Positions 1-64,000 of a DNA stretch of 64,000 bases are shown one piece after another (position 1 is the first letter of the stretch; the number at the start of each line of letters is the position of its first letter). The stretch comes from an archaeon (lineage in GTDB: Archaea > Aenigmatarchaeota > Aenigmatarchaeia > GW2011-AR5). The stretch covers positions 89,409-153,408 of the forward strand of contig JANQNA010000007.1 of assembly GCA_028279825.1 (NCBI GenBank). The letters are read 5' to 3'. Both the position numbers and the translations under genes were made by a program. The notes under the pieces are model-generated. The model was not told where the DNA came from, did no database searches, and was given only the letters and a program-made list of their open reading frames with translations.

Positions 1-12
1 GTTGCAAAGTAC

Positions 13-564
13 GTGCAGGACGTTAAAGGTAAACTTTTTGATTACAGGAAAAAGATGTATCTAATTGCTTCTTTTCTTGTAGTTTTTGCCCTTGCTGCCG
101 GATTTGGCCTGAATGACATGCTTCCATTTTATGAACCATGGATTGTCGGCATATTCTTCTTGCTTGCAGTTGTATTTGCTTTGCATCCAAAGAGGAAGCA
201 GCTTCTTCTTGGAGCTTCCATAGGATTGTCTATATTCTTCCTTATCGGGACGTCGTTTTTGGTAAACATAAACTCTTCTGTAGTTCAGCAAATGGTGGAT
301 GAAACAGAATCAAGAGGCTATCCATACAAAGAACTGTGGACTACAAGAGACATATCAATGTACCTATCTGAGGAAGGTGAGCTAATGTTTTTGCAGAGAG
401 CGGCCTTTGGCGAGGACTTTGTAGTAAATAATAACGTGGAGTATTTTGCTTTTTATTCAATATATAGAGAGAATGACATAATGGAGATGTCCAAACTCTG
501 TGAGGACGAGCCATTCTTTGCCAGAGTAAACGGCAGAAATGTTGGGCTGGTCTGTAAAATGTGA
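13..564 (+). CDS. hypothetical membrane protein
   Basis: 183-aa ORF with a GTG start. Hydrophobic helices LIASFLVVFALAAGFGL, IVGIFFLLAVVFAL and IGLSIFFLIGTSFLV. Its stop overlaps the next start (GTGA), so it heads the glycosylation operon. No catalytic motif recognised. Confidence 0.5.
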   Translation: MQDVKGKLFDYRKKMYLIASFLVVFALAAGFGLNDMLPFYEPWIVGIFFLLAVVFALHPKRKQLLLGASIGLSIFFLIGTSFLVNINSSVVQQMVDETESRGYPYKELWTTRDISMYLSEEGELMFLQRAAFGEDFVVNNNVEYFAFYSIYRENDIMEMSKLCEDEPFFARVNGRNVGLVCKM

Positions 565-1268
565 TTTTAATGGATTCAATTGTTGTACCTGCTTATAATG
601 AAGAAAAAAGAATTCTGAAGACTTTGCAGGCTTACACGAACCATTTCAAAAAACGAAAACATGAACTTGTTGTTGTTTGTGACGGCTGTACTGACAGGAC
701 TGTGGATATTGTAAAAGATTTTTCAAGGCGAAACAGGAACGTGAGACTTCTGGAAAAACCAAACAGGCTCGGAAAGGGAGGTGGCGTTTATTTTGGATTT
801 TCAAAATGCAATGGTGAAACAATCGGATTCACGGATGCCGACAATGCCATTGGCCCAAAAGAATATGAGAAACTTCTGGAAGAACTGAAAACTACGGATT
901 CTGTTATTGCTTCACGCAGAAGAAAGGGTTCGGTCACTATTGTCCCACAAACTAAAGCCTGGGTACTTGCAATGAGATTTTCGAGCAGGGTTTACAATGT
1001 TCTTGTTAATCTTATGTTCGGGATAAACGTAAGGGATACCCAGTGCGGCGCAAAGATAATGAAACGGAAGGTCTATAATGATATTAAAAAAGAATTAAGA
1101 CTTACGGGCTTTGAATTCGACGTGGAACTTATATGGAGAATAAAGAAGCATGGTTATGCTGTAAGAGAGGTCGGAATAAAATGGGTGCATAACCTTGATT
1201 CAAAATCAAGCCTGAAAAACTCTTACAGAATGTTCAGGTCTTTATTGAAAAGGCGGAGAGAAGGATGA
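561..1268 (+). CDS. family 2 glycosyltransferase (polyprenyl/dolichyl-phosphate hexosyltransferase-like)
   Basis: 235 aa. GT-A signatures VVPAYNEE, CDGCTDRT and DxD-like FTDADNA. Alternative ATG start at 570. Confidence 0.8.
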   Translation: MILMDSIVVPAYNEEKRILKTLQAYTNHFKKRKHELVVVCDGCTDRTVDIVKDFSRRNRNVRLLEKPNRLGKGGGVYFGFSKCNGETIGFTDADNAIGPKEYEKLLEELKTTDSVIASRRRKGSVTIVPQTKAWVLAMRFSSRVYNVLVNLMFGINVRDTQCGAKIMKRKVYNDIKKELRLTGFEFDVELIWRIKKHGYAVREVGIKWVHNLDSKSSLKNSYRMFRSLLKRRREG

Positions 1269-2071
1269 AATGCAATTTATGCGACGGAAACAAATTTGAC
1301 CAGGCTTTGGGCGTAAAGAGCCTTGTTTTGTGCAAACAGTGTGGTCTTATTTTCTTCAGGAAACAGCCTACGACCAGCCAGATAAAGAAATTTTACAATA
1401 CGGAGATATTTTCCCCTGCCGAATACTACAAGAGAATGGAGAAGGCTGACAAAAAGAATTTTTCTATAGTCCTGAAAAAAGTTTCTAAAATTAAAAAGAG
1501 AGGCAAGGTTCTTGACGTAGGCTGTTCAACGGGCAACCTTCTAGAGATGGCAAGGAAGTACGGCTGGTCTACCTTTGGGCTGGAGCTTAATGACAAGGCC
1601 GTCAAGGAATGCCAGAGGAAGAAGCTCAACGTAAAGAAGAAAGAACTTAACAACGGCACATTTCCTAATGATCATTTTGACTGGATTAACCTAGGCGATG
1701 TTATAGAGCACGTTAAAGATCCAAAGGGACTCCTCAGGATTTGTAATAGAAAATTAAAGAAAGGCGGTGTACTTACTCTTTCAACACCTGACATATCAAG
1801 ATGGCTTGCAAGGAAGTTCCAGATAAAACCAGACGAGCACATTTTCTACTTCAGCAGGGGCACAATCAAACTTATTCTGGAGAAGACGGGGTTCAGGATT
1901 GTGCAAATAAAGGGTTACACACCATACAGGAATCTTTCTGCACTTGCACACAGCTCGGCATTTAACCAGAGACCTACGAAAAAAGTTTTCAGCTTCCTGG
2001 GAAAATTCGGAAACCTGTCAATCAAAATGCCACTAAAGGATGAAGTGTATGTTGTTGCTGTAAAGAATTAG
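1265..2071 (+). CDS. class I SAM-dependent methyltransferase with N-terminal zinc ribbon
   Basis: 268 aa. CNLCDG...CKQCG zinc ribbon, then SAM motif VLDVGCSTG and LGDVIEHV. ATGA overlap with the upstream gene. Confidence 0.75.
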   Translation: MKCNLCDGNKFDQALGVKSLVLCKQCGLIFFRKQPTTSQIKKFYNTEIFSPAEYYKRMEKADKKNFSIVLKKVSKIKKRGKVLDVGCSTGNLLEMARKYGWSTFGLELNDKAVKECQRKKLNVKKKELNNGTFPNDHFDWINLGDVIEHVKDPKGLLRICNRKLKKGGVLTLSTPDISRWLARKFQIKPDEHIFYFSRGTIKLILEKTGFRIVQIKGYTPYRNLSALAHSSAFNQRPTKKVFSFLGKFGNLSIKMPLKDEVYVVAVKN

Positions 2072-3561
2072 CAACTGTAAATCTCTATAAGATCTATTCC
2101 ATTCTTTGTGACGGTCTCTTTTATCGTACAATCATGGTTCTCCAGATATTCAATTGCTTCGTCATTCTGCATGCCGTCATTTATTCCTTTCACTACACAG
2201 TCAGGCGAATCACTGAGCTCCAGGTCCAGATAATTCTTTATTGTAAACACGTAGAAACCACCCGCCATAAAAGATTCACATCCTTCAAGACCTTCAACCA
2301 TTCCTCTTACACCTTCACCAAATCTTCCTTCTGACTCAGGAAGCTGTAAAACATTGTTAAGACTGTTGTAGTGAAGCGCGTAGCTTGGTGCTGCCACAAA
2401 CGCCTGTGCAAACAGCAGGACGAACAGTACCAATGCGGCTATATATTGCAATGCATGTTTTTTCTTCAGCATGGGTTCGACGAGTCTTATTGAATTCGCG
2501 GCTATTACTGCAAGGAAGGGAATTATTATTGCTATGTATCGGTATGTAAATCTTACATCCTGTGCCCAGAACAGGGCGAAGAACAAAAATGTTATTATGA
2601 ATATGTATGTATCCGGCTTTCTGACCTTTCTCATCGCATATAAACCGGCTAAGAACAGCACTATAAAGAGAAGACTTTCTTTTGCAAGGAAAAAGAAGAA
2701 ATGACCTATTATTGGTATTGATAGAAGCAGGCTGTCCGTTGAAGCCAGGCTTATTTCGGTTGCCCTGTAACCGAAAACTAACAGAATAGTCGGAATTTCT
2801 GTACTGATATGATTTACCCTACCTTCGACGTCAACGGTAATTTCCGTTGAAAGCGGAAACAGTGCCAAAGGCCATATAATGAAAAACGCTGCTATAGAAA
2901 CAATAACAGCTTTGATAAATTTGTTGTTTATAGAAATTGTAAAGTTTGGCCTTATTTTTATGATTATTATTTTGTATATCAATGCAAGTATTATGAGTGT
3001 TACTACAGCATTAAGAAAGACAGTCTTGGCTAGTATGCCTAAAGCCATTGTGATTCCTAAAAGAACAGCGTTCTTGTTTGTCTGTTTTTGTAAAAACTCC
3101 CAGAACAGGTAAAACAACAGGACATAAAAGAATGCGATGGCGGCTTCAAATTGGACGTACCGGCTCATTTGAACGTGTATAAGGGAAAATGCTGTGAACA
3201 TGGCGGCTAAAAGAGCCACCCTGTTGTTGTATAGTTTTCTGGCGAAAACAAATATCATGAGTATTGTTAATGACCCAAAAATAGCTGATAACAGTCTTAA
3301 TGCCAATTCGGCAGGACTGAAGATGAATGCAAACACCGTTGAAAGGTATTTCATCAGCGGGGTTTCTGCAAATATGAAGAAATTCTTCGTCAGGTCTCCC
3401 GTCTGGAACTCCTGCACGGCCTGGTAGACCTCTACTTCCCCGAAACCGAAGTTTTCCCATGTAAGGTTCTGGAATCTGAGGAAAATACCTGCTGCCAGGA
3501 TAATTAGCAACAATACAACTGCTTTGTTGTATTTCATAATAAGCCCTACTCCAGAAACCAT
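2068..3561 (-). CDS. polytopic GT-C-type glycosyltransferase (ArnT/PMT_2-like)
   Basis: 497 aa with at least 10 hydrophobic helices. The N-terminal third resembles the ArnT/PMT_2 family (…FARKLYNNRVALLAAMFTAF…). Soluble Cys-containing C-terminal domain. Alternative start at 3537. Confidence 0.6.
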   Translation of the reverse strand: MVSGVGLIMKYNKAVVLLLIILAAGIFLRFQNLTWENFGFGEVEVYQAVQEFQTGDLTKNFFIFAETPLMKYLSTVFAFIFSPAELALRLLSAIFGSLTILMIFVFARKLYNNRVALLAAMFTAFSLIHVQMSRYVQFEAAIAFFYVLLFYLFWEFLQKQTNKNAVLLGITMALGILAKTVFLNAVVTLIILALIYKIIIIKIRPNFTISINNKFIKAVIVSIAAFFIIWPLALFPLSTEITVDVEGRVNHISTEIPTILLVFGYRATEISLASTDSLLLSIPIIGHFFFFLAKESLLFIVLFLAGLYAMRKVRKPDTYIFIITFLFFALFWAQDVRFTYRYIAIIIPFLAVIAANSIRLVEPMLKKKHALQYIAALVLFVLLFAQAFVAAPSYALHYNSLNNVLQLPESEGRFGEGVRGMVEGLEGCESFMAGGFYVFTIKNYLDLELSDSPDCVVKGINDGMQNDEAIEYLENHDCTIKETVTKNGIDLIEIYSC

Positions 3562-3597
3562 TAAAACCTTTTAAATTTTAATAGAACCTGTGATTCT

Positions 3598-4947
3598 ATG
3601 AAGGTTCTGATCATATTCCCACCACAAAGCCTCGAGGAGAGGTATTCGCATAGCATATCTGATGTAGGTGGTTTTCTGCCACCGTTAGGTCTCTGCTACA
3701 TGGCTGCAGTGCTTGAAAAGGATGGCCATGAAGTTCGTATTATGGACTGCCCTGTCAACAATTATGGTTCAAAGGACATAATTGAGGAAGTAAAGAATTT
3801 CCACCCTGAACTTGTAGGGATAGCTGCTATAACTTCTCTTGCAGCCGTTACAAAGGAATTGTGCGATCTGATAAAGACAAATTCGCCTGAAACAACAGTT
3901 CTTCTTGGCGGTCCGCACGCGACAATAATGCCGGATGAACTTGCAAAGACCACAAAAGCAGACATAATAGTCAAACAGGAAGCAGATAACATAATAACTG
4001 ATATTGTAAAGGACCTTGACAAGTATAAACAGGAAAAAATAGTTGACGCAGGCAAGGTAAAGGACCTGGATTCATTGCCTTTTCCTGCCAGACATCTTCT
4101 GGACATGAAAAAATACTCTTCCCTGCCTAATAATTACAAGAAAGACCCGCGTACTTTTCAGATGGTTACATCCCGCGGGTGTCCATTTACATGTACTTTT
4201 TGTTTTGATGCCAAGGGTCTTTTCAGACAGAGAAGTGTTGAAAATGTCATGCAGGAAATAAGATCCCTGAAGGAAAAATACAACATAAAGGAGATTGCTT
4301 TCTGGGACGATATATTCACTCTTAACAAAGAATGGGTCCATGAATTCTGCAAGGAAATGGAGAAGGAAAAAATAATCTGGTCTTGTTATACCAGGCTGGA
4401 TGTTGTTGACGAGCCAATGCTCAGGGCAATGAAAAAGTCAGGCTGCTGGAACATATTCTTTGGTATTGAATCCGGCGCGCAGGAGCTTCTTGACAACATA
4501 ACAAAGAGAATGACCGTTGAACAGATGAAAGAAAAGGTTAGAATCGTCAAGAAGGTTGGTATAGAGATAAGAGGATCTTTCATGATTGGTCTGCCCGGAG
4601 AAACGCCGGAACTTGCAAGGAAGACGATACAGCTTGCAATTGATATGGATCCTGATTATGCCCAGTTTTCTATAACTACACCGTATCCCGGCACCCAGTT
4701 ATGGGACAATTACGAGAAATACGGCACACTTAACAAAAACTTTACTGATTATAACGGATGGATGCCTGTTTTCGTGCCTTTTGGCTACAAGAGCAGGGAA
4801 GAGCTTCAGGAGATGCACAAGGAAGCTTTCAGGAGATTCTACAAACGCCCGAAATATATCCTGAAAAGAATCTCAAAGACAAGATCTTTTTCTGACATAA
4901 AGAGAAACATCAAGGGAATGAAGGTTGTTACCGGCATGTCAAGCTAG
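3598..4947 (+). CDS. B12-binding (class B) radical SAM enzyme
   Basis: 449 aa. N-terminal cobalamin-binding-like Rossmann domain (MKVLIIFPP…GIAAITS). Radical SAM cluster motif SRGCPFTCTFC (CxxxCxxC). Confidence 0.85.
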   Translation: MKVLIIFPPQSLEERYSHSISDVGGFLPPLGLCYMAAVLEKDGHEVRIMDCPVNNYGSKDIIEEVKNFHPELVGIAAITSLAAVTKELCDLIKTNSPETTVLLGGPHATIMPDELAKTTKADIIVKQEADNIITDIVKDLDKYKQEKIVDAGKVKDLDSLPFPARHLLDMKKYSSLPNNYKKDPRTFQMVTSRGCPFTCTFCFDAKGLFRQRSVENVMQEIRSLKEKYNIKEIAFWDDIFTLNKEWVHEFCKEMEKEKIIWSCYTRLDVVDEPMLRAMKKSGCWNIFFGIESGAQELLDNITKRMTVEQMKEKVRIVKKVGIEIRGSFMIGLPGETPELARKTIQLAIDMDPDYAQFSITTPYPGTQLWDNYEKYGTLNKNFTDYNGWMPVFVPFGYKSREELQEMHKEAFRRFYKRPKYILKRISKTRSFSDIKRNIKGMKVVTGMSS

Positions 4948-4978
4948 TTATTAATCCTTTTCTGTAAATCAACTTAAA

Positions 4979-5932
4979 ATGGCGAATGTACTGATAACCG
5001 GATGCGGTGGATTCATTGGTTCCCACCTTGCTGATTATCTGGTTAAGAGGGGAGACACTGTATACGGAACTACATTCAGTTTTGACGGGTCAAAGAATAT
5101 AGATCATCTTAAAGACAGGATAAATATAATCAAGTGCGATATGAAGAACAGGGAGGATGTGGAAAGGGCTGTCAAGGAGTCAAAACCTGATTTTGTTTTT
5201 CATATGGCTGCACAGAGCTTTGTTGTCCCTTCCTGGGAGGATCCTGAGAAGACTTTCCAGACGAACATATTTGGTACTCTTTATCTTTTTGAGGCGCTGG
5301 AAAAATACTCACCGGAAGCTGTTATAGGTGTTGCATGCAGTTCTGCTGAGTATGGTCATATAAAAGAAGATGAGGTTCCTGTTGGCGAGGACGGCAAGTT
5401 CAGACCGTCAAGTCCTTATGCCGTTAGCAAGATAGGGCAGGATATGCTTTCTTACCTTTACTGGAGAGCCCAGAACATGAAGATAATACGGATCAGGTTC
5501 TTTAACATAACCGGTCCAAGAAAGATTCTTGACATGTGTTCTGATTTTTCCAAAGGTATAGCTGAGGTTGAAGCCGGCAAAAAGGATAAACTGACGGTGG
5601 GTAATCTTGAAGGACTGAGAGATATAACTGATGTTCGCGACGCTGTAAAGGGGATTGTGCTTCTTTCACAGAAAGGAACACACGGAGATGTTTATAACGT
5701 ATGTTCCGGGAAAGCGATAAAGGTCGGCGATGTACTTGAAAAGCTTCTTTCTATGGCAAAAAAAGAGATAAAAGTGGAAAGTTCACCTGATCTGAGAAGA
5801 AAGATAGATGATCCGCTGTTTTTAGGGGACAATTCAAAACTGTTTAATCTGGGCTGGAAACTCGAAATTCCAATAGAAGATACACTTTCTGATATGCTCG
5901 AATACTGGCGTGACAGGGTGAACAATAGTTAG
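4979..5932 (+). CDS. NAD(P)-dependent NDP-sugar dehydratase/epimerase/reductase (extended SDR)
   Basis: 317 aa. GCGGFIGSHL glycine motif and catalytic YAVSK (YxxxK). Substrate not assignable by eye. Confidence 0.8.
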   Translation: MANVLITGCGGFIGSHLADYLVKRGDTVYGTTFSFDGSKNIDHLKDRINIIKCDMKNREDVERAVKESKPDFVFHMAAQSFVVPSWEDPEKTFQTNIFGTLYLFEALEKYSPEAVIGVACSSAEYGHIKEDEVPVGEDGKFRPSSPYAVSKIGQDMLSYLYWRAQNMKIIRIRFFNITGPRKILDMCSDFSKGIAEVEAGKKDKLTVGNLEGLRDITDVRDAVKGIVLLSQKGTHGDVYNVCSGKAIKVGDVLEKLLSMAKKEIKVESSPDLRRKIDDPLFLGDNSKLFNLGWKLEIPIEDTLSDMLEYWRDRVNNS

Positions 5933-5987
5933 ATAAGTGTACCAATACCAATTAAAAAGTTCTTAATATCTGAATGATAGTGATCTG

Positions 5988-6689
5988 ATGAAAGTCGTTA
6001 TTTTATGCGGTGGAAAGGGTGAACGAATGGGTCCTATAAGCTCTACTACCCCGAAACCGCTAATACAGATAGGCGAAAAACCTGTTTTGTGGCATATAAT
6101 GAAGACATTCGAATCTCACGGGTTCAAGGACTTTATTTTGTGTCTTGGTTACAAAGGTGACAAGATAAGAGAGCACTTTTCAAAGAATTATGACCACTGG
6201 AACATTGAATTCGTTGATACAGGACTGGAGTCCAAAAAATCAGAACGTCTGGCCATGGTGAAGGATTTAATAAAGGATGATAATTTCATGCTTTCTTACG
6301 GTGATGATCTTTCAGATGTGGACATAGAGAAGGTTGTGGAGACCCATAAGAAAATGGGCAGGATGGTGACATTAACTGCAGTGAAACTCACATCACCATT
6401 TGGCCTGGTTGATATACAGGAAGATTCAAGTGTCACGGGATTCAAAGAAAAACCTGTCATAGACAAATGGATTAACGGCGGCTATATGGTTCTCAACAGG
6501 AAAATCTTTGACCACCTTCATGAGGGTGAGCTTGAAGACGATGTATTTAAGAAACTTGTTGAGATGGGAGAGATATGTGCACACAAACATCCCGGCAGAT
6601 GGAAGAGTATGAGCACATTAAAGGATAATACTGAACTAAATAACATGTGGAATAACCAACAGGCTTATTGGAAAAAGTGGGATGATTGA
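5988..6689 (+). CDS. rfbF: glucose-1-phosphate cytidylyltransferase
   Basis: 233 aa. The N-terminus MKVVILCGGKGERMG…TPKPLIQIGEKPVLWHIMK matches the RfbF/DdhA signature. The CDP-glucose dehydratase-like gene follows directly. Confidence 0.8.
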   Translation: MKVVILCGGKGERMGPISSTTPKPLIQIGEKPVLWHIMKTFESHGFKDFILCLGYKGDKIREHFSKNYDHWNIEFVDTGLESKKSERLAMVKDLIKDDNFMLSYGDDLSDVDIEKVVETHKKMGRMVTLTAVKLTSPFGLVDIQEDSSVTGFKEKPVIDKWINGGYMVLNRKIFDHLHEGELEDDVFKKLVEMGEICAHKHPGRWKSMSTLKDNTELNNMWNNQQAYWKKWDD

Positions 6690-7674
6690 AATGTATTGGC
6701 AAGGCAAGCGCGTTTTTGTAACAGGGGCAACAGGATTTCTCGGATCCTGGATAGCCAAACAGCTCACGGAATCCGGTGCACATGTAACAGTTCTTATAAG
6801 GGATGTACCTGCTAATTCAAACTTCTTTCTTTCAGGACTGGACAAAAAAACAAACATGGTTAATGGTGATGTAAAGGATTTAGAGACCGTGTCGCGTACG
6901 CTGAATGAGTACGAGATTGATACTGTTATACATCTTGCAGCCCAGGCACTGGTAAAACCGGCTGTGAACAATCCTGTAGAGACGTTTGAGGTTAACGTAA
7001 GAGGTACATGGAATGTTCTGGAGGCTGCCAGAAGAAACAACGTGGAAAGACTTGTGATGGCTTCAAGCGACAAGGCATACGGTTCGCATGAAATTCTGCC
7101 TTATGATGAAGATGCTATGCTTAAGGGAAGGTTCCCTTATGACGTTTCAAAGTCCTGTGCAGACATGCTAGGCCAGGCGTACTTTGCAACATATGGGTTA
7201 CCTGTTGGTATCACACGTTGCGGCAATCTTTACGGTCCAGGTGATATGAATTTCAGCCGTATCGTTCCGGGTACGATGAGGTCCATTATAAAGAATGAAA
7301 ACCCTGTTATCAGGAGTGACGGGACTTTCAAGAGAGACTACTTTTTTATCAGGGACGCAGTTGACGGATACCTGACACTGGCAAAGGCACTTGACCAGCA
7401 GAACATACGTGGCCAGGCGTTTAACCTTGCACCACAAAGACCTCTGACAGTACTGGAGCTGTTCAAGAAAATGATAGAAGTTTCGGGAAAAACACACCTC
7501 GAGCCTGTAATTAAGAATGAAGCAAAGCAGGAAATAAAAGACCAATATTTGTCCAACAAGAAAGCAAAAACAGTGCTTAACTGGTCTCCAAAATTTGCTG
7601 TTGAGGAAGGATTGAAAGAAACTTTTGACTGGTATGTTAAATTCTTTGGCAGCGAATCTATAGATAGATACTAG
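6682..7674 (+). CDS. rfbG: CDP-glucose 4,6-dehydratase
   Basis: 330-aa extended SDR. N-terminus YWQGKRVFVTGATGFLGSW is typical of RfbG/DdhB. Catalytic YDVSK. 8-nt overlap with rfbF. Confidence 0.8.
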   Translation: MIEMYWQGKRVFVTGATGFLGSWIAKQLTESGAHVTVLIRDVPANSNFFLSGLDKKTNMVNGDVKDLETVSRTLNEYEIDTVIHLAAQALVKPAVNNPVETFEVNVRGTWNVLEAARRNNVERLVMASSDKAYGSHEILPYDEDAMLKGRFPYDVSKSCADMLGQAYFATYGLPVGITRCGNLYGPGDMNFSRIVPGTMRSIIKNENPVIRSDGTFKRDYFFIRDAVDGYLTLAKALDQQNIRGQAFNLAPQRPLTVLELFKKMIEVSGKTHLEPVIKNEAKQEIKDQYLSNKKAKTVLNWSPKFAVEEGLKETFDWYVKFFGSESIDRY

Positions 7675-8111
7675 TGATTCTTATGATAAGTGGAGTTGTT
7701 GTAAAACCTCTGAAGCAGTTTCCTGATGAAAGAGGAAAAGTAATGCACATGGTTAGGTCTACAGATGAGGTTTTTGAAAAATTCGGAGAGATTTATTTTT
7801 CTACATGCAATCCCAATGCTGTCAAGGCGTGGAAACTTCACAAGAAAAAAACTTCCATATACTGTGTTGTTGCCGGTGATGCAAAGATAGTTTTACATGA
7901 CATGAGAGAAGAATCCGAAAGCAGGGGTAAAACAACAGAAATCAAGGCAGGCGAGAGTAATTATATACTGGTGAAAATACCACCGGGCGTTGCTCATGGT
8001 TTTAAGTGTATAAGTAATAAAAGTGCTATGATAGCAAATTTGGCTTCTGAACCGTATGATTCAGCAGACAACTTTGATATAGAAGCGGAGAAAATAAATT
8101 ATACGTGGTAA
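7674..8111 (+). CDS. small cupin NDP-sugar epimerase / 3,4-ketoisomerase-like protein
   Basis: 145 aa. FPDERGK near the N-terminus and …GVAHGF… near the C-terminus, as in RmlC-type epimerases and FdtA/QdtA ketoisomerases. Shorter than classical RmlC. GTG start overlaps the upstream stop by 1 nt; an ATG alternative is at 7683. Confidence 0.6.
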   Translation: MILMISGVVVKPLKQFPDERGKVMHMVRSTDEVFEKFGEIYFSTCNPNAVKAWKLHKKKTSIYCVVAGDAKIVLHDMREESESRGKTTEIKAGESNYILVKIPPGVAHGFKCISNKSAMIANLASEPYDSADNFDIEAEKINYTW

Positions 8112-8112
8112 A

Positions 8113-9015
8113 ATGCACGTAACTATAACCGGCGGTTTTGGTTTTGTCGGCAGCCATTGCGCCGAATATTTCAAGGAAAAGGGACATGATGTTACTATTT
8201 TTGCTAGACATATCCCTCCTTTTATGGAGTCATGGGCCAAAAATTATGACGTTGTCATAGGAGATATCAAACAAGAAGAGCCTGACCTGAAAGGCGACAT
8301 GGTTATACACTGCGCTTCTGTTAATGAGACAAAAGGCAAGACACTTGCAGACTTTATAGAAACCAACTGTACCGGGACACGCAACGTTATACAATCCTGT
8401 ATTGCAAACAATGTTAAAAAATTCCTCAAGGTGTCAACTATTCATGCCTATGGCATAAGACCTGGCATAATAACTGAAGAGAGTTCCCATCATCCGGAAA
8501 CGCCATACGGTATAAGTCACATGCTATCTGATCAGATCTGCATGAGTTATGCAAACAAAATAGACACCACTGTTGTCAGAATGTCAAATACTTTCGGCCC
8601 GCCGGTTAATCCTCACATAGACCGATGGACTCTTGTTGTGAATAATTTCTGCCTGCAGGCAGTAAAGACAGCCAAAATCGTTCTGAACACCAAAGGACAC
8701 CAGAGAAGAGATTTTGTGGACATAAGGGAAGCTGTGAGAGCCTTTGACTTCATCCTGAAACATAACAAATATTCAGGCAGTATTTTTAACGTGGGAGGAG
8801 AGTGTATACTTCCTATACAGGAAGTGGCTTTGAGGGTTGCGGCCCAGCATAAAAAAAGATACGACAAGGATGTAAGCATCATACTTGGTGACAAAGAAGA
8901 GACTGTTACAGGTTTTATGTTTTCTATAGAAAAACTAAAGAAACTTGGATTCATTCCTAAAGAAAACATGAACGCTGTTATAAACAGTTTATTTGACGTG
9001 TGTGAGAAGATATGA
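8113..9015 (+). CDS. extended SDR NDP-sugar epimerase/reductase with atypical YxxxH active-site motif
   Basis: 300 aa. TGGFGFVGSH glycine motif. The catalytic region reads PYGISH rather than YxxxK. Confidence 0.7.
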   Translation: MHVTITGGFGFVGSHCAEYFKEKGHDVTIFARHIPPFMESWAKNYDVVIGDIKQEEPDLKGDMVIHCASVNETKGKTLADFIETNCTGTRNVIQSCIANNVKKFLKVSTIHAYGIRPGIITEESSHHPETPYGISHMLSDQICMSYANKIDTTVVRMSNTFGPPVNPHIDRWTLVVNNFCLQAVKTAKIVLNTKGHQRRDFVDIREAVRAFDFILKHNKYSGSIFNVGGECILPIQEVALRVAAQHKKRYDKDVSIILGDKEETVTGFMFSIEKLKKLGFIPKENMNAVINSLFDVCEKI

Positions 9016-9953
9016 AAGTTTCTGTAGTAATACCGTCTCATAATAGAAGAGAGAAAGTTAAACAGGCTGTAAAATCCCTCGTCAACCAGGATTTTCCCAA
9101 GAAAGACTACGAGATAATTGTTGTTTCTGACTCCTGGGACGGTACGGAACAAGCCATAGCAAAAATAAAAAAGAATTCTAAAGTCAGAATAAGCTTTTTC
9201 CGAAAAGAAAGTGACGGTCCATCACAAAAGAGGAATGTCGGCTGGAAAAACGCCAAGGGAAATATAGTTGCGTTTATAGATGATGACTGTGTAGCGGGCC
9301 GTGAGTGGCTGAAAAACATTCATGATGCTTTTCAAGGCAAAGTTGGTGCAGTTGAGGGAAAAACACTGACGGATGACGGCATAGGTCCTTTCACACATTA
9401 TATTCTTAATGAAAGAGGCGGCCAGTATATGACATGTAACATGGCCTATAAGAGAGAACTTCTCAAGAAAATGGGCGGATTTGACGAAAATTTCACAACT
9501 CCGGTTACGATAAACAGAGAAGATTCGGACCTTGCCTTTTCTATCATGGAAAAGGGGTACAGGATTGCGTTTGCAAGAAATGCTATTGTGAGGCATCCTG
9601 TTGTGAAGACAGGACTTGTTAACAGACTCAAGAAAAAGAAAGAGTTTTTTGTTGATCCACTGCTTTATAAGAAACACCCGGAGCTTTACAAGTCCAGAAT
9701 AAAGTTCCCTTTCGAAATGTTTACGCCATTTTACATACTTTTCACGGCTCTGTCTCTGTTATTTTGGCAGTCAATACTGTTGATATTTTTGATAGGACTT
9801 TATGAGTTAATGCACAGAAAATGGTCAGTTTCTTTCACAGAATTCTTCAAGTTTCTTGTGCTGCAGGTAGTAGGATCGTTCATAGTTGTTATTTTCTACC
9901 TTTACGGTTGTGTTCATTTCAGGGTTAACCCGCTCCGGCCATTGTTAATTTAG
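9012..9953 (+). CDS. family 2 glycosyltransferase with C-terminal membrane anchor
   Basis: 313 aa. VVIPSHNR and FIDDDC (DxD). The last ~90 aa form hydrophobic helices. ATGA overlap with the upstream gene. Confidence 0.75.
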   Translation: MKVSVVIPSHNRREKVKQAVKSLVNQDFPKKDYEIIVVSDSWDGTEQAIAKIKKNSKVRISFFRKESDGPSQKRNVGWKNAKGNIVAFIDDDCVAGREWLKNIHDAFQGKVGAVEGKTLTDDGIGPFTHYILNERGGQYMTCNMAYKRELLKKMGGFDENFTTPVTINREDSDLAFSIMEKGYRIAFARNAIVRHPVVKTGLVNRLKKKKEFFVDPLLYKKHPELYKSRIKFPFEMFTPFYILFTALSLLFWQSILLIFLIGLYELMHRKWSVSFTEFFKFLVLQVVGSFIVVIFYLYGCVHFRVNPLRPLLI

Positions 9954-10015
9954 TTTTGTACCAATACTAATAAAAACCCAAAATGGCTTAAAACGTTTCT
10001 CTTGAAAGTGATATA

Positions 10016-11077
10016 ATGATAAAAATTTCTGATCCTTACATTGGTGAAGAGGAGATAAATGCTGTAAGAAGGGTTCTAACCAGCGGTACGCTTGCCAGAG
10101 GCCAGGAAACAAAGAGTTTTGAGAAACACTTTGCTGCCTATGTAGGCACTAAAGACGCTGTTGCAACAAGCAGCGGTACGACTGCGCTGCACACGGCATT
10201 GATTGCGAACGGCATAGGCAAAGGCGACGAAGTCATTACGTCAGGATTTTCCTTTATCGCAAGTGCAAACACCATATTGCATACAGGTGCAAAGCCCGTA
10301 TTTGCCGATGTCAACTATGACGATTTTAACATCGATACAGAAGATGTAGAAAGGAAGATAACTGACAAGACGAAAGCTATTGTTGTCGTGCACCTATACG
10401 GACAGTCATGTGACATGAAGAGAATACGGGAAATTTGCGAAACACACAATTTGAAATTAATAGAAGATGCGTGCCAGGCTCATGGTGCCGAATATGAGGG
10501 GAAAAGGGTGGGGTCATTTGGCACGGGATGTTTTTCATTTTACGCGACAAAAAACATGGTAACAGGCGAAGGAGGGATAATAACTACTGATGATGATAAA
10601 GTTGCTGAATCTGCAAGGATGATAATCAGTCACGGTTCAAAAATTAATTATGAAAATGTTCAGATGGGTTACAATTTTAGAATGACTGAGATGCAGGCAG
10701 CAATAGGCAATGTGCAAATTAAGAGGGTAGATGAGTTGAATCAGAAGAGAATAGAAAACGCCGGATTGTTCAGCTCCCTGATAAAAAACCATGATATTTC
10801 TGTGCCAAAAGTAATGAACGGCAGGAAACATGTTTTTCATCTGTACACAATCAAAACACAAAACAGAGAAGAGATAATTGAGAAACTCCAGAAAAACAAC
10901 ATAGGGTATGGTATTTATTATCCAAAGCCGATACACAAACAGGAATTGTATCAGAAACTTGGCTATAAAGACTCTTTGCCCGTTTCAGAAAAACTTTCCG
11001 GAGAAGTTCTTAGCCTTCCGGTTCATCCAAAGGTTACAAAAGAAAATATAGAAAAAATAATTTCCTGTATAGAGTGA
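10016..11077 (+). CDS. DegT/DnrJ/EryC1/StrS-family PLP-dependent NDP-sugar aminotransferase
   Basis: 353 aa. GDEVITSGFSFIASAN, DACQAHGA, and the PLP-lysine context FSFYATKNM. Confidence 0.85.
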   Translation: MIKISDPYIGEEEINAVRRVLTSGTLARGQETKSFEKHFAAYVGTKDAVATSSGTTALHTALIANGIGKGDEVITSGFSFIASANTILHTGAKPVFADVNYDDFNIDTEDVERKITDKTKAIVVVHLYGQSCDMKRIREICETHNLKLIEDACQAHGAEYEGKRVGSFGTGCFSFYATKNMVTGEGGIITTDDDKVAESARMIISHGSKINYENVQMGYNFRMTEMQAAIGNVQIKRVDELNQKRIENAGLFSSLIKNHDISVPKVMNGRKHVFHLYTIKTQNREEIIEKLQKNNIGYGIYYPKPIHKQELYQKLGYKDSLPVSEKLSGEVLSLPVHPKVTKENIEKIISCIE

Positions 11078-11081
11078 TCAT

Positions 11082-11777
11082 ATGAGAATAGGCGTTTTTG
11101 CATACAACTTTGAGCATAAGAAAACACAGGAAGGTTTAATGTGGCTGTTCATGAACGGCTACAAAGTTGATTGTATCTTTGCTGCTGACCCTGTTGAACT
11201 AAAATTCTACCAGTCAAAGATAAGACTTTCACCAAAAAAACTTTCGTATATGCACCCAAAGGAAATAGCAAATACAATGGACGTGCCTTATCATGTTGTT
11301 GTTCACAACAGTAAAGATTGTGAAGAGCTGATAAGAAAGTACAATCTTGATGTTGGCATTGTTCTTGGCGCGAGAATATTGAAAGAAAATGTGATAAATG
11401 CTTTCAATGTTGGAGTGCTTAACATGCATCCAGGTCTACTACCGGAAAACCGCGGGCTTGATACAATAAAATGGGCAATTCTAAATGATCTGAAACAGGG
11501 TGTTTCGTGTCACCTTATCAGCAAGGAAATTGACAAAGGAAGTCTTATAATCAAGAAAGAGATAGAGGTTTTTGAGGATGATACCCTGCTGGATATTTTC
11601 CTCAGAATTCAGAACATGGAACAGGTTCTTATGATTGAATCTCTGAGGATACTGGAAAGTAAAAAGAATTTTGAAAAAGTTGAAGAAGGTACATACAACA
11701 AGTCCGTCCCTTCGGAACTGGAAGCAAAACTTTTTGAGAAGTTTGAAACCTACAAGAAGAATTATTCAAAATTGTGA
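11082..11777 (+). CDS. formyltransferase (sugar N-formyltransferase-like)
   Basis: 231 aa. Formyl_trans_N catalytic motif NMHPGLLPENRG (Asn/His) and a downstream Asp in IDKGSLI. Size and context (directly after the aminotransferase) fit the WbtJ/VioF/WlaRD-type enzymes. Confidence 0.75.
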   Translation: MRIGVFAYNFEHKKTQEGLMWLFMNGYKVDCIFAADPVELKFYQSKIRLSPKKLSYMHPKEIANTMDVPYHVVVHNSKDCEELIRKYNLDVGIVLGARILKENVINAFNVGVLNMHPGLLPENRGLDTIKWAILNDLKQGVSCHLISKEIDKGSLIIKKEIEVFEDDTLLDIFLRIQNMEQVLMIESLRILESKKNFEKVEEGTYNKSVPSELEAKLFEKFETYKKNYSKL

Positions 11778-12721
11778 TTGATATGAAGATATGCCACCTG
11801 CAAACACACAGTCCTGACGTAACAGGAGGAATAGAAACAGTCGTTACCCATCTTAGAAACGGTGATGACGTAAGGTATATTGGTACAGGAGGGTTTGGTT
11901 CTTTGATCAGAGGTTTCTTTTTGGCACTAAAACTCAGGTTTTCTGATTACGATGTTATTCACGCGCATGATAATGCAGGTTACTGGTGTACCTGGGTTGC
12001 AAAAAACAAAAACCTTGTTTTTACGGCGCAGGGACTGTGGGAAGACTACTTCAACATGAATCCTCCCAGAGGAATAAAGAAAAAACTTGAATCAAAAATT
12101 CTTTTGTCTATGCAGTCTCGGCTTATCAGAAAATCCAATGCTGTCGTTCCTATTACTTCGATAATTAAGACCAGGCTTCAAAAAAAGTATGGCATAACAC
12201 CTACTTCAGTTGTACACAACGGTGTCGACACGGGATTATTCAGACCCAGTAAGGGCAGAAAAGAGTTTGGTTACATATGGGTTGGTACCAATCCTGAAAG
12301 CAAAAGACTCAAGGAAACTATAGAACTTGCTGAGAAAAATTCCAAGAACCTTTTAGTTATCGGTACTTCCGGAAAAAACACGAAAGCCATAAGATACATG
12401 AGAAACGTTTCCAGAAAGAATATGCCTTCTGTTTACAACAGTGCAGGCACTTTTGTTTACTTTAATAAACAGAAGGATTATTCCCTTGCTCTTCTTGAAG
12501 CTATGGCCAGCGGGCTTGACATAATTACACTTGACTATATTCTTGAAGAATTAACAAAGGCCGGAAAAGCTTCCGGTACAATGGATCTTGACGGAAGGCG
12601 TGTGAAGAAGGTTACACTTACAGGTTCTATGGCCAGGAAAATTGCAGAAAGTGAACTTGACTGGAAAGTTACCAGATTGAAATATAAACGTATCTACAAT
12701 AATGTGATGTATAATGAATGA
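11774..12721 (+). CDS. GT-B fold glycosyltransferase (family 4-like)
   Basis: 315 aa. N-terminal GGIETVV and C-terminal LALLEAMASGLDII region. GTGA overlap with the upstream gene; alternative ATG at 11783. Confidence 0.65.
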   Translation: MIDMKICHLQTHSPDVTGGIETVVTHLRNGDDVRYIGTGGFGSLIRGFFLALKLRFSDYDVIHAHDNAGYWCTWVAKNKNLVFTAQGLWEDYFNMNPPRGIKKKLESKILLSMQSRLIRKSNAVVPITSIIKTRLQKKYGITPTSVVHNGVDTGLFRPSKGRKEFGYIWVGTNPESKRLKETIELAEKNSKNLLVIGTSGKNTKAIRYMRNVSRKNMPSVYNSAGTFVYFNKQKDYSLALLEAMASGLDIITLDYILEELTKAGKASGTMDLDGRRVKKVTLTGSMARKIAESELDWKVTRLKYKRIYNNVMYNE

Positions 12722-13679
12722 ACTGAAGAATAAGTCTTTGATGGTTGTTGGCGGTGCCGGTTTTATAGGGTCACATTTAGTAGAGGCTCTGATAGAAGAG
12801 AAACCAAAAAGTATTGTGGTTGTTGATAACTTTTTTCTGGGCGAGATGGGCAACCTTGAGACTGCAAAGACGAAGTTTGATGTTATAGTAGAAAATCAGG
12901 ACGCATGTGACTATGAAAAAATGAAGAAGATCGTTGAAACAAATAAAATTGATGTCGTTTTTAATTTGGCATGTGTTCCATTGCCAACTTCTTTGGTAAA
13001 ACCTATATGGACCTTTGATCAGAACATTGGTGTTGCCAAAACCTTATGCAGACTTATAAGAGAAGGTTCGTTCAAGACGCTGGTTCATTATTCGTCTTCA
13101 GAAGTTTACGGAACAGCCACAAAAGAAACCATGGATGAAGAACATTCTCTGTTTCCAAGGACACCTTATGCTGCGGCAAAAGCAGCCTGCGATCACCTTG
13201 TTAACGCCTATTATGAGACCTACGGAATAGACATGGTAATAATAAGACCGTTCAATAACTTTGGTCCAAGGCAGAATGACAAGTCATATGCAGGTGTAAT
13301 ACCGCTTACAGTCAAAAGAATACTTAACAATGAACAACCTGTTATTTTTGGCGACGGTACTCAAACAAGAGATTTTATTTTTGTGAAAGATACTGTAAAT
13401 GCTACTATAGATGCTTACAAATCTGATCAAACAAGAGGTAGGACGATTAACATTGCAAGCGGTAAGGAGACTTCTGTAAAAGATCTTATTGATTTGATAT
13501 CCCAGGAACTTTCTTATGATAAACCTGCAAGGCATGATGCACCCAGACCAGGTGATGTTATGAGACACATGGGTGACATAACTCTTGCAAAAAAACTTAT
13601 TGGTTTCCAGCCCACCACTGATCTAAGGAAAGGTATGAAAGAAACTATAGACTGGTATAAAAAAAGGCATGTGGTATAA
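12714..13679 (+). CDS. NAD-dependent NDP-sugar epimerase/dehydratase (UDP-glucuronate decarboxylase-like SDR)
   Basis: 321 aa. GGAGFIGSHL and catalytic YAAAKAA. Confidence 0.8.
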   Translation: MNELKNKSLMVVGGAGFIGSHLVEALIEEKPKSIVVVDNFFLGEMGNLETAKTKFDVIVENQDACDYEKMKKIVETNKIDVVFNLACVPLPTSLVKPIWTFDQNIGVAKTLCRLIREGSFKTLVHYSSSEVYGTATKETMDEEHSLFPRTPYAAAKAACDHLVNAYYETYGIDMVIIRPFNNFGPRQNDKSYAGVIPLTVKRILNNEQPVIFGDGTQTRDFIFVKDTVNATIDAYKSDQTRGRTINIASGKETSVKDLIDLISQELSYDKPARHDAPRPGDVMRHMGDITLAKKLIGFQPTTDLRKGMKETIDWYKKRHVV

Positions 13680-14509
13680 TGGAAACCGTTCTTGTCACGG
13701 GTGACATGGGATTTATAGGGAGACACCTGGTTTCTGAATTGAAAAAGAATTTTTCTATTATCGGCCTTGGCAGGAAGCACGAGGATACTGACTACGATAC
13801 AATAGATTTTGACATCACTTCAGGCGTACCGGATGTCAAGGCAGATCACATTGTTCATCTTGCAGCAGATGTTAGATGTGATGAAAGAGAAAAAGCCTTT
13901 GGTGTTAATGTTGTCGGTACTCACAATATGCTTGAACTTGCAAAAAGGAACAATGTTAAATCTTTTGTTTTTGCCTCAACAAGCAGTGTCTACGGATTTG
14001 GAGAAAAGACCTTTAAAGAGACCGACAAACCTTTACCACATGATATTTACTCACAAACAAAGTATGAAGGTGAACTTCTTTGCAAGAAATACTCAGAATT
14101 CTTTCCGGTTGCAGTTCTCAGGTATTTCTTTCCTTATGGTGCTTCGCAAAAGAAAGACAGGTTAATAAATAGGCTTATTGACAGGGTGAAAACGAACCAA
14201 ACTATAGAACTTAATGTAGACGGGAAACCTGTGATAAATCCTGTTGCCATGTCAGATGCTGTTGCTGCAACAATGAGTTCAATGAAGCTTGAAAGTAATT
14301 TTGAGATAATAAATGTCGGCGGTGTTGAGAACGTAAGTATACTGGAAATAGTAAAACTGATAGAAAAATATACCGGGAAGTCTGCAAGTATAAAGTATAC
14401 AAAAAAGGAAGTCAGCAATATGATTGGAGACATAACAAAGGCGAAAGAAATACTTGCATTCCAGCCTAAAGTTAAAATTGAAAAGGGTATTGAAGAACTA
14501 AGCCGTTAA
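13679..14509 (+). CDS. NAD-dependent NDP-sugar epimerase/reductase (SDR)
   Basis: 276 aa. TGDMGFIGRHL and YSQTKYE. TAATG overlap with the upstream gene. Confidence 0.75.
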   Translation: METVLVTGDMGFIGRHLVSELKKNFSIIGLGRKHEDTDYDTIDFDITSGVPDVKADHIVHLAADVRCDEREKAFGVNVVGTHNMLELAKRNNVKSFVFASTSSVYGFGEKTFKETDKPLPHDIYSQTKYEGELLCKKYSEFFPVAVLRYFFPYGASQKKDRLINRLIDRVKTNQTIELNVDGKPVINPVAMSDAVAATMSSMKLESNFEIINVGGVENVSILEIVKLIEKYTGKSASIKYTKKEVSNMIGDITKAKEILAFQPKVKIEKGIEELSR

Positions 14510-16027
14510 CCATATTTTTACTGTAGAGAAGAATGATCTTGGGTTTCTTCTTGCGAATCTGAACAATCTTGATGCTTTTTCTTTATCTTCTTTGAACTGT
14601 GATCGTATACCATCCCGTCTTATTCTTTTTACTATTTCTATCGGAGTGAGACCGATTATTAACGAAAGAAGATTTCCGTAATCACAGTAATCTTTGATCT
14701 CTTTTGGGGTAAGTTTGCACCATTTCGAAGTTAACTCTATTGATTCTCTATCATAATTTCCGTCATGATCGATCCCGTAAAACTTGTCCCAGTTCAATGT
14801 TTTCGGATCTATTATACCCATTTCTATTAGCTGGTTATACAGTTCTGTACCCGGTAAAGGTACGACGGGACAGAATGTTCCGTAATCGGGTTTAATTCTT
14901 TTTATCAAACGGAACGTGTTCCAGACGTTTTCTTTTGTTTCACCAATGTTACCGATTAAGAAGAATGCTCTTGCCCTGATGACTTTCTTTACAGGCGGGA
15001 AAGTCTGCTCAAAGGATGCCACGGTTGCATCTTTTTTCATGACCTTTAGTATGTCATTATCTCCTGACTCTATCCCAATGCTCATTCCGGTACAGCCAGC
15101 CTTTCTCATTAGCTTTAACAGTTTATTTGGAATGGTTGTTGCTCTTGTTACGACACTCCATTTTATGTTGTAGTTTTTCTCAATTAGTGCGGTACATAAT
15201 TCCTCTACGAACGCATGATTCTGCCCGAAAAGATCGTCAGAGAACCAGAAAGTTTTCTTTCCGAAGTTTTCTATCAGGTAGTCGATCTCTTTCAGTATGC
15301 TTTTTGCAGATCTAGACCTGTATTTTCTTTTGTATATGACACCCGATGCACAGTAGGTACATCTGTAAATACAACCTCTGGACGAATTTATGTTGTAAAG
15401 AGGATACTTACTCATGTCGAACAAACTGTAGTCCGGCAGAGGAAGCTCATCCAGATTTTTCACAAAATCAGACGGCAATGTTCTGAACGGACTATCATCC
15501 TTTATACACAACCCGTTTACCTGTGACAGATCTCCGTTATCTTTTATTGTGCTTAACAAGTGCGGCATTACAATCTCTGCTTCGCCAATAACAACAAAAT
15601 CTATTGCCGAGTCTTTCAGAATTGCTTCCGGAACCGCGGTCGCATGATTTCCACCTATCAATATCGGGACATTTTTGTAATTGTTTTTTATCATTTCAGC
15701 GATTTTTATTGAAGGGTTATGTAAAGTAGAAAAATTGCACGCAAGTCCTATTGCATCAGGCTTATAGTCCTTTACTATCTCCAGTATTTTTTCAAATCCT
15801 GTTTTGTGCACGCCTGCGTCTATTACCCTGACTTCGTAACCAAGATTTTTCAGATGTGCACCAATTGTTGCCACGTTTGTAGGTGATGATGCCACATAAT
15901 CAGCAAAATCCATCGTTGGAGGTATTATGAAAAGAACTTTCTTGACGTCTGTTATGTCAAAGTTTTTCCTGACTACACCTATCGAGTCTACCGTCCTAGT
16001 GGTTTCCAACATTCTGAGCTCTGACAT
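14498..16027 (-). CDS. B12-binding (class B) radical SAM enzyme
   Basis: 509 aa. N-terminal B12-binding-like domain (VLFIIPP…AIGLACN). Cluster motif SSRGCIYRCTYC. Confidence 0.85.
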   Translation of the reverse strand: MSELRMLETTRTVDSIGVVRKNFDITDVKKVLFIIPPTMDFADYVASSPTNVATIGAHLKNLGYEVRVIDAGVHKTGFEKILEIVKDYKPDAIGLACNFSTLHNPSIKIAEMIKNNYKNVPILIGGNHATAVPEAILKDSAIDFVVIGEAEIVMPHLLSTIKDNGDLSQVNGLCIKDDSPFRTLPSDFVKNLDELPLPDYSLFDMSKYPLYNINSSRGCIYRCTYCASGVIYKRKYRSRSAKSILKEIDYLIENFGKKTFWFSDDLFGQNHAFVEELCTALIEKNYNIKWSVVTRATTIPNKLLKLMRKAGCTGMSIGIESGDNDILKVMKKDATVASFEQTFPPVKKVIRARAFFLIGNIGETKENVWNTFRLIKRIKPDYGTFCPVVPLPGTELYNQLIEMGIIDPKTLNWDKFYGIDHDGNYDRESIELTSKWCKLTPKEIKDYCDYGNLLSLIIGLTPIEIVKRIRRDGIRSQFKEDKEKASRLFRFARRNPRSFFSTVKIWLTA

Positions 16028-16140
16028 TACTACCCTTAATTTTGAAGAGTTCTTAAGTCTTTTGGTGCGCCTTTGTAATTGTCAAATTCAAAGAACCTTT
16101 ATAATGCTTTTCAGCCACCTTGAGCTAGGGATGTTGATAA

Positions 16141-17142
16141 ATGACTCGTATAGGTGTGATAGGTGTTGGAACAATGGGTTCCAATCATGTAAGAATTTTG
16201 TCAGAAATGGAAGATGTTGAAGTTTCTGTGTCCGACTTGGATAAAGAAAAGTGTTTTGCAATAGCAGACAAGTTTAAAGTGAAGTCTTATTATTTTGATC
16301 ATAAGGAATTACTCAAGGAAAACCTTGACGGCGTTGTTATAGCAGTTCCCAGCAAATTCCACAAAGATGTTTTTCTTGACTGCGTAGAAAGTGGTGTTAA
16401 TGTTCTTGTTGAGAAGCCAATATCAGAAAATGTTGAAGATGCCGAGCTTATGATTGAGAAAGCCAAAGAGAAGGGTATTATTTTTACAGTCGGACATGTT
16501 GAACGATTCAATCCTGTTGTCACAAAGATGAAATCCCTTATGAAAGAAATTGGTGACGTTTATCTTGTTAATACAATAAGAGCCGGACCTTTTCCGAAAA
16601 GATTTTACGGATCACACGGCGGAGTTCTTCTTGATCTGGCAGTGCATGACATAGATGTGATATCGTTCTTGGTTGGAAAAATAAGCGATTTATACGCACA
16701 TGTGTTAAAGACCGGAAACCAGGAGATATATGCCAACGTGCTTTATGGAATAAGCGAAAAAACAAAAGGCTCAAGTGAATTCAGCTGGGTTTCCCCCAAA
16801 AGAGTGAGAAAAATAGAAGTTTTCGGCACAAATGGCATGTTAAGTGGTGATTATCATAATCAAACACTAAGTTTTTGGGAAAATCCCGAATCGGGAGAGG
16901 TTCCTCACAGCAGCAATCTTTTCGAAGAAATTCTTATGAAGGGCAACATAAGTGCCGGTAAAGCCAACGAACATGAAATTGAGAAAGAGGAGCCGTTAAA
17001 ACTGGAATTACAAAATTTTTTAGATTCGATAAACAAAGGAACCGAAGTTCTGGTAAAACCAGAAGAGGCATTGCACGCACTGAAGGTAGCAGTTTCTATT
17101 TTGAAGTCCGGAAAAGACAACAATGCCGTGAAAATAGAGTGA
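16141..17142 (+). CDS. Gfo/Idh/MocA-family NAD(P)-dependent sugar oxidoreductase
   Basis: 333 aa. Rossmann N-terminus IGVIGVGTMGSNH and family motif VLVEKP. Confidence 0.8.
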   Translation: MTRIGVIGVGTMGSNHVRILSEMEDVEVSVSDLDKEKCFAIADKFKVKSYYFDHKELLKENLDGVVIAVPSKFHKDVFLDCVESGVNVLVEKPISENVEDAELMIEKAKEKGIIFTVGHVERFNPVVTKMKSLMKEIGDVYLVNTIRAGPFPKRFYGSHGGVLLDLAVHDIDVISFLVGKISDLYAHVLKTGNQEIYANVLYGISEKTKGSSEFSWVSPKRVRKIEVFGTNGMLSGDYHNQTLSFWENPESGEVPHSSNLFEEILMKGNISAGKANEHEIEKEEPLKLELQNFLDSINKGTEVLVKPEEALHALKVAVSILKSGKDNNAVKIE

Positions 17143-17146
17143 TTAA

Positions 17147-18646
17147 ATGTCGCATACAAAAGCAGCATTAAAAAATAGTTATAAGGTTTTTGTTCTGACA
17201 GCTGTAGCTATACTTGTTGGATATCTTTTACGTATATATCTTTCCCGTGCTTTGTCTATAGAGGATTTCGGTTTGTTTTATGCTGTTACAGCATTTGTTG
17301 CATTGTTTGTTACTTTACAGGATTTCGGTGCCGGTATATCGCTTGCAAAGTTTATTTCAGAATTCGCTGTTAAAAAACTGTATACACAAATTAAATCTTC
17401 AATACTTATCGTTCTAGTCATTCAACTTGTCATTCTTTTGATTTGTAACGCTGCAGTTTTCATTTTTGCGGATGCCATATCACTTATGTTTTTCAAAACT
17501 ATTGAGGCATCAATTGTTCTGAAACTCCTTATGTTAAGTCTGTTATTCAGTTCAGTTTTTCGTATCTTCCAGTTTACTTTTCAGGGATTTCAGAGAATGA
17601 AATTATTCGCCATCGTTGAGCCAGTTAGAATATCATTGGCATTTGTTTTGTCAGTTCTTTTGATTTACATGGGTATAATCGGTGTAGCCTATGCGTACTT
17701 TCTGGCGGCAGTCATAACAACAGTTGTTTTCTTTCTGCCTTTCCTGAAAATGTTTGACGGGTTTTTTAAAATAGAAGCAAATATGACAAAAAAACTTACA
17801 AAGAAACTTATGCTATTTGCCACACCCGTCTTTATCGGAACGGTTGCAAGTTTTGCAATACTTTACATTGATACCATAATGATTTCATTTTTCATGACAC
17901 TAAGAGATGTTGGTCTGTATCAGGTTGCAATTCCAACATCACAGTTCCTGTGGGTTTTTGTTACGACCATATCTATGGTTCTTTTCCCGATGATAACCGA
18001 ACTTTATACTAAGAAAAAAACTGAACTGGTAGGCACAAACATATCCATATTTGCCAACATTTCGTTCTTCGTTACAATACCCTTCGCTGTTATACTTATG
18101 GCGTTTCCTGAAATCATTGTTTCTTTTCTGTTCGGACACGACTATATCGGCTCTGTAGCAGCACTGAGAATACTTGTCGTAGGATCTTTGTTCTATTCAA
18201 TATTCTACCTTTTCCAGAATTCACTGATGGCAATAGGAAAGCCAACCATAAGTACAAGAATAATAATTGAAATAGCAGTTTTCAACTTTATCCTTAACCT
18301 TCTTTTCATACCTATGTTCGGAATAATTGGTGCTGCTGTGACATCTACGTTGTCTTATTTTCTGGCTTCGTTGATTTCCTACAGATACCTGAAAAAATTT
18401 GTTACATTTAAGATATCATTCGGAAGACTTGCCAGAATACTTTTATCAGCTATAATAACTGTTCTTGTTCTGCTTTTCGTAAAGGGACTTCTTGTTATGG
18501 ATAACCAAATACTTGAAGCTGTGCTGTCTTTAGTGCCTAGTTTTGCCGTGTATATAGTATTAATATTTGCAACGAAATCTGTTACAAGAAGAGATCTGGA
18601 ATATTTCAGGAAATTGGGGTTGCGTTTGCCCAGGTGGTTGGGATGA
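17147..18646 (+). CDS. wzx: oligosaccharide flippase (Wzx / MOP superfamily)
   Basis: 499 aa. About 12-14 hydrophobic helices throughout, the typical polysaccharide-biosynthesis-protein layout. Sits inside the glycan island. Confidence 0.7.
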   Translation: MSHTKAALKNSYKVFVLTAVAILVGYLLRIYLSRALSIEDFGLFYAVTAFVALFVTLQDFGAGISLAKFISEFAVKKLYTQIKSSILIVLVIQLVILLICNAAVFIFADAISLMFFKTIEASIVLKLLMLSLLFSSVFRIFQFTFQGFQRMKLFAIVEPVRISLAFVLSVLLIYMGIIGVAYAYFLAAVITTVVFFLPFLKMFDGFFKIEANMTKKLTKKLMLFATPVFIGTVASFAILYIDTIMISFFMTLRDVGLYQVAIPTSQFLWVFVTTISMVLFPMITELYTKKKTELVGTNISIFANISFFVTIPFAVILMAFPEIIVSFLFGHDYIGSVAALRILVVGSLFYSIFYLFQNSLMAIGKPTISTRIIIEIAVFNFILNLLFIPMFGIIGAAVTSTLSYFLASLISYRYLKKFVTFKISFGRLARILLSAIITVLVLLFVKGLLVMDNQILEAVLSLVPSFAVYIVLIFATKSVTRRDLEYFRKLGLRLPRWLG

Positions 18647-20127
18647 GTGAGATAGATTTTAACAAGGTAGCTGCGGTTCTGATAATTTTCAATATAGCCC
18701 TTGTTTTGGCCCCTGCCTTTATGTTTAATCTTCCTGTTGTCCAGACAGACGGGGCAACACACTATGTTTACGCGAAAACTTTCATGGAAGCAGGAACTCT
18801 GGATGTTGAAAATCCACCGTACAACCAGATTGGATCCATAGAAAATAGCCTTTCGGAATATCCACCATTTTCGATTTACGTATTTTCTGCCCTGCTGAGC
18901 TTGTTTGGAAATGATGTATTTCTCATAAACGGGGGTCTTGGTGTTATATTCTTTATAATAGCGTCAACTTTTGTTTATCTGATACTAAAAGAATTAACAG
19001 GTGATGACAGGATTGCCACAATAGGCCTGGTACTTTCTATACTAAACCTGAGAGCCTACTTCACTTTGTTCACCGGCGTCTATCCGGCTTTCATTGCCTT
19101 TGCACTAACCCTGCCGGCACTTTATTTTGCATTGAAATTCTTCAAGGACAGCAGAATCTTTACCATTAATCTGGCACTTGTGCTTGTTTTTACCGTTTTA
19201 ACTGTGCTTACCTATACCGTACAGGGTCTATTCCTAATATTCCTGGAAATCATGTTATGGATCGGTGTTAAATTTGATGAGAAGGTCAAGATAAAGTTCC
19301 ATACGAGATTTATACTAAGGAAATTTGGAATGAAGGAACTGAAAAAACTTCTGCTTCTTTTGATACCGTTGATTGCAATTTTCCTGGTTGTAATGTCTAG
19401 TGTGGTTATAACAGACGGTACATCTGAAAGAATAACCTGGATAGATGACTGGTTTTCAAGCTTGATGTCTTCCTGCGCTTCTTACCCATGCGTTTGGACC
19501 AACTTTTTGATAACTGACGGGCCTATCTTCATGCTTTTAGCTACATTGGGTTTCATTTACCTTATACTCAAGAACAAATGGACCGAATTGTCTTTGGTTG
19601 GAGGCGGTTTGCTGATTGTTTTGTCAGGCAGCATGTTTGTTGACAGCACGGGCATTCTTGTTTTCATATACAGATTCTACACAACATTTTTTGTGTTGAT
19701 GTCAATACCTGTGTCAATATTTGTTTATAGGGTTGCCATGAACAGAAAGTTCAGGCAGGTTGGTGTAATACTGATTGTTTTGCTGTTCCTGATTCAGTTT
19801 GTAAAACTTGGATACTTTTACAGCCAGATTACTCCTGCTATAACACAGGACGAATTTGATGCTGCTGCAAGACTTTCGGAGTATAATGCATCGAGCATCC
19901 TATTTGTTAGCAATGAGAATGAGATAAATACATTCAAGTCATTCAAATGGGTAGTTGTATACACAACGGCACAGGACTATACTGTTCAGACAGGCCTTTA
20001 CGATTTTGATGGTTATGATTACATTTACGTGCAGAATACAGAAAGTCTCAGCAGAGAAGAGCTTGTTTCTATGGACGGAAAGGAAGTAATCTTTGATCAG
20101 GGTCTTGCTAGGATCTATAAGTTATAA
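18643..20127 (+). CDS. polytopic membrane protein, GT-C-like transferase or glycan polymerase candidate
   Basis: About 494 aa from ATG 18643 (ATGA overlap with wzx); the ORF track begins at GTG 18634. Many TM helices. The …SEYPPFSIYVFSALLSLFG… segment resembles ArnT/PMT_2 loops. Soluble C-terminal ~110 aa. Confidence 0.5.
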   Translation: MSEIDFNKVAAVLIIFNIALVLAPAFMFNLPVVQTDGATHYVYAKTFMEAGTLDVENPPYNQIGSIENSLSEYPPFSIYVFSALLSLFGNDVFLINGGLGVIFFIIASTFVYLILKELTGDDRIATIGLVLSILNLRAYFTLFTGVYPAFIAFALTLPALYFALKFFKDSRIFTINLALVLVFTVLTVLTYTVQGLFLIFLEIMLWIGVKFDEKVKIKFHTRFILRKFGMKELKKLLLLLIPLIAIFLVVMSSVVITDGTSERITWIDDWFSSLMSSCASYPCVWTNFLITDGPIFMLLATLGFIYLILKNKWTELSLVGGGLLIVLSGSMFVDSTGILVFIYRFYTTFFVLMSIPVSIFVYRVAMNRKFRQVGVILIVLLFLIQFVKLGYFYSQITPAITQDEFDAAARLSEYNASSILFVSNENEINTFKSFKWVVVYTTAQDYTVQTGLYDFDGYDYIYVQNTESLSREELVSMDGKEVIFDQGLARIYKL

Positions 20128-20129
20128 TC

Positions 20130-21191
20130 ATGAAAATTGCTATATTCCACGATTACTTTGATAAGCGCGGCGGCGGTGAACGTCTGGTAATAAATCTGGC
20201 TAGACGCCTTAAGGCCGACATTTATACCGGTTTTATTGATAAATCAAAAACATTTGATACGAAGGGAATAAAGATACACAACTTCGCTGTTAGGAAAGGT
20301 CCACAGTTATACAGGAATATTAAAATTTCTAAAAAATTTGCCAAAATACGTCTGACAGGATATGATGCTTACATCTTTTCCGGTGTTTGGTGCATATCTG
20401 CTGCGGAGAACCACAAACCCAATTTTCTCTACCTGCATACTCCAATGCGGGTTTTGTATGATTTGAAAGACAAGTTTCTCCGGGAATCAAATCTTGTCAC
20501 GAGAGTTGCACTGAAAAGTTTCATAAAACAATGGACGCCAAAAGACCAAAGATACATGAGAGAATTTGATATCATCGGAACTAATTCAGAAGGCGTCAGG
20601 AACCGCGTAAGGAAGTACTATGGAAAAACACTCTACAACAAGTCGACAGCTGTTTATACCGGTATTGATACGAAGAAATACAAGTACAAGAAATCCGGTG
20701 ATTTTTATCTTTCTGCCTCGCGGCTTGATCCTCTAAAGAGAATAGATATGCTGATAAGGGTCTTCAAGAAGAACGGAAGGAAGCTGGTTATAATAGGCAC
20801 AGGACCTGATGAGAAGAGGCTTAAAGAACTTGCCAGAGGCTGCAGTAACATTAAGTTTCTTGGAAAAGTTAGTGACAAACGGCTAAGGGATCTTTACTCT
20901 ACATGCAGGGCTACACTTGCTGCCAGCCTGGAAGAAGATCTGGGAATTGTCGGTATCGAAGGCAATGCCAGCGGAAAACCTGTTGTTGCAATACAGGAAG
21001 GCGGTTTTTTGGAAACAGTGAAAGAAGGGAAGAACGGTGTATTTTTCAAAAATGAGAACGACCTTCAGAGGGCTTTGGATAAACTGGAAAGAACAAAATG
21101 GAAATACAAGTACATAAGAAAAACAGCAAAACAATTTGATATTGATGTGTTTGCCAAAAAGATAGAGAAGCATCTTACTGCTTTGCTATAG
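20130..21191 (+). CDS. GT-B fold glycosyltransferase (family 4)
   Basis: 353 aa. EX7E-type region EEDLGIVGIEGNASGKPVV. Confidence 0.8.
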   Translation: MKIAIFHDYFDKRGGGERLVINLARRLKADIYTGFIDKSKTFDTKGIKIHNFAVRKGPQLYRNIKISKKFAKIRLTGYDAYIFSGVWCISAAENHKPNFLYLHTPMRVLYDLKDKFLRESNLVTRVALKSFIKQWTPKDQRYMREFDIIGTNSEGVRNRVRKYYGKTLYNKSTAVYTGIDTKKYKYKKSGDFYLSASRLDPLKRIDMLIRVFKKNGRKLVIIGTGPDEKRLKELARGCSNIKFLGKVSDKRLRDLYSTCRATLAASLEEDLGIVGIEGNASGKPVVAIQEGGFLETVKEGKNGVFFKNENDLQRALDKLERTKWKYKYIRKTAKQFDIDVFAKKIEKHLTALL

Positions 21192-22098
21192 TTTCTTTTA
21201 ATCCTTCTTCCAATGTGTATCTTGGTTCATAACCAACCGTTTCTTTTAGTTTTGATACGTCACCTAACTGTGTATTTATGTAATTCTTTATTGGGTTTGG
21301 TACGTACTTTGGTTTTATTTTTGTACCCAGTATTTTGTTTAGGATAACAACAAGTTCATTTAAGGAAGTTTCCTTTCCAGTTCCTATGTTGAAAATCTGG
21401 CCGGAAAGATCTTTCTTTGAGTTCATGACAAGTATACTTGCATTTACTACATCTGCTACAAATGTAAAGTCCCTAGTTTGTGTACCGTCACCATAGAGTA
21501 TTGGCTGTTTTCCCTGTTTCATTTCCCACAAGAACTGAGAAGCCATGTTTGCGTATACTGTCTTGAAACTTTCGTGAGGTCCGTAAATACTCATGTAACG
21601 GAAACCTATTGTTTCAAGCTCGTGCTCTTTAGAGAATATGATTGCTAAGTGCTCATTTAGAAGTTTAGTTGAAGCGTAAAAGTTAACAGGGACTATTTTC
21701 ACATCTTCGCGCAATGGTGGTGTGCTGTTACCATATAAACTGCTTGTTGAAGCGTAGATGAGTTTCTTTACACCATTTGCTTTACACGCATTCAGTACGT
21801 TTATGAAACCGTCAACATTTACAGCTACAGCATCTCTTAGATTTTCCAGAAACATTGGTGATGAGGATGCAGCTGCCTGATTAAATACAATATCCATTCC
21901 TTTTGTTGCCTTGTCTACAGCATCGTAGTTTCTTATGTCACCATTTATTACTTCTACTTTATCTTTTATGGACTCTATATTTTTCATGTTACCTAGATAA
22001 AAATTGTCCAGTATTCTAACTTCATGACCTTCCTCTACTAATTTACCGCATAAATTACTTCCTATGAATCCTGTACCGCCTATTACTAGTACTTTCAC
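21175..22098 (-). CDS. NAD-dependent NDP-sugar epimerase (UDP-glucose/GlcNAc 4-epimerase-like SDR)
   Basis: 307 aa. IGGTGFIGSNL and catalytic YASTKLL. Last gene of the minus-strand heptose operon. Confidence 0.8.
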   Translation of the reverse strand: MKVLVIGGTGFIGSNLCGKLVEEGHEVRILDNFYLGNMKNIESIKDKVEVINGDIRNYDAVDKATKGMDIVFNQAAASSSPMFLENLRDAVAVNVDGFINVLNACKANGVKKLIYASTSSLYGNSTPPLREDVKIVPVNFYASTKLLNEHLAIIFSKEHELETIGFRYMSIYGPHESFKTVYANMASQFLWEMKQGKQPILYGDGTQTRDFTFVADVVNASILVMNSKKDLSGQIFNIGTGKETSLNELVVILNKILGTKIKPKYVPNPIKNYINTQLGDVSKLKETVGYEPRYTLEEGLKETIAKQ

Positions 22099-23360
22099 TG
22101 AAATCTCCTCCTTACGCTTTCCAGTCTTTCAGGTGTTCCAAAATCTTTGATGAAGTCTTTTGAAAGATAGCCGTATATACGCTCATTTTCTATAAGTTTA
22201 AATACAACATCCTTTTCAATATTTGAGGATCCTTCGGGTATATGATCAAGTATCTTGCGGTTAAATATCATTATACCTGTATTTCCTATGTCTTTTTCCA
22301 CCTGTCCGCGTCCAATGAACTTCGTGATCCTGTTGTTTTCTATTTCAACAACATCACTGTCTTTTGGGTGATCGCTGTGACGTACTACCATTGTGGCTAA
22401 AGCATTATTTTTCAGATGAAAATCCATAAGGGATGTTATGTCTATGTTTGTCATTACGTCACCGTTCAGAACCACAAAATGATCTGCGTCTATGTACCTG
22501 GATGCATTCTTTATTGCACCGCCACTTCCCAGGGGTTGTGGTTCTGCAGGATAGCTTATTTTCAGGCCTATGAAGTCAGAACCAAAATGTTTTTCGATCT
22601 TGTCAGCCATGTGACTGATGCACATGACAACGTCTGACAGATTGTGATGCTTTATCAGTTCCATGTGATGTTCCAGTGCGGGCTTACCGCCAATGTCAAT
22701 CATTGGTTTTGGTATATCTTTTGTGAGCGGCATTAACCTGGTTCCCTTACCACCTGCGAGTACAAGTGCCATTATTTTTGGTTTTTGTCCTGTAATGACT
22801 TTTGCCGCTTCCAGAAGGTTCTGAACTTCGTAGTCTGCCTTAACATCATACTTCCCATCCTTTCCGGCTGCACCTGTCTTAACCAATATTGTCTTGCAGC
22901 CGGCTTTCTTCCCGGATGCTACATCTACAGTCCTGTCTCCTATTTTGAAGGAACTTGACAGATCTATGGAAAGATCTTTTGCCGCTTGTTTTATCATACC
23001 AGCCTCAGGTTTTCTGCAATCACAGGTTATCCTGTACTTTAGTGCGTAATCTGGTACATCATCGTGCATCTCCGGATGGTGCGGGCAAAAATATACAGCA
23101 TCAATATTGATACCTATTTTTTTCAGATCCTGAACCATTTTATCGTTGATCTTTGCCACATCTTCTTCGCTTACCCACCCACGCGCTATCTGGGGCTGGT
23201 TTGTAATTACTACAAGCTTGAAGCCCTGATTCTGCAAAAGCCTCAAACCTTCGGCTGCATAATCCTCAATTTCTAGTTCATTGGCCTTGGTGACGAGTTT
23301 TGTGGCTTTTGTTATAGTCCCGTCTCTATCAAGGAAAACAGCTTTATTCATAATAATCAC
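22095..23360 (-). CDS. gmhB-hddC: fused D-glycero-D-manno-heptose-1,7-bisphosphate phosphatase / heptose-1-phosphate nucleotidyltransferase
   Basis: 421 aa. N-terminal HAD domain with AVFLDRDGT and the GmhB Zn signature FCPHHP…CDCRKP. C-terminal NTP-transferase domain with LVLAGGKGTRLMPLT…KPM. Confidence 0.8.
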   Translation of the reverse strand: MIIMNKAVFLDRDGTITKATKLVTKANELEIEDYAAEGLRLLQNQGFKLVVITNQPQIARGWVSEEDVAKINDKMVQDLKKIGINIDAVYFCPHHPEMHDDVPDYALKYRITCDCRKPEAGMIKQAAKDLSIDLSSSFKIGDRTVDVASGKKAGCKTILVKTGAAGKDGKYDVKADYEVQNLLEAAKVITGQKPKIMALVLAGGKGTRLMPLTKDIPKPMIDIGGKPALEHHMELIKHHNLSDVVMCISHMADKIEKHFGSDFIGLKISYPAEPQPLGSGGAIKNASRYIDADHFVVLNGDVMTNIDITSLMDFHLKNNALATMVVRHSDHPKDSDVVEIENNRITKFIGRGQVEKDIGNTGIMIFNRKILDHIPEGSSNIEKDVVFKLIENERIYGYLSKDFIKDFGTPERLESVRRRFQ

Positions 23361-23932
23361 ATGGCGTCGTATCCAAACAATTCATTAACAACAAGGGCAA
23401 CAATTCTGTGATAACACATTATGTGACCCTCCTGTATTATTGACACGTTCTTAACAGGAACGTTTAACAACACGTCAACGGTGTCTTTTAACTGTCCACC
23501 ATCATTCCCCGTCATACCAACAGTTGTTGCGCCTAATTTTTTAGCGGCTTTTATTGCTGAAAGAACATTTTTTGAGTTTCCACTGGTACTTATGCCTATT
23601 ACAACATCCCCGGGTCTCGCGTTTGCTGAAACAAATCTCTCAAAACTAGTATCATAGTCGTAATCGTTGCTTATTGCCGTTAATGCCGATATGTTGAAAG
23701 GTGTTAGTGCGCTGAGAGGTTTTCTACCCTTGTCTCTTGAGGACAACTGGCCCTCAAATTCTGCGGCAAGGTGCATTGAGTCCGCCGCAGAGCCTCCATT
23801 ACCGAATATGAGTAATTTACCGTCATTCTTGTAGCATTTTGTTATGACATCTGCCACATTCTGGATTTCAGAAAGATCCAGTTTTTCCACCATGTCTTTA
23901 TGAAGCTGTATTTTTTCCTCTAAATATTTCAT
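23357..23932 (-). CDS. gmhA: phosphoheptose isomerase (SIS domain)
   Basis: 191 aa. Signature GNGGSAADSMHLAAEF. Confidence 0.85.
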   Translation of the reverse strand: MKYLEEKIQLHKDMVEKLDLSEIQNVADVITKCYKNDGKLLIFGNGGSAADSMHLAAEFEGQLSSRDKGRKPLSALTPFNISALTAISNDYDYDTSFERFVSANARPGDVVIGISTSGNSKNVLSAIKAAKKLGATTVGMTGNDGGQLKDTVDVLLNVPVKNVSIIQEGHIMCYHRIVALVVNELFGYDAM

Positions 23933-24924
23933 TCAGAAACACCTCTCTCAAATTGATACCTTATTGGCTTGGCCCCCAGTTTTTCCAGTGCCTTTGTTAC
24001 ATATTTTTGTTTTCCGGGGCAGAAGAATATGGCTGACCCACCAGCCCCTGCACCTATGAAACGTCCCCCTAATGCACCAGCTGTAATAGCAGCGTTGTAT
24101 ATTTCGTTGATTCTTTCATTTGTTATATCCGGGGCTGTTAGCTTCTTTATCTTCCAGTCAAGCTGCATTACGTTTCCCATTGTGTTAAAGTTTCTTGATT
24201 CAAGCGTGTTTTTCATACTAAGTATATTTTCACGCTTCATGTGCAACATTGCTACACTTTCTTTGGCCTTTTCTCTTTGTGCAGCATGCAGTGCTGTGCC
24301 GGTTTTTACCCTTGGAACATAAAACAGAAGCAGACTTTTTTCCAGTTTTTCCATCTCCATTTCGGTGAGTTTTATGGGATTTAATTCTACTCCTTCTTTC
24401 GTAAATCTCATGTAGTTAATGCCTCCGTGGGATGCTGCCCATTGATCCTGGTAACCACCTTCTATTTTCAATATTTCTCTTTCAATACGATAGGCAAGCT
24501 TTGCCACTTCTTCCTTTGGCATTTCCTTTTTGTTTAGCTGGTTGAACGCATTTATGATTGAAACAGCATGGGCTGCACTTCCCCCCAGACCGCTTTCCAG
24601 CGGGGCATCTGTATGCGTTATTACTTCTATACCCATATTTCCATAGTGTTTTGCGACGGCCTTCATGACGTTTAAGGCCCTTTCACCGATGTTTATTTCT
24701 TCTATCGAGTTGAATTCTTCCGTGTGACCTGTTTCTAATGAACGTAGAATTATCTTATTTTCTTCGATTTTGTGTATTTCGCAGTAAGAGTAAAGGTTTA
24801 TGGTTGCATTTACCCCGTTTCCCCACCCCAGGAATTTCATATAGTAGTCACTATCACCACAGGTTCCGAATGAAATTCTTACCGGAGCTTTTGCTTTTGC
24901 TAGTGCATGATTTGCCTTTTCCAC
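23929..24924 (-). CDS. hddA: GHMP-family sugar kinase, D-glycero-D-manno-heptose 7-phosphate kinase-like
   Basis: 331 aa. GHMP motif PLESGLGGSAAHAVS. First gene of the gmhA / gmhB-hddC operon. Confidence 0.75.
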   Translation of the reverse strand: MEKANHALAKAKAPVRISFGTCGDSDYYMKFLGWGNGVNATINLYSYCEIHKIEENKIILRSLETGHTEEFNSIEEINIGERALNVMKAVAKHYGNMGIEVITHTDAPLESGLGGSAAHAVSIINAFNQLNKKEMPKEEVAKLAYRIEREILKIEGGYQDQWAASHGGINYMRFTKEGVELNPIKLTEMEMEKLEKSLLLFYVPRVKTGTALHAAQREKAKESVAMLHMKRENILSMKNTLESRNFNTMGNVMQLDWKIKKLTAPDITNERINEIYNAAITAGALGGRFIGAGAGGSAIFFCPGKQKYVTKALEKLGAKPIRYQFERGVSE

Positions 24925-25069
24925 TTAATCACCTAGAATAACAAATTTAGATTGTTTGAACTGTTTAAATAGGTTGGTATTTGTGCTTTTCAAAACGTAG
25001 TTAAAAAGCTGATTGGGTCAAAAATGGAAATGTACATGCCTATAAGAAAATTAATGATGTATTTATTCT

Positions 25070-25726
25070 ATGAAAGTTTGCAAGGGCATAGAACTTGTTG
25101 GTGGAATTGACCCTGAATGTAATATATACGTGGTTGACGGCGAATTCATTGTGGACGCCGGCACAGGCCTTCATTTTGGAACCATTAAGAAGGAAATAGA
25201 GGCTGTTGCAGAACCTGATATACTCAAACTTCTTATTAATACTCATTGTCATTTTGACCATACCGGGGCTAATAAAAAATTCAGAGACTGGCTGAAAGTT
25301 TCTATTGGCGTGCATCCTGCTGATAAAGATGCAGTGGAAACAGGCAAGGGGTCTCTTGCGGAAATGTTTGGTCATACACCAAGGATAATGACAGTTGACA
25401 GAGTGTTACGCGGAGGTACACTGATAAACACAAAGAATTTCTCTTTTGAGGTTATACCTACACCAGGACATACGCCCGGTTCGATATGCCTATACGATAA
25501 AGACAAGAAAATACTCATATCAGGCGATACTGTTTTTGAGAACTCCGTTGGAAGAACTGATTATCCGGGCGGAAGCAAGAGTGAACTTGTTATGTCATTA
25601 AAGAAACTTTCAGAACTTAATGTTGAGTACCTTCTTCCGGGTCATGGGTCGCCAAAGATGGGCGGAATAAGCTTCTTCATAAAACAGATGGTGAATTTTC
25701 TGACAGAGGATAAGAAATATATTTGA
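25070..25726 (+). CDS. MBL-fold metallo-hydrolase
   Basis: 218 aa. HCHFDHTG (HxHxDH), PGHTPGS, SGDTVF and LPGHG. Confidence 0.8.
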   Translation: MKVCKGIELVGGIDPECNIYVVDGEFIVDAGTGLHFGTIKKEIEAVAEPDILKLLINTHCHFDHTGANKKFRDWLKVSIGVHPADKDAVETGKGSLAEMFGHTPRIMTVDRVLRGGTLINTKNFSFEVIPTPGHTPGSICLYDKDKKILISGDTVFENSVGRTDYPGGSKSELVMSLKKLSELNVEYLLPGHGSPKMGGISFFIKQMVNFLTEDKKYI

Positions 25727-26519
25727 TTTCACATCCCACAAGCCTGTGAGCATTGACAGAAAACAATTCCGGACCGTTTTTCAGGATAATTATATTTCCT
25801 TTGGCTGCTACTACCTTACCCTTTAGATCAAGACCGTCTTTCACTTCCAGTTGCTTTGGCTTTTCTTTCACTTCCTTTATTCTGTAGATACTCTGCAGGT
25901 TGTATATTTCCGGACTTTTCAGTAAAAAATCATTTCCACGGAGTTTTGTGAAAGCCCCGAATATGTTGATAGCCGCAGCATTTATGTTTCCAAACAGCAT
26001 GTTCTGTTTCTGAACACCGCTGATACGGTCATGTATTTTAAGCTCTTTTCTTATTTTTTGTTCTACAAGCCTTGCTTCTTTACCATCCTGTATAAATCCT
26101 ATCTTTGCTCCCATGTCAGCTCCCTGTTCAATTAGTCTCTCTAGTACGCGATGCTCATAGGATATTCCGACCTTGAGCATTGTGTTGAATGCAGCGAGGT
26201 ATATGTAGTATTTGTTTTTTTCACATGATTTTCTCTGCGGCTCGTTGCCGCAGTCAGAACCGTCACATTTCATGCAAAGAAAGAAGTCATCATTTATCCC
26301 GCACTCTCTGCACATCTTTTCCGTGTCTACCGTTCTTTTGTTTGGACATTCGAAATGCTTTCCGTTTTTTGTATACCCAACACAATATCTTTTTCCGAAT
26401 GTCAAACTTAGTTCTTTGTCAAATAGTTCCATTTTTGTTATTTCTTTTCCTTCTCTGGCAAAGAGAAAGGGTTCACCAGACAGTCCTTGTGTTCCCCATT
26501 TGTACTTGAAAATCTGCAT
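25677..26519 (-). CDS. zinc-ribbon protein with GIY-YIG/T5orf172-like segment (DUF2797-like?)
   Basis: 280 aa. Cys cluster CPNK…CRECG…CMKCDGSDCG, followed by YYIYLAAFNTMLKVGISYEHRVLERL, which resembles T5orf172/GIY-YIG-type cores. The family assignment is from memory only. Confidence 0.45.
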   Translation of the reverse strand: MQIFKYKWGTQGLSGEPFLFAREGKEITKMELFDKELSLTFGKRYCVGYTKNGKHFECPNKRTVDTEKMCRECGINDDFFLCMKCDGSDCGNEPQRKSCEKNKYYIYLAAFNTMLKVGISYEHRVLERLIEQGADMGAKIGFIQDGKEARLVEQKIRKELKIHDRISGVQKQNMLFGNINAAAINIFGAFTKLRGNDFLLKSPEIYNLQSIYRIKEVKEKPKQLEVKDGLDLKGKVVAAKGNIIILKNGPELFSVNAHRLVGCEIKYISYPLSENSPSVL

Positions 26520-26527
26520 AAGAATTC

Positions 26528-27112
26528 CTACTTTGATATAGATCTGTATTCTTTGACTGCTTCTTTTGTGTTTTTCTCACTGAGGTTGAGCAGTATGTCA
26601 AAGAACCTGTGCGCTTCAGACCTCTTCTCTTTGAGAAGAGCAGCGGCAAGACTTTTCAGTATGCTTGAGTTGTAATCGTCGTAGTCATGAAATATTATCC
26701 ACGGAATATTGGCTTTTATGTAATCTGGTATACTGCCAGTATAAGGCGTCCTCATTAGATAATTATAGTACATATAGAAAAGATCGTCACCCATACCCCT
26801 CTTTATCATTTCTCTTCCTACAATAACATCTTCTATAGGCTTTGGCAGATTTAACTGAAGCATTAAGCGCATTAGTTCGTGGTTTACGACAGTCTTTATC
26901 CCTTTTATGTCTTTTTCCAGAACCAACGGGTTGTTATAGTCTATGCAAATAATTGCTTTATCATTCTCAACGACCGTTACGCTGTAGTCTCTTATGTGGA
27001 ATTCTAGTTCATTAAACGGCATTGGGTAAGTATTTTGTTTAATCATCATATCAAATACTTTTGATGCAGTAAGAGATGTTTCGTCCTGTTCGTATTTCTT
27101 CACTATTCTCAT
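26528..27112 (-). CDS. hypothetical protein
   Basis: 194-aa ORF 9 nt downstream of the previous gene on the same strand. No motif recognised. Confidence 0.55.
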   Translation of the reverse strand: MRIVKKYEQDETSLTASKVFDMMIKQNTYPMPFNELEFHIRDYSVTVVENDKAIICIDYNNPLVLEKDIKGIKTVVNHELMRLMLQLNLPKPIEDVIVGREMIKRGMGDDLFYMYYNYLMRTPYTGSIPDYIKANIPWIIFHDYDDYNSSILKSLAAALLKEKRSEAHRFFDILLNLSEKNTKEAVKEYRSISK

Positions 27113-27162
27113 GCCTATAATTTGTATAGAAAATATATAGGCTTTAAGGGGAAGATAAATAT

Positions 27163-28842
27163 ATGAGGAATCGCGAGGTAGCTAATGTTCTGACGGAAAT
27201 TGCAGATCTGATGGAGATAAAGGGTGAGCTTGTTTTCAAGGTGGTTGCCATGCGCAGGGCTGCGCAGACCATAGAGTTCATGGCCAAGGATATTGATGAA
27301 GTTTACAAAAGGGGCGAACTTGACGACATTCCGGGTGTTGGCGAGGCTATTTCAAAGAAGATCGCAGATTATCTGGAACACGGAGAGTCAAAGTACCTGA
27401 AAAAGCTGAAGAAGGGTTTGCCGCCGGGATTTGATAAATTGCTTGAACTTGAAGGTGTTGGACCCAAGAAAGTTAAATTGTTCTACGAGAAGCTTAAGGT
27501 TAAGAATGTGAAAGATCTGGAGAAAGCTGTCAAAACGGGAAAGTTGAGGAAACTTCCGGGGATGAGGGAGAAAACTGAAGATAACATTCTGAGAAGCATA
27601 GAGTCTGCCAAAAGAAGAACGGGTAGAATGCTTCTTGCTGATGCGTTAGATACTGCTGACGACGTTATTAAAGAACTCAGGAATGCTTCCGTGGGGAAGA
27701 TAGACGTTGCCGGCTCTACAAGACGTGGAAAAGAGACGGTTGGTGATATAGATATACTGGTTACGTCTTCCAATCCAAAAAAGGTTATTGACAAGTTTGT
27801 CAGAATGAAGGATGTTTCCCATGTTATCGGTAAGGGTTCTACAAAGGCTTCTGTCAATCTCAAAAGCGGGCTGCAAGTGGACCTGAGAGTGCTAAAGGAC
27901 AGTGAATACGGATCGGCTCTTATGTACTTTACCGGGTCCAAGGATCATAACGTTGAGTTAAGACGAATTGCAATATCCAGGGGAATGAAACTGAGTGAAT
28001 ACGGTCTGTTTAAGGGTAAACGATTTGTGGCAGGTAAGACCGAGAAAGAGGTTTACAGGAAACTTGGCGTGAGTTATATCCCTCCGGAGTTGCGTGAGAA
28101 TCGTGGTGAGCTGGATGTGACAATACCAAAACTTGTAGAACAAAAGGATATTCGCGGTGATCTTCATATGCACACAAAATGGACTGACGGGAACAACACG
28201 ATAAAGGAAATGGCGCTGGCTGCGAAACATCTTGGGTATGATTATATTTGTATATCTGACCATTACGGTACAATGCTTATTGCTAATCCTTTGGACAGGA
28301 AAAAATTTGAAGCTCAACAGAAGGAAGTAGAAAAAGTAAGAAAGAAAGTTGATATAACAATACTCCACGGGGCTGAAGTAGATATAATGGCTAATGGTAA
28401 ACTAAATGCGCCTGATTCGCTACTTAAGAAAATGGATTTTGTTACTGCTTCACTGCATACTGCACTGAGGAAAGAAAACACGGGACGCGTTATTAGTGCA
28501 ATGCAAAATAAGTATGTTCATTCTATTGGTCATTTAACTGGCAGGCTGATAAATGTCCGCCAGGGATCAGATCTCAATTTTGGTAAAATATTTGACAAAG
28601 CCAGGGAAACAGAAACTCTCCTGGAAATAAACTGCCAGCCCGGTAGACTCGATTTAACCGACACTAGCTCAAAAGCGGCTTTGCAAGCCGGCTGCAAGCT
28701 TGTTGTCAACACTGATGCACACAGCGTTGAACAACTTTCTAATATGAAACTTGGAATTTCCGTAGCACGTAGGGCCTGGGCCAGAAAGAAAGATATTGTG
28801 AATACCTACAATCTTGACAGGCTTAGGAAACTCTTGAAATGA
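27163..28842 (+). CDS. polX: family X DNA polymerase with C-terminal PHP domain
   Basis: 559 aa. HhH motifs (IPGVGEAISKKI, LEGVGPKK), catalytic GDIDILV, and PHP motif DLHMHTKWTDG…SDH. Confidence 0.9.
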   Translation: MRNREVANVLTEIADLMEIKGELVFKVVAMRRAAQTIEFMAKDIDEVYKRGELDDIPGVGEAISKKIADYLEHGESKYLKKLKKGLPPGFDKLLELEGVGPKKVKLFYEKLKVKNVKDLEKAVKTGKLRKLPGMREKTEDNILRSIESAKRRTGRMLLADALDTADDVIKELRNASVGKIDVAGSTRRGKETVGDIDILVTSSNPKKVIDKFVRMKDVSHVIGKGSTKASVNLKSGLQVDLRVLKDSEYGSALMYFTGSKDHNVELRRIAISRGMKLSEYGLFKGKRFVAGKTEKEVYRKLGVSYIPPELRENRGELDVTIPKLVEQKDIRGDLHMHTKWTDGNNTIKEMALAAKHLGYDYICISDHYGTMLIANPLDRKKFEAQQKEVEKVRKKVDITILHGAEVDIMANGKLNAPDSLLKKMDFVTASLHTALRKENTGRVISAMQNKYVHSIGHLTGRLINVRQGSDLNFGKIFDKARETETLLEINCQPGRLDLTDTSSKAALQAGCKLVVNTDAHSVEQLSNMKLGISVARRAWARKKDIVNTYNLDRLRKLLK

Positions 28843-29809
28843 TATTATCTTCTATTTTGAATTTAACAGGCAGGAACTGCTCTATTACCCATATGTTTGT
28901 CCGTACATGATTAGTTACTTCAGCTACTTTTACTATTCCGTCGGTAAATGCGAGATATGGCAGGATTTGGTCGGCCATGTGTTCGTCAAGACATGCTCCG
29001 GTTTCACATACTTTCTTCAGGTGCTCAGCGGATTCTTTTCCTACAGTTTCAGCCGGTTTACCTTTTTCACCAAGCGATGAAGCACCTAAACGACAATTCT
29101 CATAAGTTGCATAACAAGTTAAGCAAGAGCCTGGTGAACTACTTTCGGTTTGTGCGACTTCTTTTATTCCGAAATCCGTTATTTTTGAAGCAGCTTCAGC
29201 TTGTCGCTGTGCGACACCTTCAAGGTTCTTTGAGGATACGCTGATTAATCCGTGGTTGAGAAGTTTGTCCCTATGTTTCAGGTTTATTGGCTTCAACTCT
29301 GAAGGATTTATCTTAACTTCAACTACTCCCCCACCTTTTGGATAGAAGCCGTATCGCTTTGTTTCAATTTCTATGTCTACACCTAACTTTTCTAGAAAGT
29401 AGGTGAAGACGTGACGCATGTAGTCAATACTTGGACTCCAATTCACGTGTGTACCGCCGGTTATTTTGAGAGTTGTTGGATGCTTTGCGTGTATTGACGG
29501 TAGTGCAACTGCCTGGATAACAAGAGCAATGGAACCGGCTGTTCCTATGTCAATATCATAGTGACCCCCGCCCAAGCTTCCCGGATTGAAAACAAGTTTT
29601 GTGTCACCTACTTTTGCTTCTACATCTGTATTGCAAATCTGGGCAACGGCCTTGATTGCTGCCAGATGTTGGGCCTGAATACCCGGGTTTTTCCGGTTAG
29701 CTCTAATATTTTCTATTTTACATGCCTTGCCTGTAATAGCAGAAAGAGCCACGCTTGTGCGTATTATCTGTCCCCCACCTTCACCGTGGGAACCATCTAT
29801 ACTTATCAT
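28823..29809 (-). CDS. rtcA: RNA 3'-terminal phosphate cyclase
   Basis: 328 aa. N-terminus IDGSHGEGGGQIIRTSVALSAITGK is the RtcA signature. Converges on and overlaps polX by 20 nt. Confidence 0.9.
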   Translation of the reverse strand: MISIDGSHGEGGGQIIRTSVALSAITGKACKIENIRANRKNPGIQAQHLAAIKAVAQICNTDVEAKVGDTKLVFNPGSLGGGHYDIDIGTAGSIALVIQAVALPSIHAKHPTTLKITGGTHVNWSPSIDYMRHVFTYFLEKLGVDIEIETKRYGFYPKGGGVVEVKINPSELKPINLKHRDKLLNHGLISVSSKNLEGVAQRQAEAASKITDFGIKEVAQTESSSPGSCLTCYATYENCRLGASSLGEKGKPAETVGKESAEHLKKVCETGACLDEHMADQILPYLAFTDGIVKVAEVTNHVRTNIWVIEQFLPVKFKIEDNIISRVS

Positions 29810-31041
29810 ACCCTGATCACTTCATTGTTCTTGGGTACAAACGCCTGTATTTTGAACTCATCTTCTATTGATTTGGCGAAGTCTTTGCACTCTTCACCAT
29901 GTACACAGATAACCTGTTCAGGCTTTGTTCTTCTTATTATATCGAAAAGACCGCTCTTGTCCGCATGCGCACTTAACTCCAGGTGATGTATGCTTGACTT
30001 GACTTTGTATCGTTCTTCTTCATTGTCAAATATTTTTGTTTCTGTTAACATTTTCCCGGGGCTGTCCTCGGCCAGATAGCTCGTGAATATGACACTGCAA
30101 TGCTCACAGCTCTTTATCTCGCCGAGATACCTGACGGCCGGACCGCCACCAAGCATTCCGGCAGATGAAAGAATTATAGGGTATTTCTTGACAGCTTCTT
30201 TCCTGTCACGTTCACTATGCAGGAATTTTACTTTTTGCAGGAGTTCCCGGAACTCTTTTGGGCTCCTCAAGTAACTTCCATAATCAGCTATTATTTCTGA
30301 TGCCAGTTTTGACATCCCGTCCAAAGCTATCTTGTCTGCATACTCTTTCAGAATTAATAAAACTTCCTGGGAGCGTCCAACTGCCAGGACAGGTACAAGT
30401 GCAACACCGTTGTTTGATATCGTTTCTTCAACAATATCAACCAGTTTCTTTTCTTCCAACCTTCTGTTCTCCTGTGTTCTTGTGCCGTAAGTACTTTCAA
30501 TTATTAACGTGTCAACTTTCTCAGGCAACTTGCAGCCGTTTAACAGCTTGCTCTGGCGGGTTTGTATGTCTCCTGTGTACAAAACTTTTTTCCCATTATC
30601 TAGAAGTATAGAAGAACTTCCTGGTATGTGACCTGCGTCCCATAAGCTGCAGGAAAACTCGCCTATCTTAAACTGTTCCTTATATCTGACTATTTTTGTG
30701 TTTTTGACCAGTCTCTTTACGTCTTTTTCAGAGAAAGGTACGCCAAAGCCTTCTTTCCTGGCAACCTTCATGGAATCCTTTAACAACATTGTGCCTAATT
30801 CTAGGGTTACATCGTTCATGAAAACCGGTATCTTTTCCCGCTGGGCCAAAAGAGGGGTTGCTCCTATGTGATCTAAATGTGCGTGAGAGACAATTCCCGC
30901 ATCGAATTTTTCCCGAATTGGATAAGTTGGAGGTTCGGGCTGGATCCTAACACCATAGTCCATCACAATTCTTTTCTTGTCTTCAACAAGAATTGCACTT
31001 TTTCCTATTTCGTTCCCACTGCCCAGAATTTTTATTTTCAT
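29806..31041 (-). CDS. beta-CASP / MBL-fold ribonuclease (aCPSF2-like)
   Basis: 411 aa. HAHLDHIG and beta-CASP-type downstream motifs (…ESTYG…, …HGE…). 4-nt overlaps with both neighbours. Confidence 0.85.
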   Translation of the reverse strand: MKIKILGSGNEIGKSAILVEDKKRIVMDYGVRIQPEPPTYPIREKFDAGIVSHAHLDHIGATPLLAQREKIPVFMNDVTLELGTMLLKDSMKVARKEGFGVPFSEKDVKRLVKNTKIVRYKEQFKIGEFSCSLWDAGHIPGSSSILLDNGKKVLYTGDIQTRQSKLLNGCKLPEKVDTLIIESTYGTRTQENRRLEEKKLVDIVEETISNNGVALVPVLAVGRSQEVLLILKEYADKIALDGMSKLASEIIADYGSYLRSPKEFRELLQKVKFLHSERDRKEAVKKYPIILSSAGMLGGGPAVRYLGEIKSCEHCSVIFTSYLAEDSPGKMLTETKIFDNEEERYKVKSSIHHLELSAHADKSGLFDIIRRTKPEQVICVHGEECKDFAKSIEDEFKIQAFVPKNNEVIRV

Positions 31042-31790
31042 ATTTTTCCCCAGATTCTTGAAAGCCTGTCCTTGCTTGCCAACGCGTCAGTTTTATTGAA
31101 CACTTCGAGTGTTATGGTTCCATCATAGATAGACTTTATTGACTTTATGGTTTTCAACCAATTTATATTACCCTTACCTAAACCTGCGTGTAAATCCTCT
31201 TTTCCATTGTTGTCACATATATGCATGTGGACTATCCTTTTTGAGAATTTTTTCATCAGGAGAGTTGGCTGGGCAGGATTTCCTATATGTGCATGAGCTA
31301 CGTCTAAATGGAACAACAATTTTGGAACTTTTTTGAAAACCATTCCAAGTATTTTTGGATTGCTTCCCGTTCCGGGCGTGTTCTCTAACATTACCTTTAT
31401 CCCGTATTTTCTCCCTAGAGGTACAAGTTTCTTTAACGTCCATATGTTTGAGTCAAGTATATGCCTTTCTTTTATGAAAGGTAATGATGTATCAAAATGT
31501 ACATTTACATATTCTGTCCCTATTTTGCTGAAAAGCTTCAGGCATTTTTCAAATTCCCTTATGGCGTGCAGCCTCATTTCCGGAAAAGGAGATCCGATAG
31601 GCAGGTACCACCCTGTATGTCCCATAGTTTTTGCCTCACCTACAAGAGCTTTGAGATTTTTTGCGGCTATGTTATCAGGGTGAGCCCTTGGTGATTCAAG
31701 GGTCAAATCAATAAAATCGAAGTTGTTCTTTATCCACTTTACTTCGGAAAACAGATCTTTGTGGGGATTGTTCATGTATCCGATTATCAT
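31038..31790 (-). CDS. xylose-isomerase-like TIM barrel protein (AP endonuclease family 2 / sugar phosphate isomerase)
   Basis: 250 aa. Metal-ligand pattern VNVHFD, MLENTPG, HLDVAHAH and HMHICDNNGKEDLHAGLGKGNI. Confidence 0.7.
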   Translation of the reverse strand: MIIGYMNNPHKDLFSEVKWIKNNFDFIDLTLESPRAHPDNIAAKNLKALVGEAKTMGHTGWYLPIGSPFPEMRLHAIREFEKCLKLFSKIGTEYVNVHFDTSLPFIKERHILDSNIWTLKKLVPLGRKYGIKVMLENTPGTGSNPKILGMVFKKVPKLLFHLDVAHAHIGNPAQPTLLMKKFSKRIVHMHICDNNGKEDLHAGLGKGNINWLKTIKSIKSIYDGTITLEVFNKTDALASKDRLSRIWGKI

Positions 31791-31842
31791 AACTGACTTA
31801 TTGAGCTACTGATTTAAAAAGGCAGGGAGAAATAGTTAACTA

Positions 31843-32916
31843 ATGGACGTGGATATACGGTTGGATCTTATAACATCCGTTGGCGAGGAGATTGTAACCA
31901 GAGAAGATCTTAAATCTCTGTTGGAAACCAAAACAAAACCTGTTGCTTATGACGGGTTTGAGCCAAGCGGTCAACTTCATATAGCACAGGGTATAATGAG
32001 GGCAATCAACACAAACAAAATGCTAAAGGCCGGTGTTCATTTCAAGTTCTGGGTTGCTGACTGGTTTGCTTGGATGAACAACAAGATGAGCGGAGACCTG
32101 GAAAAGATAAAAAAAGTCGGTCAATATCAGGTGGAAGTCTGGAAGGCCTGCGGTATGAAAGTAAAGGATGTTGATTTTTTATGGGCCAGCGACGCGATGG
32201 ATGACAAGGAGTACTGGAAGAGGACGGTAAATATAGCGCGTAATAATACCGTCCAGAGAATTCTTCGCTGCTCACAGATAATGGGAAGAAGCGAGAAGGA
32301 GGCTATAAGCGCAGCACAGATATTTTATCCTTGTATGCAGGCCTCGGATATCTTTCATCTAAAAGCGGACATAACAAATCTTGGAATGGATCAGAGAAAG
32401 GTTAATGTACTTGCCAGGGAGATAGGACCCAAACTCGGTTACTGGAAGCCGGTTGTTGTCAGCTATCATATGCTTATGGGTCTGAAGAAACCTCCTGAAG
32501 GCGTGACAGATCCTGTGGAAAGGGCAATAGCGATGAAGATGAGCAAGAGTCTTCCGGAGACTGCTATCTTTATGATGGACAGTCCTGAGGACGTTAAAAG
32601 GAAGATCTCCAAGGCATACTGTCCGGAAAAGCATGTTGAAGAGAATCCTCTGATGGAATACATGAAATACATAATATTTGAAAGCTTTGACGAAGTGGAA
32701 ATAACCAGGCCGGAAAAGTTCGGCGGAACTGTTTCATATACTAGTTTTGATGAACTTGCAGAGGACTTCAGAGAAGGAAGATTACATCCAATGGATCTGA
32801 AAACTGCTACAGCTGAACATGTAAACAAACTTCTGGAGCCGGTGAGAAAACATTTCTCGAAAGGCAAAGCAAAAGAACTATCTGATTTTGTCAAGAAACA
32901 GGGCACAACTAGGTAA
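31843..32916 (+). CDS. tyrS: tyrosyl-tRNA synthetase (archaeal/eukaryal type)
   Basis: 357 aa. YDGFEPSGQLHIAQG (HIGH-like) and KMSKS. Confidence 0.9.
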   Translation: MDVDIRLDLITSVGEEIVTREDLKSLLETKTKPVAYDGFEPSGQLHIAQGIMRAINTNKMLKAGVHFKFWVADWFAWMNNKMSGDLEKIKKVGQYQVEVWKACGMKVKDVDFLWASDAMDDKEYWKRTVNIARNNTVQRILRCSQIMGRSEKEAISAAQIFYPCMQASDIFHLKADITNLGMDQRKVNVLAREIGPKLGYWKPVVVSYHMLMGLKKPPEGVTDPVERAIAMKMSKSLPETAIFMMDSPEDVKRKISKAYCPEKHVEENPLMEYMKYIIFESFDEVEITRPEKFGGTVSYTSFDELAEDFREGRLHPMDLKTATAEHVNKLLEPVRKHFSKGKAKELSDFVKKQGTTR

Positions 32917-33214
32917 ATTTGTGAATGAAAGAAGAATCAATTTTACCATTAATTATTTTTATACCATCCTTACAAAGCAATGTGGTTTTCTTTGCGATCT
33001 TTTTACCTTTTATACAACCATCGTAACCGCCTATTGTCCCGTCACTTCTGATGACTTTGTAGCATGGATATAGTTCTGGATGTGGATTGTGTCGCATGAC
33101 ACGGCCAATAGCTCTTGGACTAGACTTTGTAGCTCTGGCCAATTCTTTGTACGTGGTTACCTTTCCTTTTGGTATCTTTGCCAACAAAATTAGCGCTTTG
33201 TGCATGCACATCAC
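32909..33214 (-). CDS. MGMT-family protein (O6-alkylguanine transferase DNA-binding domain only)
   Basis: 101 aa. …TTYKELARATKSSPRAIGRVMRHNP…YPCYKVIRSDGTIGGY. The active-site region reads PCYK instead of PCHR. Confidence 0.65.
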   Translation of the reverse strand: MMCMHKALILLAKIPKGKVTTYKELARATKSSPRAIGRVMRHNPHPELYPCYKVIRSDGTIGGYDGCIKGKKIAKKTTLLCKDGIKIINGKIDSSFIHKFT

Positions 33215-33730
33215 CTATAACTCTTGATAGTTTAATCTATTTAGGTCTTCTTCTATGTCTCTGTAAGACTTCCCGCACAACATGCCGCCTGCCAAGAATT
33301 TCTCCTGTGTTACTTCTATATGACAGAATTCTGGTGGTACAAAATTATCTTTTTCTTCTTCCGAGGAAAATTCTATATCGGCAAGTACAAGGCCTTTGAG
33401 TCCGCCCTTGAACACGTCTATTTCTATAATCTTGTTATTGTACCTGTAATAGTACCGTACCTTTTCCGTGACTTTTCCATCCAAATTTTTCAAAGAATTA
33501 AATTCACCTTCATCAAGCTCTATCGTCTGCTCCATTTGTATGGATGCGTCACCTTCTTTAACAGGTGACTTTTTTGTTATTTCAAAAACATCCCCTTGTT
33601 TTCTTATTCTGAGTATTGGATGATCCCTGGATTTTGGTAAGTATATGTCTATTAGCTCTCTGGATTCACATTTTTCCAAGTCTTCAGGCAACTTCTTTAC
33701 TAAAAACGTTCTTTCCAGTTCTGTCGGCAT
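33215..33730 (-). CDS. CYTH-domain protein (triphosphate tunnel metalloenzyme)
   Basis: 171 aa. N-terminal ELERTFLV matches the ExExK-type CYTH signature. Confidence 0.7.
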   Translation of the reverse strand: MPTELERTFLVKKLPEDLEKCESRELIDIYLPKSRDHPILRIRKQGDVFEITKKSPVKEGDASIQMEQTIELDEGEFNSLKNLDGKVTEKVRYYYRYNNKIIEIDVFKGGLKGLVLADIEFSSEEEKDNFVPPEFCHIEVTQEKFLAGGMLCGKSYRDIEEDLNRLNYQEL

Positions 33731-33780
33731 CTTCTTCTAGTCTTCTATAAACTTTTAAAGAAAACAGGGAAATTGATACT

Positions 33781-35058
33781 ATGCTTGATATAAAATTGAT
33801 AAGAGAGAAACCGGAGCTTGTTCTGGATAATATCGCTAAAAGGAACGAGCCTGACAAAGTCCAGATGGTACATGATTTGATTGAACTGGATAAGGAGAAA
33901 AGAGAAGTAATACAGGAGACTGAACAGCTGAAGAAGAAGAGAAATACACTCACAAAGAAGATTTCTGAGCTGAAGAAAGATGGAAAAGATGCAAGTTCAA
34001 CGATGAGGGAAGTGAAGGAACTGCCCCAAAAGATAAAAGAAATGGATGATAATTTGGAGGCTCTGGAACATAAATGCAAGAACCTTCTTTATAGAATTCC
34101 TAATTTGCTTCATGATTCTGTGCCTGCTGGAAAGGATGATTCTGAGAACAAGGAAGTCAAAAAATGGGGAGAGAAAAACTTCACGTTTGAACCGAAAGAT
34201 CACCTGACTGTGGCCGAAGGTCTTGAAGTTATAGATATGGAACGCGCTGCTAAGGTGGCCGGTCACGGGTTTTACTATCTGAAAGGAAAACTGGCTATAC
34301 TGGAACAGGCAATAATCAAATTTGCACTGGATGCTTTAGTGAAGAAGGGCTTCACAGTTATTTATCCGCCGCTGATGCTTCGTAGGGAGGCTTATGAAGG
34401 CGTTGTTGATCTGAAGGATTTTGAAGACGTGATGTATAAGAATGAGGATGAAGAGCTGTACTTCATAGCAACAAGCGAGCATCCTATGGCTGCTATGTAT
34501 ATGAATGAGACTCTGCTAAAGGATCGTTTGCCGATAAAATTTGCAGGCATAAGCCCTTGTTTTCGTAAAGAGGTAGGTGCGCACGGTAAGTATACAAAAG
34601 GACTGTTCAGAGTCCACCACTTTAACAAGATAGAACAGTTTGTTTTCAGCGACCCTAAAGACAGCTGGAAGATACATGAGGAGCTGCAGCGTAACAGTGA
34701 GGAACTATACGAAGCATTGGGCATACCGTACAGAGTTGTTAATGTTTGTACCGGTGACATTGGTTTAATAGCAGCAAAGAAGTATGATACGGAATTTCTT
34801 ATGGCCGACGGTAACTACAGGGAGATTGGCTCAAATTCCAACTGTACAGACTATCAGGCAAGAAGACTGAATGTAAAGTACAGGGAAAAGGAAGGACAAT
34901 CTCCAGCAGGGTTTGTGCACACGCTGAATAATACTGCTTTACCAACGAGCCGTGCAATGGTGGCTATACTTGAGAACTACCAGCAGGAGGATGGTACAGT
35001 AAAGGTACCTAAAGTGCTTGTGCCTTATACGGGTTTTGAGATAATTGAGAGTGGATAA
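33781..35058 (+). CDS. serS: seryl-tRNA synthetase
   Basis: 425 aa. N-terminal coiled-coil arm and class II motifs (…FRKEVGAHG…, …GDIGLIAAKKYD…). Confidence 0.95.
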   Translation: MLDIKLIREKPELVLDNIAKRNEPDKVQMVHDLIELDKEKREVIQETEQLKKKRNTLTKKISELKKDGKDASSTMREVKELPQKIKEMDDNLEALEHKCKNLLYRIPNLLHDSVPAGKDDSENKEVKKWGEKNFTFEPKDHLTVAEGLEVIDMERAAKVAGHGFYYLKGKLAILEQAIIKFALDALVKKGFTVIYPPLMLRREAYEGVVDLKDFEDVMYKNEDEELYFIATSEHPMAAMYMNETLLKDRLPIKFAGISPCFRKEVGAHGKYTKGLFRVHHFNKIEQFVFSDPKDSWKIHEELQRNSEELYEALGIPYRVVNVCTGDIGLIAAKKYDTEFLMADGNYREIGSNSNCTDYQARRLNVKYREKEGQSPAGFVHTLNNTALPTSRAMVAILENYQQEDGTVKVPKVLVPYTGFEIIESG

Positions 35059-35119
35059 TCCTTTATAAACCTTTGTGCTATATTATATCAGAAATAGAGA
35101 AACGTTTTTTGGTGTGGTA

Positions 35120-37294
35120 ATGAGTTATACGCTAATTGTTACGGAGAAACCGACGGCTGCGAAGGCTGTGGCAGAGGCTTTGGCTGACAGTAAACCTACC
35201 AAGGTAGGTGAAAAGGCTGCCTGGTATGAATTTACCAAAGATAACAAGAAATTTATCACGGTTCCTGCTGTTGGCCATTTGTTTACGCTGAAACAGGCTG
35301 ACAAGGGCTGGTTCTATCCCGTTTTCAACGTTGAATGGGTTCCTTCTTTCAAGGCAAACAAGTTTGCCGCTTTTTCCGAACAGTATTACAGAAATATAGA
35401 AGAACTGGCTAAAGATGCCAAAGAAGTCATAATAGCAACTGACTATGACGATGAGGGAGAGGTCATAGGTTTTAATATCCTGAAATTCCTCCTTGGCAGA
35501 AAGGACGCGTCAAGAATGAAGTTCTCTACCATGACCAAGGAAGAGTTACATGACAGTTATGCTCATATGGCAAAGCTCAACAAAAATTTGATTGAATCGG
35601 GTCTTGCAAGACATTATCTGGATTTCTACTGGGGCATTTCGCTAACAAGGGCGTTGACTCTGGCGGTTAAAGCCTCAGCCAAGAGATTCAGGATTCTTTC
35701 CACAGGTAGAGTTCAGGGGCCGGTTCTGCACATGCTGGCCAAACATGAGAAGAAAATCAAGGCGTTCAAGCCTGACCCGTTCTGGGAACTGCAGTTACAT
35801 GTCCAGGTTGGAAAGAAAACGCTTATAGCGGAACACGGGAAAAAGCTCTGGAAGAAGAAGGAAGCGGAGACGGCGCATAAGAAATCAAAAGTAAAGAATG
35901 CTGCTGTTAAAAAGATAGACAAAAAAGTCATGACGCAGGCCCCGCCGAGACCGTACAATACGACATCCATGCTGGCTGATATTTACAGATACTTTGGTTA
36001 TTCTCCGAACCAGGGTCTTAGTATTGCGGAAGCATTGTATCAGGCGGGTTTGATTTCTTATCCAAGAACAAGTTCAGAGAAACTTCCAAAGGACATCAAC
36101 TTCAAGAAAATCATAACAAATCTTGGAAAACAGAAGAACTATGAGAAGGAATCGAAAGAACTGCTTGTCGGGGATCTAAAGCCGAATGAGGGAAGCAAAA
36201 CGGATGCTGCACACCCGTCTGTATATCCGACAGGTGTTTTCAAGAGAATGGGTGAAAAGCAGCAGAAAGTTTACGATTTAATCACACGAAGATTTCTGGC
36301 CGTGTTCGGTAAACCAGCCAAAAGAGAATCGCATAAGGTTACACTGGATGCAGGCGGTGTTGCTTTTACGTTAACAGGCAAGAAGACGGTGGAGCCTGGA
36401 TGGACTTCGCTTTACGGAAAATATGCCAAACGTGAGGAAGTTATCCTGCCAAACCTAAAACTGAAAGATACCCTGCCTGTGAAGAAGAATGATATGCTTT
36501 CTAAAGAGACGCAGCCTCCGGCCAGATTTTCACAAGGGTCTGTGCTAAAGGAAATGGAATCAAGGGGACTTGGTACAAAAGCAACAAGAGCACAAATATT
36601 GCAGATACTATACAGCCGTGGATATCTTATAGGAAAGAGTATCGAGGTAACTGAGCTAGGCAGCCAGCTTTCGGGTATACTTGAGAAAAACGTGCCGGAT
36701 GTTATATCCGAAAAGCTTACCAGACACTTTGAGGAAATGACAGATTCTATTCAGACCGGCAAAGCAAAAAGAGAAGATGTAATAAATGAAGTCAAGACAA
36801 AACTGGAGAAGATATGTAATGATTTTCGTAAAAAAGAAAAGAAAGTCGGGGATGAGTTAACAGAGGCGGTTATTGCCACACAGGACAAACAAAGTAAACT
36901 TGGTGAATGTTTGAAGTGTAAAGGTATGCTTAAGGTGCATAAGAACTGGCGGACCGGCAAAAGGTTTGTCGGCTGTTCCGGCTATCCAAAGGGTTGTCGT
37001 GTAGGATTTCCGCTGCCAAGGGAAGGTGTCATAATTTCTACAGACAAAAGATGTGACAAATGTAAACAGCCAATAATACAGGTCCAGAAAGCCGGCGCAA
37101 GACCGTTCAGGATGTGTCTGGATCCTACCTGTGAAACTAAAAAGGACTGGCTGGACAAGGCAAAGCTGAAGAAGGTCCAGGCAGAGAGTAGAAAGTCCAG
37201 TAAAGAAGCTGAGAAGTTAAGATGTAAGGAATGTAAGAAGCAATTCAAGACGGCAAGGTCACTGACGATACATGAAAAGACGCACAAGAAATAG
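35120..37294 (+). CDS. topA: type IA DNA topoisomerase with C-terminal zinc ribbons and a terminal C2H2 finger
   Basis: Toprim start MSYTLIVTEKP, DYDDEGE, active-site SYPRTSS. Two C4 ribbons (CLKCKG…CSGYPKGC; CDKCKQ…CLDPTC) and a terminal CKECKKQFKTARSLTIHEKTH. ATG 35120 is preferred over the track start at 35075. Confidence 0.9.
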   Translation: MSYTLIVTEKPTAAKAVAEALADSKPTKVGEKAAWYEFTKDNKKFITVPAVGHLFTLKQADKGWFYPVFNVEWVPSFKANKFAAFSEQYYRNIEELAKDAKEVIIATDYDDEGEVIGFNILKFLLGRKDASRMKFSTMTKEELHDSYAHMAKLNKNLIESGLARHYLDFYWGISLTRALTLAVKASAKRFRILSTGRVQGPVLHMLAKHEKKIKAFKPDPFWELQLHVQVGKKTLIAEHGKKLWKKKEAETAHKKSKVKNAAVKKIDKKVMTQAPPRPYNTTSMLADIYRYFGYSPNQGLSIAEALYQAGLISYPRTSSEKLPKDINFKKIITNLGKQKNYEKESKELLVGDLKPNEGSKTDAAHPSVYPTGVFKRMGEKQQKVYDLITRRFLAVFGKPAKRESHKVTLDAGGVAFTLTGKKTVEPGWTSLYGKYAKREEVILPNLKLKDTLPVKKNDMLSKETQPPARFSQGSVLKEMESRGLGTKATRAQILQILYSRGYLIGKSIEVTELGSQLSGILEKNVPDVISEKLTRHFEEMTDSIQTGKAKREDVINEVKTKLEKICNDFRKKEKKVGDELTEAVIATQDKQSKLGECLKCKGMLKVHKNWRTGKRFVGCSGYPKGCRVGFPLPREGVIISTDKRCDKCKQPIIQVQKAGARPFRMCLDPTCETKKDWLDKAKLKKVQAESRKSSKEAEKLRCKECKKQFKTARSLTIHEKTHKK

Positions 37295-37368
37295 TCTTTT
37301 TATTCTTTCATGTTCATAATGGTAGAGGGTTTACTTCTCTTCTCTCCTTAAAAAAATGGAGGGATTTC

Positions 37369-38352
37369 ATGAAAATGAACTTACTAAAGCAAACACATGA
37401 CAGACCATCTGTCCTAAATACAGAAGAACTGGCCGCAATAACAAAAATAGAATCGGAACTCCTCAGATCAGCGAGAAAATATTTTGAGGAGAACGGGTTC
37501 AAGGAAGTGGTTGTGCCGCATATAACAAGAGTAACGGGAGCCTGCGAAAACATAGATACACTGTTTGAACTGAACTATTTCGGTGAACAGGGATATCTGG
37601 TGCAAACAGGACAGCTATATCTGGAGGCATTGATTCCTAAATTGGGAAGTGTATTCTGCATAGGACCGAGTTTCAGGGCTGAACCTGATATAGATGAGAG
37701 ACACCTTACAGAGTTCACTCTGGTGGAAATAGAATTTCCCGGAGACTTTCGGGAACTGCTGGTGCACATAGAAAATATAATCTACGAAATGATACAGGGT
37801 GCGCTAAAATGCAGGAAAGAGCTGGAACTTTTGGGTGTAGATCCGGCAAGACTGGAAAAAATAACGAAACCTTTCCAACGAGTGACATACACAGAAGCCA
37901 TAAACATGCTGCAGAAAAAGGGACTGGACGTAAAATGGGGGGACGACCTGAAGAGCAAACATGAGAAACTTTTGGCTATAAACCCAACTTTCATAACACA
38001 CTATCCTGAAGCCATAAAGTTCTTCAACATGCGACGTAACGAAAATCCGGAAGTGGTGAACAGTTCTGACCTTGTACTTCCTTTTAGTGGGGAAGCAGTT
38101 GGAGCCGCTGAAAGAGAATTCGACCATGAACTTCTCGTAGAGAAGCTAGAAAAGTCGCCGATGTATGAACAACTCCTAAAACGAGGCAAGACTATAGAAG
38201 ATTTCAGATGGTATCTCGATATAGTCAAAAACCATTCTGTCCAGCACTCGGGCTGTGGCATAGGACTGAACAGAGTGATGCAATTCATCTTAGGAACAGA
38301 TGATATAAGGGCATCAACGGCATTTCCAATGAACAAAGAGTCGCTAATGTAG
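37369..38352 (+). CDS. class II aaRS catalytic-core paralog (AsnRS/AspRS-like, archaeal AsnA-type asparagine synthetase candidate)
   Basis: 327 aa. Motif 2 GPSFRAEP…ERHLTEF and motif 3 GCGIGLNRVMQF. No N-terminal OB-fold anticodon-binding domain. Confidence 0.75.
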   Translation: MKMNLLKQTHDRPSVLNTEELAAITKIESELLRSARKYFEENGFKEVVVPHITRVTGACENIDTLFELNYFGEQGYLVQTGQLYLEALIPKLGSVFCIGPSFRAEPDIDERHLTEFTLVEIEFPGDFRELLVHIENIIYEMIQGALKCRKELELLGVDPARLEKITKPFQRVTYTEAINMLQKKGLDVKWGDDLKSKHEKLLAINPTFITHYPEAIKFFNMRRNENPEVVNSSDLVLPFSGEAVGAAEREFDHELLVEKLEKSPMYEQLLKRGKTIEDFRWYLDIVKNHSVQHSGCGIGLNRVMQFILGTDDIRASTAFPMNKESLM

Positions 38353-38367
38353 CGGCCTTTTTTCTTT

Positions 38368-38943
38368 TTATAATTCCGCGCCTGACATTTCAATTAATTT
38401 GAATTTGCCATCGTATTCTATTTCGAAGAACGCGCAGTCGTCTATATTTTTGAATTCGCCTTTTTTCAATACTTCCCGAAAGAAGCAGCTTATTGGTCCT
38501 CCATGAGTTACAACTGCCACAAACCTCAAATCAGAAGCAGCTATATTGCTGAAGGCTTCTATTACTCTTTTTTTGAAAGACCCATAGTCTTCAGCGCCTT
38601 CTATTGTATTTTTGTAGGACTTTAGTTTTTTGATTTCGTCCGGATACTTTTTCTTTGCTGTGGACTTTTTCATACCTGTTAGTATTCCATAGAAGTTTCT
38701 TTCTCTCAGGTCGTTAACAACTTCTAATTCACGGTCCAGATCTTTAGAAAGTATTTCTGCCGTTTCCTTTGCCCGAAGACGGGGGCTGGAAAATATCTTT
38801 TGTATTCCTTTCCTGGAGAGTCTTATAACGAGTTTCTTTGTCTGTCTTCTGCCCCTGTCCGTTAGATGATCATCATAGTCTCCGCCGTACCTGCGTTCAA
38901 TGTCACCCGTACTTTCACCGTGACGAACAAGAAATATCTTCAT
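38368..38943 (-). CDS. histidine phosphatase family protein (phosphoglycerate mutase-like)
   Basis: 191 aa. N-terminal LVRHGES (RHG motif) and downstream THGG. Confidence 0.8.
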   Translation of the reverse strand: MKIFLVRHGESTGDIERRYGGDYDDHLTDRGRRQTKKLVIRLSRKGIQKIFSSPRLRAKETAEILSKDLDRELEVVNDLRERNFYGILTGMKKSTAKKKYPDEIKKLKSYKNTIEGAEDYGSFKKRVIEAFSNIAASDLRFVAVVTHGGPISCFFREVLKKGEFKNIDDCAFFEIEYDGKFKLIEMSGAEL

Positions 38944-38967
38944 TTTAAGAATTTATTTTCCTGGAAT

Positions 38968-39240
38968 TTAAAGCAAACTTGTCGCGCCTTTGAAGAGAAG
39001 TATGATTACAACGAACCATTCCACGAAAACAGGCAGATCAAAGATGAACAAAATAACAACGGCAGATATCAAATCTACAGCTCCATAGAGCTTTCCTACG
39101 ACATCAGCACCTATACTGATCACACCTTTTACAAAGTGGATCAAAAACAGAGGTACTGTCAGGAATAGAAGATTTACATTCATGTATATGGCAATGGCTG
39201 TTATGATATCAATAACACCTAAAACTTTCAGCATCAACAT
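38968..39240 (-). CDS. small membrane protein
   Basis: 90 aa with 3 hydrophobic helices. No known motif. Confidence 0.45.
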   Translation of the reverse strand: MLMLKVLGVIDIITAIAIYMNVNLLFLTVPLFLIHFVKGVISIGADVVGKLYGAVDLISAVVILFIFDLPVFVEWFVVIILLFKGATSLL

Positions 39241-39262
39241 AGCTATCAGCTGTCACAAACAC

Positions 39263-39937
39263 TTATAAAATGCTGAAACGACCCACCTGCTTCAGGCCGG
39301 TTTTTTCTATGAGAAATTCGATTTTCTGCCCTTCACCAATGTTTCTGTGTTTACGCAAGATGGCTAATCTCTGGTTTTCTTTTTCCGTGCGGCGTAGCTC
39401 TACTAACGTCTTAGACCAGTATTTGGCTATAGTTCTTGATGTTAGTTCTGTAGTTTCCCCTTTACTGTAAACCTGGTTGGTTACTATAATTGGGATACCT
39501 TTAGTACGGGCTATTCTTGACAGTATTGAATATTGTGTCGCGAGCTGTTTGTTTATCATGGTAAAGTTCTTTTCATCCAGTTCGAGCCTGTATAAAGCTA
39601 CCATCGAGTCTACGACAATAAGTCCAGATTTTTCCGTAAGAGATTTTTCCAGACTTTGAAATCCTCTGTGCTGTTCTGTCCACTCATGAGCCTGGATAAA
39701 TGTTATGTTCTCTAAATGCTTTTCCGTGCCGCCTAATTGCGCGAAGCGCTCGAAAGAAAAGGACCCTTCAGTGTCCATGTAAATTACCTTTTTGCCGGCT
39801 TCACACACACGTAAAGCGGCCGACAGAACTATGTTTGTCTTGCCGGATCCCGGCGGGCCGTATATGTTTGTGATTGCATCGCTTTCTAAACCGCCTTCGA
39901 GAAGCTTATCCAGCGGAGTCTTGGTCTCTAATCTCAT
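39263..39937 (-). CDS. radB: DNA repair and recombination protein RadB
   Basis: 224 aa. [24 protein letters not shown] (Walker A), VIYMDTEGSF. Size is typical of RadB rather than RadA. Confidence 0.85.
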   Translation of the reverse strand: MRLETKTPLDKLLEGGLESDAITNIYGPPGSGKTNIVLSAALRVCEAGKKVIYMDTEGSFSFERFAQLGGTEKHLENITFIQAHEWTEQHRGFQSLEKSLTEKSGLIVVDSMVALYRLELDEKNFTMINKQLATQYSILSRIARTKGIPIIVTNQVYSKGETTELTSRTIAKYWSKTLVELRRTEKENQRLAILRKHRNIGEGQKIEFLIEKTGLKQVGRFSIL

Positions 39938-39967
39938 GTTAGAACTATGAAAGAAGAAAATTTAAAC

Positions 39968-40222
39968 TCAAGGATAATCGACGCAACTATTGTGATTGTC
40001 GGGCTTGCATCTCCTGATCCTGTTAACAGTTTTTACACAACCTTTGATGAAACCATACTTTTTTGAAGCCATAATAAAATAATTGGAACAGGTTGGATAG
40101 AATCTGCACGTTATCCCTCTTTTGTTTAATCTTTCGGAGAGTCTGTCCTGGTGTACTTTTTGAACTAGGGTAATAGAAACTTTTGTTGGGACACTATCAT
40201 TTCTTTTCATAATAGATAACAC
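39968..40222 (-). CDS. yidD: YidD-like membrane protein insertion efficiency factor
   Basis: 84 aa. Signature CRFYPTCSNY…G…C.P. Overlaps the 3' end of the upstream zinc-ribbon ORF. Confidence 0.65.
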   Translation of the reverse strand: MLSIMKRNDSVPTKVSITLVQKVHQDRLSERLNKRGITCRFYPTCSNYFIMASKKYGFIKGCVKTVNRIRRCKPDNHNSCVDYP

Positions 40223-40502
40223 TCTTTTTGATGTTCATGGAATTGCATCCAGGGCATTTGTCGAACGATTTGGATTTCTGGCTCAGGTCTATTGACTTGC
40301 TTGATGACCATGCGCCCCACGGACTCCCGCATGTTCCACAACCGTACAATGCATGTGCCTGAGCCTGTCTTTTTACCACTTTCTTGTCAGAGTCTAAATA
40401 ATGCCATACCTTTCCACATTCGTTACATTTGCATTTATTTTCTTTGATATGTTTTTTTGGATTGAACTGCCCTGATCTTATATTCAGTTTTTTCGCTTTC
40501 AT
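40197..40502 (-). CDS. zinc-ribbon protein, function unknown
   Basis: 101 aa. CKCNECG…CGTCG…CPGCNS cysteine pairs. Confidence 0.5.
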   Translation of the reverse strand: MKAKKLNIRSGQFNPKKHIKENKCKCNECGKVWHYLDSDKKVVKRQAQAHALYGCGTCGSPWGAWSSSKSIDLSQKSKSFDKCPGCNSMNIKKSVIYYEKK

Positions 40503-40544
40503 ACTCCAATATTGGCTTCTTGTATATTAAATATGATATTATTT

Positions 40545-40600
40545 TTAGTGTGTGCGGTAACACTAACTTTAAATACTTTTAGTGTGTACGGTAATACTAA
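40545..40600. promoter_or_regulatory. two tandem 22-bp palindromic operator-like sites
   Basis: TTAGTGTGTGCGGTAACACTAA (40545-40566; arms TTAGTGT/ACACTAA) and TTAGTGTGTACGGTAATACTAA (40579-40600). The two differ at 2 positions and have a 34-bp centre spacing. They sit in the divergent intergenic region directly upstream of the 40618 ORF. Confidence 0.4.
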
Positions 40601-40617
40601 AAGTGGTAATGTGATTT

Positions 40618-40968
40618 GTGATGAAGATAGAAGTAAGAAAGGAGGGAAACGCTGTTATAATAACGTTCGACACCCGGCCTAAAAGATTCAAGTCTGACTA
40701 TGAGCGGAATAAATTCTTTCGTGAATTGCACGGCTGGAACCAGATTGTGCCGAAGGGTGAAAAACGTTATGAGTACAGGAGGAAGGGTCTGTTAGATGAA
40801 ATACCGCACATAAAGGTGGCTGATTCGGCTTTTATCGTGGCTCTTGAACACATGAAGAGGATGGAGAAGTTCTTTGACGAGTGGCATGATAAAGTACACT
40901 GTGAGATGATGAAAATAATGCTCCAGGACCAGGAAAGAATGAAAAAACTGATGGAACAAGAGGATTAA
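40618..40968 (+). CDS. hypothetical protein upstream of cdc48
   Basis: 116-aa charged ORF. No motif recognised. Confidence 0.5.
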   Translation: MMKIEVRKEGNAVIITFDTRPKRFKSDYERNKFFRELHGWNQIVPKGEKRYEYRRKGLLDEIPHIKVADSAFIVALEHMKRMEKFFDEWHDKVHCEMMKIMLQDQERMKKLMEQED

Positions 40969-40999
40969 TAATTGAAAATACAAATATGGAGTGATAGTG

Positions 41000-43261
41000 A
41001 TGGATGACATAAGACTGAAAGTGGGCGAATTGACTGAAAGAGGAGACTTTGGAAGAGGGATTGTCAGGATCTCTGCTAAAGACATGAAAAAAGTTGGAAT
41101 ATCGGAAGGTGACATTGTTGAGATAGAAGGTAAACGTAAAACGGCTGCCATTGCTGTTCGTGCTTATCCGGTTGACATTGGTTTGGATATTTTGAGAATG
41201 GACGGGCTTGAAAGACGTAACTGCGGCGCAGGTATAGGCGAAAGTGTCAAGGTGCGCAAAGCCCAGGTGGTAGAGGCTAAAAGCGTGACTATAGCGCCGG
41301 CCAGAAAGGGAATAATAATTCACATGGGCGGCAACCTAATAAAACAGAATATTCTTATGAGACCCCTTGTTACAGGGGATATTATAATACCGAATCCGAT
41401 AGTTCAAGACAGACGATCAAACAGCGTGTTTGAGCAGTTCTTTGGCATGGATTTCGGCGACTTTTTGTTTACTCCTTTTGGTGAAGAGAAGTTTGTTGTG
41501 GTAAATACAGAACCAAAAGGAATCGTACGTATTACACGTGCTACGGATGTCGAACTTCTTCCGCAGATGACAAAGCCTTTAGAAGAGGAACGTGTACCGG
41601 AAGTTACATACGAGGATCTTGGCGGACTGCACGAAGAAGTTAAGAAAGTAAGAGAAATGATTGAGCTGCCGCTGAAACATCCCGAATTGTTTGAACGTTT
41701 AGGTATAGAACCACCAAAAGGGATACTGCTCCATGGACCGCCCGGATCAGGAAAAACCCTGTTAGCTAAAGCTGTGGCTAACGAATCAGGTGCAAAGTTC
41801 TTTGTGATAAACGGACCGGAAGTCATGAGTAAGTTTTACGGTGAATCCGAGGAGAACCTTAGGAAGATATTTGAGCAGGCGGAGAAGAGCGCGCCTAGTA
41901 TTGTGTTTATAGATGAGATAGATTCGATAGCGCCAAAGCGTGAGGAAGTAAAGGGGGAAGTGGAAAAGCGTGTAGTCTCACAGTTACTGACTTTATTGGA
42001 TGGACTGAAGTCACGCGGAAAACTGATAATTATTGGTGCAACTAACATTCCGAATGCCATAGATCCAGCACTGAGAAGGCCGGGACGGTTTGACCGTGAG
42101 ATTGAATTGGGCGTACCTAACAAGGACGGACGTAAAGAAATCCTACAGATTCATACAAGAGGTATGCCACTTGACAAAGGCGTGGATCTGAACCGCGTAG
42201 CGGAGATAACACACGGTTATGTCGGCGCTGACCTGAATGCTCTTTGTAAGGAGGCAGCCATGTACGCACTTCGTCGTGTGCTGCCGGATCTTGGTACCAT
42301 AAAAGGTGACAGACCGATCCCTCAGGAAATACTGAAAAAACTAATTGTTACAAAGGATGACTTTGAATACGCAATGAAGATGGTTGAGCCTTCAGCAATG
42401 AGAGAAGTGCTAATAGAGATCCCGAAGATTAAGTGGGATGATATTGGCGGACTTGAGGATGTGAAGAAGTCGATGAGAGAGGTTATTGAATGGCCGCTTA
42501 AGTATCCAGACTCTTTCAAACGATTAGGCATAAAGGCTCCTACCGGGGTGATGCTATTTGGACCACCGGGCTGTGGCAAGACGCTGATGGCTAAGGCTGT
42601 AGCCAATGAAAGCGGTGCCAACTTTATCTCCGTAAAAGGACCTGAACTGCTTTCAATGTGGGTCGGTGAAAGTGAAAAGCATGTAAGAGATGTGTTTAGA
42701 AGGGCTAAACAGGTGGCACCTGCGATAATATTCTTTGATGAAATAGATGCACTGGTACCAAAGAGAGGAAGCCAGCAGGATAACAATGCATCGGAAAGAG
42801 TTGTTTCACAGCTTCTGTCGGAAATATCAGGACTGGAAGACATGCATGACATTGTTGTTATTGCTGCGACTAATAGACCGGATATAGTTGATCCTGCCCT
42901 GTTGAGACCGGGCAGATTTGAGCGACAAATTCTTGTACCAACACCAGATGAGAAGTCGAGACTGGCTATTCTTTCAGTCCACACAAAAGACATGCCAATT
43001 GACAAAGACGTTGATCTGAAAAGTATGGCCAGAGAAGTTAATGGATACTCAGGTGCCGACATAGAGGCGCTTGTGCGCGAGGCTGGTATGAGTGCAATAC
43101 GGAGGAGTCCTGATTCAAAGGTTGTTACGCGTAAAGACTTTGAGCATGCAATGAAACAGGTCAAGCCTTCGGTGACAGATGAAATGAACCAGTTCTATGA
43201 ATCAGTCATAAAGAAGAGAAAGGCCAACGTAATCGAGGAAGACGCCAATTATACGGGATGA
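41000..43261 (+). CDS. cdc48: Cdc48/VCP-type AAA+ ATPase
   Basis: N-domain (…[25 protein letters not shown]…) and two AAA modules with GPPGSGKT / GPPGCGKT Walker A and DEID / DEID Walker B. ATG 41000 preferred. Confidence 0.95.
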
Positions 43262-43392
43262 TAAAATGAAAAAGTGCATAGCATGTGATAGAGAAACAAA
43301 CTGGACTCATACAAAGCAGGGTATAGAGGCAGCTTTTTGCCACTATCATTATCCAATACCTGTCAGAAAAATAATTCTAGAAATTAGATGTA

Positions 43393-43926
43393 CTATTTAG
43401 CTTTGTGGTATTTTTCCCAGACTTCTACTGAATTGATAAAGTTCTGGATAATCTTCATTCCGTCTCCACCCAGCTCCGGGTTGAAGTGGACACCAAAATA
43501 AGGACGCTCCATTTCTGCTATGACTTCGAAAGGATATTTAGAAGATGCCATTACATCAAAGTTTTCAGGCAGATCGTCAAGACCATTGTCACAGTCCTTG
43601 ACCACGGTGAACATTCTTTTCATATCCAAAAGAACAGCACAAGGCCGCTCCATTTTCACACGTTCATTTTTCGGAAACTTACCCGGCACTATTTTTGCTC
43701 CGTATGCTGTACCCAGGAAAAGCGAAGCCATGCCAATGGCCAAAAGAGGCTTGTTGAAAGTCTTGATTATCTTTTCGTTGGCTTTTTGGTTCTTTGCATC
43801 CCCATCCGTCAGAATGATGGCAGATGCGTCTTTTGGAACCTTGTTAGGTTTTACAATTGTGCTGTGACCCCTTATCATCCTAGAAATCTGTTCGGCACCT
43901 TTGCCGTTATCAACTATTACTAACAT
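43393..43926 (-). CDS. class I glutamine amidotransferase-like protein lacking the catalytic Cys and His (GuaA subunit A-like)
   Basis: 177 aa. MLVIVDNG… start. KPLLAIGMASLFLGTAYG where GICLGHQ is expected. FGVHFNPE where QFHPE is expected. Confidence 0.7.
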   Translation of the reverse strand: MLVIVDNGKGAEQISRMIRGHSTIVKPNKVPKDASAIILTDGDAKNQKANEKIIKTFNKPLLAIGMASLFLGTAYGAKIVPGKFPKNERVKMERPCAVLLDMKRMFTVVKDCDNGLDDLPENFDVMASSKYPFEVIAEMERPYFGVHFNPELGGDGMKIIQNFINSVEVWEKYHKAK

Positions 43927-43976
43927 AAATTAACTTCTCCTAGAAACTTTAAAAAATCATGTTACAGCAAAAATAG

Positions 43977-44393
43977 CTAATTTTCTCGACAATGTCCGAA
44001 TGTTGTAACTAATTCGCCAAATTTGTGAACTGCTACTGATTCTTCTGAACGATCGCCACGTGCATAGGCTTCTCTGGCGTCATGCATTGCCTGTCTTGCT
44101 TCTTCTCTGCTCAAACCGCCAAAGACCCTGGTCATTCTTTTCCGGCTGCTGTTTCTGCCGCCAAAACCGGTGTCATCCAGAGTATCGTATCCGTTGTGTC
44201 TACTGTCAATATAAACGGATTCACGCCCTTGATCTACCACTGTGTAACTTACACTACCAGTTCTGTAAAGCTCCCTTGTCACACCACATCTTGTGTGACG
44301 CTCAGGTCCTAATAATTTTCCAAGACCTGCAATTACAAGAATGCCACCTAAAACTAATCCACCAGCCTTTAATCCGCTCATACGTTCAGGCAT
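43977..44393 (-). CDS. membrane-anchored hypothetical protein
   Basis: 138 aa with one N-terminal TM helix (GGLVLGGILVIAGLG). Noticeably more G+C-rich than its surroundings by hand count. Confidence 0.45.
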   Translation of the reverse strand: MPERMSGLKAGGLVLGGILVIAGLGKLLGPERHTRCGVTRELYRTGSVSYTVVDQGRESVYIDSRHNGYDTLDDTGFGGRNSSRKRMTRVFGGLSREEARQAMHDAREAYARGDRSEESVAVHKFGELVTTFGHCREN

Positions 44394-44425
44394 AACTTTG
44401 TTATGTCAGAAAAAAATATAAGTGT

Positions 44426-45334
44426 TTATCGTGTCGTGACGATTGGATCATCTTGGACTATAACAGTGTGTTCGGCCTGGGAGACTAACCCGCCTTTGGC
44501 GTCTCTTAGAGGCGGATATGTTGCAAGAATGTTGTTTTGCGTCAGCTCACGCAAAGCTAGCCTTATTTTGAACAAGGAGCTTGGCAGACCATAGTCTATG
44601 GCATCTTGAGATAACAGCCAGCGTTCTGCGAAAGGCAAACCATTGTATCGCTGTATGAAATTCAGTATCTTTTTAGCTTCGGGACTTCTTACAGGTTTTT
44701 CTTTTTCAAGAGAAAATATCAGTATATCCGGCGTATCGTTTACGTGCCCTGCACCAGTTGACGCAAAAGGCTCTATGGCAATAACCTGATTCTCTTCTAA
44801 AGTCTTGGAAGATGAAAACTTTATGTTTGGTATGCTTGGAGGAGCGTGAACTATGTATTGATCAAGACCATGACCTGTCAGATTTTCTACAGGCTTAAAT
44901 CCATGGGATGTTATTACCTCTTCGATTTTTTCAGAGATTGCCTGTATTTTGGCGCCGGGCCTGATCATGTCTATGGCAGCATTCAGGGCTTCGCGTGAGG
45001 CTTCTACAAGACGTTCGTTACCGCCAAATTGAATCGTCACGGCTGTATCGGCCACATAACCATCAACATGAACACCAATGTCTATTTTTAACACATCAGT
45101 ATCCTTGAGAACAGTCTCATCTTCATGTTTAGGTGTATAATGTGCAGCAAGATCGTTGAGAGACAAATTAATCGGGAATGCCATGTCCGCTCCTTTGTCC
45201 CTGATCATTTTTTCTATTTGCTCTCCAAGCTCAAGAAGCGATACACCTGGTTTTGCAGATTTTGCCGCTTCCTCGCGCGCTTCCTTTGCAATTTTTCCTG
45301 CCTGAATGTATTTTTCAAGAATTTCTGAATTCAT
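44426..45334 (-). CDS. map: type 2 methionine aminopeptidase
   Basis: About 302 aa from ATG 45334 (MNSEILEKYIQAGKIA…). Metal-ligand contexts …DIGVHVDGY… and …HGL…IAIEPF…. Confidence 0.9.
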   Translation of the reverse strand: MNSEILEKYIQAGKIAKEAREEAAKSAKPGVSLLELGEQIEKMIRDKGADMAFPINLSLNDLAAHYTPKHEDETVLKDTDVLKIDIGVHVDGYVADTAVTIQFGGNERLVEASREALNAAIDMIRPGAKIQAISEKIEEVITSHGFKPVENLTGHGLDQYIVHAPPSIPNIKFSSSKTLEENQVIAIEPFASTGAGHVNDTPDILIFSLEKEKPVRSPEAKKILNFIQRYNGLPFAERWLLSQDAIDYGLPSSLFKIRLALRELTQNNILATYPPLRDAKGGLVSQAEHTVIVQDDPIVTTR

Positions 45335-45435
45335 TAGATTACCTTCTTTAGTAAACTTAAATTGGTTTTTGCTTGTAATGCATAACAATTACGTGCGTGA
45401 TTCCAGTTCGTTTTTTATAGATCCCTGGAGAAGTA

Positions 45436-46437
45436 GTGCTAATGGTAAATTTTGCTGACAGTTTGCTACGTGAAATAGATGCAAAGCAAAGTCCCATATG
45501 CGTTGGACTTGATCCTGTTGTTCATAGAATACCGGAAGGGTTGCGACTTCAGGTTATGAGAGAATACTGGAGTCGTTTTGATACACAAGAATTGTCACCA
45601 GATGTTGCAATAAAGGCAACTGCCGAACTTTTTTTCAGATTCAACAAAGCTATTATCGATGCTACACATGAACTGGTTCCTGCTTTCAAACCCCAATCAG
45701 CACACTATGAGAAACTAGGTGCTGAAGGAGTGAGGGCACTTGCAGATACGATCAAATACGTAAAGGAAAAGGGCTGCATCGCTGTGCTGGATGCAAAGAG
45801 ACAGGATATCGGAAAAACGGCAAATGCTTATGCTGATGCGTATCTCGGCCATACAGAACTTATAGACTTTTCAAGAACGTCAATGTTTGATGCTGATGCG
45901 ATTACAATAGGACCTTATCTGGGTTCTGACAGTGTTTCGGAATTCGTAAATGCATGTGAAGGATTTGGGAAGGGTGCTTTTGTTCTTGTCAGGACTTCTA
46001 ACAAATCTGCTGGTGAACTACAAGGTGTGACTACAGACAGCGCTCGTCCTTTATATGCAGAGACAGCTGGATTGGTTCATGAATGGGGTGAATCATTAAG
46101 AGGTCATAGAGGATTTTCATCTTTAGGGGCTGTTGTTGGTGCTACTTATCCAGAAGATGCAGTTGTTTGCAGGGAATTGATGCCACACACGATCTTTCTT
46201 GTACCTGGATATGGTTCTCAGAACGCGAAAGGTGATGATGTTATGCCTAACTTCAAGAAAGGCGGATATGGTGCTGTTGTGAATAGTGCCAGTGATATTA
46301 CGTTTGCTTATCAAAGACAGCCTTACGAAGGAAGATTTAATGATTATACGGATGCAGCAAGAGCAGCCGTACAAGATATGAAAGAAGATATACTTTGTGC
46401 AATGGAAAGGTCCGGCAAGCTTCCTAAAGGATGGTAA
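45436..46437 (+). CDS. pyrF: orotidine 5'-phosphate decarboxylase (long, type 2)
   Basis: 333 aa. PICVGLDP and LDAKRQDIGKT motifs. The track start is GTG; alternative ATG at 45442. Confidence 0.85.
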   Translation: MLMVNFADSLLREIDAKQSPICVGLDPVVHRIPEGLRLQVMREYWSRFDTQELSPDVAIKATAELFFRFNKAIIDATHELVPAFKPQSAHYEKLGAEGVRALADTIKYVKEKGCIAVLDAKRQDIGKTANAYADAYLGHTELIDFSRTSMFDADAITIGPYLGSDSVSEFVNACEGFGKGAFVLVRTSNKSAGELQGVTTDSARPLYAETAGLVHEWGESLRGHRGFSSLGAVVGATYPEDAVVCRELMPHTIFLVPGYGSQNAKGDDVMPNFKKGGYGAVVNSASDITFAYQRQPYEGRFNDYTDAARAAVQDMKEDILCAMERSGKLPKGW

Positions 46438-47201
46438 CTATGGAATGGTCTGAAAGAAAAGAAGTAACAGCTAGTCAACTTTTGAATAGATTTTATGATT
46501 GTGGATTGGTAATGACTTGGTATGGTCATAAACCAGACGGGTGGACGCTTAGATCTGGTGTATGGAGTCCTTATTACATTAATTTACGACCATTGTCGAG
46601 TCATCCTAGCCTTCTAAGGGAGGTTGGTAATGCGGTGGCTGACATGATGATAAACGAAGCTGAATACTGTCAAAATTCCACCTATGGGCTTGTAGGTGTT
46701 GCCCAAGCAGGGGTGCCTATAGCAATCTCAGCGGGAATTGGTAGGGAAATACCTGCTTTATGGACAAGAAAAATAGACGCGAAGAGTCCTGAAGATGTTA
46801 TAGAAGGAATTAAAGCTTACGGACATCACACTATGGTTGAAGGTGTAATGCATGATGGCAGCCGCTTGGCTGTAGTTGATGATTTGGTTACAGACTTTGG
46901 CAGTAAGTTGGTTGCAGTTGAACAGGTAAAGGCTGAAGCAAGTGAAAGGGACTTGAATGTTACATGTGAGGATGTTGGTGTTGTTCTTGACAGGGAACAA
47001 GGTGCTGCTGAAGCCGCTCGTGAACATGGAATGAACTTGTATTCTTTGATACCTTTCAAGTCAAGAGGTATGGATTTACTGGGTGATAGACTTCATCCTG
47101 TAGAAAGGGAACATCTTATTGGCTATATGGATGATCCTGTGAGGTATCAAAACGATCCAGAATTGAGACGGCACTTAATAGAACTTGCCAAAAACAGGTA
47201 A
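46431..47201 (+). CDS. pyrE: orotate phosphoribosyltransferase-like protein
   Basis: 256 aa. …RSGVWSPYYINLRPL… and PRPP motif LAVVDDLVTDFGSK. Overlaps pyrF by 7 nt. Longer than a typical PyrE. Confidence 0.7.
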   Translation: MVTMEWSERKEVTASQLLNRFYDCGLVMTWYGHKPDGWTLRSGVWSPYYINLRPLSSHPSLLREVGNAVADMMINEAEYCQNSTYGLVGVAQAGVPIAISAGIGREIPALWTRKIDAKSPEDVIEGIKAYGHHTMVEGVMHDGSRLAVVDDLVTDFGSKLVAVEQVKAEASERDLNVTCEDVGVVLDREQGAAEAAREHGMNLYSLIPFKSRGMDLLGDRLHPVEREHLIGYMDDPVRYQNDPELRRHLIELAKNR

Positions 47202-49967
47202 CTACTTCCAGTATATCTTAGTGCGGGCGAATTGTTTTTCTGCTGCTAGAATGTCTTTGTAGAACTTGTCCTTGTTTGTGTGCATCATTGCCAAAACTCT
47301 TGCAGCTGTCTGCGGTCCGATACCATGGCCGGCTAATACCTCTGCGGCCTTGCGTCCATATACCATAACTAAATCTGCAGATCTTCTTACAGTCTGCAGC
47401 TTTTGCTGTTCTTCCTTTGTGAGAGGCTTTTTCTTTATTCTTTTTCTGACTACTTCGGCTGCAGCTATCTGGCGTTTATGTAATACTGCTATTAGTCTTG
47501 AAGTACACTTTGGACACTCAGGCTGCTCGTCAATTTCCTTTACCGTCTGTACTATGTTCCATTCACCGCAATTCGTACAAAGCAGTCTTACTCTTGTGTT
47601 CTTCAGACGCTTCTTGAAAGCCTGGAGGATTTCCTTTTCAGGCATCCTGGGTTTCATGACTTCCGAGAACTGATGCGTAAGACCAAGTTCACCTAAATAG
47701 CTGAGACCTTTCTGGGATTTTATTTTTATTTCGTTATTACGTATTTTTTCCAAACATGCTTTGGCGTTAACAATATCCATTTTTTCCAGGAATGTCTCCC
47801 TTAACGCTTCGTTGTATACAGGAGTTTTTTCATAACTGGTCACGATCTTGTTCAGGTTTATCTTGTCAAACTTGGCACCCTTCGATATTATCCCGAATCT
47901 TCTTGCCACATGCAGGAATCTCCACTTGAACATTGAGGAGCGTTCTATTGACTCTGTCAGAAGTTTTTCCATTTCATCTTCACGTTCCAGAATTTTCTGG
48001 ACTTGATCTGAAGAAGCCACAGTCTGGAGAATAATTCTGTAGGGGTCGTTTTTCATGTTGACTGCCACACCTGTCTCTGCCGTGAGCACGGAAGAAATGT
48101 ATCTTCCTACTGTATCGTTTACCAAAGAACCGAAACATGTGTGCAGTATTATGAAATCCTTATAGGTTTCTATGAGAATGTTCTTGTCATCTGGCACAGG
48201 AAATGGTTTATGTTTTTTTATTATGTCAACCAGTTCTCTTGCTGATTCAGCGTCAACATTATACTTTTCCTTTATCTTTTCCACGTCTTCTTTGGCTGCA
48301 AGACGGCGTAGCCGTCCAACTTCCTGGGCTACTTCATATGACACAGGAATCAATTCACCTTCCCAGGAAGGTATAGCAGATTCAATATCATCAACAGGCT
48401 CGACGATTACTTTCGGTCCGTCCACCTGGATGATCTTCCAGGCACGTCCTGCGCAGACAAATGTGTTTCCTGACTGGCCGTGCTCTGCTATGAAACCTTC
48501 ATCCAGCACGCCAATAGGCTCGTTTTCTATAACTGATATTACTCTGTACTTAACGGACGTTGGTATAGTTGAGAGATTTTCGAAATAAGTCGTCCAGGTT
48601 TTTCTGCGACGCTTGAGGATTTTGTTGTCTTCCGTCCAGAGAAGTCTTGTTTCAGCCATGAACTTTACAAGATTATCAATATCCTTTTTCCTGATGTCTC
48701 TATACATGTAGGATTTTTTTACAGTCTCGTAAACTTTTTCTATAGGCAGTTCATATTCATCCAGCAGCAAACCCATTATCTGCCCGGCCAATACGTCTAA
48801 AGCCATGTCATGCGTCTTTATTTCTTCCAACTGTTTTCTTGCTGCGCGTGCTGCGACAACAGCTGATTCAAACACATCCTCATCACCTGAAATTACAACA
48901 CCTTTGCTTGTCTGACCAACTTTATGACCTGCTCTTCCTACTCTCTGTATGAGACGCGTGGCCTGTCTTGGCGAAAGGTACTGGATAACCAGATCGATAG
49001 AACCTATGTCTATACCGAGCTCCAAGGAACTTGTTGCTATCAAAGATTTTAGCTCCTGCTGCTTGAAGGCAGATTCACTTTTTATCCGGCCTTCCTTAGA
49101 GAGAGATCCATGATGTACGGCATGCTTGAGTTCTTTGTCCAAGCGGGTTAATCTTGAAGATAGAACTTCTGCCGTTTCTCTTGTGTTTGTAAAAGCTATT
49201 ACACTTTTGTGTGACTGGATTAAATCGTAAAGACGTCTTAGTCTTGTGGTTGTGGAGACGCCTATAGCTAAGTCATCTGCTAAAAGATGGTCCTGCGTGT
49301 TTGGTTTTGGTGTTTCCACCTTGATGTTATATGTTTTTGCCGCTTCTGCACGTATTATTTTCACATCTTTGCCGAGAAAATCGGCAACTATTTGCGGTGA
49401 GCCGACAGTGGCTGAGAGGCCTATGCGCTGGAAGTCGCCTGCCAGGTGACGCAATCTTTCTAAGCCCAAGGACAGTTGTGCTCCACGTTTACTTTCTATC
49501 AACTCATGAATTTCGTCAACTATTACGTACTTTACATTTTTTAGATGCTCACGGAATATTTTTCCTGTTAAAATTGCCTGGAGTGTTTCAGGTGTTGTTA
49601 TCAGACATTCAGGCGGAACTTCTCTCTGTGCCGCACGTTCTTTCTGGGATGTGTCACCGTGACGGACGGCAACTTCCAGGTCAAGCTTGTCACCCCACCA
49701 GTATAGCCTGTCAAGCAGATCACGGTTCAAAGATTTTAGAGGTGTTATGTACAGAAGTGAGATTGGTTTTGCCTTTTCCAAGTGGATTTTATCAAATAAC
49801 GGCAGCATGGCTGTTTCTGTTTTTCCTATCCCGGTGGCTGCTATGACCAGGATGTCTTTACCGGCCAGTATTTCAGGAATGCCCATTTTCTGCGGCAGCG
49901 TCGGCTCAAGAAATCCCTTCTTTTCTATGATTTTCTGGAGTTTTTCCGAAAACGATTTGAATACCAT
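47202..49967 (-). CDS. lhr: Lhr-type large superfamily 2 helicase
   Basis: 921 aa. ATGIGKT (Walker A), VDEIHE (DExH), SATV, and a long C-terminal extension with Cys pairs (CTNCGE…CPKC). Confidence 0.9.
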   Translation of the reverse strand: MVFKSFSEKLQKIIEKKGFLEPTLPQKMGIPEILAGKDILVIAATGIGKTETAMLPLFDKIHLEKAKPISLLYITPLKSLNRDLLDRLYWWGDKLDLEVAVRHGDTSQKERAAQREVPPECLITTPETLQAILTGKIFREHLKNVKYVIVDEIHELIESKRGAQLSLGLERLRHLAGDFQRIGLSATVGSPQIVADFLGKDVKIIRAEAAKTYNIKVETPKPNTQDHLLADDLAIGVSTTTRLRRLYDLIQSHKSVIAFTNTRETAEVLSSRLTRLDKELKHAVHHGSLSKEGRIKSESAFKQQELKSLIATSSLELGIDIGSIDLVIQYLSPRQATRLIQRVGRAGHKVGQTSKGVVISGDEDVFESAVVAARAARKQLEEIKTHDMALDVLAGQIMGLLLDEYELPIEKVYETVKKSYMYRDIRKKDIDNLVKFMAETRLLWTEDNKILKRRRKTWTTYFENLSTIPTSVKYRVISVIENEPIGVLDEGFIAEHGQSGNTFVCAGRAWKIIQVDGPKVIVEPVDDIESAIPSWEGELIPVSYEVAQEVGRLRRLAAKEDVEKIKEKYNVDAESARELVDIIKKHKPFPVPDDKNILIETYKDFIILHTCFGSLVNDTVGRYISSVLTAETGVAVNMKNDPYRIILQTVASSDQVQKILEREDEMEKLLTESIERSSMFKWRFLHVARRFGIISKGAKFDKINLNKIVTSYEKTPVYNEALRETFLEKMDIVNAKACLEKIRNNEIKIKSQKGLSYLGELGLTHQFSEVMKPRMPEKEILQAFKKRLKNTRVRLLCTNCGEWNIVQTVKEIDEQPECPKCTSRLIAVLHKRQIAAAEVVRKRIKKKPLTKEEQQKLQTVRRSADLVMVYGRKAAEVLAGHGIGPQTAARVLAMMHTNKDKFYKDILAAEKQFARTKIYWK

Positions 49968-50642
49968 TTATACCAAATCCTTTGCACGGCCCAGGTCTGT
50001 GCCGTTTAATAAATACACTCTCGGGTTCTTTAGCTTTGAGGCTATGGGACCCTGGAATTTGCACTTGTTAACTTCATAATTACCTGACAGTTCGTTGAAT
50101 GCAGGCATTATGACTACGGTTTTTTCACCGGCCTTTCCGCGTACCCACACAGGTTCTTTGTAAATAGCTCCTACATCATCCTGAAAACGTACAACAAGAT
50201 GGTTGTGTCCGACGACAATTATTTTCTTTTTGGTGTTTACCCTTCTGTGGCCGTGTGTAAAGAGGTAATCTCCTACGGGCATTGACTTTCTTACGGAAGC
50301 ACCTTTAGCGAGTTTCTCTATGTTGCCGTCATGGTTGCCCTTGATGATGATTATTTTCTCGAACTTTAGAAGTTTCAGGAATTCCGGAATTTCACGCAAC
50401 TCCTGCTTGCTTATACCGGTTGTTTTATGTTTCAAATCACCGTTGATTATCAGGTATTTTGTTCTTGTTATACGCTTCAATTTGTTAAGCCTTTTGGCCA
50501 TTGTCTTTACCTGGCTGGGCAGAGAAAACCCGCTCTGCCAGAGGTCTTTCGTGATACCTATATGTACGTCTGCTACGATCAGATATTTGTCCACTTTCAT
50601 TGCAGCTTCGTTCTTGACGAACATAGAAGTAATATTTGTCAT
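49968..50642 (-). CDS. metallophosphoesterase (SbcD/Mre11-related, MPE-like)
   Basis: 224 aa. VADVHIG, INGDLKH, GNHDG, THGH and GHNH. Its stop codon abuts the lhr start codon. Confidence 0.8.
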   Translation of the reverse strand: MTNITSMFVKNEAAMKVDKYLIVADVHIGITKDLWQSGFSLPSQVKTMAKRLNKLKRITRTKYLIINGDLKHKTTGISKQELREIPEFLKLLKFEKIIIIKGNHDGNIEKLAKGASVRKSMPVGDYLFTHGHRRVNTKKKIIVVGHNHLVVRFQDDVGAIYKEPVWVRGKAGEKTVVIMPAFNELSGNYEVNKCKFQGPIASKLKNPRVYLLNGTDLGRAKDLV

Positions 50643-50658
50643 ATTACTTTCAAAAGCC

Positions 50659-52476
50659 TTAAAACAGATCTGTTAAAGACAAGATTTTCAGGAAGTTGAT
50701 GTACGGCCGGAGGTCCTGTTTTTTGACGGCAAAGCCTGTTATTGTTGTACCATCAGTATTTTCACTTTCCCCTACGCTTATCACTGTCTGCTCTACGGAC
50801 AAAACTTTGGAATCTTTCAGAAGAACCAGATAAAAGGTTCCAGATGAAACAAGGGTGTGCTGTTTTGTGCGCGTATTTGTGTCAGGTCCTAGGATGAGGA
50901 TTTCACAATCATCACAATTTGTCGATACTGTTCCCCCCTCAACGTTTATCTTTGGCTTGTCACCGGCGACATTTATTGTTCTTGTTATTTCATACTCCTT
51001 GTCGCCGTTTATTTTTACTCTTAGTGTATAATCACCCGCTTCAGTGCCCAGTTCAATCTTGTTTTTCAGAACAAGTTCCATCTTATTGTTGTTAATTACT
51101 ATTTCCTTCTTGTTTGCATTCCACGTTCCTTTCCAGGTTGAACCGTCAAAGCCAAGGGAAACGGGATTTACACCCTTGTATACGTAAGAATAAACTTCAA
51201 GATCCTTCTTATCGGGTGACGTTATCTCAACAACCACCTCAAATTCATCGTCAACGAAGACACTTTCCGGATATGACTTGATTTCGTATTTTTCAACTAG
51301 ATCACTCGTTGCCGGCGGAACGTATGTAGAACCACCTCCGCCTCCACTGGAGCCGGAAGATACAACCTGTACCTGGCAGTAGGTAGAAGACAGACCGCTG
51401 ACAGTTATACTGGCCGTGCTGTTCTTGTCAAGACCTTCGGCAAGTATTGTGTAAACACCGTTACCATGGGCGCCGTCACAGTTGGGTTTCAGCCTTACAG
51501 GTAGTGTGACTGTATGTGTTGAGTTTTTCGGGGTTGCATGGTAAGTTGTGGTGTCACTTATGCCCGGTATTGATACGTATACGGCATACTTGGCCGTTGC
51601 GTTTCTGTAAATATCAAGAGTAACGTCAAAATCATCGCCAAAAACTACGGACGACTTGTCTACGTTCGTTATTGTTATGTATGACTCTTCGCTTGGAAGT
51701 TCAATTTCTGATACATTGATATTGCCGCAGACTGCGTTATTTGTTGTGTTTGATTCATTTCTAAATAACTCACCGCATACTTCATATGAGCCGGTCTCAT
51801 TATGCGTCCAGTTGCCACCATAAGCCGTACAATTTGTTTCTACGGTGAACGTATTGGTTACGTTGAGAATTGTGTAATTTACTGTTATGTCTTCAGCAGT
51901 ACAGTTTTCTATGCTTATCTGGAAAAGGTTTGATACTGTTTCATTGACAGCGACCGAAAGATTGAACAGTGCCAGGGAAGCGTCTGTCGTGACTGTGTAC
52001 TGCCGGTTGACCTGGCCGGGTGTCGGTTCACATTCCGTCCAGTTGCCGAGTAAGCAGGCTGTTTTGCCTTCCGTTACATCCGGATACGTTATGTTGTCGA
52101 AAATTGTGTTGTTCTTGAGAATTACCGTTTCTTCTGAATTTGGAAGGACCATCCCGGAGACATTTATGACTGTTTCATTGTATCCCGGATAATCATTGAG
52201 AAACGTTATCGGATCCTGTGCTATTACTGCGTATGCTCCCGGAATCAGTATCATGCTGCTTTGACTTACATTTTCCAGGGATAAGCCATGATCAACACCC
52301 CCCGTGTTGAGTTTCCAGTCTGTGAGGTTGTAGGTTACGTTTTCATTGTTGTAAATTTCAACCCATTCGTGACCTGTGTCAGATCCCTGAAAATCAAACA
52401 TAATTTCACTGATTACTACAGCATGTGAAATAGAAGAAAGCAGTAATACCACTGCAAATACATACTCCAAACGCAT
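50659..52476 (-). CDS. secreted surface protein with N-terminal lamin-tail-domain-like segment, heavily sequon-rich
   Basis: 605 aa. Signal peptide MRLEYVFAVVLLLSSISHA. LTD-like ISEIMFDFQGSDTGHEWVEIYNN. About 22 N-x-S/T sequons in residues ~45-355. SSGSSGGGGGS linker, then a sequon-free C-terminal domain. Confidence 0.75.
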   Translation of the reverse strand: MRLEYVFAVVLLLSSISHAVVISEIMFDFQGSDTGHEWVEIYNNENVTYNLTDWKLNTGGVDHGLSLENVSQSSMILIPGAYAVIAQDPITFLNDYPGYNETVINVSGMVLPNSEETVILKNNTIFDNITYPDVTEGKTACLLGNWTECEPTPGQVNRQYTVTTDASLALFNLSVAVNETVSNLFQISIENCTAEDITVNYTILNVTNTFTVETNCTAYGGNWTHNETGSYEVCGELFRNESNTTNNAVCGNINVSEIELPSEESYITITNVDKSSVVFGDDFDVTLDIYRNATAKYAVYVSIPGISDTTTYHATPKNSTHTVTLPVRLKPNCDGAHGNGVYTILAEGLDKNSTASITVSGLSSTYCQVQVVSSGSSGGGGGSTYVPPATSDLVEKYEIKSYPESVFVDDEFEVVVEITSPDKKDLEVYSYVYKGVNPVSLGFDGSTWKGTWNANKKEIVINNNKMELVLKNKIELGTEAGDYTLRVKINGDKEYEITRTINVAGDKPKINVEGGTVSTNCDDCEILILGPDTNTRTKQHTLVSSGTFYLVLLKDSKVLSVEQTVISVGESENTDGTTITGFAVKKQDLRPYINFLKILSLTDLF

Positions 52477-52507
52477 TCTAGAATCTTAACTAAAAGAAAT
52501 AAAAGGG

Positions 52508-52939
52508 TTAGCAGTCCCTTGAATCCTTGTTTCCAGGGCCGCTTATCTGTATTTCTGAATCACCGCTACAGCCGATTGTCGTTGTGTTGCATGATTTTAC
52601 AACGCCGGGTGCCCATGATCCTGCCTGCGCGCCGCCTGCTCCCCACTCGCACGTAACGGGTGTATTGTTTACATAGACTGTCAGCACAGACGTGTCTGCT
52701 ACTACAGAACCGATATGGCGGATGTAGATAACTGCTTCTCCCTGCCCGCCTGATATAGGATCAATGTTGTCTATCGAGAATTTCTGTCTTTGCCTGTTCA
52801 TCTGTGTTTCAAGATCAGATTCAACACCACTTGTTGTTTCCTCAAGAGATCTCTGCAGGAATACAAAGGCGAAGCCTGCCATGGAGATTGTAATAAGTAA
52901 CAGTAATATTATAGCTATAACAGGAGTAATACCCTTCAT
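52508..52939 (-). CDS. archaeal type IV pilin-like protein (class III signal peptide)
   Basis: 143 aa from ATG 52939. MKGITPVIAIILLLLITISMAGFAFVFL is the KG/xxPVIA prepilin-type N-terminus. The longer track ORF (to 53023) runs through the promoter. Confidence 0.7.
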   Translation of the reverse strand: MKGITPVIAIILLLLITISMAGFAFVFLQRSLEETTSGVESDLETQMNRQRQKFSIDNIDPISGGQGEAVIYIRHIGSVVADTSVLTVYVNNTPVTCEWGAGGAQAGSWAPGVVKSCNTTTIGCSGDSEIQISGPGNKDSRDC

Positions 52940-52970
52940 ATAATCACTGTAAATCCTTTCGTTTATGGGG

Positions 52971-52978
52971 TATATAAA
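52971..52978 (-). promoter_or_regulatory. TATA box of the pilin gene
   Basis: The minus strand reads TTTATATA about 32-39 nt upstream of ATG 52939. Confidence 0.4.
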
Positions 52979-53090
52979 GAATGTGGTAATCTGGACTTTG
53001 CACAATAACTTCATATCTAACAAAAAGTACGATTCTTAAATATATATCTGATATCTTCTACGCCGATGTATATGAAGACGAAGTCATCAG

Positions 53091-53447
53091 TTAATCTATG
53101 TACTTGCCTGTCAAGAATACAATCACCAGAAACAATAACATATACCAGATGGCCCTTATTTTGATGGTATCATGATAAAACAGTGTTTCCTGTCTAGCAT
53201 ATTCTTCTAGTAATGCATTTGTCTTGCTGCTGTAATTGGCACAAACAACTTCTCCGCTATTCCAGTTAACATCGTACTTTATCGTTGTACCGTTATACAT
53301 GTTACAGAGTGCAAAGTGAGCACCCTCATGCCATTCTACAGCCAACATAGAATGTCCAAACATTAACAGTAACCACACTACAGGCACTATAATCAGAGCA
53401 AGAAATATCCTGTGTTTGTTTTTTGAAACCTTTGTACCTGACATCAT
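53091..53447 (-). CDS. small two-TM protein with HExxH motif
   Basis: 118 aa. TM helices at both ends. EWHEGAHF contains H-E-x-x-H. Lies inside the IS-bounded segment. Confidence 0.45.
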   Translation of the reverse strand: MMSGTKVSKNKHRIFLALIIVPVVWLLLMFGHSMLAVEWHEGAHFALCNMYNGTTIKYDVNWNSGEVVCANYSSKTNALLEEYARQETLFYHDTIKIRAIWYMLLFLVIVFLTGKYID

Positions 53448-53452
53448 CTAAC

Positions 53453-53469
53453 TACGTGTATTACACGTA
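53453..53469. promoter_or_regulatory. perfect 17-bp palindrome between divergent passenger genes
   Basis: TACGTGTA-T-TACACGTA. It lies 6 nt upstream of the 53447 start and 65 nt upstream of the AbrB-like ORF. Confidence 0.35.
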
Positions 53470-53534
53470 TTTATTGTTGATTTTAATTGTAAGCCAGCCG
53501 TAATTTATACGTGGAGTAAACGTAGTGGTGGAGA

Positions 53535-53708
53535 ATGAAAATAGACAAGTACGAGATCAGAAAGGTTGTCAAGTGGGGCCAGGGAAAAGTGGTCTTCCTT
53601 ACCAAGGAAATCACCGAATGTATGATGAAAGAACACGTTATAGTTACAGTTGAGAAAGAAAAAGGCGAAAAAGTAATCAAGATCAGGAACTTTCAGTTAA
53701 AGGGTTAG
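53535..53708 (+). CDS. AbrB/SpoVT-like small DNA-binding protein (not in ORF track, 57 aa)
   Basis: MKIDKYEIRKVVKWGQGKVVFLTKEITECMM… fits the swapped-hairpin pattern (r.v.k.G.g..v.l.ke). GGTGGAG lies just upstream of the ATG. The antisense track ORF 53483-53680 is low-complexity. Confidence 0.5.
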   Translation: MKIDKYEIRKVVKWGQGKVVFLTKEITECMMKEHVIVTVEKEKGEKVIKIRNFQLKG

Positions 53709-53717
53709 AGCTCAATC

Positions 53718-53945
53718 TTAGCTGTATACACCCTCTTCTATTTCCTTCTTTGATTCTGACAGTTTCTTGATACCCTGTATGCTTTTTTTCATCTCGTCTG
53801 TAGAAAGGAAATAGTCATTGCAGGTGGAACAAAATTTTGGATTCGTAGTTTTAACTATAGCTATGTCTGGGTTGCCTATTTGAGCACACAACTTTTTTGT
53901 TCCTTCCTTCGATTCCAAGGCCTTCGAGCAGTTCGGACATTTCAT
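53718..53945 (-). CDS. zinc-ribbon protein (MKCPxC…CxxC, YgiT/MqsA-like finger pattern)
   Basis: 75 aa from ATG 53945. MKCPNCSKAL…FCSTCNDYF. Confidence 0.45.
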   Translation of the reverse strand: MKCPNCSKALESKEGTKKLCAQIGNPDIAIVKTTNPKFCSTCNDYFLSTDEMKKSIQGIKKLSESKKEIEEGVYS

Positions 53946-53986
53946 GATAAACACATCTCATACGTAGTAATTAATCTATATATAGC

Positions 53987-54367
53987 TTAACTACTCTTTA
54001 AAGTTTTCTGCAGTTTTTTCTGTTCTTTGTGGGTTGCTATGTCCATACGACCCACGGATATCACCTGTTCCAGCAGATCCACACAAACAGCAATTTTCAA
54101 GGTGCTGTCGATTAGATCGGAGAAAAATATAACACTGTATGAATACTCATCCCCACCGAATTTGTTGATCTCCAAGTTCCATTTGATAACACAGTTATCT
54201 AGTTGCTTGATCTTTTCCTCACAGTCATCAAAGAAGTTGTCTATCTTTTCGTCAGTTTCACACTTTGCTATTATCTTTTCGGCTTGATTGATTATACCCT
54301 GGTTCCAGATGAAACTACATTTTGGAAGTATTTCCTTCAAAAGTTTGACGTCTCCAGTATCACTCAT
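53987..54367 (-). CDS. hypothetical protein
   Basis: 126-aa acidic ORF. No motif recognised. Confidence 0.5.
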   Translation of the reverse strand: MSDTGDVKLLKEILPKCSFIWNQGIINQAEKIIAKCETDEKIDNFFDDCEEKIKQLDNCVIKWNLEINKFGGDEYSYSVIFFSDLIDSTLKIAVCVDLLEQVISVGRMDIATHKEQKKLQKTLKSS

Positions 54368-54398
54368 TAAACCATAGACTTACTGAATTTATTTAATG

Positions 54399-54536
54399 TT
54401 ATTCTTTGAATATCCTGGTTAGTTTGTCGTATACTTCGTTCAAACTTGCGCCGTAAACGGTCAAACTCTTACTTTTGTTGTTCTCGCGGTCACGAATCGT
54501 AACAGTTATCCCCATAGGCCTGTTAATTGTTACCAT
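54399..54536 (-). CDS. small hypothetical protein
   Basis: 45 aa from ATG 54536. The longer track version overlaps the transposase 5' region. Confidence 0.3.
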   Translation of the reverse strand: MVTINRPMGITVTIRDRENNKSKSLTVYGASLNEVYDKLTRIFKE

Positions 54537-54588
54537 AATAATTACATTTAATGTTAACTTTAAATAGACTTTGTATAAGTTACACGCC

Positions 54589-55554
54589 ATGTTAACACAG
54601 ACTGTAACAAGAAACTGGAAGATGTACAATCACGCCCAAACGGAAGAAAAACTCCTTGCTATGAGACTAATCAGCCACGCTATAGATTACATGGAATTCC
54701 CTTACGAGTACAAGGGAACAGGCAGGCCTTCAATCTACGTGACAGACATGATAAAATGCTGTATATTCAAGGTGTTTAATAACTTCTCATCGAGGAGAAC
54801 AATTTGTGATATCAAGTTGGCTCACGCTTTAGGGTATATAGATCATGTTCCTCACTTCAACACGGTAAACAACTACATGTCAAAAGAGGTTATAACTCCC
54901 CTCCTCCACAGGGTTTACAAAATTCTAGCTCTCCCTTTTGGTGATGTAGAGACCACGTTTGCTATCGATGCTTCGGGATTTTCTAACCTGCGCAAAAACA
55001 ACTGGATAGATTACAGAACCCAGAAAAAACGTATAGCTGGTTGGAAGAAACTCCACATCGTAACTGGGGTTAACACTACCATCATAGCCTCAGCAACTGT
55101 TAGTGAAGGAAAAAGAAACGACACTCTGTACTTTGATTCTCTAATCAGACAAACTGCAAAAGAATTCAGAGTGTTGGAAGTGTTAGCTGACCCTGCCTAT
55201 CTATCCCGTAACAACTGCAACACAGTTGAGGATGTAGGAGGGCGGCCTTTTATTCTTCCAAAATCCAATATCAGGTTAAGGTCTCTTCAAGCTTACAGTA
55301 GAGCACGGGCATGGAAAAAGATGATAAAAGTCTGGCGTGATAACCAACAGTTCTTCCTGGAAAAATACCACAAAAGAAGCAATGTAGAGTCCGCTTTCAG
55401 TTCCATGAAAAGGAAATTTTTACCTTACACTCGCAGCAAAAACGACACAGCCCAAACAAACGAGATCCTCATGAAGGTCATCTGTCATAACGCATCCATT
55501 CTTTGTAACGCTTTTTTCGAGCTCGGGATTAAATTCGAGCTAAAAAAGGTCTAG
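54589..55554 (+). CDS. DDE transposase, IS4 family signature
   Basis: D (FAIDASGFS), D (VLADPAYLS), and an exact Y-x2-R-x3-E-x6-K in KYHKRSNVESAFSSMK. The track start is TTG 54571, with ATG options at 54589 and 54622. The stop codon lies within the right terminal repeat. Confidence 0.85.
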   Translation: MLTQTVTRNWKMYNHAQTEEKLLAMRLISHAIDYMEFPYEYKGTGRPSIYVTDMIKCCIFKVFNNFSSRRTICDIKLAHALGYIDHVPHFNTVNNYMSKEVITPLLHRVYKILALPFGDVETTFAIDASGFSNLRKNNWIDYRTQKKRIAGWKKLHIVTGVNTTIIASATVSEGKRNDTLYFDSLIRQTAKEFRVLEVLADPAYLSRNNCNTVEDVGGRPFILPKSNIRLRSLQAYSRARAWKKMIKVWRDNQQFFLEKYHKRSNVESAFSSMKRKFLPYTRSKNDTAQTNEILMKVICHNASILCNAFFELGIKFELKKV

Positions 55555-55605
55555 TTTTTGTGCAAAGCCGGTAATCTGGAGGAATTATAAAATCTTTTCC
55601 TATAT

Positions 55606-56388
55606 ATGGTTGCTATGCCTATGGCGACATTTGATAGTATAATGAGGGAGCTCTTGCCACCAGAGAGGTTTGTATTATACGGTAGCGTCCTTTCTGAAGA
55701 AGTAAGACATGGAGGAGATTACTATGTCAGAAGTCCAAAACATGGAGTATTCGTGAAGGTTAGTTCGTTGCCATACAGAACTGTCAGAGAACATAATGAT
55801 TACGGAATTTGGGACAGATTAGATGCGTTAAGAAATGCCCCGTTTTACAGAATGGCCATAACAGACGAAAGTCTTCCTGCTGGTATTGAGGAAGGGCAGC
55901 ATATGATGCTTGACGGGGACCCATTCTTCTGCAGGCAAATGATGATAGCTAGTTTAGGACGTATAGGTTACCATCCTGCCTGCCCGGATCTAAGGGAGGC
56001 TATGCTACATGACCTGGACCCGTATATACGAGGCTGGTCTGCAACAGCCCTTGGAAGAATAGGTGACAAAAGATACACGGGAGATCTAATAGAGGCTGCC
56101 CGTGGCGGCCAGGGAGAAGCAACTGATGCTTTAGGACTAATGAAAGATGAGGCAGCTGTTCCTGCACTCAGAGAAATGCTAGAGGACAGCCAACGGGATC
56201 ATTATCTGGCCAGGTTCACACGCGACTATAGACGCGCAACAATGGCACGAAACAGAATTATGGACATAACAGAAGCACTGAACCGGATAGGAGGCAGTGG
56301 AAAACTTGCTGTGTCAGAAGCCTTAAGCACCGAAGATCCATGGTTAAACTGGTCAGCAGCCAAAGGTGTAGAATATTCAAAGATCTAG
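55606..56388 (+). CDS. HEAT/PBS-lyase-repeat protein
   Basis: 260 aa. Repeats of the …DPYIRGWSATALGRIGD… / …ATDALGLMKDEAAVPALREML… type. About 52-55% G+C in hand-counted lines, higher than its neighbours. Confidence 0.7.
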   Translation: MVAMPMATFDSIMRELLPPERFVLYGSVLSEEVRHGGDYYVRSPKHGVFVKVSSLPYRTVREHNDYGIWDRLDALRNAPFYRMAITDESLPAGIEEGQHMMLDGDPFFCRQMMIASLGRIGYHPACPDLREAMLHDLDPYIRGWSATALGRIGDKRYTGDLIEAARGGQGEATDALGLMKDEAAVPALREMLEDSQRDHYLARFTRDYRRATMARNRIMDITEALNRIGGSGKLAVSEALSTEDPWLNWSAAKGVEYSKI

Positions 56389-57134
56389 AGAATCTTGCCA
56401 TCTGTAAGGCGTTTCCAGTTTCTGTTTGTCTTTTCCTGGACTTTTTCTATGTCTTCTTCCTTGATTGCAAATCTCTTCTGGACGTGGTTGAATATATCTA
56501 CAGGTTCTAATCTGTTAGGCCGCTTTGTAAGGTTGACTGTACCTCTCTCTATCTCGAACAGCGGCCAGAGTCCGGTTTCAACAGCCACACGCCCGACTTC
56601 TATCATGTTTGACGGTTCAAATTCCCAGAATTCAGGGGACGGGCACAAAAGATCTATGAACTTGAAACCCGGTGTTGCTGCCGCTTTTTTTAATTTCGCT
56701 ATATAATCATCAGGGTGTGAAACTGTAGCTGTTGCCAAATATGCAGAACCGGCTACCAGTTCTTTGGAGAAGCTCTTGCCCAGTTTTTCGTCCATGCAGC
56801 TGTATCCCTGGTCGTTTGCACAAACGTACAGGATGTTTTCTGTGGCGTTTATCAAAGAGTTCAAATGTTCGGATGTTGATCCGTCACCTGCAAATACAAC
56901 CACAGTTGTATCTACTTTTGGATCCAGAGATCTTGCTATCCCGCGCGCTACACTCACGGCATTTGTACCTGCGTGCACGAAAGGTATGTTAAGGCCCTTA
57001 AGATCAGAGGAACTGACCAGAATTACGTTGTCTAACGCCTGTAATAATAGCTTCAAACCGAGTGTGCTGCCGCTGTCACTTCCGCCTGAAAATTCGACCT
57101 CTTTAAGCTCGTCTAAATTCACATCCATGGACAT
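56385..57134 (-). CDS. porB: 2-oxoacid:ferredoxin oxidoreductase beta (TPP-binding) subunit, divergent
   Basis: 249 aa. TPP motif VVFAGDGST…ND. Only 3 Cys in the whole protein. The N-terminal CxxC region is replaced by FSGGSDSGST. Confidence 0.65.
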   Translation of the reverse strand: MSMDVNLDELKEVEFSGGSDSGSTLGLKLLLQALDNVILVSSSDLKGLNIPFVHAGTNAVSVARGIARSLDPKVDTTVVVFAGDGSTSEHLNSLINATENILYVCANDQGYSCMDEKLGKSFSKELVAGSAYLATATVSHPDDYIAKLKKAAATPGFKFIDLLCPSPEFWEFEPSNMIEVGRVAVETGLWPLFEIERGTVNLTKRPNRLEPVDIFNHVQKRFAIKEEDIEKVQEKTNRNWKRLTDGKIL

Positions 57135-57178
57135 GGCTATTCCTTAGATTAAATACTTTTTATAGTTATAACCCATTT

Positions 57179-57253
57179 GGTGGCGATGATAAAACCGTCC
57201 CAGTGTGACAAGATTATATCTTGGATGAGCATACGGGTAGCTTTTGAGCCACC
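57179..57253 (+). ncRNA. candidate box C/D-like sRNA
   Basis: Terminal stem GGTGGC/GCCACC. C-like GCGATGA (57183-57189), D'-like GTGA (57205-57208), C'-like GGATGA (57223-57228) and D-like TTGA (57244-57247). Two 15-nt spacers. All boxes are imperfect. Confidence 0.3.
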
Positions 57254-57260
57254 GTTAATA

Positions 57261-57599
57261 CTAAACGAAAACGTCTCTTTGTTTTGAGAGTTCTACACCT
57301 TTTGGTACAAGTGCATATTTTAGAAAGGCTTCTTCTGGCGTTCCTTCAAAAACAAAGAAAACACCGTCACGTTCTACAAACACGTCTTCTTCATATGCTG
57401 TTGCTGTTTTGTGGTCGTGCATGGGACCCATCATACGTGTTATTTCTACACGGTTAGGGCGTCTTGTTACATCTGCAATCCCAGATCTGAAGTATTCAAA
57501 TTTTATTCCGTGGACTGCTGTGCCATAAAAGACAACAGTACCTTCCGAAAAGTCCTGTCCTGCGAATTCTTCAAAAGTAGCGTCTCTTGCTTCTGACAT
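57261..57599 (-). CDS. hypothetical protein
   Basis: 112-aa ORF. No motif recognised. Confidence 0.5.
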   Translation of the reverse strand: MSEARDATFEEFAGQDFSEGTVVFYGTAVHGIKFEYFRSGIADVTRRPNRVEITRMMGPMHDHKTATAYEEDVFVERDGVFFVFEGTPEEAFLKYALVPKGVELSKQRDVFV

Positions 57600-57632
57600 G
57601 GACTAAATATATGAGAAAACTATATATAACGT

Positions 57633-58064
57633 ATGAGAAAAGGAAGACAGATATATGCTGGAAAATACGAAGCAGCGCTAAAGCTCTGGAAAGAGGGCAA
57701 ATCTGTCAAGGAAATAGCAGCGGAGCTGAATGTATCTTACTCGGCTGCATATCACTGGGTGAAGGGGTTGCGTAAGCCGGAGAAGGGCAATGTTAACGAG
57801 TTCTATGATTACATACGTAAAGACGGTCCGCTACCTACGGCCAAAGTGGAAGAGCGGTTTAAAAAACATAATGAATTGTTTCTTATGGCCAACAAACGAG
57901 GGCTTCGCATGAGTAGGCATGTACTGCAGCGCAAATATGGTCCTTATGCTACGTGGTACTATGTTGACGGACAGGAAAAGCTGCTAGAGAAGCGTTTAGA
58001 GCAGCTGCAGGAAACAATAACAAACGTGAAGGATAAGCTAAGATCTAGTATCCTGAATAAATAG
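57633..58064 (+). CDS. helix-turn-helix protein
   Basis: 143 aa. KSVKEIAAELNVSYSAAYHWVKG is an HTH of the type seen in transposase and regulator N-termini. Confidence 0.55.
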   Translation: MRKGRQIYAGKYEAALKLWKEGKSVKEIAAELNVSYSAAYHWVKGLRKPEKGNVNEFYDYIRKDGPLPTAKVEERFKKHNELFLMANKRGLRMSRHVLQRKYGPYATWYYVDGQEKLLEKRLEQLQETITNVKDKLRSSILNK

Positions 58065-58290
58065 AGAATCTGCCATAATTTCTGTAAGGTCTGACATACG
58101 GCTGATAATAGTTGTAACCACCATAATAGCTTCCATAATGATGGCCATAGTGGTGGTAATTACCATAATGATAATTAGAGCCATAATTGTGGTGATAATT
58201 AGAACCGTAATAACCGTAACTTGGATAGCTGGAAAAGAAGAAGAATCCTAACACAAGCAAAATCATGACAAGTTGTAATAAGTTTTTCAT
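58045..58290 (-). CDS. secreted Tyr/His/Gly/Asn-rich low-complexity peptide
   Basis: 81 aa from ATG 58290. Signal/TM MKNLLQLVMILLVLGFFFF, then SYPSYGYYGSNYHHNYGSNYHYGNYHHYGHHYGSYYGGYNYYQPY… Starts 25 nt downstream of the porA stop on the same strand. Confidence 0.5.
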   Translation of the reverse strand: MKNLLQLVMILLVLGFFFFSSYPSYGYYGSNYHHNYGSNYHYGNYHHYGHHYGSYYGGYNYYQPYVRPYRNYGRFSIYSGY

Positions 58291-58315
58291 AACGCCTAAG
58301 ATAAGAGAAATTCTT

Positions 58316-59371
58316 TTAAAGCCATAATACAACATCGTTTTCGGCTTTGTCTACCTTGTCTAAAATGTCATGGAAGTCTTTTTCTGAAGGATACTTTCCC
58401 AGGGAAATGACGGAAGAGCCCTTGATATGACTGCTCAGGACACCTTTTCGGCCTAAAGATACAGCCTGGTCAAAAACCACGACTTTTCTGCCTGTCAAGA
58501 CCTTTAACTCTTCCTCGGGCCAGGGTCTAAAGACCCTTATACGCAGCAAACCAACTTTTCTTCCCTCTTCACGCATTTTCTTCACGGCGGCTTTTGCCGT
58601 TGAGGAGTGGTATCCGGCTATAACAATTACCGTTTCCGCGTCTTCTGTCATAAAGTTCTCTACTAATCCATAAGATCTTCGGAATTTCTGCTTCCATTTT
58701 TCATCAGTTTTCTTTATGATTGTCAGCGCGTTTTCCATTGCCTTCTGCTGCTGAAGTTTTAATTCACTATACTCTTCGGAGAAAATATCATTTACAAGAG
58801 GCTTTTTCATGTCCAGTCTTTTCGGGTTGAATCTTGTCAGCAGGCCTTTTGTGGACTGTTCTGTTGACATCTGTACAACCTCTGTGTAACTTGACGGACC
58901 GTCTATGTTTACTATCACAGGTAACAAAACTTTGCTGTCCTCGGCAATCCTGTAAGCCTGGATTATTGTGTCATGGATTTCCTGGTTGGTTTCAGGGAAG
59001 AACATTAGATAACCTGCATCACGCAGAGCCATTACAGCAGAATGGTCACTCCTTAAACCATGCTGGGATCTTGAGACATTTGCCATTACAAAAGGAAGAC
59101 GCATAAAAGGTGCACTGAATGTCTCATATGCCAGAGGCGAGGAGACCGGAACAAACGTTCTTTTCCCCGCTGTTGCCGTTCCAACAGCGGAAGCCATGAC
59201 AGCACTTACTGATTCTGCCTGGAAAATATCACAGTTGTGAATTTCCCTCAATTTTTTTGTTATGTCAATAGAGAATGGAGCCGGAAAATTAGGAACAGCC
59301 TCTACAAAGGATAGCTTTGCGGCATGTGCAGCCGATTCTGTAGATGATAAAACATTACCTTTCATAATCAT
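58316..59371 (-). CDS. porA: 2-oxoacid:ferredoxin oxidoreductase alpha subunit, divergent
   Basis: 351 aa. POR_N-like layout (GNVLSSTESAAHAAKL…, …AESVSAVMASAVGTATAGKRTF…). Usual blocks are altered: YPITP becomes NFPAPF and ESEHSA becomes AESVSA. Confidence 0.7.
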   Translation of the reverse strand: MIMKGNVLSSTESAAHAAKLSFVEAVPNFPAPFSIDITKKLREIHNCDIFQAESVSAVMASAVGTATAGKRTFVPVSSPLAYETFSAPFMRLPFVMANVSRSQHGLRSDHSAVMALRDAGYLMFFPETNQEIHDTIIQAYRIAEDSKVLLPVIVNIDGPSSYTEVVQMSTEQSTKGLLTRFNPKRLDMKKPLVNDIFSEEYSELKLQQQKAMENALTIIKKTDEKWKQKFRRSYGLVENFMTEDAETVIVIAGYHSSTAKAAVKKMREEGRKVGLLRIRVFRPWPEEELKVLTGRKVVVFDQAVSLGRKGVLSSHIKGSSVISLGKYPSEKDFHDILDKVDKAENDVVLWL

Positions 59372-59649
59372 ACCCTTGGTTCATTTTTTTCCGATTCTTC
59401 TGATATTGCAAAAACAGGACATTCACGCAGGCATATCAGACAGCCTGTGCAACGGTTATAGTCAATAACAGGGAACCCATTTTTGTTCTTGTTTATTGCA
59501 TTGTGGGGGCAAAAAACTATGCAGTTGTAATTCTTTTCACACTTTTTTAAATCTATCTTTGGCTTGTGAACCCTTACAGGCCTGGCTGAAGGCTGCGGTT
59601 GTGATACAGGCAGCCTTTTGTCATCGTATTTTACTTCATTCAGATTCAT
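59368..59649 (-). CDS. porD: 2-oxoacid:ferredoxin oxidoreductase delta subunit (2x Fe-S ferredoxin)
   Basis: 93 aa. The first motif is CEKNYNCIVFCP (CxxNxxCxxxCP, second Cys replaced by Asn). The second motif CTGCLICLRECP is canonical. Confidence 0.8.
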   Translation of the reverse strand: MNLNEVKYDDKRLPVSQPQPSARPVRVHKPKIDLKKCEKNYNCIVFCPHNAINKNKNGFPVIDYNRCTGCLICLRECPVFAISEESEKNEPRV

Positions 59650-60080
59650 TATTTCACACTCTTGTAACCATCATCGAGCATTGTGAAGAAGCTCTTTTCA
59701 AGGCCTTCTGACTCCAAGGAATTCTTGATACTTTTCATGGTTATCTTGCCGAAAACCTTTGGAATCGTGCCAATGACAGGCATGGCAGGCTTATTCAGCT
59801 TAATATGGGTCATCGATATCCCCGTAGCATCAACAAAATAGGACTTTACCTTCTTTGCTTTCAGCTTCGGTGATACAACCTTTGCCGGTGAGTTGAATAC
59901 AGCTATGGAACCTTCACGGAACATCTTTGGATCTGCGATAGAAGGGTCAAATATCATGTAATAATCAGGATCTACATACTCTTTGGACAAAATAGGGGCT
60001 TTTTCAGCCTTTACAATACCCTTTCCGTCTAATACAAAGCTCTGCACGTAAAATCCAGACGCGAAACATGCCTTTGACAA
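59649..60080 (-). CDS. porG: 2-oxoacid:ferredoxin oxidoreductase gamma subunit with unresolved start
   Basis: The track ORF starts at TTG 60080. The in-frame upstream sequence to 60158 encodes …TVTFGLYGKHGQGVEIAVKIL, the conserved G-rich N-terminus of gamma subunits. It contains no ATG, GTG or TTG. Confidence 0.6.
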   Translation of the reverse strand: MSKACFASGFYVQSFVLDGKGIVKAEKAPILSKEYVDPDYYMIFDPSIADPKMFREGSIAVFNSPAKVVSPKLKAKKVKSYFVDATGISMTHIKLNKPAMPVIGTIPKVFGKITMKSIKNSLESEGLEKSFFTMLDDGYKSVK

Positions 60081-60171
60081 GATTTTTACTGCAATTTCAA
60101 CTCCCTGGCCGTGTTTTCCGTACAGTCCAAAAGTTACCGTATTTCCCCACCGAGTAAACTATTATGGTAAA

Positions 60172-60181
60172 TTAATATAAA
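60172..60181 (-). promoter_or_regulatory. TATA box upstream of the por gamma gene
   Basis: The minus strand reads TTTATATTAA, about 14 nt upstream of the open in-frame region that ends at 60158. Confidence 0.35.
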
Positions 60182-60280
60182 GGTATAGCGAAAAATGTGC
60201 GTTTTCAGCAGAAAACACTGCAATAAACTCTATTAACCTACATAAACCCGGAAAAAGAAGTTTTCTGAAAAGAAAAAAAT

Positions 60281-60574
60281 CTAATTTGAAGGCGTTTCTT
60301 CTTCTTCCTCTGTCTCTACGGAAGTTGGTGAGATGTGCTTTATGATGACTACGTCACCCACAGATTGTACCATTGTGAAAGGTACGATCACACCTCTCTT
60401 ATCGCCTACAAGCGATGCAAGAAAAGATCCACGCACTGCGTCTACAACAAGTGATTTTACGCGGAATTTTTCAAGGTCAAGACCTACATCAAGGATCTTA
60501 CCACAATAAGAACCCTTGTGCGTAAATACCTCTTTCCTTGTCATATCAGAAAAGCTCTTTGGTGTTACTGCCAT
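60281..60574 (-). CDS. PRC-barrel domain protein
   Basis: 97 aa. The pattern …GSYCGKILDVGLDLEKFRVKSLVVD…VIVPFTMVQSVGDVVII resembles PRC barrels. Confidence 0.55.
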   Translation of the reverse strand: MAVTPKSFSDMTRKEVFTHKGSYCGKILDVGLDLEKFRVKSLVVDAVRGSFLASLVGDKRGVIVPFTMVQSVGDVVIIKHISPTSVETEEEEETPSN

Positions 60575-60651
60575 TATAATTCCTCCTTTGTCTATTATTG
60601 CCTTCGGAACTTTTAAAGATTGCTTGACTTCCGTTGTAATTGGTGCGTAAT

Positions 60652-60897
60652 TCAGCGAACCATGTCATATGCGGCAAGTGCACTCTCACGTGTTACGTGG
60701 CCTACCATTCTTCCTGGTGTGCCCGCCAACAGGAAGTAATAGCTGGGTTGATTGTTTTGCTGAAGAAGTTCTAAATCCCTGTCAGCCTGTTCCATTGAGC
60801 TAACCAACCCTATACCAAATCCAAACATATTTGGTACGCTGAATGCAATCCCAAGAGACAATGCTATAGGTTTTACAAACCCTCTGTATCCTGGCAT
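60652..60897 (-). CDS. small hypothetical membrane-associated protein
   Basis: 81 aa from ATG 60897. The longer track ORF runs into the tRNA-Cys gene. Confidence 0.4.
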   Translation of the reverse strand: MPGYRGFVKPIALSLGIAFSVPNMFGFGIGLVSSMEQADRDLELLQQNNQPSYYFLLAGTPGRMVGHVTRESALAAYDMVR

Positions 60898-60928
60898 GTG
60901 AATATGATATAAGAAAAATATAAGAAAG

Positions 60929-61032
60929 TGGGTCAGGGCAGAATTGAACTGCCTATCTCCGCCTTGTAAGGGCGGCATTTAGTCGATAGACGGGCTGCAC
61001 CCGTCAGTCTCATACCGGTAGACCACTGACCC
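60929..61032 (-). tRNA. tRNA-Cys (GCA) with a ~30-nt insertion between anticodon arm and T arm
   Basis: Acceptor GGGTCAG/CTGACCC plus A. D arm GTCT…AGAC. Anticodon arm GACGG-GTGCAGC-CCGTC. T arm GGCAG-TTCAATT-CTGCC. 35 nt (TATCGACTAAATGCCGCCCTTACAAGGCGGAGATA) sit where a ~5-nt variable loop is expected. Confidence 0.75.
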
Positions 61033-61033
61033 T

Positions 61034-61348
61034 TTACTGAACAACAACTGCTGTGCCGTAAACCAGGACTTCTGATGCTGCCTGTGCTATCTGCGAGGTT
61101 GTTACTCTGACGCCGACTATTGCGTTTGCGCCTTTCTTCTTTGCCTCTTTTTCCATTCTTTTTATTGCTAACTCTCTTGCCTCTGTAAGCAGTTTTGTAT
61201 ATTCGTCAACTTCTCCGCCTACAATATTCCTGATTCCGGCTACAAGATCTCTTCCGATATTTTTCGCCTTTACTGTGTTACCCTTGACGAGTCCTATTGT
61301 CTTTTTTGTCTTCTTTCCTGCCACAGTTTCTGTGGTTACTATATACAT
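61034..61348 (-). CDS. YbjQ/UPF0145 family protein
   Basis: 104 aa from ATG 61348. MYIVTTETVAGKK…GANAIVGVRVTTSQIA…VLVYGTAVVV is typical for the family. The track extension to 61465 overlaps tRNA-Ser. Confidence 0.8.
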   Translation of the reverse strand: MYIVTTETVAGKKTKKTIGLVKGNTVKAKNIGRDLVAGIRNIVGGEVDEYTKLLTEARELAIKRMEKEAKKKGANAIVGVRVTTSQIAQAASEVLVYGTAVVVQ

Positions 61349-61362
61349 TCTATCACCCTGAG

Positions 61363-61494
61363 CGCTGGGAGAGGGAAATTCCCAGACGACGAATATCGTC
61401 AATCTGTTTTGAACCCACGCTTCCCCGGAGGGAAACAGGTTTAGCAAACCTGCGCCTTTAGCCATTTCCGCTATTCCGTCTCGGCCATCCCAGC
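61363..61494 (-). tRNA. tRNA-Ser (GCU) with insertions in the D loop (~15 nt) and T loop (~31 nt)
   Basis: Acceptor GCTGGGA/TCCCAGC plus G. D arm GCCGAGACGG[AATAGCGGAAATGGC]TAAAGGC. Anticodon arm CAGGT-TTGCTAA-ACCTG. Long variable arm TTTCCCTCCGGGGAAGC. T arm GTGGG-TTCAAA[…31 nt hairpin…]T-CCCTC, with one U-U mismatch. Confidence 0.7.
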
Positions 61495-61587
61495 TTGTGG
61501 TTTGATTGATTTTAGATTTGGATTACATGCTTAAAAACACAACGAAAAACTTATTTTAAAAGGTATACTATGTATTCTTAGCTGAAT

Positions 61588-61678
61588 GCTCCGTTCGTCT
61601 AGCCCGGTCAACTAATACAGACCGTAAGGATCTCGGCCTTTCAAGCCGGTGGCGCGGGTTCAAATCCCGCACGGAGCA
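61588..61678 (+). tRNA. tRNA-Glu (UUC) with a ~16-nt insertion in the D loop
   Basis: Acceptor GCTCCGT/ACGGAGC plus A. D region GTCTAGCCCGGTCAA[CTAATACAGACCGTAA]GGAT. Anticodon arm TCGGC-CTTTCAA-GCCGG. T arm GCGGG-TTCAAAT-CCCGC. Confidence 0.75.
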
Positions 61679-61775
61679 CTTTCGGATTTGAACCTTCGGG
61701 TTCACGTTCGATTGAGCGAAGCTCATCGACGGCTCGAAGAACACAGTTCTTCGCAGCAATCCCGCACGGAGCACT
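61663..61775 (+). repeat. 18-nt direct repeat of the tRNA-Glu 3' end flanking a 77-nt three-hairpin insert
   Basis: AATCCCGCACGGAGCACT occurs at 61663-61680 and 61758-61775. Hairpins between them: TGAACC-TTCG-GGTTCA (61689-61704), TCGATTGAGC-GAA-GCTCATCGA (61708-61729) and CGAAGAAC-ACA-GTTCTTCG (61735-61753). Confidence 0.85.
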
Positions 61776-61808
61776 CATAATTAAAAATAGATGGGAAAGA
61801 AAAAATTA

Positions 61809-62066
61809 CTAAATTAGTTTTTGCCCGTCTTTCAGGATGTGTATAACGTTTACAGGGCAGCTTTCTGCGGCTGTCTTGTTCTTTTCATAATCTTCGTCTT
61901 TGATGTCCAGCTCTTCTTTTATGATTTCACCGCCTTCTTCTGTACGTTTTCCACCCTTTATGTCGGATTTTCCGTCAGGGTCCATTTCCCAGAATTCCGG
62001 TGCTACTGCGGCACATGCTCCACATCCTATACAATTAGGTCTGTCGTGTTCTATCTTGTATGCCAT
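61809..62066 (-). CDS. single-cluster [4Fe-4S] ferredoxin
   Basis: 85 aa. CIGCGAC…CP gives four Cys ligands. Confidence 0.85.
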   Translation of the reverse strand: MAYKIEHDRPNCIGCGACAAVAPEFWEMDPDGKSDIKGGKRTEEGGEIIKEELDIKDEDYEKNKTAAESCPVNVIHILKDGQKLI

Positions 62067-62119
62067 ATCATCACCATCAATACCAAACTTTTAATGTCTT
62101 TGCAGAAAAAGGTTTTGGT

Positions 62120-62776
62120 ATGAACATGAAAGTTTTTCTTATAGTATCGGTTTTAATTGTTGTATTCGCGGCTGGCTGTATCGGCCTGGGACCTTCTGTG
62201 GAAATAGCCTCGCCGTCAAACGGCCAGATACTTGAGACAAACATAGTTACTGTTGATCTGAGTTCAGGCAACGTAAACATAGCCAATCCTACGGGTGTTG
62301 CTGTACAAGGTGAAGGATATTTTTCTGTGGCACTGGACGGTGCTGAACAAAGCGGTACGATGCCATCGTTTGCATTCGCGAATCTTGTTCCCGGAGAGCA
62401 TGTTATAGTAGCTGAACTGCTTAGAGGGGACGGTTCAAGCTTTGAGCCTCCGGTTGTTGATTCAGTTGTCATTACGACTATTGCTGCCGGGACAGACGTG
62501 GTAAAGGAGTTTGATTTAAAGGCTGAATCAGGGATTTTTGAGCCCAGCGAGATAACGGTTGATGTTGGTGATACAGTTATTATCAGAATAGAAGCCGTTG
62601 ATGACAAATACGGGTTCTCTCTTGGTACGTATGACATTGTTGAAGGAATGGAAAAAGGCGAGACAAAGACAATCAGCTTTGTCGCCAGGGAAGTCGGCGA
62701 ATTTAATTTCTTCTGCGGCGGATTCTGTGATGCTTCTTACTGGGATATGCGCGGCAAACTTATTGTCAATCCGTAG
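62120..62776 (+). CDS. secreted/lipoprotein cupredoxin-fold protein lacking the usual His ligands
   Basis: Start MNMKVFLIVSVLIVVFAAGC has a lipobox-like AAGC. The C-terminal segment FEPSEITVDVGDTVIIRIEAVDDKYGFS…FFCGGFCDASYWDMRGKLIV resembles cupredoxin_1/CuA-like domains. Tyr occupies both expected His positions. Confidence 0.6.
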   Translation: MNMKVFLIVSVLIVVFAAGCIGLGPSVEIASPSNGQILETNIVTVDLSSGNVNIANPTGVAVQGEGYFSVALDGAEQSGTMPSFAFANLVPGEHVIVAELLRGDGSSFEPPVVDSVVITTIAAGTDVVKEFDLKAESGIFEPSEITVDVGDTVIIRIEAVDDKYGFSLGTYDIVEGMEKGETKTISFVAREVGEFNFFCGGFCDASYWDMRGKLIVNP

Positions 62777-62883
62777 GAGTTACTTCTAAGTTATAAACTT
62801 TGGAAGAAAAAACGCTTAAATAATTCAACGACTTAATAGTATAAGTTTTATTGTTTTATAAAACTTGTAAAAGATGTGATTGA

Positions 62884-64000
62884 ATGGGAAATGTTTATTC
62901 GCAGGCTATTATGCATGAAAAAAGTCAGGTGGATGCCGTTCCGGTTTCTCCGTATATCAAGAAATTTGATTCCAGCAAGAAAAGAGAGCTTATTGCCCTG
63001 CTTCCTGAGGATGCAAAGGTGCTCAAGTTTAACCAGTCCCTTTGTCCGGGCTGTGTTGACGAGGAAAAATGGACAACAATGAAGCTTGATTCCGTTGTTT
63101 ATGTTTCTAACAACAAGGTGTGGATGTCAAAGGTATGCACGGAACACGGGACATTTACGGAAGTTTACTGGTCTGACTATGACATGTACAAAAAAGCTGA
63201 AAGATTCCAGGATAAGGGAATAAAGATACTGAATCCTGATATTGACAAAAGTGAGTTTGAAATTGACTGTCCATCTGATTGCGGACTGTGTGTTGAACAT
63301 GAATCACACACGGGTCTTGGCAACGTAGTTCTTACAAACAGGTGTGACCTTACATGCTGGTACTGTTTCTTCTATGCAAAAGAGGGAGAGCCTATATACG
63401 AGCCTACAATGGACCAGATAAAGATGATGCTGAAAAGGATGAAAGATGAAAAACCTGTCGGTGCAAATGCCGTGCAGCTGACCGGCGGAGAGCCTACGCT
63501 CAGGGAAGATATTATAGAAATAATAAAGGCCGGCAGGGATATCGGTTACGATCATGTTCAGTTGAATACAAACGGAGTAAACCTTTCAAAGAGCCTGGAG
63601 CTCTGCCACAAAGTGAAAGAGGCCGGTTCGCATGTCCTGTATATGAGTTTTGACGGAATGACCCCGCAGACAAACCCAAAGAACTACTGGGAAGCCACAA
63701 AGGCCATAGATAACTGCAGGCAGGCAAAAATCGGTATTGTTTTGGTACCTACGGTAATAGGCGGCATTAATGATCATGAACTTGGTGATATTCTAAGATT
63801 CGGATTTGGCAACATAGACACTATAAGATCCGTGAATTACCAGCCGGTGTCTTTGGTGGGTAGAATGCCTGACAAGCTTAGAAGGAAGCAAAGGATAACA
63901 ATACCAAGCGCAATCAAGAAGATAGAAGAGCAGACTGATGGTGAAGTAGGTAAGGAGCACTGGTTCCCTGTGCCTTGTGCAAAGCAGGTTACAGACTTTG
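62884..64000 (+). CDS. radical SAM enzyme with Cys-rich N-terminal ribbons (COG1964 / MJ0619-Tes-like?), 3' partial
   Basis: Not in the ORF track because it runs off the window. MGNVYSQ…CPGCVDEE…KVCTEHG…CPSDCGLCVEHESH…LTNRCDLTCWYCFF (CxxxCxxC)…VQLTGGEPTLR. Reading frame is open to 64000. Confidence 0.8.
   Translation, partial: MGNVYSQAIMHEKSQVDAVPVSPYIKKFDSSKKRELIALLPEDAKVLKFNQSLCPGCVDEEKWTTMKLDSVVYVSNNKVWMSKVCTEHGTFTEVYWSDYDMYKKAERFQDKGIKILNPDIDKSEFEIDCPSDCGLCVEHESHTGLGNVVLTNRCDLTCWYCFFYAKEGEPIYEPTMDQIKMMLKRMKDEKPVGANAVQLTGGEPTLREDIIEIIKAGRDIGYDHVQLNTNGVNLSKSLELCHKVKEAGSHVLYMSFDGMTPQTNPKNYWEATKAIDNCRQAKIGIVLVPTVIGGINDHELGDILRFGFGNIDTIRSVNYQPVSLVGRMPDKLRRKQRITIPSAIKKIEEQTDGEVGKEHWFPVPCAKQVTDF

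Follow-up and report, generated by a model that had tools for sequence, protein, structure and literature searches.

IS903 typically produces a target duplication of 9 bp. Elements of the IS903 group in the IS5 family measure about 1 kb, begin with GGC at their terminal repeats and have as sole ORF a DDE_Tnp_1 transposase gene without frameshift, encoding about 300-320 aa. Composite transposons carry two complete IS copies at their borders. In the IS4 family, the ends begin with CA or CT, with CAT among the subgroups tabulated (PMC2266710). The IS231 subgroup of this family consists of elements of 1.45-5.4 kb that carry passenger genes, begin with CAT at their ends and generate duplications of 10-12 bp (PMC2266710). 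Elements named 'transporter IS' (tIS) by the ISfinder authors are recognised in several IS families (PMC7986276).

In the window, the whole 64,000-nucleotide stretch of DNA analysed here, positions 52994-55569 on the plus strand form a 2,576-bp unit. With a probability of about 0.85, this unit is a single, apparently intact tIS: a DDE transposase is encoded at its right end, and five small cargo genes fill the interval from the left repeat to that gene. With just one transposase gene, and with terminal repeats and a duplication around additional, presumably dispensable genes, it appears to fit the tIS. The sequence-only reading had proposed that a 2.57-kb stretch, with the transposase at the right and five passenger ORFs, transposed as one unit; the ends and the duplication support this proposal, and all the features it described are present in the sequence.

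Element boundaries and insertion site

Ends of the family type and a perfect duplication of 9 bp delimit the unit. The left terminal inverted repeat GACTTTGCACAATAACT (52994-53010, plus strand) matches the right terminal inverted repeat GGCTTTGCACAAAAACT (55553-55569, minus strand) at 15 of 17 positions, and identical copies of the 9-bp sequence GGTAATCTG lie immediately outside them, at 52985-52993 and 55570-55578. In short form, the element end strings read GGCTTTGCACAA / TTGTGCAAAGCC. A weight matrix for the ends was derived from the other elements, leaving the window out; across ~128,000 window positions, the right and left ends rank first and second at 24.9 and 21.5 bits, followed by a hit of 15.7. 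The right-end 17-mer also terminates the closest relative (L001/L002, transposase 61% identical), and the left end carries an A at position 2, where 93% of family ends have G. Matrix hits at 10277 and 10910, considered as a second element in the window, fall within an aminotransferase gene and are ascribed to chance.

The terminal inverted repeats first recognised, CTTTGCACAA[T/A]AACT at 52996-53010 (plus strand) and 55553-55567 (minus strand), are confirmed at both ends, and no third such site with fewer than three mismatches exists elsewhere in the window. The outline drawn from them, a unit at 52996-55569 flanked by an 11-bp duplication, needs adjustment. The 11-mer GGTAATCTGGA does occur at two places in the window and no more, 52985-52995 and 55570-55580, but comparison with 40 related elements gives ends of the form (G/A)GCTTTGCAC... 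and a duplication of 9 bp. This comparison, together with the 'CC' (55568-55569) between the right inverted repeat and the duplication, moves the boundaries to 52994-55569, so that the right edge is retained and the left edge is replaced. The surplus 'GA' of the 11-mer belongs to the left end, as its two opening bases, and matches the right flank by coincidence. In windows of the same composition, pairs of this kind, an inverted repeat with a 9-bp repeat at a distance of 1-7 kb, are expected by chance 1.3-2.3e-4 times per window.

The element has inserted between the divergent promoters of an archaeal type IV pilin gene and a HEAT-repeat gene. Once the element and one repeat copy are removed, the ATG codons of the pilin gene (52939) and the HEAT gene (55606) are separated by 81 bp, with TATA-like boxes at 52971-52978 (minus strand) and 55585-55593. 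The predicted compact intergenic region with back-to-back TATA boxes is rebuilt by the deletion, at 81 bp in place of the ~90 bp first given. The reconstructed empty-site sequence reads ...AAAGAATGTGGTAATCTGGAGGAATTATAAAATC.... From the element boundary to the pilin TATA box the distance is 15 bp, 9 bp of which belong to the duplication, correcting an earlier value of 7 bp, and the HEAT-side box also lies 15 bp from the element. At this distance on each side, both core promoters survive, now 2.6 kb apart.

As far as the family permits prediction, the transposase would bind both terminal repeats (consensus GGCTTTGCACAAAAA), and the ends would be synapsed and everything between them moved. The target would be cut with a stagger of 9 bp and joined to the ends, and gap repair would then produce the GGTAATCTG duplication, with the element landing in the 81-bp pilin/HEAT region. 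Exact searches with the HEAT, pilin and transposase proteins return no further contig, and the flanking proteins on the pilin and HEAT sides are singleton clusters in the protein collections. A metagenome scan with the HEAT protein retrieves one unrelated, distant locus only, at 34% identity. No related strain is present in the databases, and no second copy of the same element is found in the 64 kb viewed of the 248-kb contig or in the protein collections.

Transposase and family placement

The transposase gene (54589-55554, plus strand) encodes a DDE protein of 321 aa, placed in the IS5 family and related to IS903 by PF01609 (E = 6.6e-15), NF033579 and an hhalign comparison with IS903B. NF033579, the IS5 model, is the best NCBIfam model for both the transposase and IS903B; it scores 115 bits over the full length of the former, against a cut-off of 140, and 354 bits for the latter. 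The hhalign alignment with IS903B spans 285 columns at 97.8% probability (E = 1e-12, 24% identity). The IS4 model NF033592 (transpos_IS4_1) matches partially, at 38.8 bits against a cut-off of 115. The original assignment to an IS4-type element is not upheld, as the IS5 model scores 115 bits, the IS4 model stays far below its cut-off, and the ends begin with GG/GA, not CA/CT.

As first noted, this protein has an exact Y(2)R(3)E(6)K motif (Y260, R263, E267 and K274). These residues, along with D127 and D201, are invariant in 27 homologues, and D127, D201 and E267 are the candidate catalytic residues. The same spacing occurs in IS903B (YNRRSIAETAMYRVK), so the signature does not discriminate between IS4 and this part of IS5. 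The transposase is full length, with its DDE and YREK residues intact, and its stop codon TAG (55552-55554) is overlapped by the right terminal repeat. Its mRNA is probably leaderless, since the TATA box TTTAAATA (54559-54566) lies 23-30 nt 5' of the ATG.

The closest transposase among 5.8 billion proteins is 61% identical, the best match in a species-representative collection from which the source genome is absent reaches 52%, and the protein is a singleton in the protein collections. Viral contigs encode transposases that are 35-43% identical over most of the length, plus one 60-residue fragment at 58%, and the nearest annotated plasmid matches are IS903B, ISVa2, ISAba13 and ISAlw1. The right and left ends of the element read GGCTTTGCAC and GACTTTGCAC, next to a family consensus of GGCTTTGCAC and IS903B ends (locus L086) of GGCTTTGTTG. 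The transposase belongs to a deep, seemingly unnamed clade of the IS5 family, with the IS903 group as its nearest named relatives. Given the 115 bits against 140 and the 24% identity, 'IS903 group' denotes a neighbourhood, not proven membership, and the alignments point to a clearly related yet separate deep clade.

Passenger genes, relatives and alternative origins

The five passengers look like real coding genes, small and nearly orphan, with codon scores of 0.21-0.42 bits per codon (host mean 0.30) and negative values in all other frames. The first, orfA (53091-53447, minus strand, codon score 0.22), encodes 118 aa with two transmembrane helices around a HEGAH (HExxH) motif and two cysteines. 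Its sole relative among 1.84 billion representatives, P0133, is 30% identical and retains the HExxH, both cysteines and both hydrophobic helices. The 57-aa orfB product (53535-53708, plus strand, codon score 0.42, antisense ORF -0.27) is a predicted four-stranded beta meander, modelled from the single sequence with moderate confidence (pLDDT 75). It had been described as AbrB-like, a description that finds no match in Pfam, PDB sequences or the fold search: there is no significant Pfam family, no AbrB/MazE at E <= 1, no PDB sequence match at E <= 10, and neither AbrB nor MazE is among the 50 structures closest to the single-sequence model. The closest PDB folds are beta sheets of generic or designed type (E >= 0.014), and there is no similarity to the small AbrB-looking cargo proteins of the relatives.

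Further to the right, orfC (53718-53945, minus strand, codon score 0.26) encodes a 75-aa four-cysteine zinc ribbon (MKCPNC...CSTC), with weak matches to zinc ribbons and the MqsA N-terminus (E = 0.003-0.03). The product of orfD (53987-54367, minus strand, codon score 0.27 with the other five frames negative) is an acidic, cysteine-containing orphan of 126 aa, with no homologue among 5.8 billion proteins. The 45-aa orfE product (54399-54536, minus strand, codon score 0.29), divergent from the transposase gene, is predicted as a beta-hairpin and a helix (pLDDT 81), and the model gives no significant fold match (best E = 2.4). Nine homologues of orfE are found in the protein database, and it is the only passenger common to other elements. 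In the divergent orfA/orfB intergenic region, a perfect 8+1+8 palindrome, TACGTGTA-T-TACACGTA (53453-53469), is a candidate operator. Searches for passenger function give nothing significant in Pfam, NCBIfam, PHROGs or PADLOC; no Rfam family is detected across 51000-57500, and the window has no tRNA. For the cargo, the best guess, of low confidence, is a small module of regulatory or addiction type.

Among ~95 loci encoding homologues of the transposase, 40 further elements are delineated by the same ends and by 9-bp duplications, which are perfect in 38 and match at 8/9 in the remaining 2. Their lengths range from 2,327 to 6,843 bp. The hosts include Aenigmatarchaeota, Micrarchaeota, Pacearchaeota and Methanosarcinales, and the bacterial hosts are mainly Acidobacteriota. 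Two elements on one contig, L048 and L049, are 99.8% identical exactly over a 3.8-kb unit and have different duplications, which shows that whole long units transpose. The cargo of the archaeal relatives comprises N6/N4 and D12 DNA methylases, a MORC-like ATPase, SocA/Panacea, HNH, AAA_14/DUF4143, DUF488, Fic and an SDH protease, as well as antitoxin genes. At L004, where the transposase is 58% identical, no left end is found within 3.8 kb upstream and the element is not delineated. Extra genes are the normal state of this clade and not a recent accident in the source genome.

The additional ORFs could instead serve the element itself as regulators or accessory transposition proteins, making it a strict multi-gene transposon. 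This is unlikely, though two conserved features speak for it: homologues of orfE occupy the same position beside the transposase gene at L001-L003 and L020, where the transposases are only 41-61% identical, and in bacterial members an ORF of 170-210 aa is conserved upstream. Against it, none of the 40 other elements has a counterpart of orfA, orfB, orfC or orfD, the cargo differs wholly from one archaeal element to another, and orfE homologues also exist apart from the clade transposase, beside a DNA methylase or an IS240-type transposase.

The sequence-only reading had raised a different history, in which an ordinary ~1-kb IS (54567-55569) recently mobilised neighbouring DNA through a fortuitous distal end-like sequence at 52994, the five ORFs being captured chromosomal genes. 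An internal sequence that resembles an end, GACTTTGTATAA, is indeed present 22 bp upstream of the transposase ATG, and CTTTGTATAA occurs at 54569. The corresponding 17-mer, GACTTTGTATAAGTTAC (54567-54583, plus strand), lies between the TATA box and the ATG of the transposase gene, yet it scores -0.6 bits on the family end matrix against 21.5 and 24.9 for the real ends, and does not look functional as an end. In the closest relative, the same stretch between TATA box and start codon holds a comparable sequence, ATTTGCATCTTTAGTTAC, and contains TTTGCA as well; the end-like sequence may descend from a former left end or serve to bind the transposase. The score of the internal site gives no support to recent capture through a distal end, and the outer left end, at 21.5 bits, is far above the best chance hit of 15.7 in 64 kb. 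The short form is seen in no clade member, and at none of the ~95 related loci does a left end come within 600 bp of the gene for the transposase. Situated outside the putative 1-kb IS, orfE is conserved beside the transposase gene in two other elements (L001-L003 and L020). The GC content of the passenger region is 36-37% against 42-45% in the flanking chromosome, and four of the five passengers are without relatives in any fetched locus. Such a capture is accordingly very unlikely.

Two separate events, an intact element beside the solo left end of an older decayed copy, with resident genes between them and a flanking repeat arising by coincidence or by recombination between two copies, are extremely unlikely: solo or abutting ends do exist in relatives (L092 3744/3757, L030 6980/6992, L015 3352/3364), but a perfect 9-bp repeat at the exact family spacing has a probability of ~5e-6 for a given site pair, removal of the unit restores the compact 81-bp promoter region, and the unit holds no second transposase gene or second right-end trace.

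Significance and comparison with known systems

If the stretch is a single tIS, 52994-55569 of the source genome is foreign mobile DNA that has split a shared pilin/HEAT promoter region, and annotation should list the five small ORFs as cargo of a transposon and keep them apart from the core genes. Such elements are easily missed by annotation pipelines because the transposase scores below the IS5 cut-off and the length is 2-6 times that of a typical IS. Mobile elements of DPANN archaea are poorly known. No new mechanism is involved, as DDE transposition with a 9-bp stagger and passenger-bearing IS are both established.

The clade of IS5/IS903-related elements seemingly is undescribed, and may already be named in ISfinder; a literature search with the end sequence gave unrelated papers only, and a query combining DPANN, IS and restriction-modification gave nothing on the clade. 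There is roughly an even chance that it constitutes an undescribed sister clade of the IS903 group, defined by ends GGCTTTGCAC, a 9-bp duplication, a transposase gene that ends inside the right repeat, a range from DPANN-type archaea to bacteria such as Acidobacteriota, and apparently no one-gene form. In archaea with tiny genomes, restriction-modification, toxin-antitoxin and other defence genes would then travel routinely on its 2.6-7 kb units, as would, in the present case, orphan small-protein modules. Should the clade pattern hold, these elements would be a compact vehicle that carries methylases and other genes for defence or addiction from one DPANN archaeon to another. They would also join IS231 as the second clear example of an IS lineage in which modularity is the default.

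The closest comparison is with IS903 and IS903B, which share with the element a DDE_Tnp_1 transposase of ~320 aa, the Y(2)R(3)E(6)K signature, the best model NF033579 and a 9-bp duplication, measured here for the clade. The IS903B ends, GGCTTTGTTGAATAAATC, have the GGCTTTG start in common with it. The differences lie in size and gene content, as IS903B is ~1.06 kb long with one gene and the present element 2.58 kb with five extra genes; in sequence (24% identity, 115 bits against the curated cut-off of 140); and in distribution, since no short form is seen in the clade and the hosts are DPANN-type archaea and Acidobacteriota, not enterobacteria. IS231 resembles the element in carrying extra DNA and passenger ORFs between the left repeat and a right-end transposase gene, and in its YREK motif (PMC2266710), but belongs to another family, on whose IS4 model the window transposase scores 38.8 bits. 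Composite transposons such as Tn903, Tn10 and Tn5 likewise use a DDE transposase of the IS4/IS5 superfamily to move genes unrelated to transposition, whereas the unit described here has a single transposase gene and 17-bp ends only, with no second internal end pair. With the tIS it has in common an IS-like size, one transposase gene, terminal repeats, a duplication and genes unrelated to transposition (PMC7986276). In most families, however, tIS are rare exceptions, whereas every delineated member of this clade is long.

Ends and boundaries of the element

In the region 52700-55900, which was read directly and its ORFs listed, the 11-mer GGTAATCTGGA stands on both sides of the element, at 52985-52995 and 55570-55580, its only two occurrences in the 64-kb window. 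The inverted repeat CTTTGCACAA[T/A]AACT lies at 52996-53010 (+) and 55553-55567 (-), with no other window site having fewer than three mismatches. On the right, the bases CC (55568-55569) separate repeat and duplication, while on the left no base does so; the boundaries of the sequence-only reading, which took all 11 bp as the target duplication, are therefore not symmetrical. A weight matrix derived from the ends of related elements, the window's own ends excluded, ranks 55550-55569 (-, 24.9 bits) and 52994-53013 (+, 21.5 bits) as the best two of about 128,000 window positions, and the third-best site, within an aminotransferase gene, reaches 15.7 bits. With these two top sites as its ends, the element as judged from sequence is 52994-55569, 2,576 bp. 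The ends, GACTTTGCACAATAACT and GGCTTTGCACAAAAACT, match at 15/17 positions, and the target duplication is GGTAATCTG, 9 bp; the extra 'GA' of the 11-mer forms the first bases of the left end and matches the right flank by coincidence. In a window of this composition, 1.3-2.3e-4 such configurations are expected by chance. The original observation is confirmed, with its boundaries corrected through the ends of relatives.

A second candidate element, between 10277-10296 and 10910-10929 (GGCTTTGCACCTG..., GGCTTTGGATAATAAAT...), was rejected, both sites being chance matches inside the gene of a 353-aa DegT-type aminotransferase.

TAG, the stop codon of the transposase gene, falls within the right inverted repeat in the window (55552-55569), in the closest relative, L001 (1167-1184), and in another homologous locus, L004 (4784-4801). 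A T5 tract follows it in the window and L001 (TAGTTTTTGTGC) and is interrupted in L004 (TAGTTATTGTGC); an uninterrupted tract might serve in addition as an oligo-T terminator of the archaeal type.

Long units and cargo among the relatives

A search of 5.8 billion proteins gave a nearest transposase with just 61% identity; those relatives that have names belong to bins of Aenigmarchaeota and Nanoarchaeota. Using a 27-sequence profile, 80 loci were fetched from species-representative genomes, together with several metagenome contigs. In L001-L003, the contigs of that nearest transposase, the gene ends with TAGTTTTTGTGCAAAGCC, a 17-mer shared with the right end in the window, 'CC' included; most loci, from archaea and bacteria alike, have ...TGTGCAAAGCC just 3' of their transposase gene. 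Pairing of this right motif with inverted copies upstream, a 9-bp direct repeat being required, delineated 23 elements in a first round; the weight-matrix scan delineated 40 besides the window's, 2,327-6,843 bp long, with perfect duplications (9/9) in 38 and 8/9 in 2. The family consensus end is GGCTTTGCACAAAAA(G/C)T.

Two 3.8-kb copies in one Acidobacteriaceae contig (CAVYVM010000008.1; L048 4124-7926 and L049 4115-7926) are 99.8% identical exactly across the unit, identity ceasing within 2 nt of the ends, and carry unlike 9-bp duplications (GGATGTACC versus AGTATCTCC). The pair indicates, from its sequences, recent transposition of the long unit. Loci L045 and L046 are 99.96% identical across a 2.47-kb unit. 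In the window, family-type ends and a 9-bp duplication enclose all 2,576 bp, bearing out the proposal of a single mobile unit with passengers; the family, duplication length and capture scenario proposed with it did not hold. The element is an IS with passenger genes, a known kind of element.

The cargo of archaeal relatives comprises an N6/N4 DNA methylase and two unknown proteins (L005, 4.55 kb), an AAA_14/DUF4143 ATPase (L009, 3.67 kb), an HNH endonuclease and small proteins (L010, 3.7 kb), DUF488 (L024, 3.07 kb), a double D12 methylase (L032, 5.23 kb), an SDH-type protease (L091, 4.5 kb), Fic with a ParG-like protein (L092, 5.95 kb) and, in Ca. Fermentimicrarchaeum (L020, 6.84 kb), an N6/N4 methylase with an Mrr-like tail, a D12 methylase, a MORC-like HATPase and a SocA/Panacea protein. 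The transposase of bacterial members is longer, about 410 aa, and carries a SWIM zinc finger at its N terminus (L045 5728-6966; L035, L043, L051, L055, L059, L075). Upstream, these members share a conserved ORF (170-210 aa); it has no Pfam match and may encode a second protein of the element.

The internal end-like sequence GACTTTGTATAAGTTAC at 54567 scores -0.6 bits on the family end matrix. A TATA box (TTTAAATA, 54559-54566) precedes it and the transposase ATG (54589) follows, a spacing that suggests a leaderless transcript; a similar sequence occupies the corresponding stretch of L001/L002. The site may be what remains of an ancient end, or a place where the transposase binds for autoregulation. 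It is no evidence for a recent capture event, in which a roughly 1-kb IS ending here would have taken up adjacent DNA through a distal end: orfE, beyond the site, keeps its position in L001-L003 (49-57% identity) and L020 (50%), so the conserved part of the element reaches past the putative internal end. Moreover, about 95 loci all lack a family-type left end in the 600 bp preceding the transposase homology; the minimum gap among them is 910 bp, and that in the window 1,595 bp.

Many family members carry a second, sometimes a third, subterminal TTTGCACAAAAA copy 18-50 bp inside the left end (L091 574/592; L092 3757/3775; L083 2025/2053; L077 4649/4678/4698; L037 1743/1761), an arrangement that suggests multiple transposase-binding sites; in the window, only AACAAAAAGTA (53021-53031) corresponds to it, as a weak relic. 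In L092 (3744-3757), L030 (6980-6992) and L015 (3352-3364), a right-type end is followed directly by 9 bp and a left-type end, the spacer in L092 and L030 being the neighbouring element's target duplication. Possible explanations are insertion in tandem, insertion targeted to element ends, and short elements derived from longer ones. An identical right end and right flank occur in L005, which bears the label Candidatus Omnitrophota bacterium, and in the Aenigmatarchaeota locus L006, each with a transposase match 52% identical to the window's; the bacterial label of L005 may be a binning error. On the contig of L001, a second DDE_Tnp_1 gene (3564-4568) lies 2.4 kb downstream on the opposite strand.

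Passenger genes and insertion site

Each of the five passenger ORFs has a positive codon score in its own frame (0.21-0.42 bits per codon; host mean, 0.30 ± 0.05) and negative ones in all other frames, an antisense ORF overlapping orfB scoring -0.27. GC content is 36-37% in the passenger region, 41-42% in the transposase gene and 42-45% in the flanks. Pfam, NCBIfam, PHROGs and PADLOC give none of the five a significant family match. In orfA (118 aa), the HEGAH motif is flanked by two hydrophobic helices. A search of 1.84 billion representatives gave it a single relative, which at 30% identity retains HExxH, two Cys and the helix pair. OrfB (57 aa), earlier called AbrB-like, has no AbrB match and is modelled as a four-strand meander. 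OrfC (75 aa), a four-Cys zinc ribbon, matches MqsA-N and zinc-ribbon models only weakly, and orfD (126 aa) has zero homologues among 5.8 billion proteins. OrfE (54399-54536, -; 45 aa) is modelled as a beta-hairpin plus helix (pLDDT 81), a model without a significant fold match, and has nine homologues. Two loci carry an orfE homologue without a window-type transposase: in L087 (7001-7907) it sits immediately 5' of an N6/N4 DNA methylase, with an AIPR protein alongside, in a defence-type island, and in L089 (2872-4448) its neighbours are an IS240-type transposase and a restriction-modification gene of MmeI type. By these contexts, orfE appears to be a small gene travelling with mobile and defence DNA. 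In the 87-bp divergent orfA/orfB intergenic region, a perfect 17-bp palindrome, TACGTGTA-T-TACACGTA (53453-53469), may be an operator for one small cargo protein.

With the element and one copy of the repeat taken out, 81 bp separate the ATG of the pilin gene (52939, minus) from that of the HEAT-repeat gene (55606). An N-terminal domain match to TIGR02537 supports the pilin assignment. The pilin TATA box TTTATATA (minus-strand reading, 52971-52978) and the TATA-like ATTATAAAA (55585-55593) each lie 15 bp outside the element, so both core promoters are intact. Transcripts of orfA and the transposase gene would leave the element in the orientation of the pilin and HEAT genes, so read-through into these is conceivable. 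Oligo-T tracts stand at both exits (T5 within the right repeat; T5 on the minus strand, 53026-53030) and, from what is known of archaeal termination, may limit it. Exact look-ups of the HEAT protein, pilin and transposase returned no further contig, and the transposase, orfD, HEAT protein and two further flanking proteins are singletons in protein collections. Neither a second copy nor an empty site was found, a metagenome scan with the HEAT protein giving one distant locus only.

Affiliation of the transposase

By comparison of transposases and ends, the element belongs to a deep IS903-related clade with cargo as the norm. The literature search found no description of this clade; its cargo pattern is the most interesting by-product of the analysis and merits a survey. 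The transposase (54589-55554, +; 321 aa from ATG) contains a DDE_Tnp_1 domain (E = 6.6e-15). Its top NCBIfam model is NF033579 'transpos_IS5_2' (115 bits, positions 1-287 of 289; cut-off 140 bits), against 38.8 bits for the IS4 model NF033592. A tblastn search against plasmids gave about 2,800 records at about 24% identity, the element names among them (IS903B, ISVa2, ISAba13, ISAlw1) all being named IS5-like.

One annotated IS903B was fetched for reference. Its transposase scores 354 bits on NF033579 and aligns with the window-family profile at 97.8% probability over 285 columns, and its ends read GGCTTTGTTGAATAAATC. The Y(2)R(3)E(6)K signature noted earlier is real (Y260, R263, E267 and K274, invariant in 27 homologues), but IS903B has the identical spacing (YNRRSIAETAMYRVK), so the signature fits IS4 and the IS903 part of IS5 alike. 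The IS4 assignment also conflicts with the ends: those of IS4 are listed as CA, CT or CAT (PMC2266710), whereas those of the window element start with GG and GA.

Follow-up and report, generated by a model that had tools for sequence, protein, structure and literature searches.

A selected and remodelled gene module derived from pyruvate:ferredoxin oxidoreductase in Aenigmarchaeota, probably without redox function

The window (the whole 64,000-nt stretch of archaeal DNA analyzed) carries four minus-strand genes related to the subunits of pyruvate:ferredoxin oxidoreductase (POR), a 2-oxoacid:ferredoxin oxidoreductase (OFOR). The gamma subunit (59649..60140; OFOR domain III; 163 aa if begun at an ACG) scored 50 bits against TIGR02175 PorC_KorC (cutoff 81), and the delta subunit (59368..59649; 2-cluster ferredoxin domain) scored 64 bits against TIGR02179 PorD_KorD (cutoff 60). 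The alpha subunit (58316..59371; domains I and II; Pfam POR_N 3e-23, PFOR_II 5e-20) reached 225 bits against NF040682 PorA_Arch (cutoff 550). The beta subunit (56385..57134; domain VI, TPP PP-domain; Pfam TPP_enzyme_C 1.4e-8) reached 133 bits against NF008819 PorB (cutoff 405). The gamma, delta and alpha genes adjoin, as the initial annotation stated. The gamma stop and delta start overlap by 1 nt and delta and alpha by 4 nt, the ATGA of alpha overlapping the delta stop, which is consistent with translational coupling. A TATA-like box, TTTATATTAA (60172..60181, minus strand, read from the sequence), is the putative promoter of the gamma-delta-alpha operon; in alignment A4 every related locus has a TTTAAAT/TTTATAT box at this place. 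Beta has a box of its own, TATAAAAA, about 22 nt upstream of its ATG, which may also serve as a promoter.

Beta begins 1181 bp from the end of alpha. The initial annotation described it as displaced by about 1.2 kb through three unrelated genes and an RNA-like element. The gap and the three genes were found, but one of the genes (57633..58064, plus strand; Pfam HTH_23 8.8e-8) is a conserved member of the module. The other two are putative ORFs on the minus strand occurring in the window only. The product of one (58045..58335) combines a TM helix with a tail rich in Tyr, Gly, His and Asn; it matched no Pfam or NCBIfam family, and tblastn found no counterpart in the related loci. The other (57261..57599, 112 aa) had no match in the same families and none in the related loci. 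The RNA-like element found no support: an Rfam search of 56300-60700 returned nothing even at E <= 1, and the folding of the longest spacer did not stand out from that of shuffled sequence (z = -1.1).

The order PRC-barrel, gamma, delta, alpha, HTH, beta was detected in about 30 Aenigmarchaeota loci, among which alpha amino-acid identity ranged from about 38% to 79%. Among the related loci compared with the window (L-numbers; the window itself is WIN), this synteny covers L001-L018 and L032-L034. In L001-L005 and L008-L017 the HTH gene separates alpha from beta. It is co-directional with both neighbours and touches them in L034 (alpha spacer 0, beta overlap 1 nt), and it follows beta in L033. 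The HTH proteins share 44-82% amino-acid identity with the window's. Since the same order recurs in these loci, having the HTH gene between alpha and beta is the ancestral state and reflects no recent disruption; the module is old. It is of POR origin and typical of Aenigmarchaeota (DPANN archaea), and the copy in the window is intact. The PRC-barrel gene (60281..60574, minus strand; Pfam PRC 5.5e-9) is a constant neighbour upstream of gamma (L001, L003, L005-L008, L012-L014, L018, L033, L034), and its product is 92-99% identical between lineages with dN/dS of 0.006-0.04. The ADP-forming acyl-CoA synthetase is a classic partner of genuine POR, and its genes (ACD-beta and ACD-alpha) flank the POR-like genes in most lineages, Cys-less ones included.

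The mechanical ORF of gamma begins at TTG 60080. The frame is open from 60158 (FTRWGNTVTFGLYGKHGQGVEIAVKIL) and holds no ATG, GTG or TTG before that codon, which bears out the earlier claim that the gamma N-terminus lies upstream of the sole available start. About 26 codons without a canonical start have a chance of roughly 0.27 and are not rare; these codons are meaningful because they are homologous to the gamma N-terminus of relatives. An ACG (60138..60140, minus strand) occupies the position of the ATG in L003, L011, L012, L015, L016 and L017, and is likewise present in L001/L013, L005, L006-L008 and L014, while the ACG of L032 is offset by one codon and aligned with the GTG start of L020. 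Of the Thr codons in the window genes only 21% are ACG, yet the codon never varies here. Seven nt before it lies a Shine-Dalgarno-like GGTG (60148..60151, minus strand), invariant in all ACG-type loci and located within an insertion of about 10 nt that L012 and L030, which are of the ATG type and apparently leaderless, do not have. L005 carries an in-frame stop two codons ahead of the ACG (TGA AGA AAT ACG). Close ACG-type pairs show purifying selection on the 20 codons that follow the ACG (synonymous to nonsynonymous changes 5:1, 5:2 and 5:2; omega about 0.1). Initiation at ACG 60140 appears most likely from its ATG-homologous place, the preceding GGTG and its conservation in several independent assemblies. 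Gamma would then be translated from this codon behind a very short leader, aided by the GGTG.

Gene callers choose downstream starts, giving a gamma of 134 aa for L001 and of 147 aa for L005, and TTG 60080 is the earliest canonical start. It might be the true one, giving a protein without the N-terminal strand and Gly-rich loop, or the start problem might be an assembly or sequencing error. However, identical ACG, GGTG and spacing occur in independent ENA, NCBI and JGI assemblies (L001, L002, L013, L005, L006-L008, L014, L028). Because several independent assemblies share the ACG, the absent start codon is not a sequencing error, and the initial suggestion that resequencing might restore a normal start did not hold. 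The codons from the ACG to the first canonical start are kept as protein, with mostly synonymous changes, and starting at the first canonical codon would cost about 50 conserved residues in L001. Both explanations are thus very improbable.

Translation of a leaderless gamma mRNA could instead start at the GUG of GGUG; the window, L005, L001 and L032 would then need a +1 shift of the ribosome inside codons one to three (GUG-GGG-AAA-U|ACG). Another possibility is editing of the ACG to AUG. The distance from TATA box to GTG is 24 nt in all ACG-type loci, the window included, and equals that from TATA box to ATG in L012 (23 nt in L011/L030). The GTG is out of frame with gamma in the window; the out-of-frame loci have an extra base after a homopolymer run (AAA-T or TTT-T). 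In L006-L008 and L014 it is in frame, so initiation at ACG is not forced there. This explanation, however, requires a frameshift in three to four lineages only and lacks a recognized slippery or stall signal, whereas ACG initiation covers all loci by one mechanism. Invariance of the ACG at saturated dS would also be unexpected for a mere internal Thr codon, and no C-to-U editing of mRNA is known from archaea. We consider a GUG start or editing unlikely, and initiation at the ACG is preferred.

All four subunits are under purifying selection. Their dN/dS was about 0.03-0.2, including Cys-less beta pairs (L001-L014 0.09, L014-L026 0.09), although dS was saturated in most beta comparisons and these omega values are rough. 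The unsaturated L006-L008 pairs gave 0.12-0.20 for gamma, 0.03 for delta and 0.09-0.10 for alpha, and the window compared with its 81%-identical relative gave 0.05. AF2 models of alpha (pLDDT 88; TM 0.90 to 5c4i_A and 9bt4_A) and beta (pLDDT 89; TM 0.82 to 9bt4_C) superposed on solved POR and oxalate oxidoreductase subunits (pLDDT 88-89, TM 0.82-0.90), and both subunits are predicted to fold like those of POR. The initial annotation had offered a decaying enzyme as one explanation. Every subunit departs from canonical motifs, the equivalog cutoffs of NCBIfam are missed by far (gamma 50/81, alpha 225/550, beta 133/405) and genomes are reduced in DPANN, to which the organism belongs. A set of pseudogenes decaying by reductive evolution is nevertheless refuted as far as these data go, and we give it hardly any probability: more than 40 lineages retain unbroken ORFs, neighbouring start and stop codons overlap, and dN/dS and the confident models point the same way. 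The lesions and the split gene order are common to dozens of lineages; since relatives of 38-79% identity carry the same lesions, these are old.

In alpha, NFPAPF stands at the canonical YPITPQ site and AESVSA at the ESEHSA site, which confirms the earlier reading that YPITP and ESEHSA are replaced. Val55 takes the place of the TPP-activating Glu: phmmer and profile alignments both paired it with the second Glu of ESE in 9bt4_B, where 6cin and 1b0p read SE. Pro32 replaces the Thr of YPITP, and Arg101 is retained. In 69 canonical alphas, 57 columns reach at least 90% conservation; 18 of these were lost in the 44 clade members, nearly all within residues 29-110. None of the 44 has the TPP-activating Glu or the YPITP Thr, and 91% keep the substrate Arg. 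The residue at the Glu position varies (A, Q, V, N, F, S, G, L). The clade also conserves new motifs of its own, for example FPAPFS, again in conflict with decay.

The first motif of delta is C37-x2-N40-x2-C43-x3-C47-P, so the motif table agreed with the CxxNxxCxxxCP noted earlier. Its second Cys is lost in the window's subclade, and the second motif is normal (CxxCxxCxxxCP). Seven of the eight Cys are conserved in the near clade, with dN/dS of 0.03-0.08. In the window organism, delta probably holds a [3Fe-4S]/[4Fe-4S] pair.

Beta has three Cys in total and non-Cys residues in all four canonical ligand columns (G18, S21, L45, S166), confirming that the four-Cys [4Fe-4S] site cannot be formed. 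No Cys ligands at shifted positions, replacement ligands or new conserved Cys were found in alignments of the window and its relatives. The active-site loop is about 21 aa shorter, a clade-wide deletion, and 43 of 77 conserved columns are lost, among them the whole NTGGQ...TTTP loop. GDG(83-85)...N107-D108 is kept, and GDG...N persists in 40 of 41 close betas. Among 42 close betas, three are CCCC, 26 have three Cys, two have CC only and 11 have none; the window's 79%-identical relative still carries CxGC. With neighbour-joining trees only, bootstrap analysis recovered the window lineage as monophyletic in 97/100 replicates, the PPGSG clade in 96/100 and both together in 0/100. The four Cys of the proximal cluster have disappeared on at least two or three separate occasions, one of them recent, independent and in the lineage of the window. 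In a whole-library survey of 49 short-loop beta representatives, GDG was intact in 14, CCCC in 12 and both in four, while 13 had no Cys; the named ones are Aenigmatarchaeota. The GDG is lost in deeper lineages that keep the module (L032, L033, L034, P0160), although motif calls in very divergent representatives may be one column off and L033 reads SDS, with the Asp kept.

Judged from these alignments, OFOR hallmark residues are eroded as a lineage-specific mosaic, and the pattern of ligand and GDG loss fits a loss of redox catalysis better than re-routed electrons. The initial alternative, a strongly remodelled TPP enzyme with a different electron path, describes the remodelling well, with both the TPP/Mg motif GDG...N and the substrate Arg persisting in the window and near clade; the different path found no support, replacement ligands being absent and GDG lost in deeper lineages. 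The cluster should probably not be read as a normal pyruvate oxidoreductase. A POR-derived set that is selected, remodelled and non-redox or catalytically silent is the probable interpretation. In the window organism, the four proteins may still assemble into a POR-like complex, which, given the retained GDG...N and substrate Arg, would probably bind Mg-TPP. Transfer of electrons from TPP to delta would be impossible because beta lacks a cluster, so that ferredoxin-linked oxidative decarboxylation is most likely no longer performed.

In known structures the distance from TPP to the medial cluster exceeds 20 A, too far for electron transfer, which argues against a working pyruvate/2-oxoacid:ferredoxin oxidoreductase feeding acyl-CoA to the neighbouring ADP-forming synthetase by unconventional means (Glu-less TPP activation; a Ser/Asp proximal cluster or none at all; delta rearranged, or an external ferredoxin docked near TPP). 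All OFORs described carry TPP and one to three [4Fe-4S] clusters (PMC12337175). In StOFOR, YPITP and the Arg are essential, the Glu activates TPP, and the cluster is required for oxidative but dispensable for non-oxidative decarboxylation (PMC5020499). The window beta offers none of the four ligands and no new conserved Cys. The variable residue at the Glu position argues against specific compensation, and the GDG-less lineages keep the module. Glyoxylate carboligase, like the window alpha, lacks the Glu and is cited in PMC5020499 as a known active TPP enzyme; the beta loop deletion could open the site, and the retained GDG...N, substrate Arg, seven delta Cys and flanking ACD genes also favour a working enzyme. 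On balance, we regard this as rather unlikely. Among the roles left to a non-redox set, a non-catalytic one (binding, scaffolding or sensing), linked to the HTH protein and, in the majority of relatives, also to the flanking synthetase genes, comes first with a little under an even chance; TPP chemistry of a non-oxidative kind, for example decarboxylation or carboligation, is a more doubtful second. The near clade's conservation of GDG...N, substrate Arg and delta Cys resembles that of a working enzyme, and ACD genes on both sides in most lineages suggest that acyl-CoA is still produced; both observations speak against a non-redox role.

The POR-like genes of the window lie on the minus strand behind a PRC-barrel gene (60281-60574, -), the first gene of the module. 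The gamma-like frame (-) is open from 60158, has its first canonical start at TTG 60080 and ends at 59649. The start of delta (59368-59649, -) overlaps the gamma stop by 1 nt, and the start of alpha (58316-59371, -) overlaps the delta stop by 4 nt in an ATGA. The beta gene (56385-57134, -) is located 1181 bp beyond alpha. The gap between alpha and beta contains an HTH_23 gene (57633-58064, +), a putative ORF at 58045-58335 (-) encoding a hydrophobic helix followed by a Tyr/Gly/His/Asn-rich tail (YGYYGSNYHHNYGSNYHYGNYHHYGHHYGSYYGGYNYY), and a putative 112-aa ORF at 57261-57599. The latter two ORFs had neither a family match nor a homologue in any related locus, and the HTH protein had no significant match in the PDB. 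The RNA-like element placed in this gap by the initial annotation was rejected: Rfam gave no match at the gathering score in the window and none at E <= 1 in 56300-60700, and the longest spacer (128 nt, before beta) folded like shuffled sequence (z = -1.1).

The domain set of a four-subunit POR/VOR was complete, with POR_N and PFOR_II in alpha, the TPP PP-domain in beta, POR domain III in gamma and two Fer4 domains in delta. All four subunits were matched by Pfam, alpha and delta above the cutoffs and gamma, as the TTG-started ORF, at 20.5 bits against a cutoff of 27.4. The NCBIfam scores were far under the equivalog cutoffs for PorA_Arch (225 vs 550 bits), PorB (133 vs 405), PorC_KorC (50 vs 81) and PorD_Arch (67 vs 120), and the delta subfamily TIGR02179 (64 vs 60 bits) was the sole NCBIfam model passed. 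The best match in sequence and structure was the POR of M. acetivorans (9BT4; alpha 6.9e-41, profile 7.8e-70; beta 1.3e-21; TM 0.82-0.90), and the oxalate oxidoreductase of M. thermoacetica (5C4I), a remodelled OFOR, was the second-best match for alpha, beta and delta.

The window shares with the archaeal four-subunit POR (PorABCD/PorABDG) the same products and domains (alpha I and II, beta VI, gamma III, delta V), a similar gene order gamma-delta-alpha(-beta), the GDG...N motif and the substrate Arg. However, its alpha is ~50 aa, its beta ~45 aa and the beta active-site loop ~21 aa shorter (21 vs 42), and an HTH gene stands between alpha and beta. The window proteins also lack the TPP-activating Glu, the YPITP Thr and the proximal-cluster Cys, while delta motif 1 is one Cys short. 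As they fail these four residue-level OFOR features, they are classed as a POR-derived variant and not as a POR. Every sequence lesion listed in the initial annotation was present, namely CxxNxxCxxxCP in delta, NFPAPF and AESVSA in alpha, and three Cys with FSGGSDSGS in beta.

A total of ~46 relatives of alpha were detected at 40-79% identity, all of ~350 aa, and every named one belonged to Aenigmarchaeota (DPANN). Ordinary POR alphas came next, with <=38% identity and ~390 aa. The columns of 44 clade members were compared with those of 69 canonical alphas, in which 57 columns were >=90% conserved. The clade kept 25 of these columns, partly kept 14 and lost 18, nearly all losses falling in residues 29-110, the TPP/substrate side of domain I. 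The YPITPQT motif was wholly lost (NFPAPF in the window, with Ile, Pro, Gln and Thr gone), its Thr being replaced by Pro in 40 of the 44 alphas, and the TxT and GL of FTATSSQGL were lost as well. The TPP-activating Glu of SEH was present in all 69 canonical alphas and in none of the 44 clade members, which displayed A (22), Q (7), V (5) or other residues; the window has Val55. In the phmmer alignment and in the profile alignment alike, this variable column is matched to the second Glu of ESE in 9bt4_B and to SE in 6cin, 1b0p and 7plm. The TPP-binding Glu of D. africanus PFOR is Glu64. The Arg binding the substrate carboxylate was kept in 91% of the clade, and Arg101 of the window is the counterpart of Arg344a in StOFOR and of Arg109a in the M. 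thermoacetica oxalate oxidoreductase. In StOFOR, Glu294a hydrogen-bonds N1' of TPP, the substrate carboxylate is held by Thr256a (of YPITP) and Arg344a, and activity requires all three (PMC5020499).

In beta, 43 of 77 canonical-conserved columns were lost in the clade. The NTGGQ...TTTP loop was lost, and clade betas have 21 residues there against 42 in canonical ones. The Mg-TPP motif is formed in the window by G83-D84-G85 ... N107-D108, and GDG(A/S)T with the downstream N-D/N was kept in 40 of 41 close clade betas. GDG was lost at the loci L032, L033 and L034, in the relative protein P0160 and in most deep representatives.

Canonically, the proximal cluster is bound by the two Cys of CxGC, a third one located beyond the following strand and a fourth that belongs to PCP. 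At these four columns the window beta has G, S, L and S, while its closest relatives keep CxGC only. All four Cys were found in three of 42 close betas, from basal lineages such as L003 and L015, and three Cys in 26, with the third replaced by S, H or A. CxGC alone was retained in two, P0122 (79% identity to the window) and P0123 (from L005). The remaining 11 had no ligand Cys; these were the window beta (SGGSDSG/CPSP), P0124 (QPGSG/CPEP) and nine proteins with PPGSG/CPSP. In neighbour-joining trees, the only type calculated, with the four Cys columns left out and 100 bootstraps, the window lineage was monophyletic in 97 replicates, the PPGSG clade in 96 and both together in none. Therefore, the ligands were lost at least twice and probably three times, and the loss of CxGC in the window itself is recent. 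Every OFOR is described as containing TPP and one to three [4Fe-4S] clusters (PMC12337175), and a beta without any cluster ligand falls outside this description.

The first delta motif reads CxxNxxCxxxCP in the window and C-x-K-[N/T/S/D]-x-x-C-x3-CP throughout its subclade, while the deep L033 and L034 and the canonical relatives have the normal CxxCxxCxxxCP. Loss of the second Cys is a classic signature of a [3Fe-4S] or labile cluster. The second motif is intact, and the window keeps seven delta Cys. The Gly-rich GxGGQG loop of gamma, the CoA-binding domain III of OFORs, has degenerated in some lineages and reads GKERDV in L005 (1427-1900), GLD--A in L018 and GEGADL in L034.

The order PRC-barrel, gamma, delta, alpha, HTH, beta was common to the relatives' loci L001-L018, and the module was also detected in the much deeper lineages L032, L033 and L034. 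The HTH protein is thus a constant member of the module and no intruder. Its gene is co-directional with its neighbours in L003, L015, L016 and L034 and inverted in the subclade of the window. In L034, alpha (5547-6578) is followed without a spacer by the HTH gene (6579-7001), which beta (7001-7762) overlaps by 1 nt. Since the same order occurs across L001-L018 and the deep lineages, the separation of alpha and beta is an ancestral feature of the module. The split described in the initial annotation is real insofar as beta is displaced from gamma-delta-alpha, but the HTH gene taken there to be unrelated to the cluster is conserved in the relatives' modules. A metagenome scan with the gamma profile yielded only five loci, four of them near-duplicates of loci already in the set.

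The PRC-barrel protein was 92-99% identical between lineages whose POR-like subunits were only 55-80% identical, with dN/dS of 0.006-0.04, and its position beside the module was kept across the phylum. On the other side of the window module, an IS5-family transposase (54571-55554, +; NCBIfam transpos_IS5_2, 4e-33) and adjacent small ORFs separate the HEAT-repeat gene (55606-56388) from the 141-aa/LTD/Metallophos block (52939-49974), breaking the synteny with L005.

In most lineages, genes of the ADP-forming acyl-CoA synthetase (ACD) flank the module, with an ATP-grasp_5 gene before gamma and a CoA_binding/Succ_CoA_lig gene after beta. The POR-like genes were located between both ACD subunit genes in L001-L004, L006-L008, L010, L013-L015, L026-L028 and L032, and this arrangement was present even where beta had no Cys ligands or no GDG. 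L034 encodes an AMP-forming acyl-CoA synthetase after beta instead of ACD. No ACD genes were found in the whole 64-kb window or at the locus in L005 and L033; the window and L005 have lost the ACD link at this locus. In the near-identical assemblies L001 and L002 of the same population (L002 7199-8377; L001 10610-12076), apparent frameshifts occur beside the module, dividing a 392-aa ORF into 314 and 71 aa and, in L001, ACD-alpha into 282 and 156 aa. Assembly errors or variation within the population probably account for them.

A clade-beta profile searched against 1.84 billion representative proteins gave 171 matches at E <= 1e-30, among which 49 were short-loop representatives (50%-identity clusters); the named ones belonged to Aenigmatarchaeota. 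GDG was intact in 14 of the 49, all four Cys in 12, both in four and neither in 27, with no ligand Cys at all in 13, counts which are approximate because the column reading may be one off in divergent sequences (L033 keeps the Asp). The deep lineages displayed different combinations. The L034 beta has all four Cys but ADDVAT instead of AGDGAT, and in the L033 beta no Cys ligand is left and GDG reads SDS; genomic context placed both within a PRC-gamma-delta-alpha(-HTH)-beta module. In L032, VDE replaces GDG and EPGSG replaces CxGCG, motif 1 of delta is degenerate and the alpha N-terminus is gutted, yet the module is still located between the ACD-beta and ACD-alpha genes. The lost cofactor sites thus differ by lineage, whereas the fold, the length, the set of subunits and the synteny are maintained. 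Such mosaic erosion would be expected if catalysis had been lost early (no Glu, no YPITP) in a complex kept for another reason.

The alternative raised in the initial annotation, an enzyme in decay, is contradicted by the state of the genes. All four ORFs were intact in every lineage examined, and pairwise dN/dS (Nei-Gojobori) of the subunits was 0.03-0.2. dS was saturated for many pairs; the unsaturated pairs among L006, L007 and L008 gave 0.12-0.20 for gamma, 0.03 for delta and 0.09-0.10 for alpha. Pairs of Cys-less betas gave 0.07-0.09 and the window beta against that of L024 (81% identical) 0.05, values which are rough because dS was saturated in these pairs, although dN was small. The AlphaFold2 models were confident for beta (pLDDT 89.4, pTM 0.90) and alpha (pLDDT 88.3, pTM 0.90). 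The beta model superposed on M. acetivorans POR beta (9bt4_C) with TM 0.82, and the alpha model on both oxalate oxidoreductase alpha (5c4i_A) and POR alpha (9bt4_A) with TM 0.90. Selection maintains this conserved module.

The four window proteins would be read as still forming a POR-like assembly, probably with Mg-TPP bound where alpha and beta meet and with a pair of clusters in delta. The electron wire from TPP to delta would be broken in this complex, and ferredoxin-linked oxidative decarboxylation is therefore, with good probability, not its function. The oxalate oxidoreductase, with an altered YPITP (YPIRP) and changed substrate handling, is a precedent for a remodelled OFOR (PMC5020499). 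However, it keeps the catalytic Glu, all three clusters and full activity while using no CoA, whereas the window proteins lose these cofactor ligands. The S. tokodaii OFOR with Cys-to-Ala exchanges and the side activity of archaeal PORs as CoA-dependent pyruvate decarboxylases show which functions are left to an OFOR that has no proximal cluster, but these are laboratory mutants or side activities of enzymes retaining Glu and YPITP. In the window clade, the cluster was lost naturally, more than once and in addition to Glu and Thr. Glyoxylate carboligase is a TPP enzyme naturally without the activating Glu, with Val instead, indicating that Glu-less TPP catalysis is possible (as cited in PMC5020499). 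The window alpha shares this Val, but glyoxylate carboligase belongs to an unrelated ThDP-enzyme lineage in which Val is fixed and functionally tuned, whereas the position is variable in the Aenigmarchaeota clade.

Pseudoenzymes are catalytically dead paralogues retained for binding, scaffolding or regulation. The clade resembles them in that catalytic and cofactor residues were lost lineage-specifically while fold, length, subunits and synteny stayed under purifying selection. Unlike clear pseudoenzymes, many members retain GDG and the delta Cys, leaving room for residual catalysis. We tentatively favor a non-catalytic role in binding, scaffolding or sensing tied to the HTH protein and the acyl-CoA synthetases. 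Non-oxidative TPP chemistry, the second option, seems rather less probable, and a still-working but unconventional OFOR, to which the retained GDG and delta Cys could be credited and against which the missing Glu, YPITP and cluster ligands speak, is unlikely. The case for a real metabolic link is best made by the persistent position of the module between the ACD genes, which neither extreme reading explains. A wider form of the favored binding role is a doubtful proposition as yet. It would hold that Aenigmarchaeota possess a phylum-wide POR-derived pseudoenzyme complex without TPP/Fe-S redox catalysis, serving the operon HTH protein and the flanking acyl-CoA synthetase as a scaffold, as a sensor or as a metabolite- or redox-binding partner, with its first gene started by ACG in one large subclade.

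A literature search of incomplete coverage found no description of a degenerate, cluster-less or Glu-less OFOR clade, DPANN included. A metabolic reconstruction of Aenigmarchaeota accepts 'por' genes at face value (PMC8407114); therefore, the implied fermentation of pyruvate via acetyl-CoA to acetate and ATP may be overcalled. A complex unable to oxidise pyruvate would call for a new view of how the host-dependent Aenigmarchaeota gain energy. The clade also provides a natural OFOR series from four Cys to three, two and none, with and without GDG and always without the activating Glu, which informs which OFOR parts serve what and why a cofactor-poor OFOR scaffold is retained.

The start of gamma differed between loci. 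The codon homologous to ATG in L003, L011, L012, L015, L016 and L017 is ACG in the window, L005, L001/L002/L013, L014, L006/L007/L008 and L028; in L032 an ACG lies one codon nearer to the Gly-rich motif, at the aligned position of the L020 start codon, GTG. Alignment A4 shows GGTG 6-7 nt before the ACG in the ACG-type loci, within an insertion of ~10 nt. In the ATG-type L012 and L030, ATG follows the TATA box by 23-24 nt, and their gamma mRNAs appear to be leaderless. L005 has an in-frame TGA two codons before the ACG. Over the first 20 codons after the ACG, close pairs gave synonymous to nonsynonymous changes of 5:1, 5:2, 3:2 and 5:2 (omega ~0.1-0.18). Although only 21% of the Thr codons in window genes are ACG, the codon does not vary at the gamma site. 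The gene thus combines a position homologous to ATG, no available canonical start, a suitably spaced ribosome-binding signal and coding selection downstream, and on account of these features and the ACG invariance we regard ACG 60140 as the probable start codon, giving a 163-aa product. A leaderless GUG start with an early +1 shift is also possible, as in every ACG-type locus the GTG of GGTG follows the TATA box by exactly 24 nt, and it is in frame in L006-L008 and L014; however, it is one base out of frame in the window, L005, L001 and L032, which makes GUG plus a shift less economical than the ACG start.

Among 133 open frames of >=100 codons in the window, only gamma had an SD-like signal with ACG before the first canonical start, and ACG as a general start codon of the organism was rejected. 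A further match was an antisense artefact inside a Metallophos gene. The archaeal start codons given in reviews are AUG, GUG and UUG only (PMC4705826), and in Haloferax ribosome profiling near-cognate initiation sites were seen and set aside without analysis (PMC7261190). Our literature search, incomplete in coverage, returned no description of ACG starts in archaea. The conserved ACG at an orthologous start, with GGTG in the accompanying insertion, makes gamma a candidate on which near-cognate initiation in Archaea can be tested, and a conserved natural ACG start in a large subclade would, if true, be an unusual documented case. Gene callers shorten gamma by 20-50 residues.

Upstream of the module, a tRNA-Glu(UUC)-like gene (61588-61680, +) was missed by ARAGORN and covered by Rfam at model positions 8-63 only (31.7 bits). 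It has the acceptor stem GCTCCGT/ACGGAGC, the anticodon loop CTTTCAA and a good T-arm, and the D-arm region has ~15 surplus bases, which point to a non-canonical intron. Its 3' end (AATCCCGCACGGAGCAC) recurs ~97 nt downstream (61761-61777), resembling an attachment-site duplicate.

Follow-up and report, generated by a model that had tools for sequence, protein, structure and literature searches.

[quoted passage not shown]

Results

Between positions 60929 and 61678, the analysed stretch of DNA (the window, 64 kb out of a 248-kb contig) carries three tRNA genes, which are interrupted by a total of four short inserts. These are tRNA-Val(UAC) at 60929–61032 on the minus strand (104-nt precursor), tRNA-Ser(GCU) at 61363–61494 on the minus strand (132-nt precursor with two introns) and tRNA-Glu(UUC) at 61588–61678 on the plus strand (91-nt precursor with one intron). 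The best relatives of the host proteins are archaeal and Aenigmatarchaeota-like (DPANN). The cluster proposed in a preliminary description of this DNA is present, and so are most of the properties ascribed to it. The joined exons form a canonical cloverleaf in all three genes, and default ARAGORN calls each of them once the inserts are cut out, as Glu(ttc), Ser(gct) and Val(tac). After splicing in silico, the lengths are those that had been given for the mature molecules (74 nt for the first gene, 86 nt for Ser with both inserts removed and 75 nt for Glu). As was also claimed, all four inserts lie elsewhere than at 37/38.

The suspicion that standard callers would miss these genes was well founded. 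Default ARAGORN found 0 tRNAs in the 64 kb, Rfam at the gathering threshold gave only a partial tRNA (61613–61670, within tRNA-Glu), and an ORF call does run over a tRNA gene, since the public protein P0001 (143 aa) spans tRNA-Ser. The ARAGORN intron search or lowered thresholds generated 26 low-score calls in the window; only false calls were obtained, e.g. a tRNA-Phe(aaa) across the Val locus, and this approach was not usable. No further tRNA gene was detectable within the 64-kb window. A scan of 30 window ORFs, which include few of those in the sugar-biosynthesis cluster at 1–24 kb, revealed neither EndA nor RtcB; an RtcA cyclase is encoded at 28823–29809. A scan for bacterial promoters and terminators was uninformative, the host being an archaeon.

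The gene ybjQ (UPF0145; 61034–61348, minus strand; 104 aa; Pfam YbjQ_1, E=3.7e-37) lies between tRNA-Ser and tRNA-Val. The 3' end of Ser is followed after 14 nt by the start codon of ybjQ, and the stop codon lies 1 nt ahead of the Val 5' end. There is no ybjQ between Ser and Val in the relatives L003, L005 and L007. As an anchor for synteny the gene was discarded, since the homologue nearest to it (74% identity) occurs in an unrelated context.

The same Glu/Ser/Val cluster adjoins the genes for a PRC-barrel protein and pyruvate:ferredoxin oxidoreductase in relatives, which include Aenigmatarchaeota UBA10154, archaeon GW2011_AR5, GCA_964432525.1 and many metagenome contigs. Intronless orthologues were found for Glu and Ser in AR5 (L005), for Ser in L020 and for Val in L011. 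The exon junctions of Glu and Ser were set by L005 and L020, and the mature form of Val by L011. Being absent from the orthologous genes, the inserts are true insertions and not unusual arms. According to the known archaeal pathway, the exon–intron boundaries of each precursor would fold into a bulge-helix-bulge (BHB) motif or its relaxed form, the splicing endonuclease EndA would cleave past the second nucleotide of each 3-nt bulge, and an RtcB-type ligase would seal the exons and circularise the intron. The cutting rule used here was validated on four canonical 37/38 introns and also on the 80-nt D-loop intron of L003 Ser, for which the predicted product is the intronless L005 sequence.

The intron of tRNA-Glu (61611–61626, plus strand; 16 nt, ACUAAUACAGACCGUA) is located in the D loop at 20b/21. 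It is bounded by a strict 3-4-3 BHB, ccCGGU[CA|A]cu...agACCG[UA|A]gg (H=4, flanking helices of 2 bp each; shuffle p=0.003). The D arm obtained by splicing, GUCUAGCCCGGUCAAGGAU, is that of the intronless orthologues, and 69 of the 75 exon positions are identical to those of the intronless AR5 Glu.

The tRNA-Ser gene is an ortholog of the intronless Ser(GCU) genes of L005 and L020. Its intron 2 (61377–61407, minus strand; 31 nt) interrupts the T loop at 59/60 and contains the hairpin described previously, CAGA-TT-GACGA-TAT-TCGTC-G-TCTG. The BHB at this junction, UUCA[AA|A]cagau...gucugGGAA[UU|U]ccc, has H=3/4, an outer helix of 3 bp contributed by the T stem and an inner helix of 5 bp (shuffle p=0.0065), and just 2 of the 4075 position pairs in the precursor are as good. 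Splicing yields the T arm GUGGG-UUCAAAU-CCCUC, the stem of which has a single mismatch, U50-U64. Intron 1 (61465–61479, minus strand; 15 nt, ACGGAAUAGCGGAAA) lies in the D loop after position 15, and its removal leaves the D loop GAGUGGCUAAA. Only a mini-BHB, GCCG[AG|A]c...gCGGA[AA|U] (H=3/4, outer helix of 0 bp, inner helix of 1 bp; shuffle p=0.017), was found there, and we consider it weak since 1294 of the 4075 precursor position pairs score equally well. The 5' site of intron 1 is, nevertheless, the same as that of a 45-nt BHB intron in L014 Ser (GCCG[AG|C], 9-bp inner helix). The Ser D-loop insert is probably spliced via a minimal relaxed motif at a site shared with the well-formed intron of a relative.

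The anticipated BHB structures were recovered in part. The motifs at the Glu D-loop and Ser T-loop junctions are better than chance and coincide with the junctions set independently by the intronless orthologues, whereas the Ser D-loop motif is weak and, as described below, no BHB occurs at the cloverleaf-consistent junction of Val.

The first gene of the cluster was originally taken for tRNA-Cys(GCA), with GACGG-GUGCAGC-CCGUC as the anticodon arm and an intron of about 30 nt separating the anticodon stem from the T stem. The removal of UAUCGACUAAAUGCCGCCCUUACAAGGCGG likewise produces a 74-nt cloverleaf, which ARAGORN calls Cys(gca), and the loop in this reading has U33 and, as in archaeal tRNA-Cys, G37. 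However, all tRNA genes found at the syntenic position of relatives (20 loci, with 14 distinct sequences) are Val(UAC). They have the acceptor stem and the D arm in common with the first gene, as well as the arm CCGCC-CUUACAA-GGCGG in this or a closely similar form. The discriminator of the gene is A73, whereas U73 is a major identity element of tRNA-Cys. Furthermore, a BHB is lacking at the junction implied by the Cys reading (H=2, flanking helices absent, shuffle p=0.52), and the GGGUGCAGCCC hairpin was missing from each of the 28 loci compared. The assignment to Cys is thus highly improbable and was dropped on account of A73, the orthology and the lack of a BHB at the junction; the insert is actually situated between the D and anticodon stems (25/26) or in the D loop.

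The anticodon arm, variable loop, discriminator and orthology of the gene are all those of a tRNA-Val(UAC). UAC stands in the 7-nt loop of the arm CCGCC-CUUACAA-GGCGG, on a 5-bp stem, and the 5-nt variable loop (AGAUA) is followed by the T arm. Syntenic Val(UAC) genes of L003, L007, L005, L011 and others have matching exons; the gene does not differ from L003 Val in its initial 23 nt and its anticodon arm, nor from L012 Val in its T arm. A tRNA of the Val(UAC) type is needed by the host since the genes of the window make frequent use of GUA and GUG codons (135 in six ORFs).

The Val insert, too, is predicted to be spliced out, and two positions for it were considered. In the cloverleaf-consistent reading, the insert consists of the 30 nt between C25 and G26 (60977–61006, minus strand; 25/26), and its removal results in a tRNA of 74 nt whose 4-bp D stem, GUCU/AGAC, is perfectly paired. 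The predicted mature sequence at this junction is ...GGUAUGAGAC-GCCGCC... No BHB was found at the 25/26 junction (H=3, h=0, h'=0; shuffle p=0.41), nor in other registers or in constrained folds. The insert holds the hairpin GACGGG-UGCAG-CCCGUC, a mimic of a Cys anticodon arm. The precursor thus contains two anticodon-arm-like hairpins, and it is barely conceivable that alternative splicing would convert it to both a Val and a Cys tRNA. Splicing at 25/26, with a perfect cloverleaf but without a BHB, has in our judgement close to an even chance of being correct.

The other reading places the insert in the D loop (60982–61011, minus strand; 30 nt), as set by the sole good BHB in the Val precursor, CGGU[AU|G]agac...gucuAUCG[AC|U] (H=4, inner helix of 4 bp; shuffle p=0.0007). 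This BHB is built like that of the Glu intron, CGGU[CA|A]...ACCG[UA|A], and like those of the Val D-loop introns in L007 and L015, CCGG[UA|N]...C(G/A)GG[A(A/U)|A], and it is located at almost the same position as these. The central-helix conformation lies 2.3 kcal/mol above the minimum free energy, and 6.6 kcal/mol above it with both helices enforced. In the minimum-free-energy fold, on the other hand, AGAC is paired with the exon GUCU, and about 10 of the 2675 position pairs in the precursor match the score of the D-loop BHB. The product of such splicing (junction ...GGUAU-UAAAUGCC..., D loop ACCGGUAUU) would be deprived of AGAC and thereby forfeit the perfect GUCU/AGAC stem available in the sequence. 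The weak D stem that is left, GUCU/AAAU, would pair U13-A22, U11-A24 and G10-U25, with a C12-A23 mismatch; a D arm of one base pair has been recorded for a DPANN tRNA (PMC3239211). In addition, the 3' exon would start with UAAAU, which differs at four of five positions from the AUGAC conserved in all relatives. We hold splicing at the D-loop BHB instead of 25/26, and with it this D-stem pairing, to be possible, though tentatively so.

If the 25/26 reading is followed further, the Val insert would be removed from a substrate beyond the known BHB/hBH/HBh'/BHL range, a proposal that we regard as rather doubtful. Were it true, the splicing endonuclease of Aenigmatarchaeota, or another activity, would recognise a new type of substrate, one possible form of which is a hairpin one nucleotide past the 5' site combined with an open 3' site. 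Since cloverleaf logic and the BHB rules conflict in the Val precursor, it offers a concrete test substrate for endonuclease specificity.

Judging from the sequence, the region most probably represents three functional tRNA genes with four protein-spliced archaeal introns at non-canonical positions. That at least one of the loci, Val above all, is a decaying pseudogene which has retained its inserts, with functional copies elsewhere, seems improbable. The lack of a BHB at the functional Val junction and the combination of a T-stem mismatch with a weak D-loop motif in Ser would be in keeping with decay, but all stems of the three spliced tRNAs are intact save for one U-U pair, and the T loops, anticodon loops and discriminators, which are conserved, have all been kept. 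The changes in the Val T stem with respect to L007 are paired (GGCAG/CUGCC versus GGAGG/CCUCC), so that pairing is maintained. A pseudogene would also have no reason to retain the significant BHBs found at two junctions. Functional copies could lie outside the part of the contig in view (64 kb of 248 kb); however, these 64 kb have no other detectable tRNA, and tRNAs are usually single-copy in DPANN genomes.

Discussion

In relatives, the genes of the cluster are either intronless or interrupted elsewhere (D-loop, 37/38, 53/54); the partial Val gene of L032 has no 37/38 insert. For this reason, we consider the inserts to be recent and variable insertions, and intron gain and loss in these genes appear to be fast within the lineage. 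A search for closer relatives sharing the Val insert of the window (11 contig look-ups, one genome scan and one metagenome scan) gave many Val(UAC) genes, none of which has it. In L003, a motif is common to the 37/38 introns of Val, Glu and Ser. By eye, L007, L016 and the window suggested that the D-arm introns had arisen through local tandem duplication of that arm; this origin was rejected as weak against shuffles in local alignment (p=0.16 for the window, 0.08 for L007 and 0.013 for L016). The cluster cannot be regarded as the rarity that it was at first taken for: every relative sampled bears such introns in the same genes, and the link between disrupted tRNA genes and DPANN splicing endonucleases has already been published (PMC5829648, PMC3239211).

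The introns of the window belong to a known class, the non-canonical tRNA introns of DPANN and Thermoproteales. The earlier suggestion of a DPANN-type lineage with multiple non-canonical introns in real archaeal tRNA genes is supported. Among DPANN archaea, EndAs bearing the L3 loop accompany more disrupted tRNA genes (PMC5829648). ARMAN-2, in which introns occur at 59/60 and 53/54 and one tRNA has a one-base-pair D arm (PMC3239211), shares with the present case the DPANN host, short T-loop introns at 59/60 like that of Ser, multiple introns per gene, relaxed motifs and genes which default ARAGORN and tRNAscan searches overlook. It belongs to another phylum than the Aenigmatarchaeota-type host studied here, and the three-unit epsilon2 EndA is a feature of ARMAN-2. 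In addition, both bulges of the Ser 59/60 intron are closed by helices, in contrast to the open hBH form.

The Glu intron has a counterpart in the pre-tRNA-Glu(UUC) of Methanopyrus kandleri, which contains a D-loop HBh' intron along with a canonical one (PMC5829648). The isoacceptor is the same, the D-loop intron likewise lies near position 21, and EndA, which removes it in M. kandleri, would do so here as well. The Glu intron described here has a strict 3-4-3 BHB instead of the relaxed HBh', is only 16 nt long and is not accompanied by a 37/38 intron. The hosts differ as well, a mesophilic-type DPANN archaeon as opposed to a hyperthermophilic euryarchaeon.

In Thermoproteales, a tRNA gene can hold as many as three introns, the non-canonical sites of which are numerous, and the model of intron gain and transposition was built on their multi-intron genes (PMC3239211, PMC4390854). 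Related introns in different tRNAs, as seen in L003, and the fast turnover between relatives are features in common. On the other hand, Thermoproteales belong to another superphylum, the window introns are near the minimum size (15–31 nt), and paralogy among the window's own four inserts could not be shown.

Essential tRNA genes of Aenigmatarchaeota can thus be hidden from standard callers, while ORF callers supply false or over-extended proteins in their place. Since such genes are overlooked, tRNA counts of DPANN genomes and claims of "missing tRNAs" should be treated with caution. Three orthologous genes with intron sites that differ among close relatives constitute a compact data set on the rates of intron gain, loss and movement, and the data bear on the cutting range required of the DPANN endonuclease.

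Downstream of tRNA-Glu, and separate from the introns, a 78-nt structured spacer is followed by a repeat (61680–61774 in total, plus strand). The repeat, at 61758–61774, is an exact copy of the terminal 17 nt of the tRNA-Glu locus. The idea that this second copy of the Glu 3' end supplies the genuine 3' exon of a T-loop intron was rejected, as no consistent BHB was found in the window or in AR5. The view of the element as an att remnant of a mobile element was also abandoned, there being no match in IMG/VR, phage and plasmid collections. An Rfam search of the element gave only an RtT match of 12.8 bits, which is at chance level. In the E. coli tyrT operon, rtT repeats occur downstream of the tRNA genes, each with a tRNA-Tyr 3' end. 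The element described here is similar in that a tRNA 3'-terminal segment is repeated downstream past a spacer; unlike in E. coli, a single repeat follows a 78-nt four-way-junction RNA that is conserved in AR5, and the two have no sequence relationship. The same arrangement of spacer and repeat is found in AR5, with six compensatory base-pair changes in the third hairpin, and each of the two repeats matches the tRNA 3' end of its own genome.

Identification of the tRNA genes

Direct reading of 60700-61900 and its reverse complement revealed three tRNA genes in which the acceptor stem, anticodon arm and T arm were all legible: tRNA-Val(UAC) at 60929-61032(-) (104-nt precursor), tRNA-Ser(GCU) at 61363-61494(-) (132 nt) and tRNA-Glu(UUC) at 61588-61678(+) (91 nt). 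ARAGORN at default settings made no tRNA call anywhere in the 64-kb window. Rfam gave a single, partial tRNA match (61613-61670) at the gathering threshold and a 26-bit match across the Val gene at a relaxed threshold; neither tool detected any further tRNA in the window. After removal of the inserts, ARAGORN at default called all three genes at 74, 86 and 75 nt, the mature lengths proposed in the preliminary description. The Ser T-loop hairpin CAGA-UU-GACGA-UAU-UCGUC-G-UCUG was also found as described there. The original observation of interrupted tRNA genes is thus real, but one identity (Cys) and one insert position were wrong. The T stem of spliced tRNA-Ser (GUGGG/CCCUC; gene 61363-61494(-)) has a U50-U64 mismatch, the relatives having A50-U64.

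The gene at 60929-61032(-), previously read as tRNA-Cys(GCA), is tRNA-Val(UAC): it shares the 23 nt at its 5' end and the CCGCC-CUUACAA-GGCGG arm with tRNA-Val of Candidatus Aenigmatarchaeota UBA10154 (locus L003) and its T arm with the Val gene of the related locus L012, and it has a 5-nt variable loop and discriminator A73. The supposed Cys anticodon arm, the hairpin GACGG-GUGCAGC-CCGUC, sits within the Val insert, and the error arose because both readings yield a 74-nt cloverleaf. Read as tRNA-Cys, the gene lacks U73, its orthologues are Val without exception, and no bulge-helix-bulge (BHB) motif occurs at the Cys junction (intron-shuffle p=0.52), which leaves this identity highly improbable.

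The host and the locus in related genomes

The proteins encoded in the window are typically archaeal (CDC48, Lhr helicase, PolX, RadB, aminoacyl-tRNA synthetases and four pyruvate:ferredoxin oxidoreductase subunits). The host is a DPANN archaeon of Aenigmatarchaeota type, because the alpha subunit of the oxidoreductase, encoded 1.6 kb from the Val gene, is 58-64% identical to its counterparts in UBA10154 and archaeon GW2011_AR5 (AR5; L005), and most of the named sources among the 190 relatives of the PRC-barrel protein beside the cluster are Aenigmatarchaeota or Aenigmarchaeota. The closest of these (98% identity; GCA_964432525.1, L007) also shares the gene order. All relatives have the same cluster ahead of the PRC-barrel gene, with Glu on one strand and Ser then Val on the other. 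Glu(UUC) and Ser(GCU) are both intronless in AR5, as is the 72-nt Val(UAC) in L011.

Probable introns of tRNA-Glu and tRNA-Ser

The BHB was coded as a 4-bp central helix with 3-nt bulges, cut after the second bulge nucleotide (bulges in brackets, cuts as slashes below). Applied to four canonical 37/38 introns of UBA10154 and AR5, this rule gave the products expected, and for the 80-nt Ser D-loop intron of UBA10154 it returned the intronless AR5 sequence.

The 16-nt Glu insert (61611-61626(+); D loop, 20b/21) has a strict BHB, ccCGGU[CA/A]cu...agACCG[UA/A]gg (p=0.003), and splicing yields exactly the D arm of the intronless orthologues. The 31-nt Ser T-loop insert (61377-61407(-); 59/60) has the BHB UUCA[AA/A]...GGAA[UU/U] (p=0.0065), with the T stem as outer helix and a 5-bp inner helix; its score was equalled by 2 of 4075 position pairs. 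Both are well supported as non-canonical introns spliced by the endonuclease, as had been proposed for all four inserts. The same is plausible for the 15-nt Ser D-loop insert (61465-61479(-), after position 15). Its mini-motif GCCG[AG/A]c...gCGGA[AA/U] is not distinguishable from chance; its 5' site is that of the 45-nt Ser intron of L014, which forms a good BHB whose inner helix is 9 bp long, and removal of the window's insert leaves a normal Ser D loop. For the fourth insert, in Val, two junctions compete. Introns at 59/60, the position of the Ser T-loop insert, are known from ARMAN-2 (PMC3239211), and tRNA-Glu(UUC) of M. kandleri also has an intron in the D loop (PMC5829648).

Two possible junctions for the Val insert

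Removal of 60977-61006(-) at 25/26, one of two readings of the 30-nt Val insert, leaves a perfect D stem GUCU/AGAC plus G26. This junction has no BHB, however (central helix 3/4, no flanking helices, p=0.41), and we put its probability a little short of even. A cut at 60982-61011(-) would use the only good BHB of the precursor, CGGU[AU/G]agac...gucuAUCG[AC/U] (p=0.0007), which is built like that of the Glu intron and sits almost where the Val D-loop introns of L007 and L015 are found. It would, however, remove AGAC and leave the weak D stem GUCU/AAAU. We consider this cut somewhat less probable than the first. The minimum-free-energy fold is a cloverleaf to which a further hairpin and 13 nt of single strand are added; the conformation with the BHB central helix lies 2.3 kcal/mol above it, and that with both helices enforced 6.6 kcal/mol. 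No closer relative with this insert was found for a covariation test. We regard it as unlikely that the Val gene is non-functional. GUA and GUG codons are frequent in the window genes, so a Val(UAC) tRNA is needed.

In the common Val D-loop inserts of AR5 type (35-52 nt; L005, L008, L012, L016), the junction dictated by the intronless orthologue likewise lacks a BHB; the problem of relaxed recognition therefore recurs in relatives. Their exon-intron boundaries are opposed in one continuous helix (CAUCU:AGAUG).

Variation of introns in the lineage

Relatives carry introns in the same three genes, at several positions and in varied combinations, even where PRC-barrel proteins are about 90% identical. 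Val introns occur in the D loop (L005, L007, L012, L015, L016), at 37/38 (L003, L007, L012-L014, L017, L020, L027) and at 53/54 (L027), Ser introns in the D loop (L003, L014, L027) and at 37/38 (L003), and Glu introns in the D loop (L011, L027) and at 37/38 (L003, L020). Because of this variation, and because the nearest relative (L007) has Ser without the T-loop intron, the four introns of the window are best viewed as lineage-specific states of a system that changes fast, and not as a rare event. Published work (PMC5829648) reports that tRNA genes are disrupted more often where DPANN endonucleases carry the L3 loop, and that prediction of the tRNA sets of new DPANN genomes is incomplete. We found no description of such genes in Aenigmatarchaeota specifically; the non-canonical introns are a further case, of moderate interest, of an already known DPANN phenomenon.

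In UBA10154-type genomes, one or two extra 57-nt tandem units lie 5' of tRNA-Glu (L003 5482-5660, L019 2956-3191). Each begins with a copy of the 12 nt at the tRNA 5' end (GCUCCGUUCGUC). Because the spacers of these units resemble the Val, Glu and Ser 37/38 introns of the same genome (common AACCCUUU...GAAAAG...CGGAAA motif), they suggest a family of related introns spreading between tRNA genes.

Neighbouring elements and genes

Directly 3' of tRNA-Glu (61680-61774(+)), a 78-nt spacer is followed by a second, identical copy (61758-61774) of the final 17 nt of the tRNA-Glu locus. The spacer is predicted to fold into a four-way junction with three hairpins and a GGAUU:AAUCC closure. AR5 has the same arrangement (L005, about 6915-7011(-)), with the first 50 nt nearly identical and six compensatory pair changes in the third hairpin; in both genomes the repeat matches the genome's own tRNA 3' end (C vs U at nt 65). 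Use of the second copy as an exon was rejected, as no BHB permits it. The element is absent from L003, L011, L020 and L027, and searches of viral, phage and plasmid collections and of Rfam gave no match to it.

Between tRNA-Ser and tRNA-Val lies a true gene, ybjQ (UPF0145; 104 aa, 61034-61348(-)). Its public protein cluster from this contig (P0001) is a 143-aa call reading across tRNA-Ser, and mechanical ORFs cover Val (60652-60978) and Glu (61568-61774), in agreement with the earlier remark on spurious ORFs over all three genes. The gene starts 14 nt beyond the 3' end of Ser and has a Shine-Dalgarno-like GGUGAU motif, and a single nucleotide separates its stop codon from the 5' end of Val. 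The Ser-Val gap is 3-7 nt, with no ORF, in L003, L005 and L007, the last having no ybjQ there; ybjQ was therefore inserted into the tRNA operon. Its mRNA would be released by tRNA processing. Most of its nearest homologues come from bacteria (Planctomycetota and others).

Elsewhere in the window, the RNA 3'-terminal phosphate cyclase RtcA (Pfam RTC, E=5e-82) is encoded directly downstream of a beta-CASP/RMMBL RNase (28823-31041(-)), both being RNA-end-processing enzymes; neither RtcB nor EndA adjoins this pair. A 327-aa ORF at 54571-55554(+), between the HEAT-repeat/oxidoreductase genes and the upstream region, is a putative IS-type transposase. A long ORF cluster at about 1-24000, with sugar-nucleotide, glycosyltransferase and radical-SAM-like translations as read by eye, looks like ordinary cell-envelope polysaccharide biosynthesis; the two of its ORFs that were compared with Pfam are a Polysacc_synt flippase (17147-18646) and a B12-binding radical SAM protein (14498-16027).
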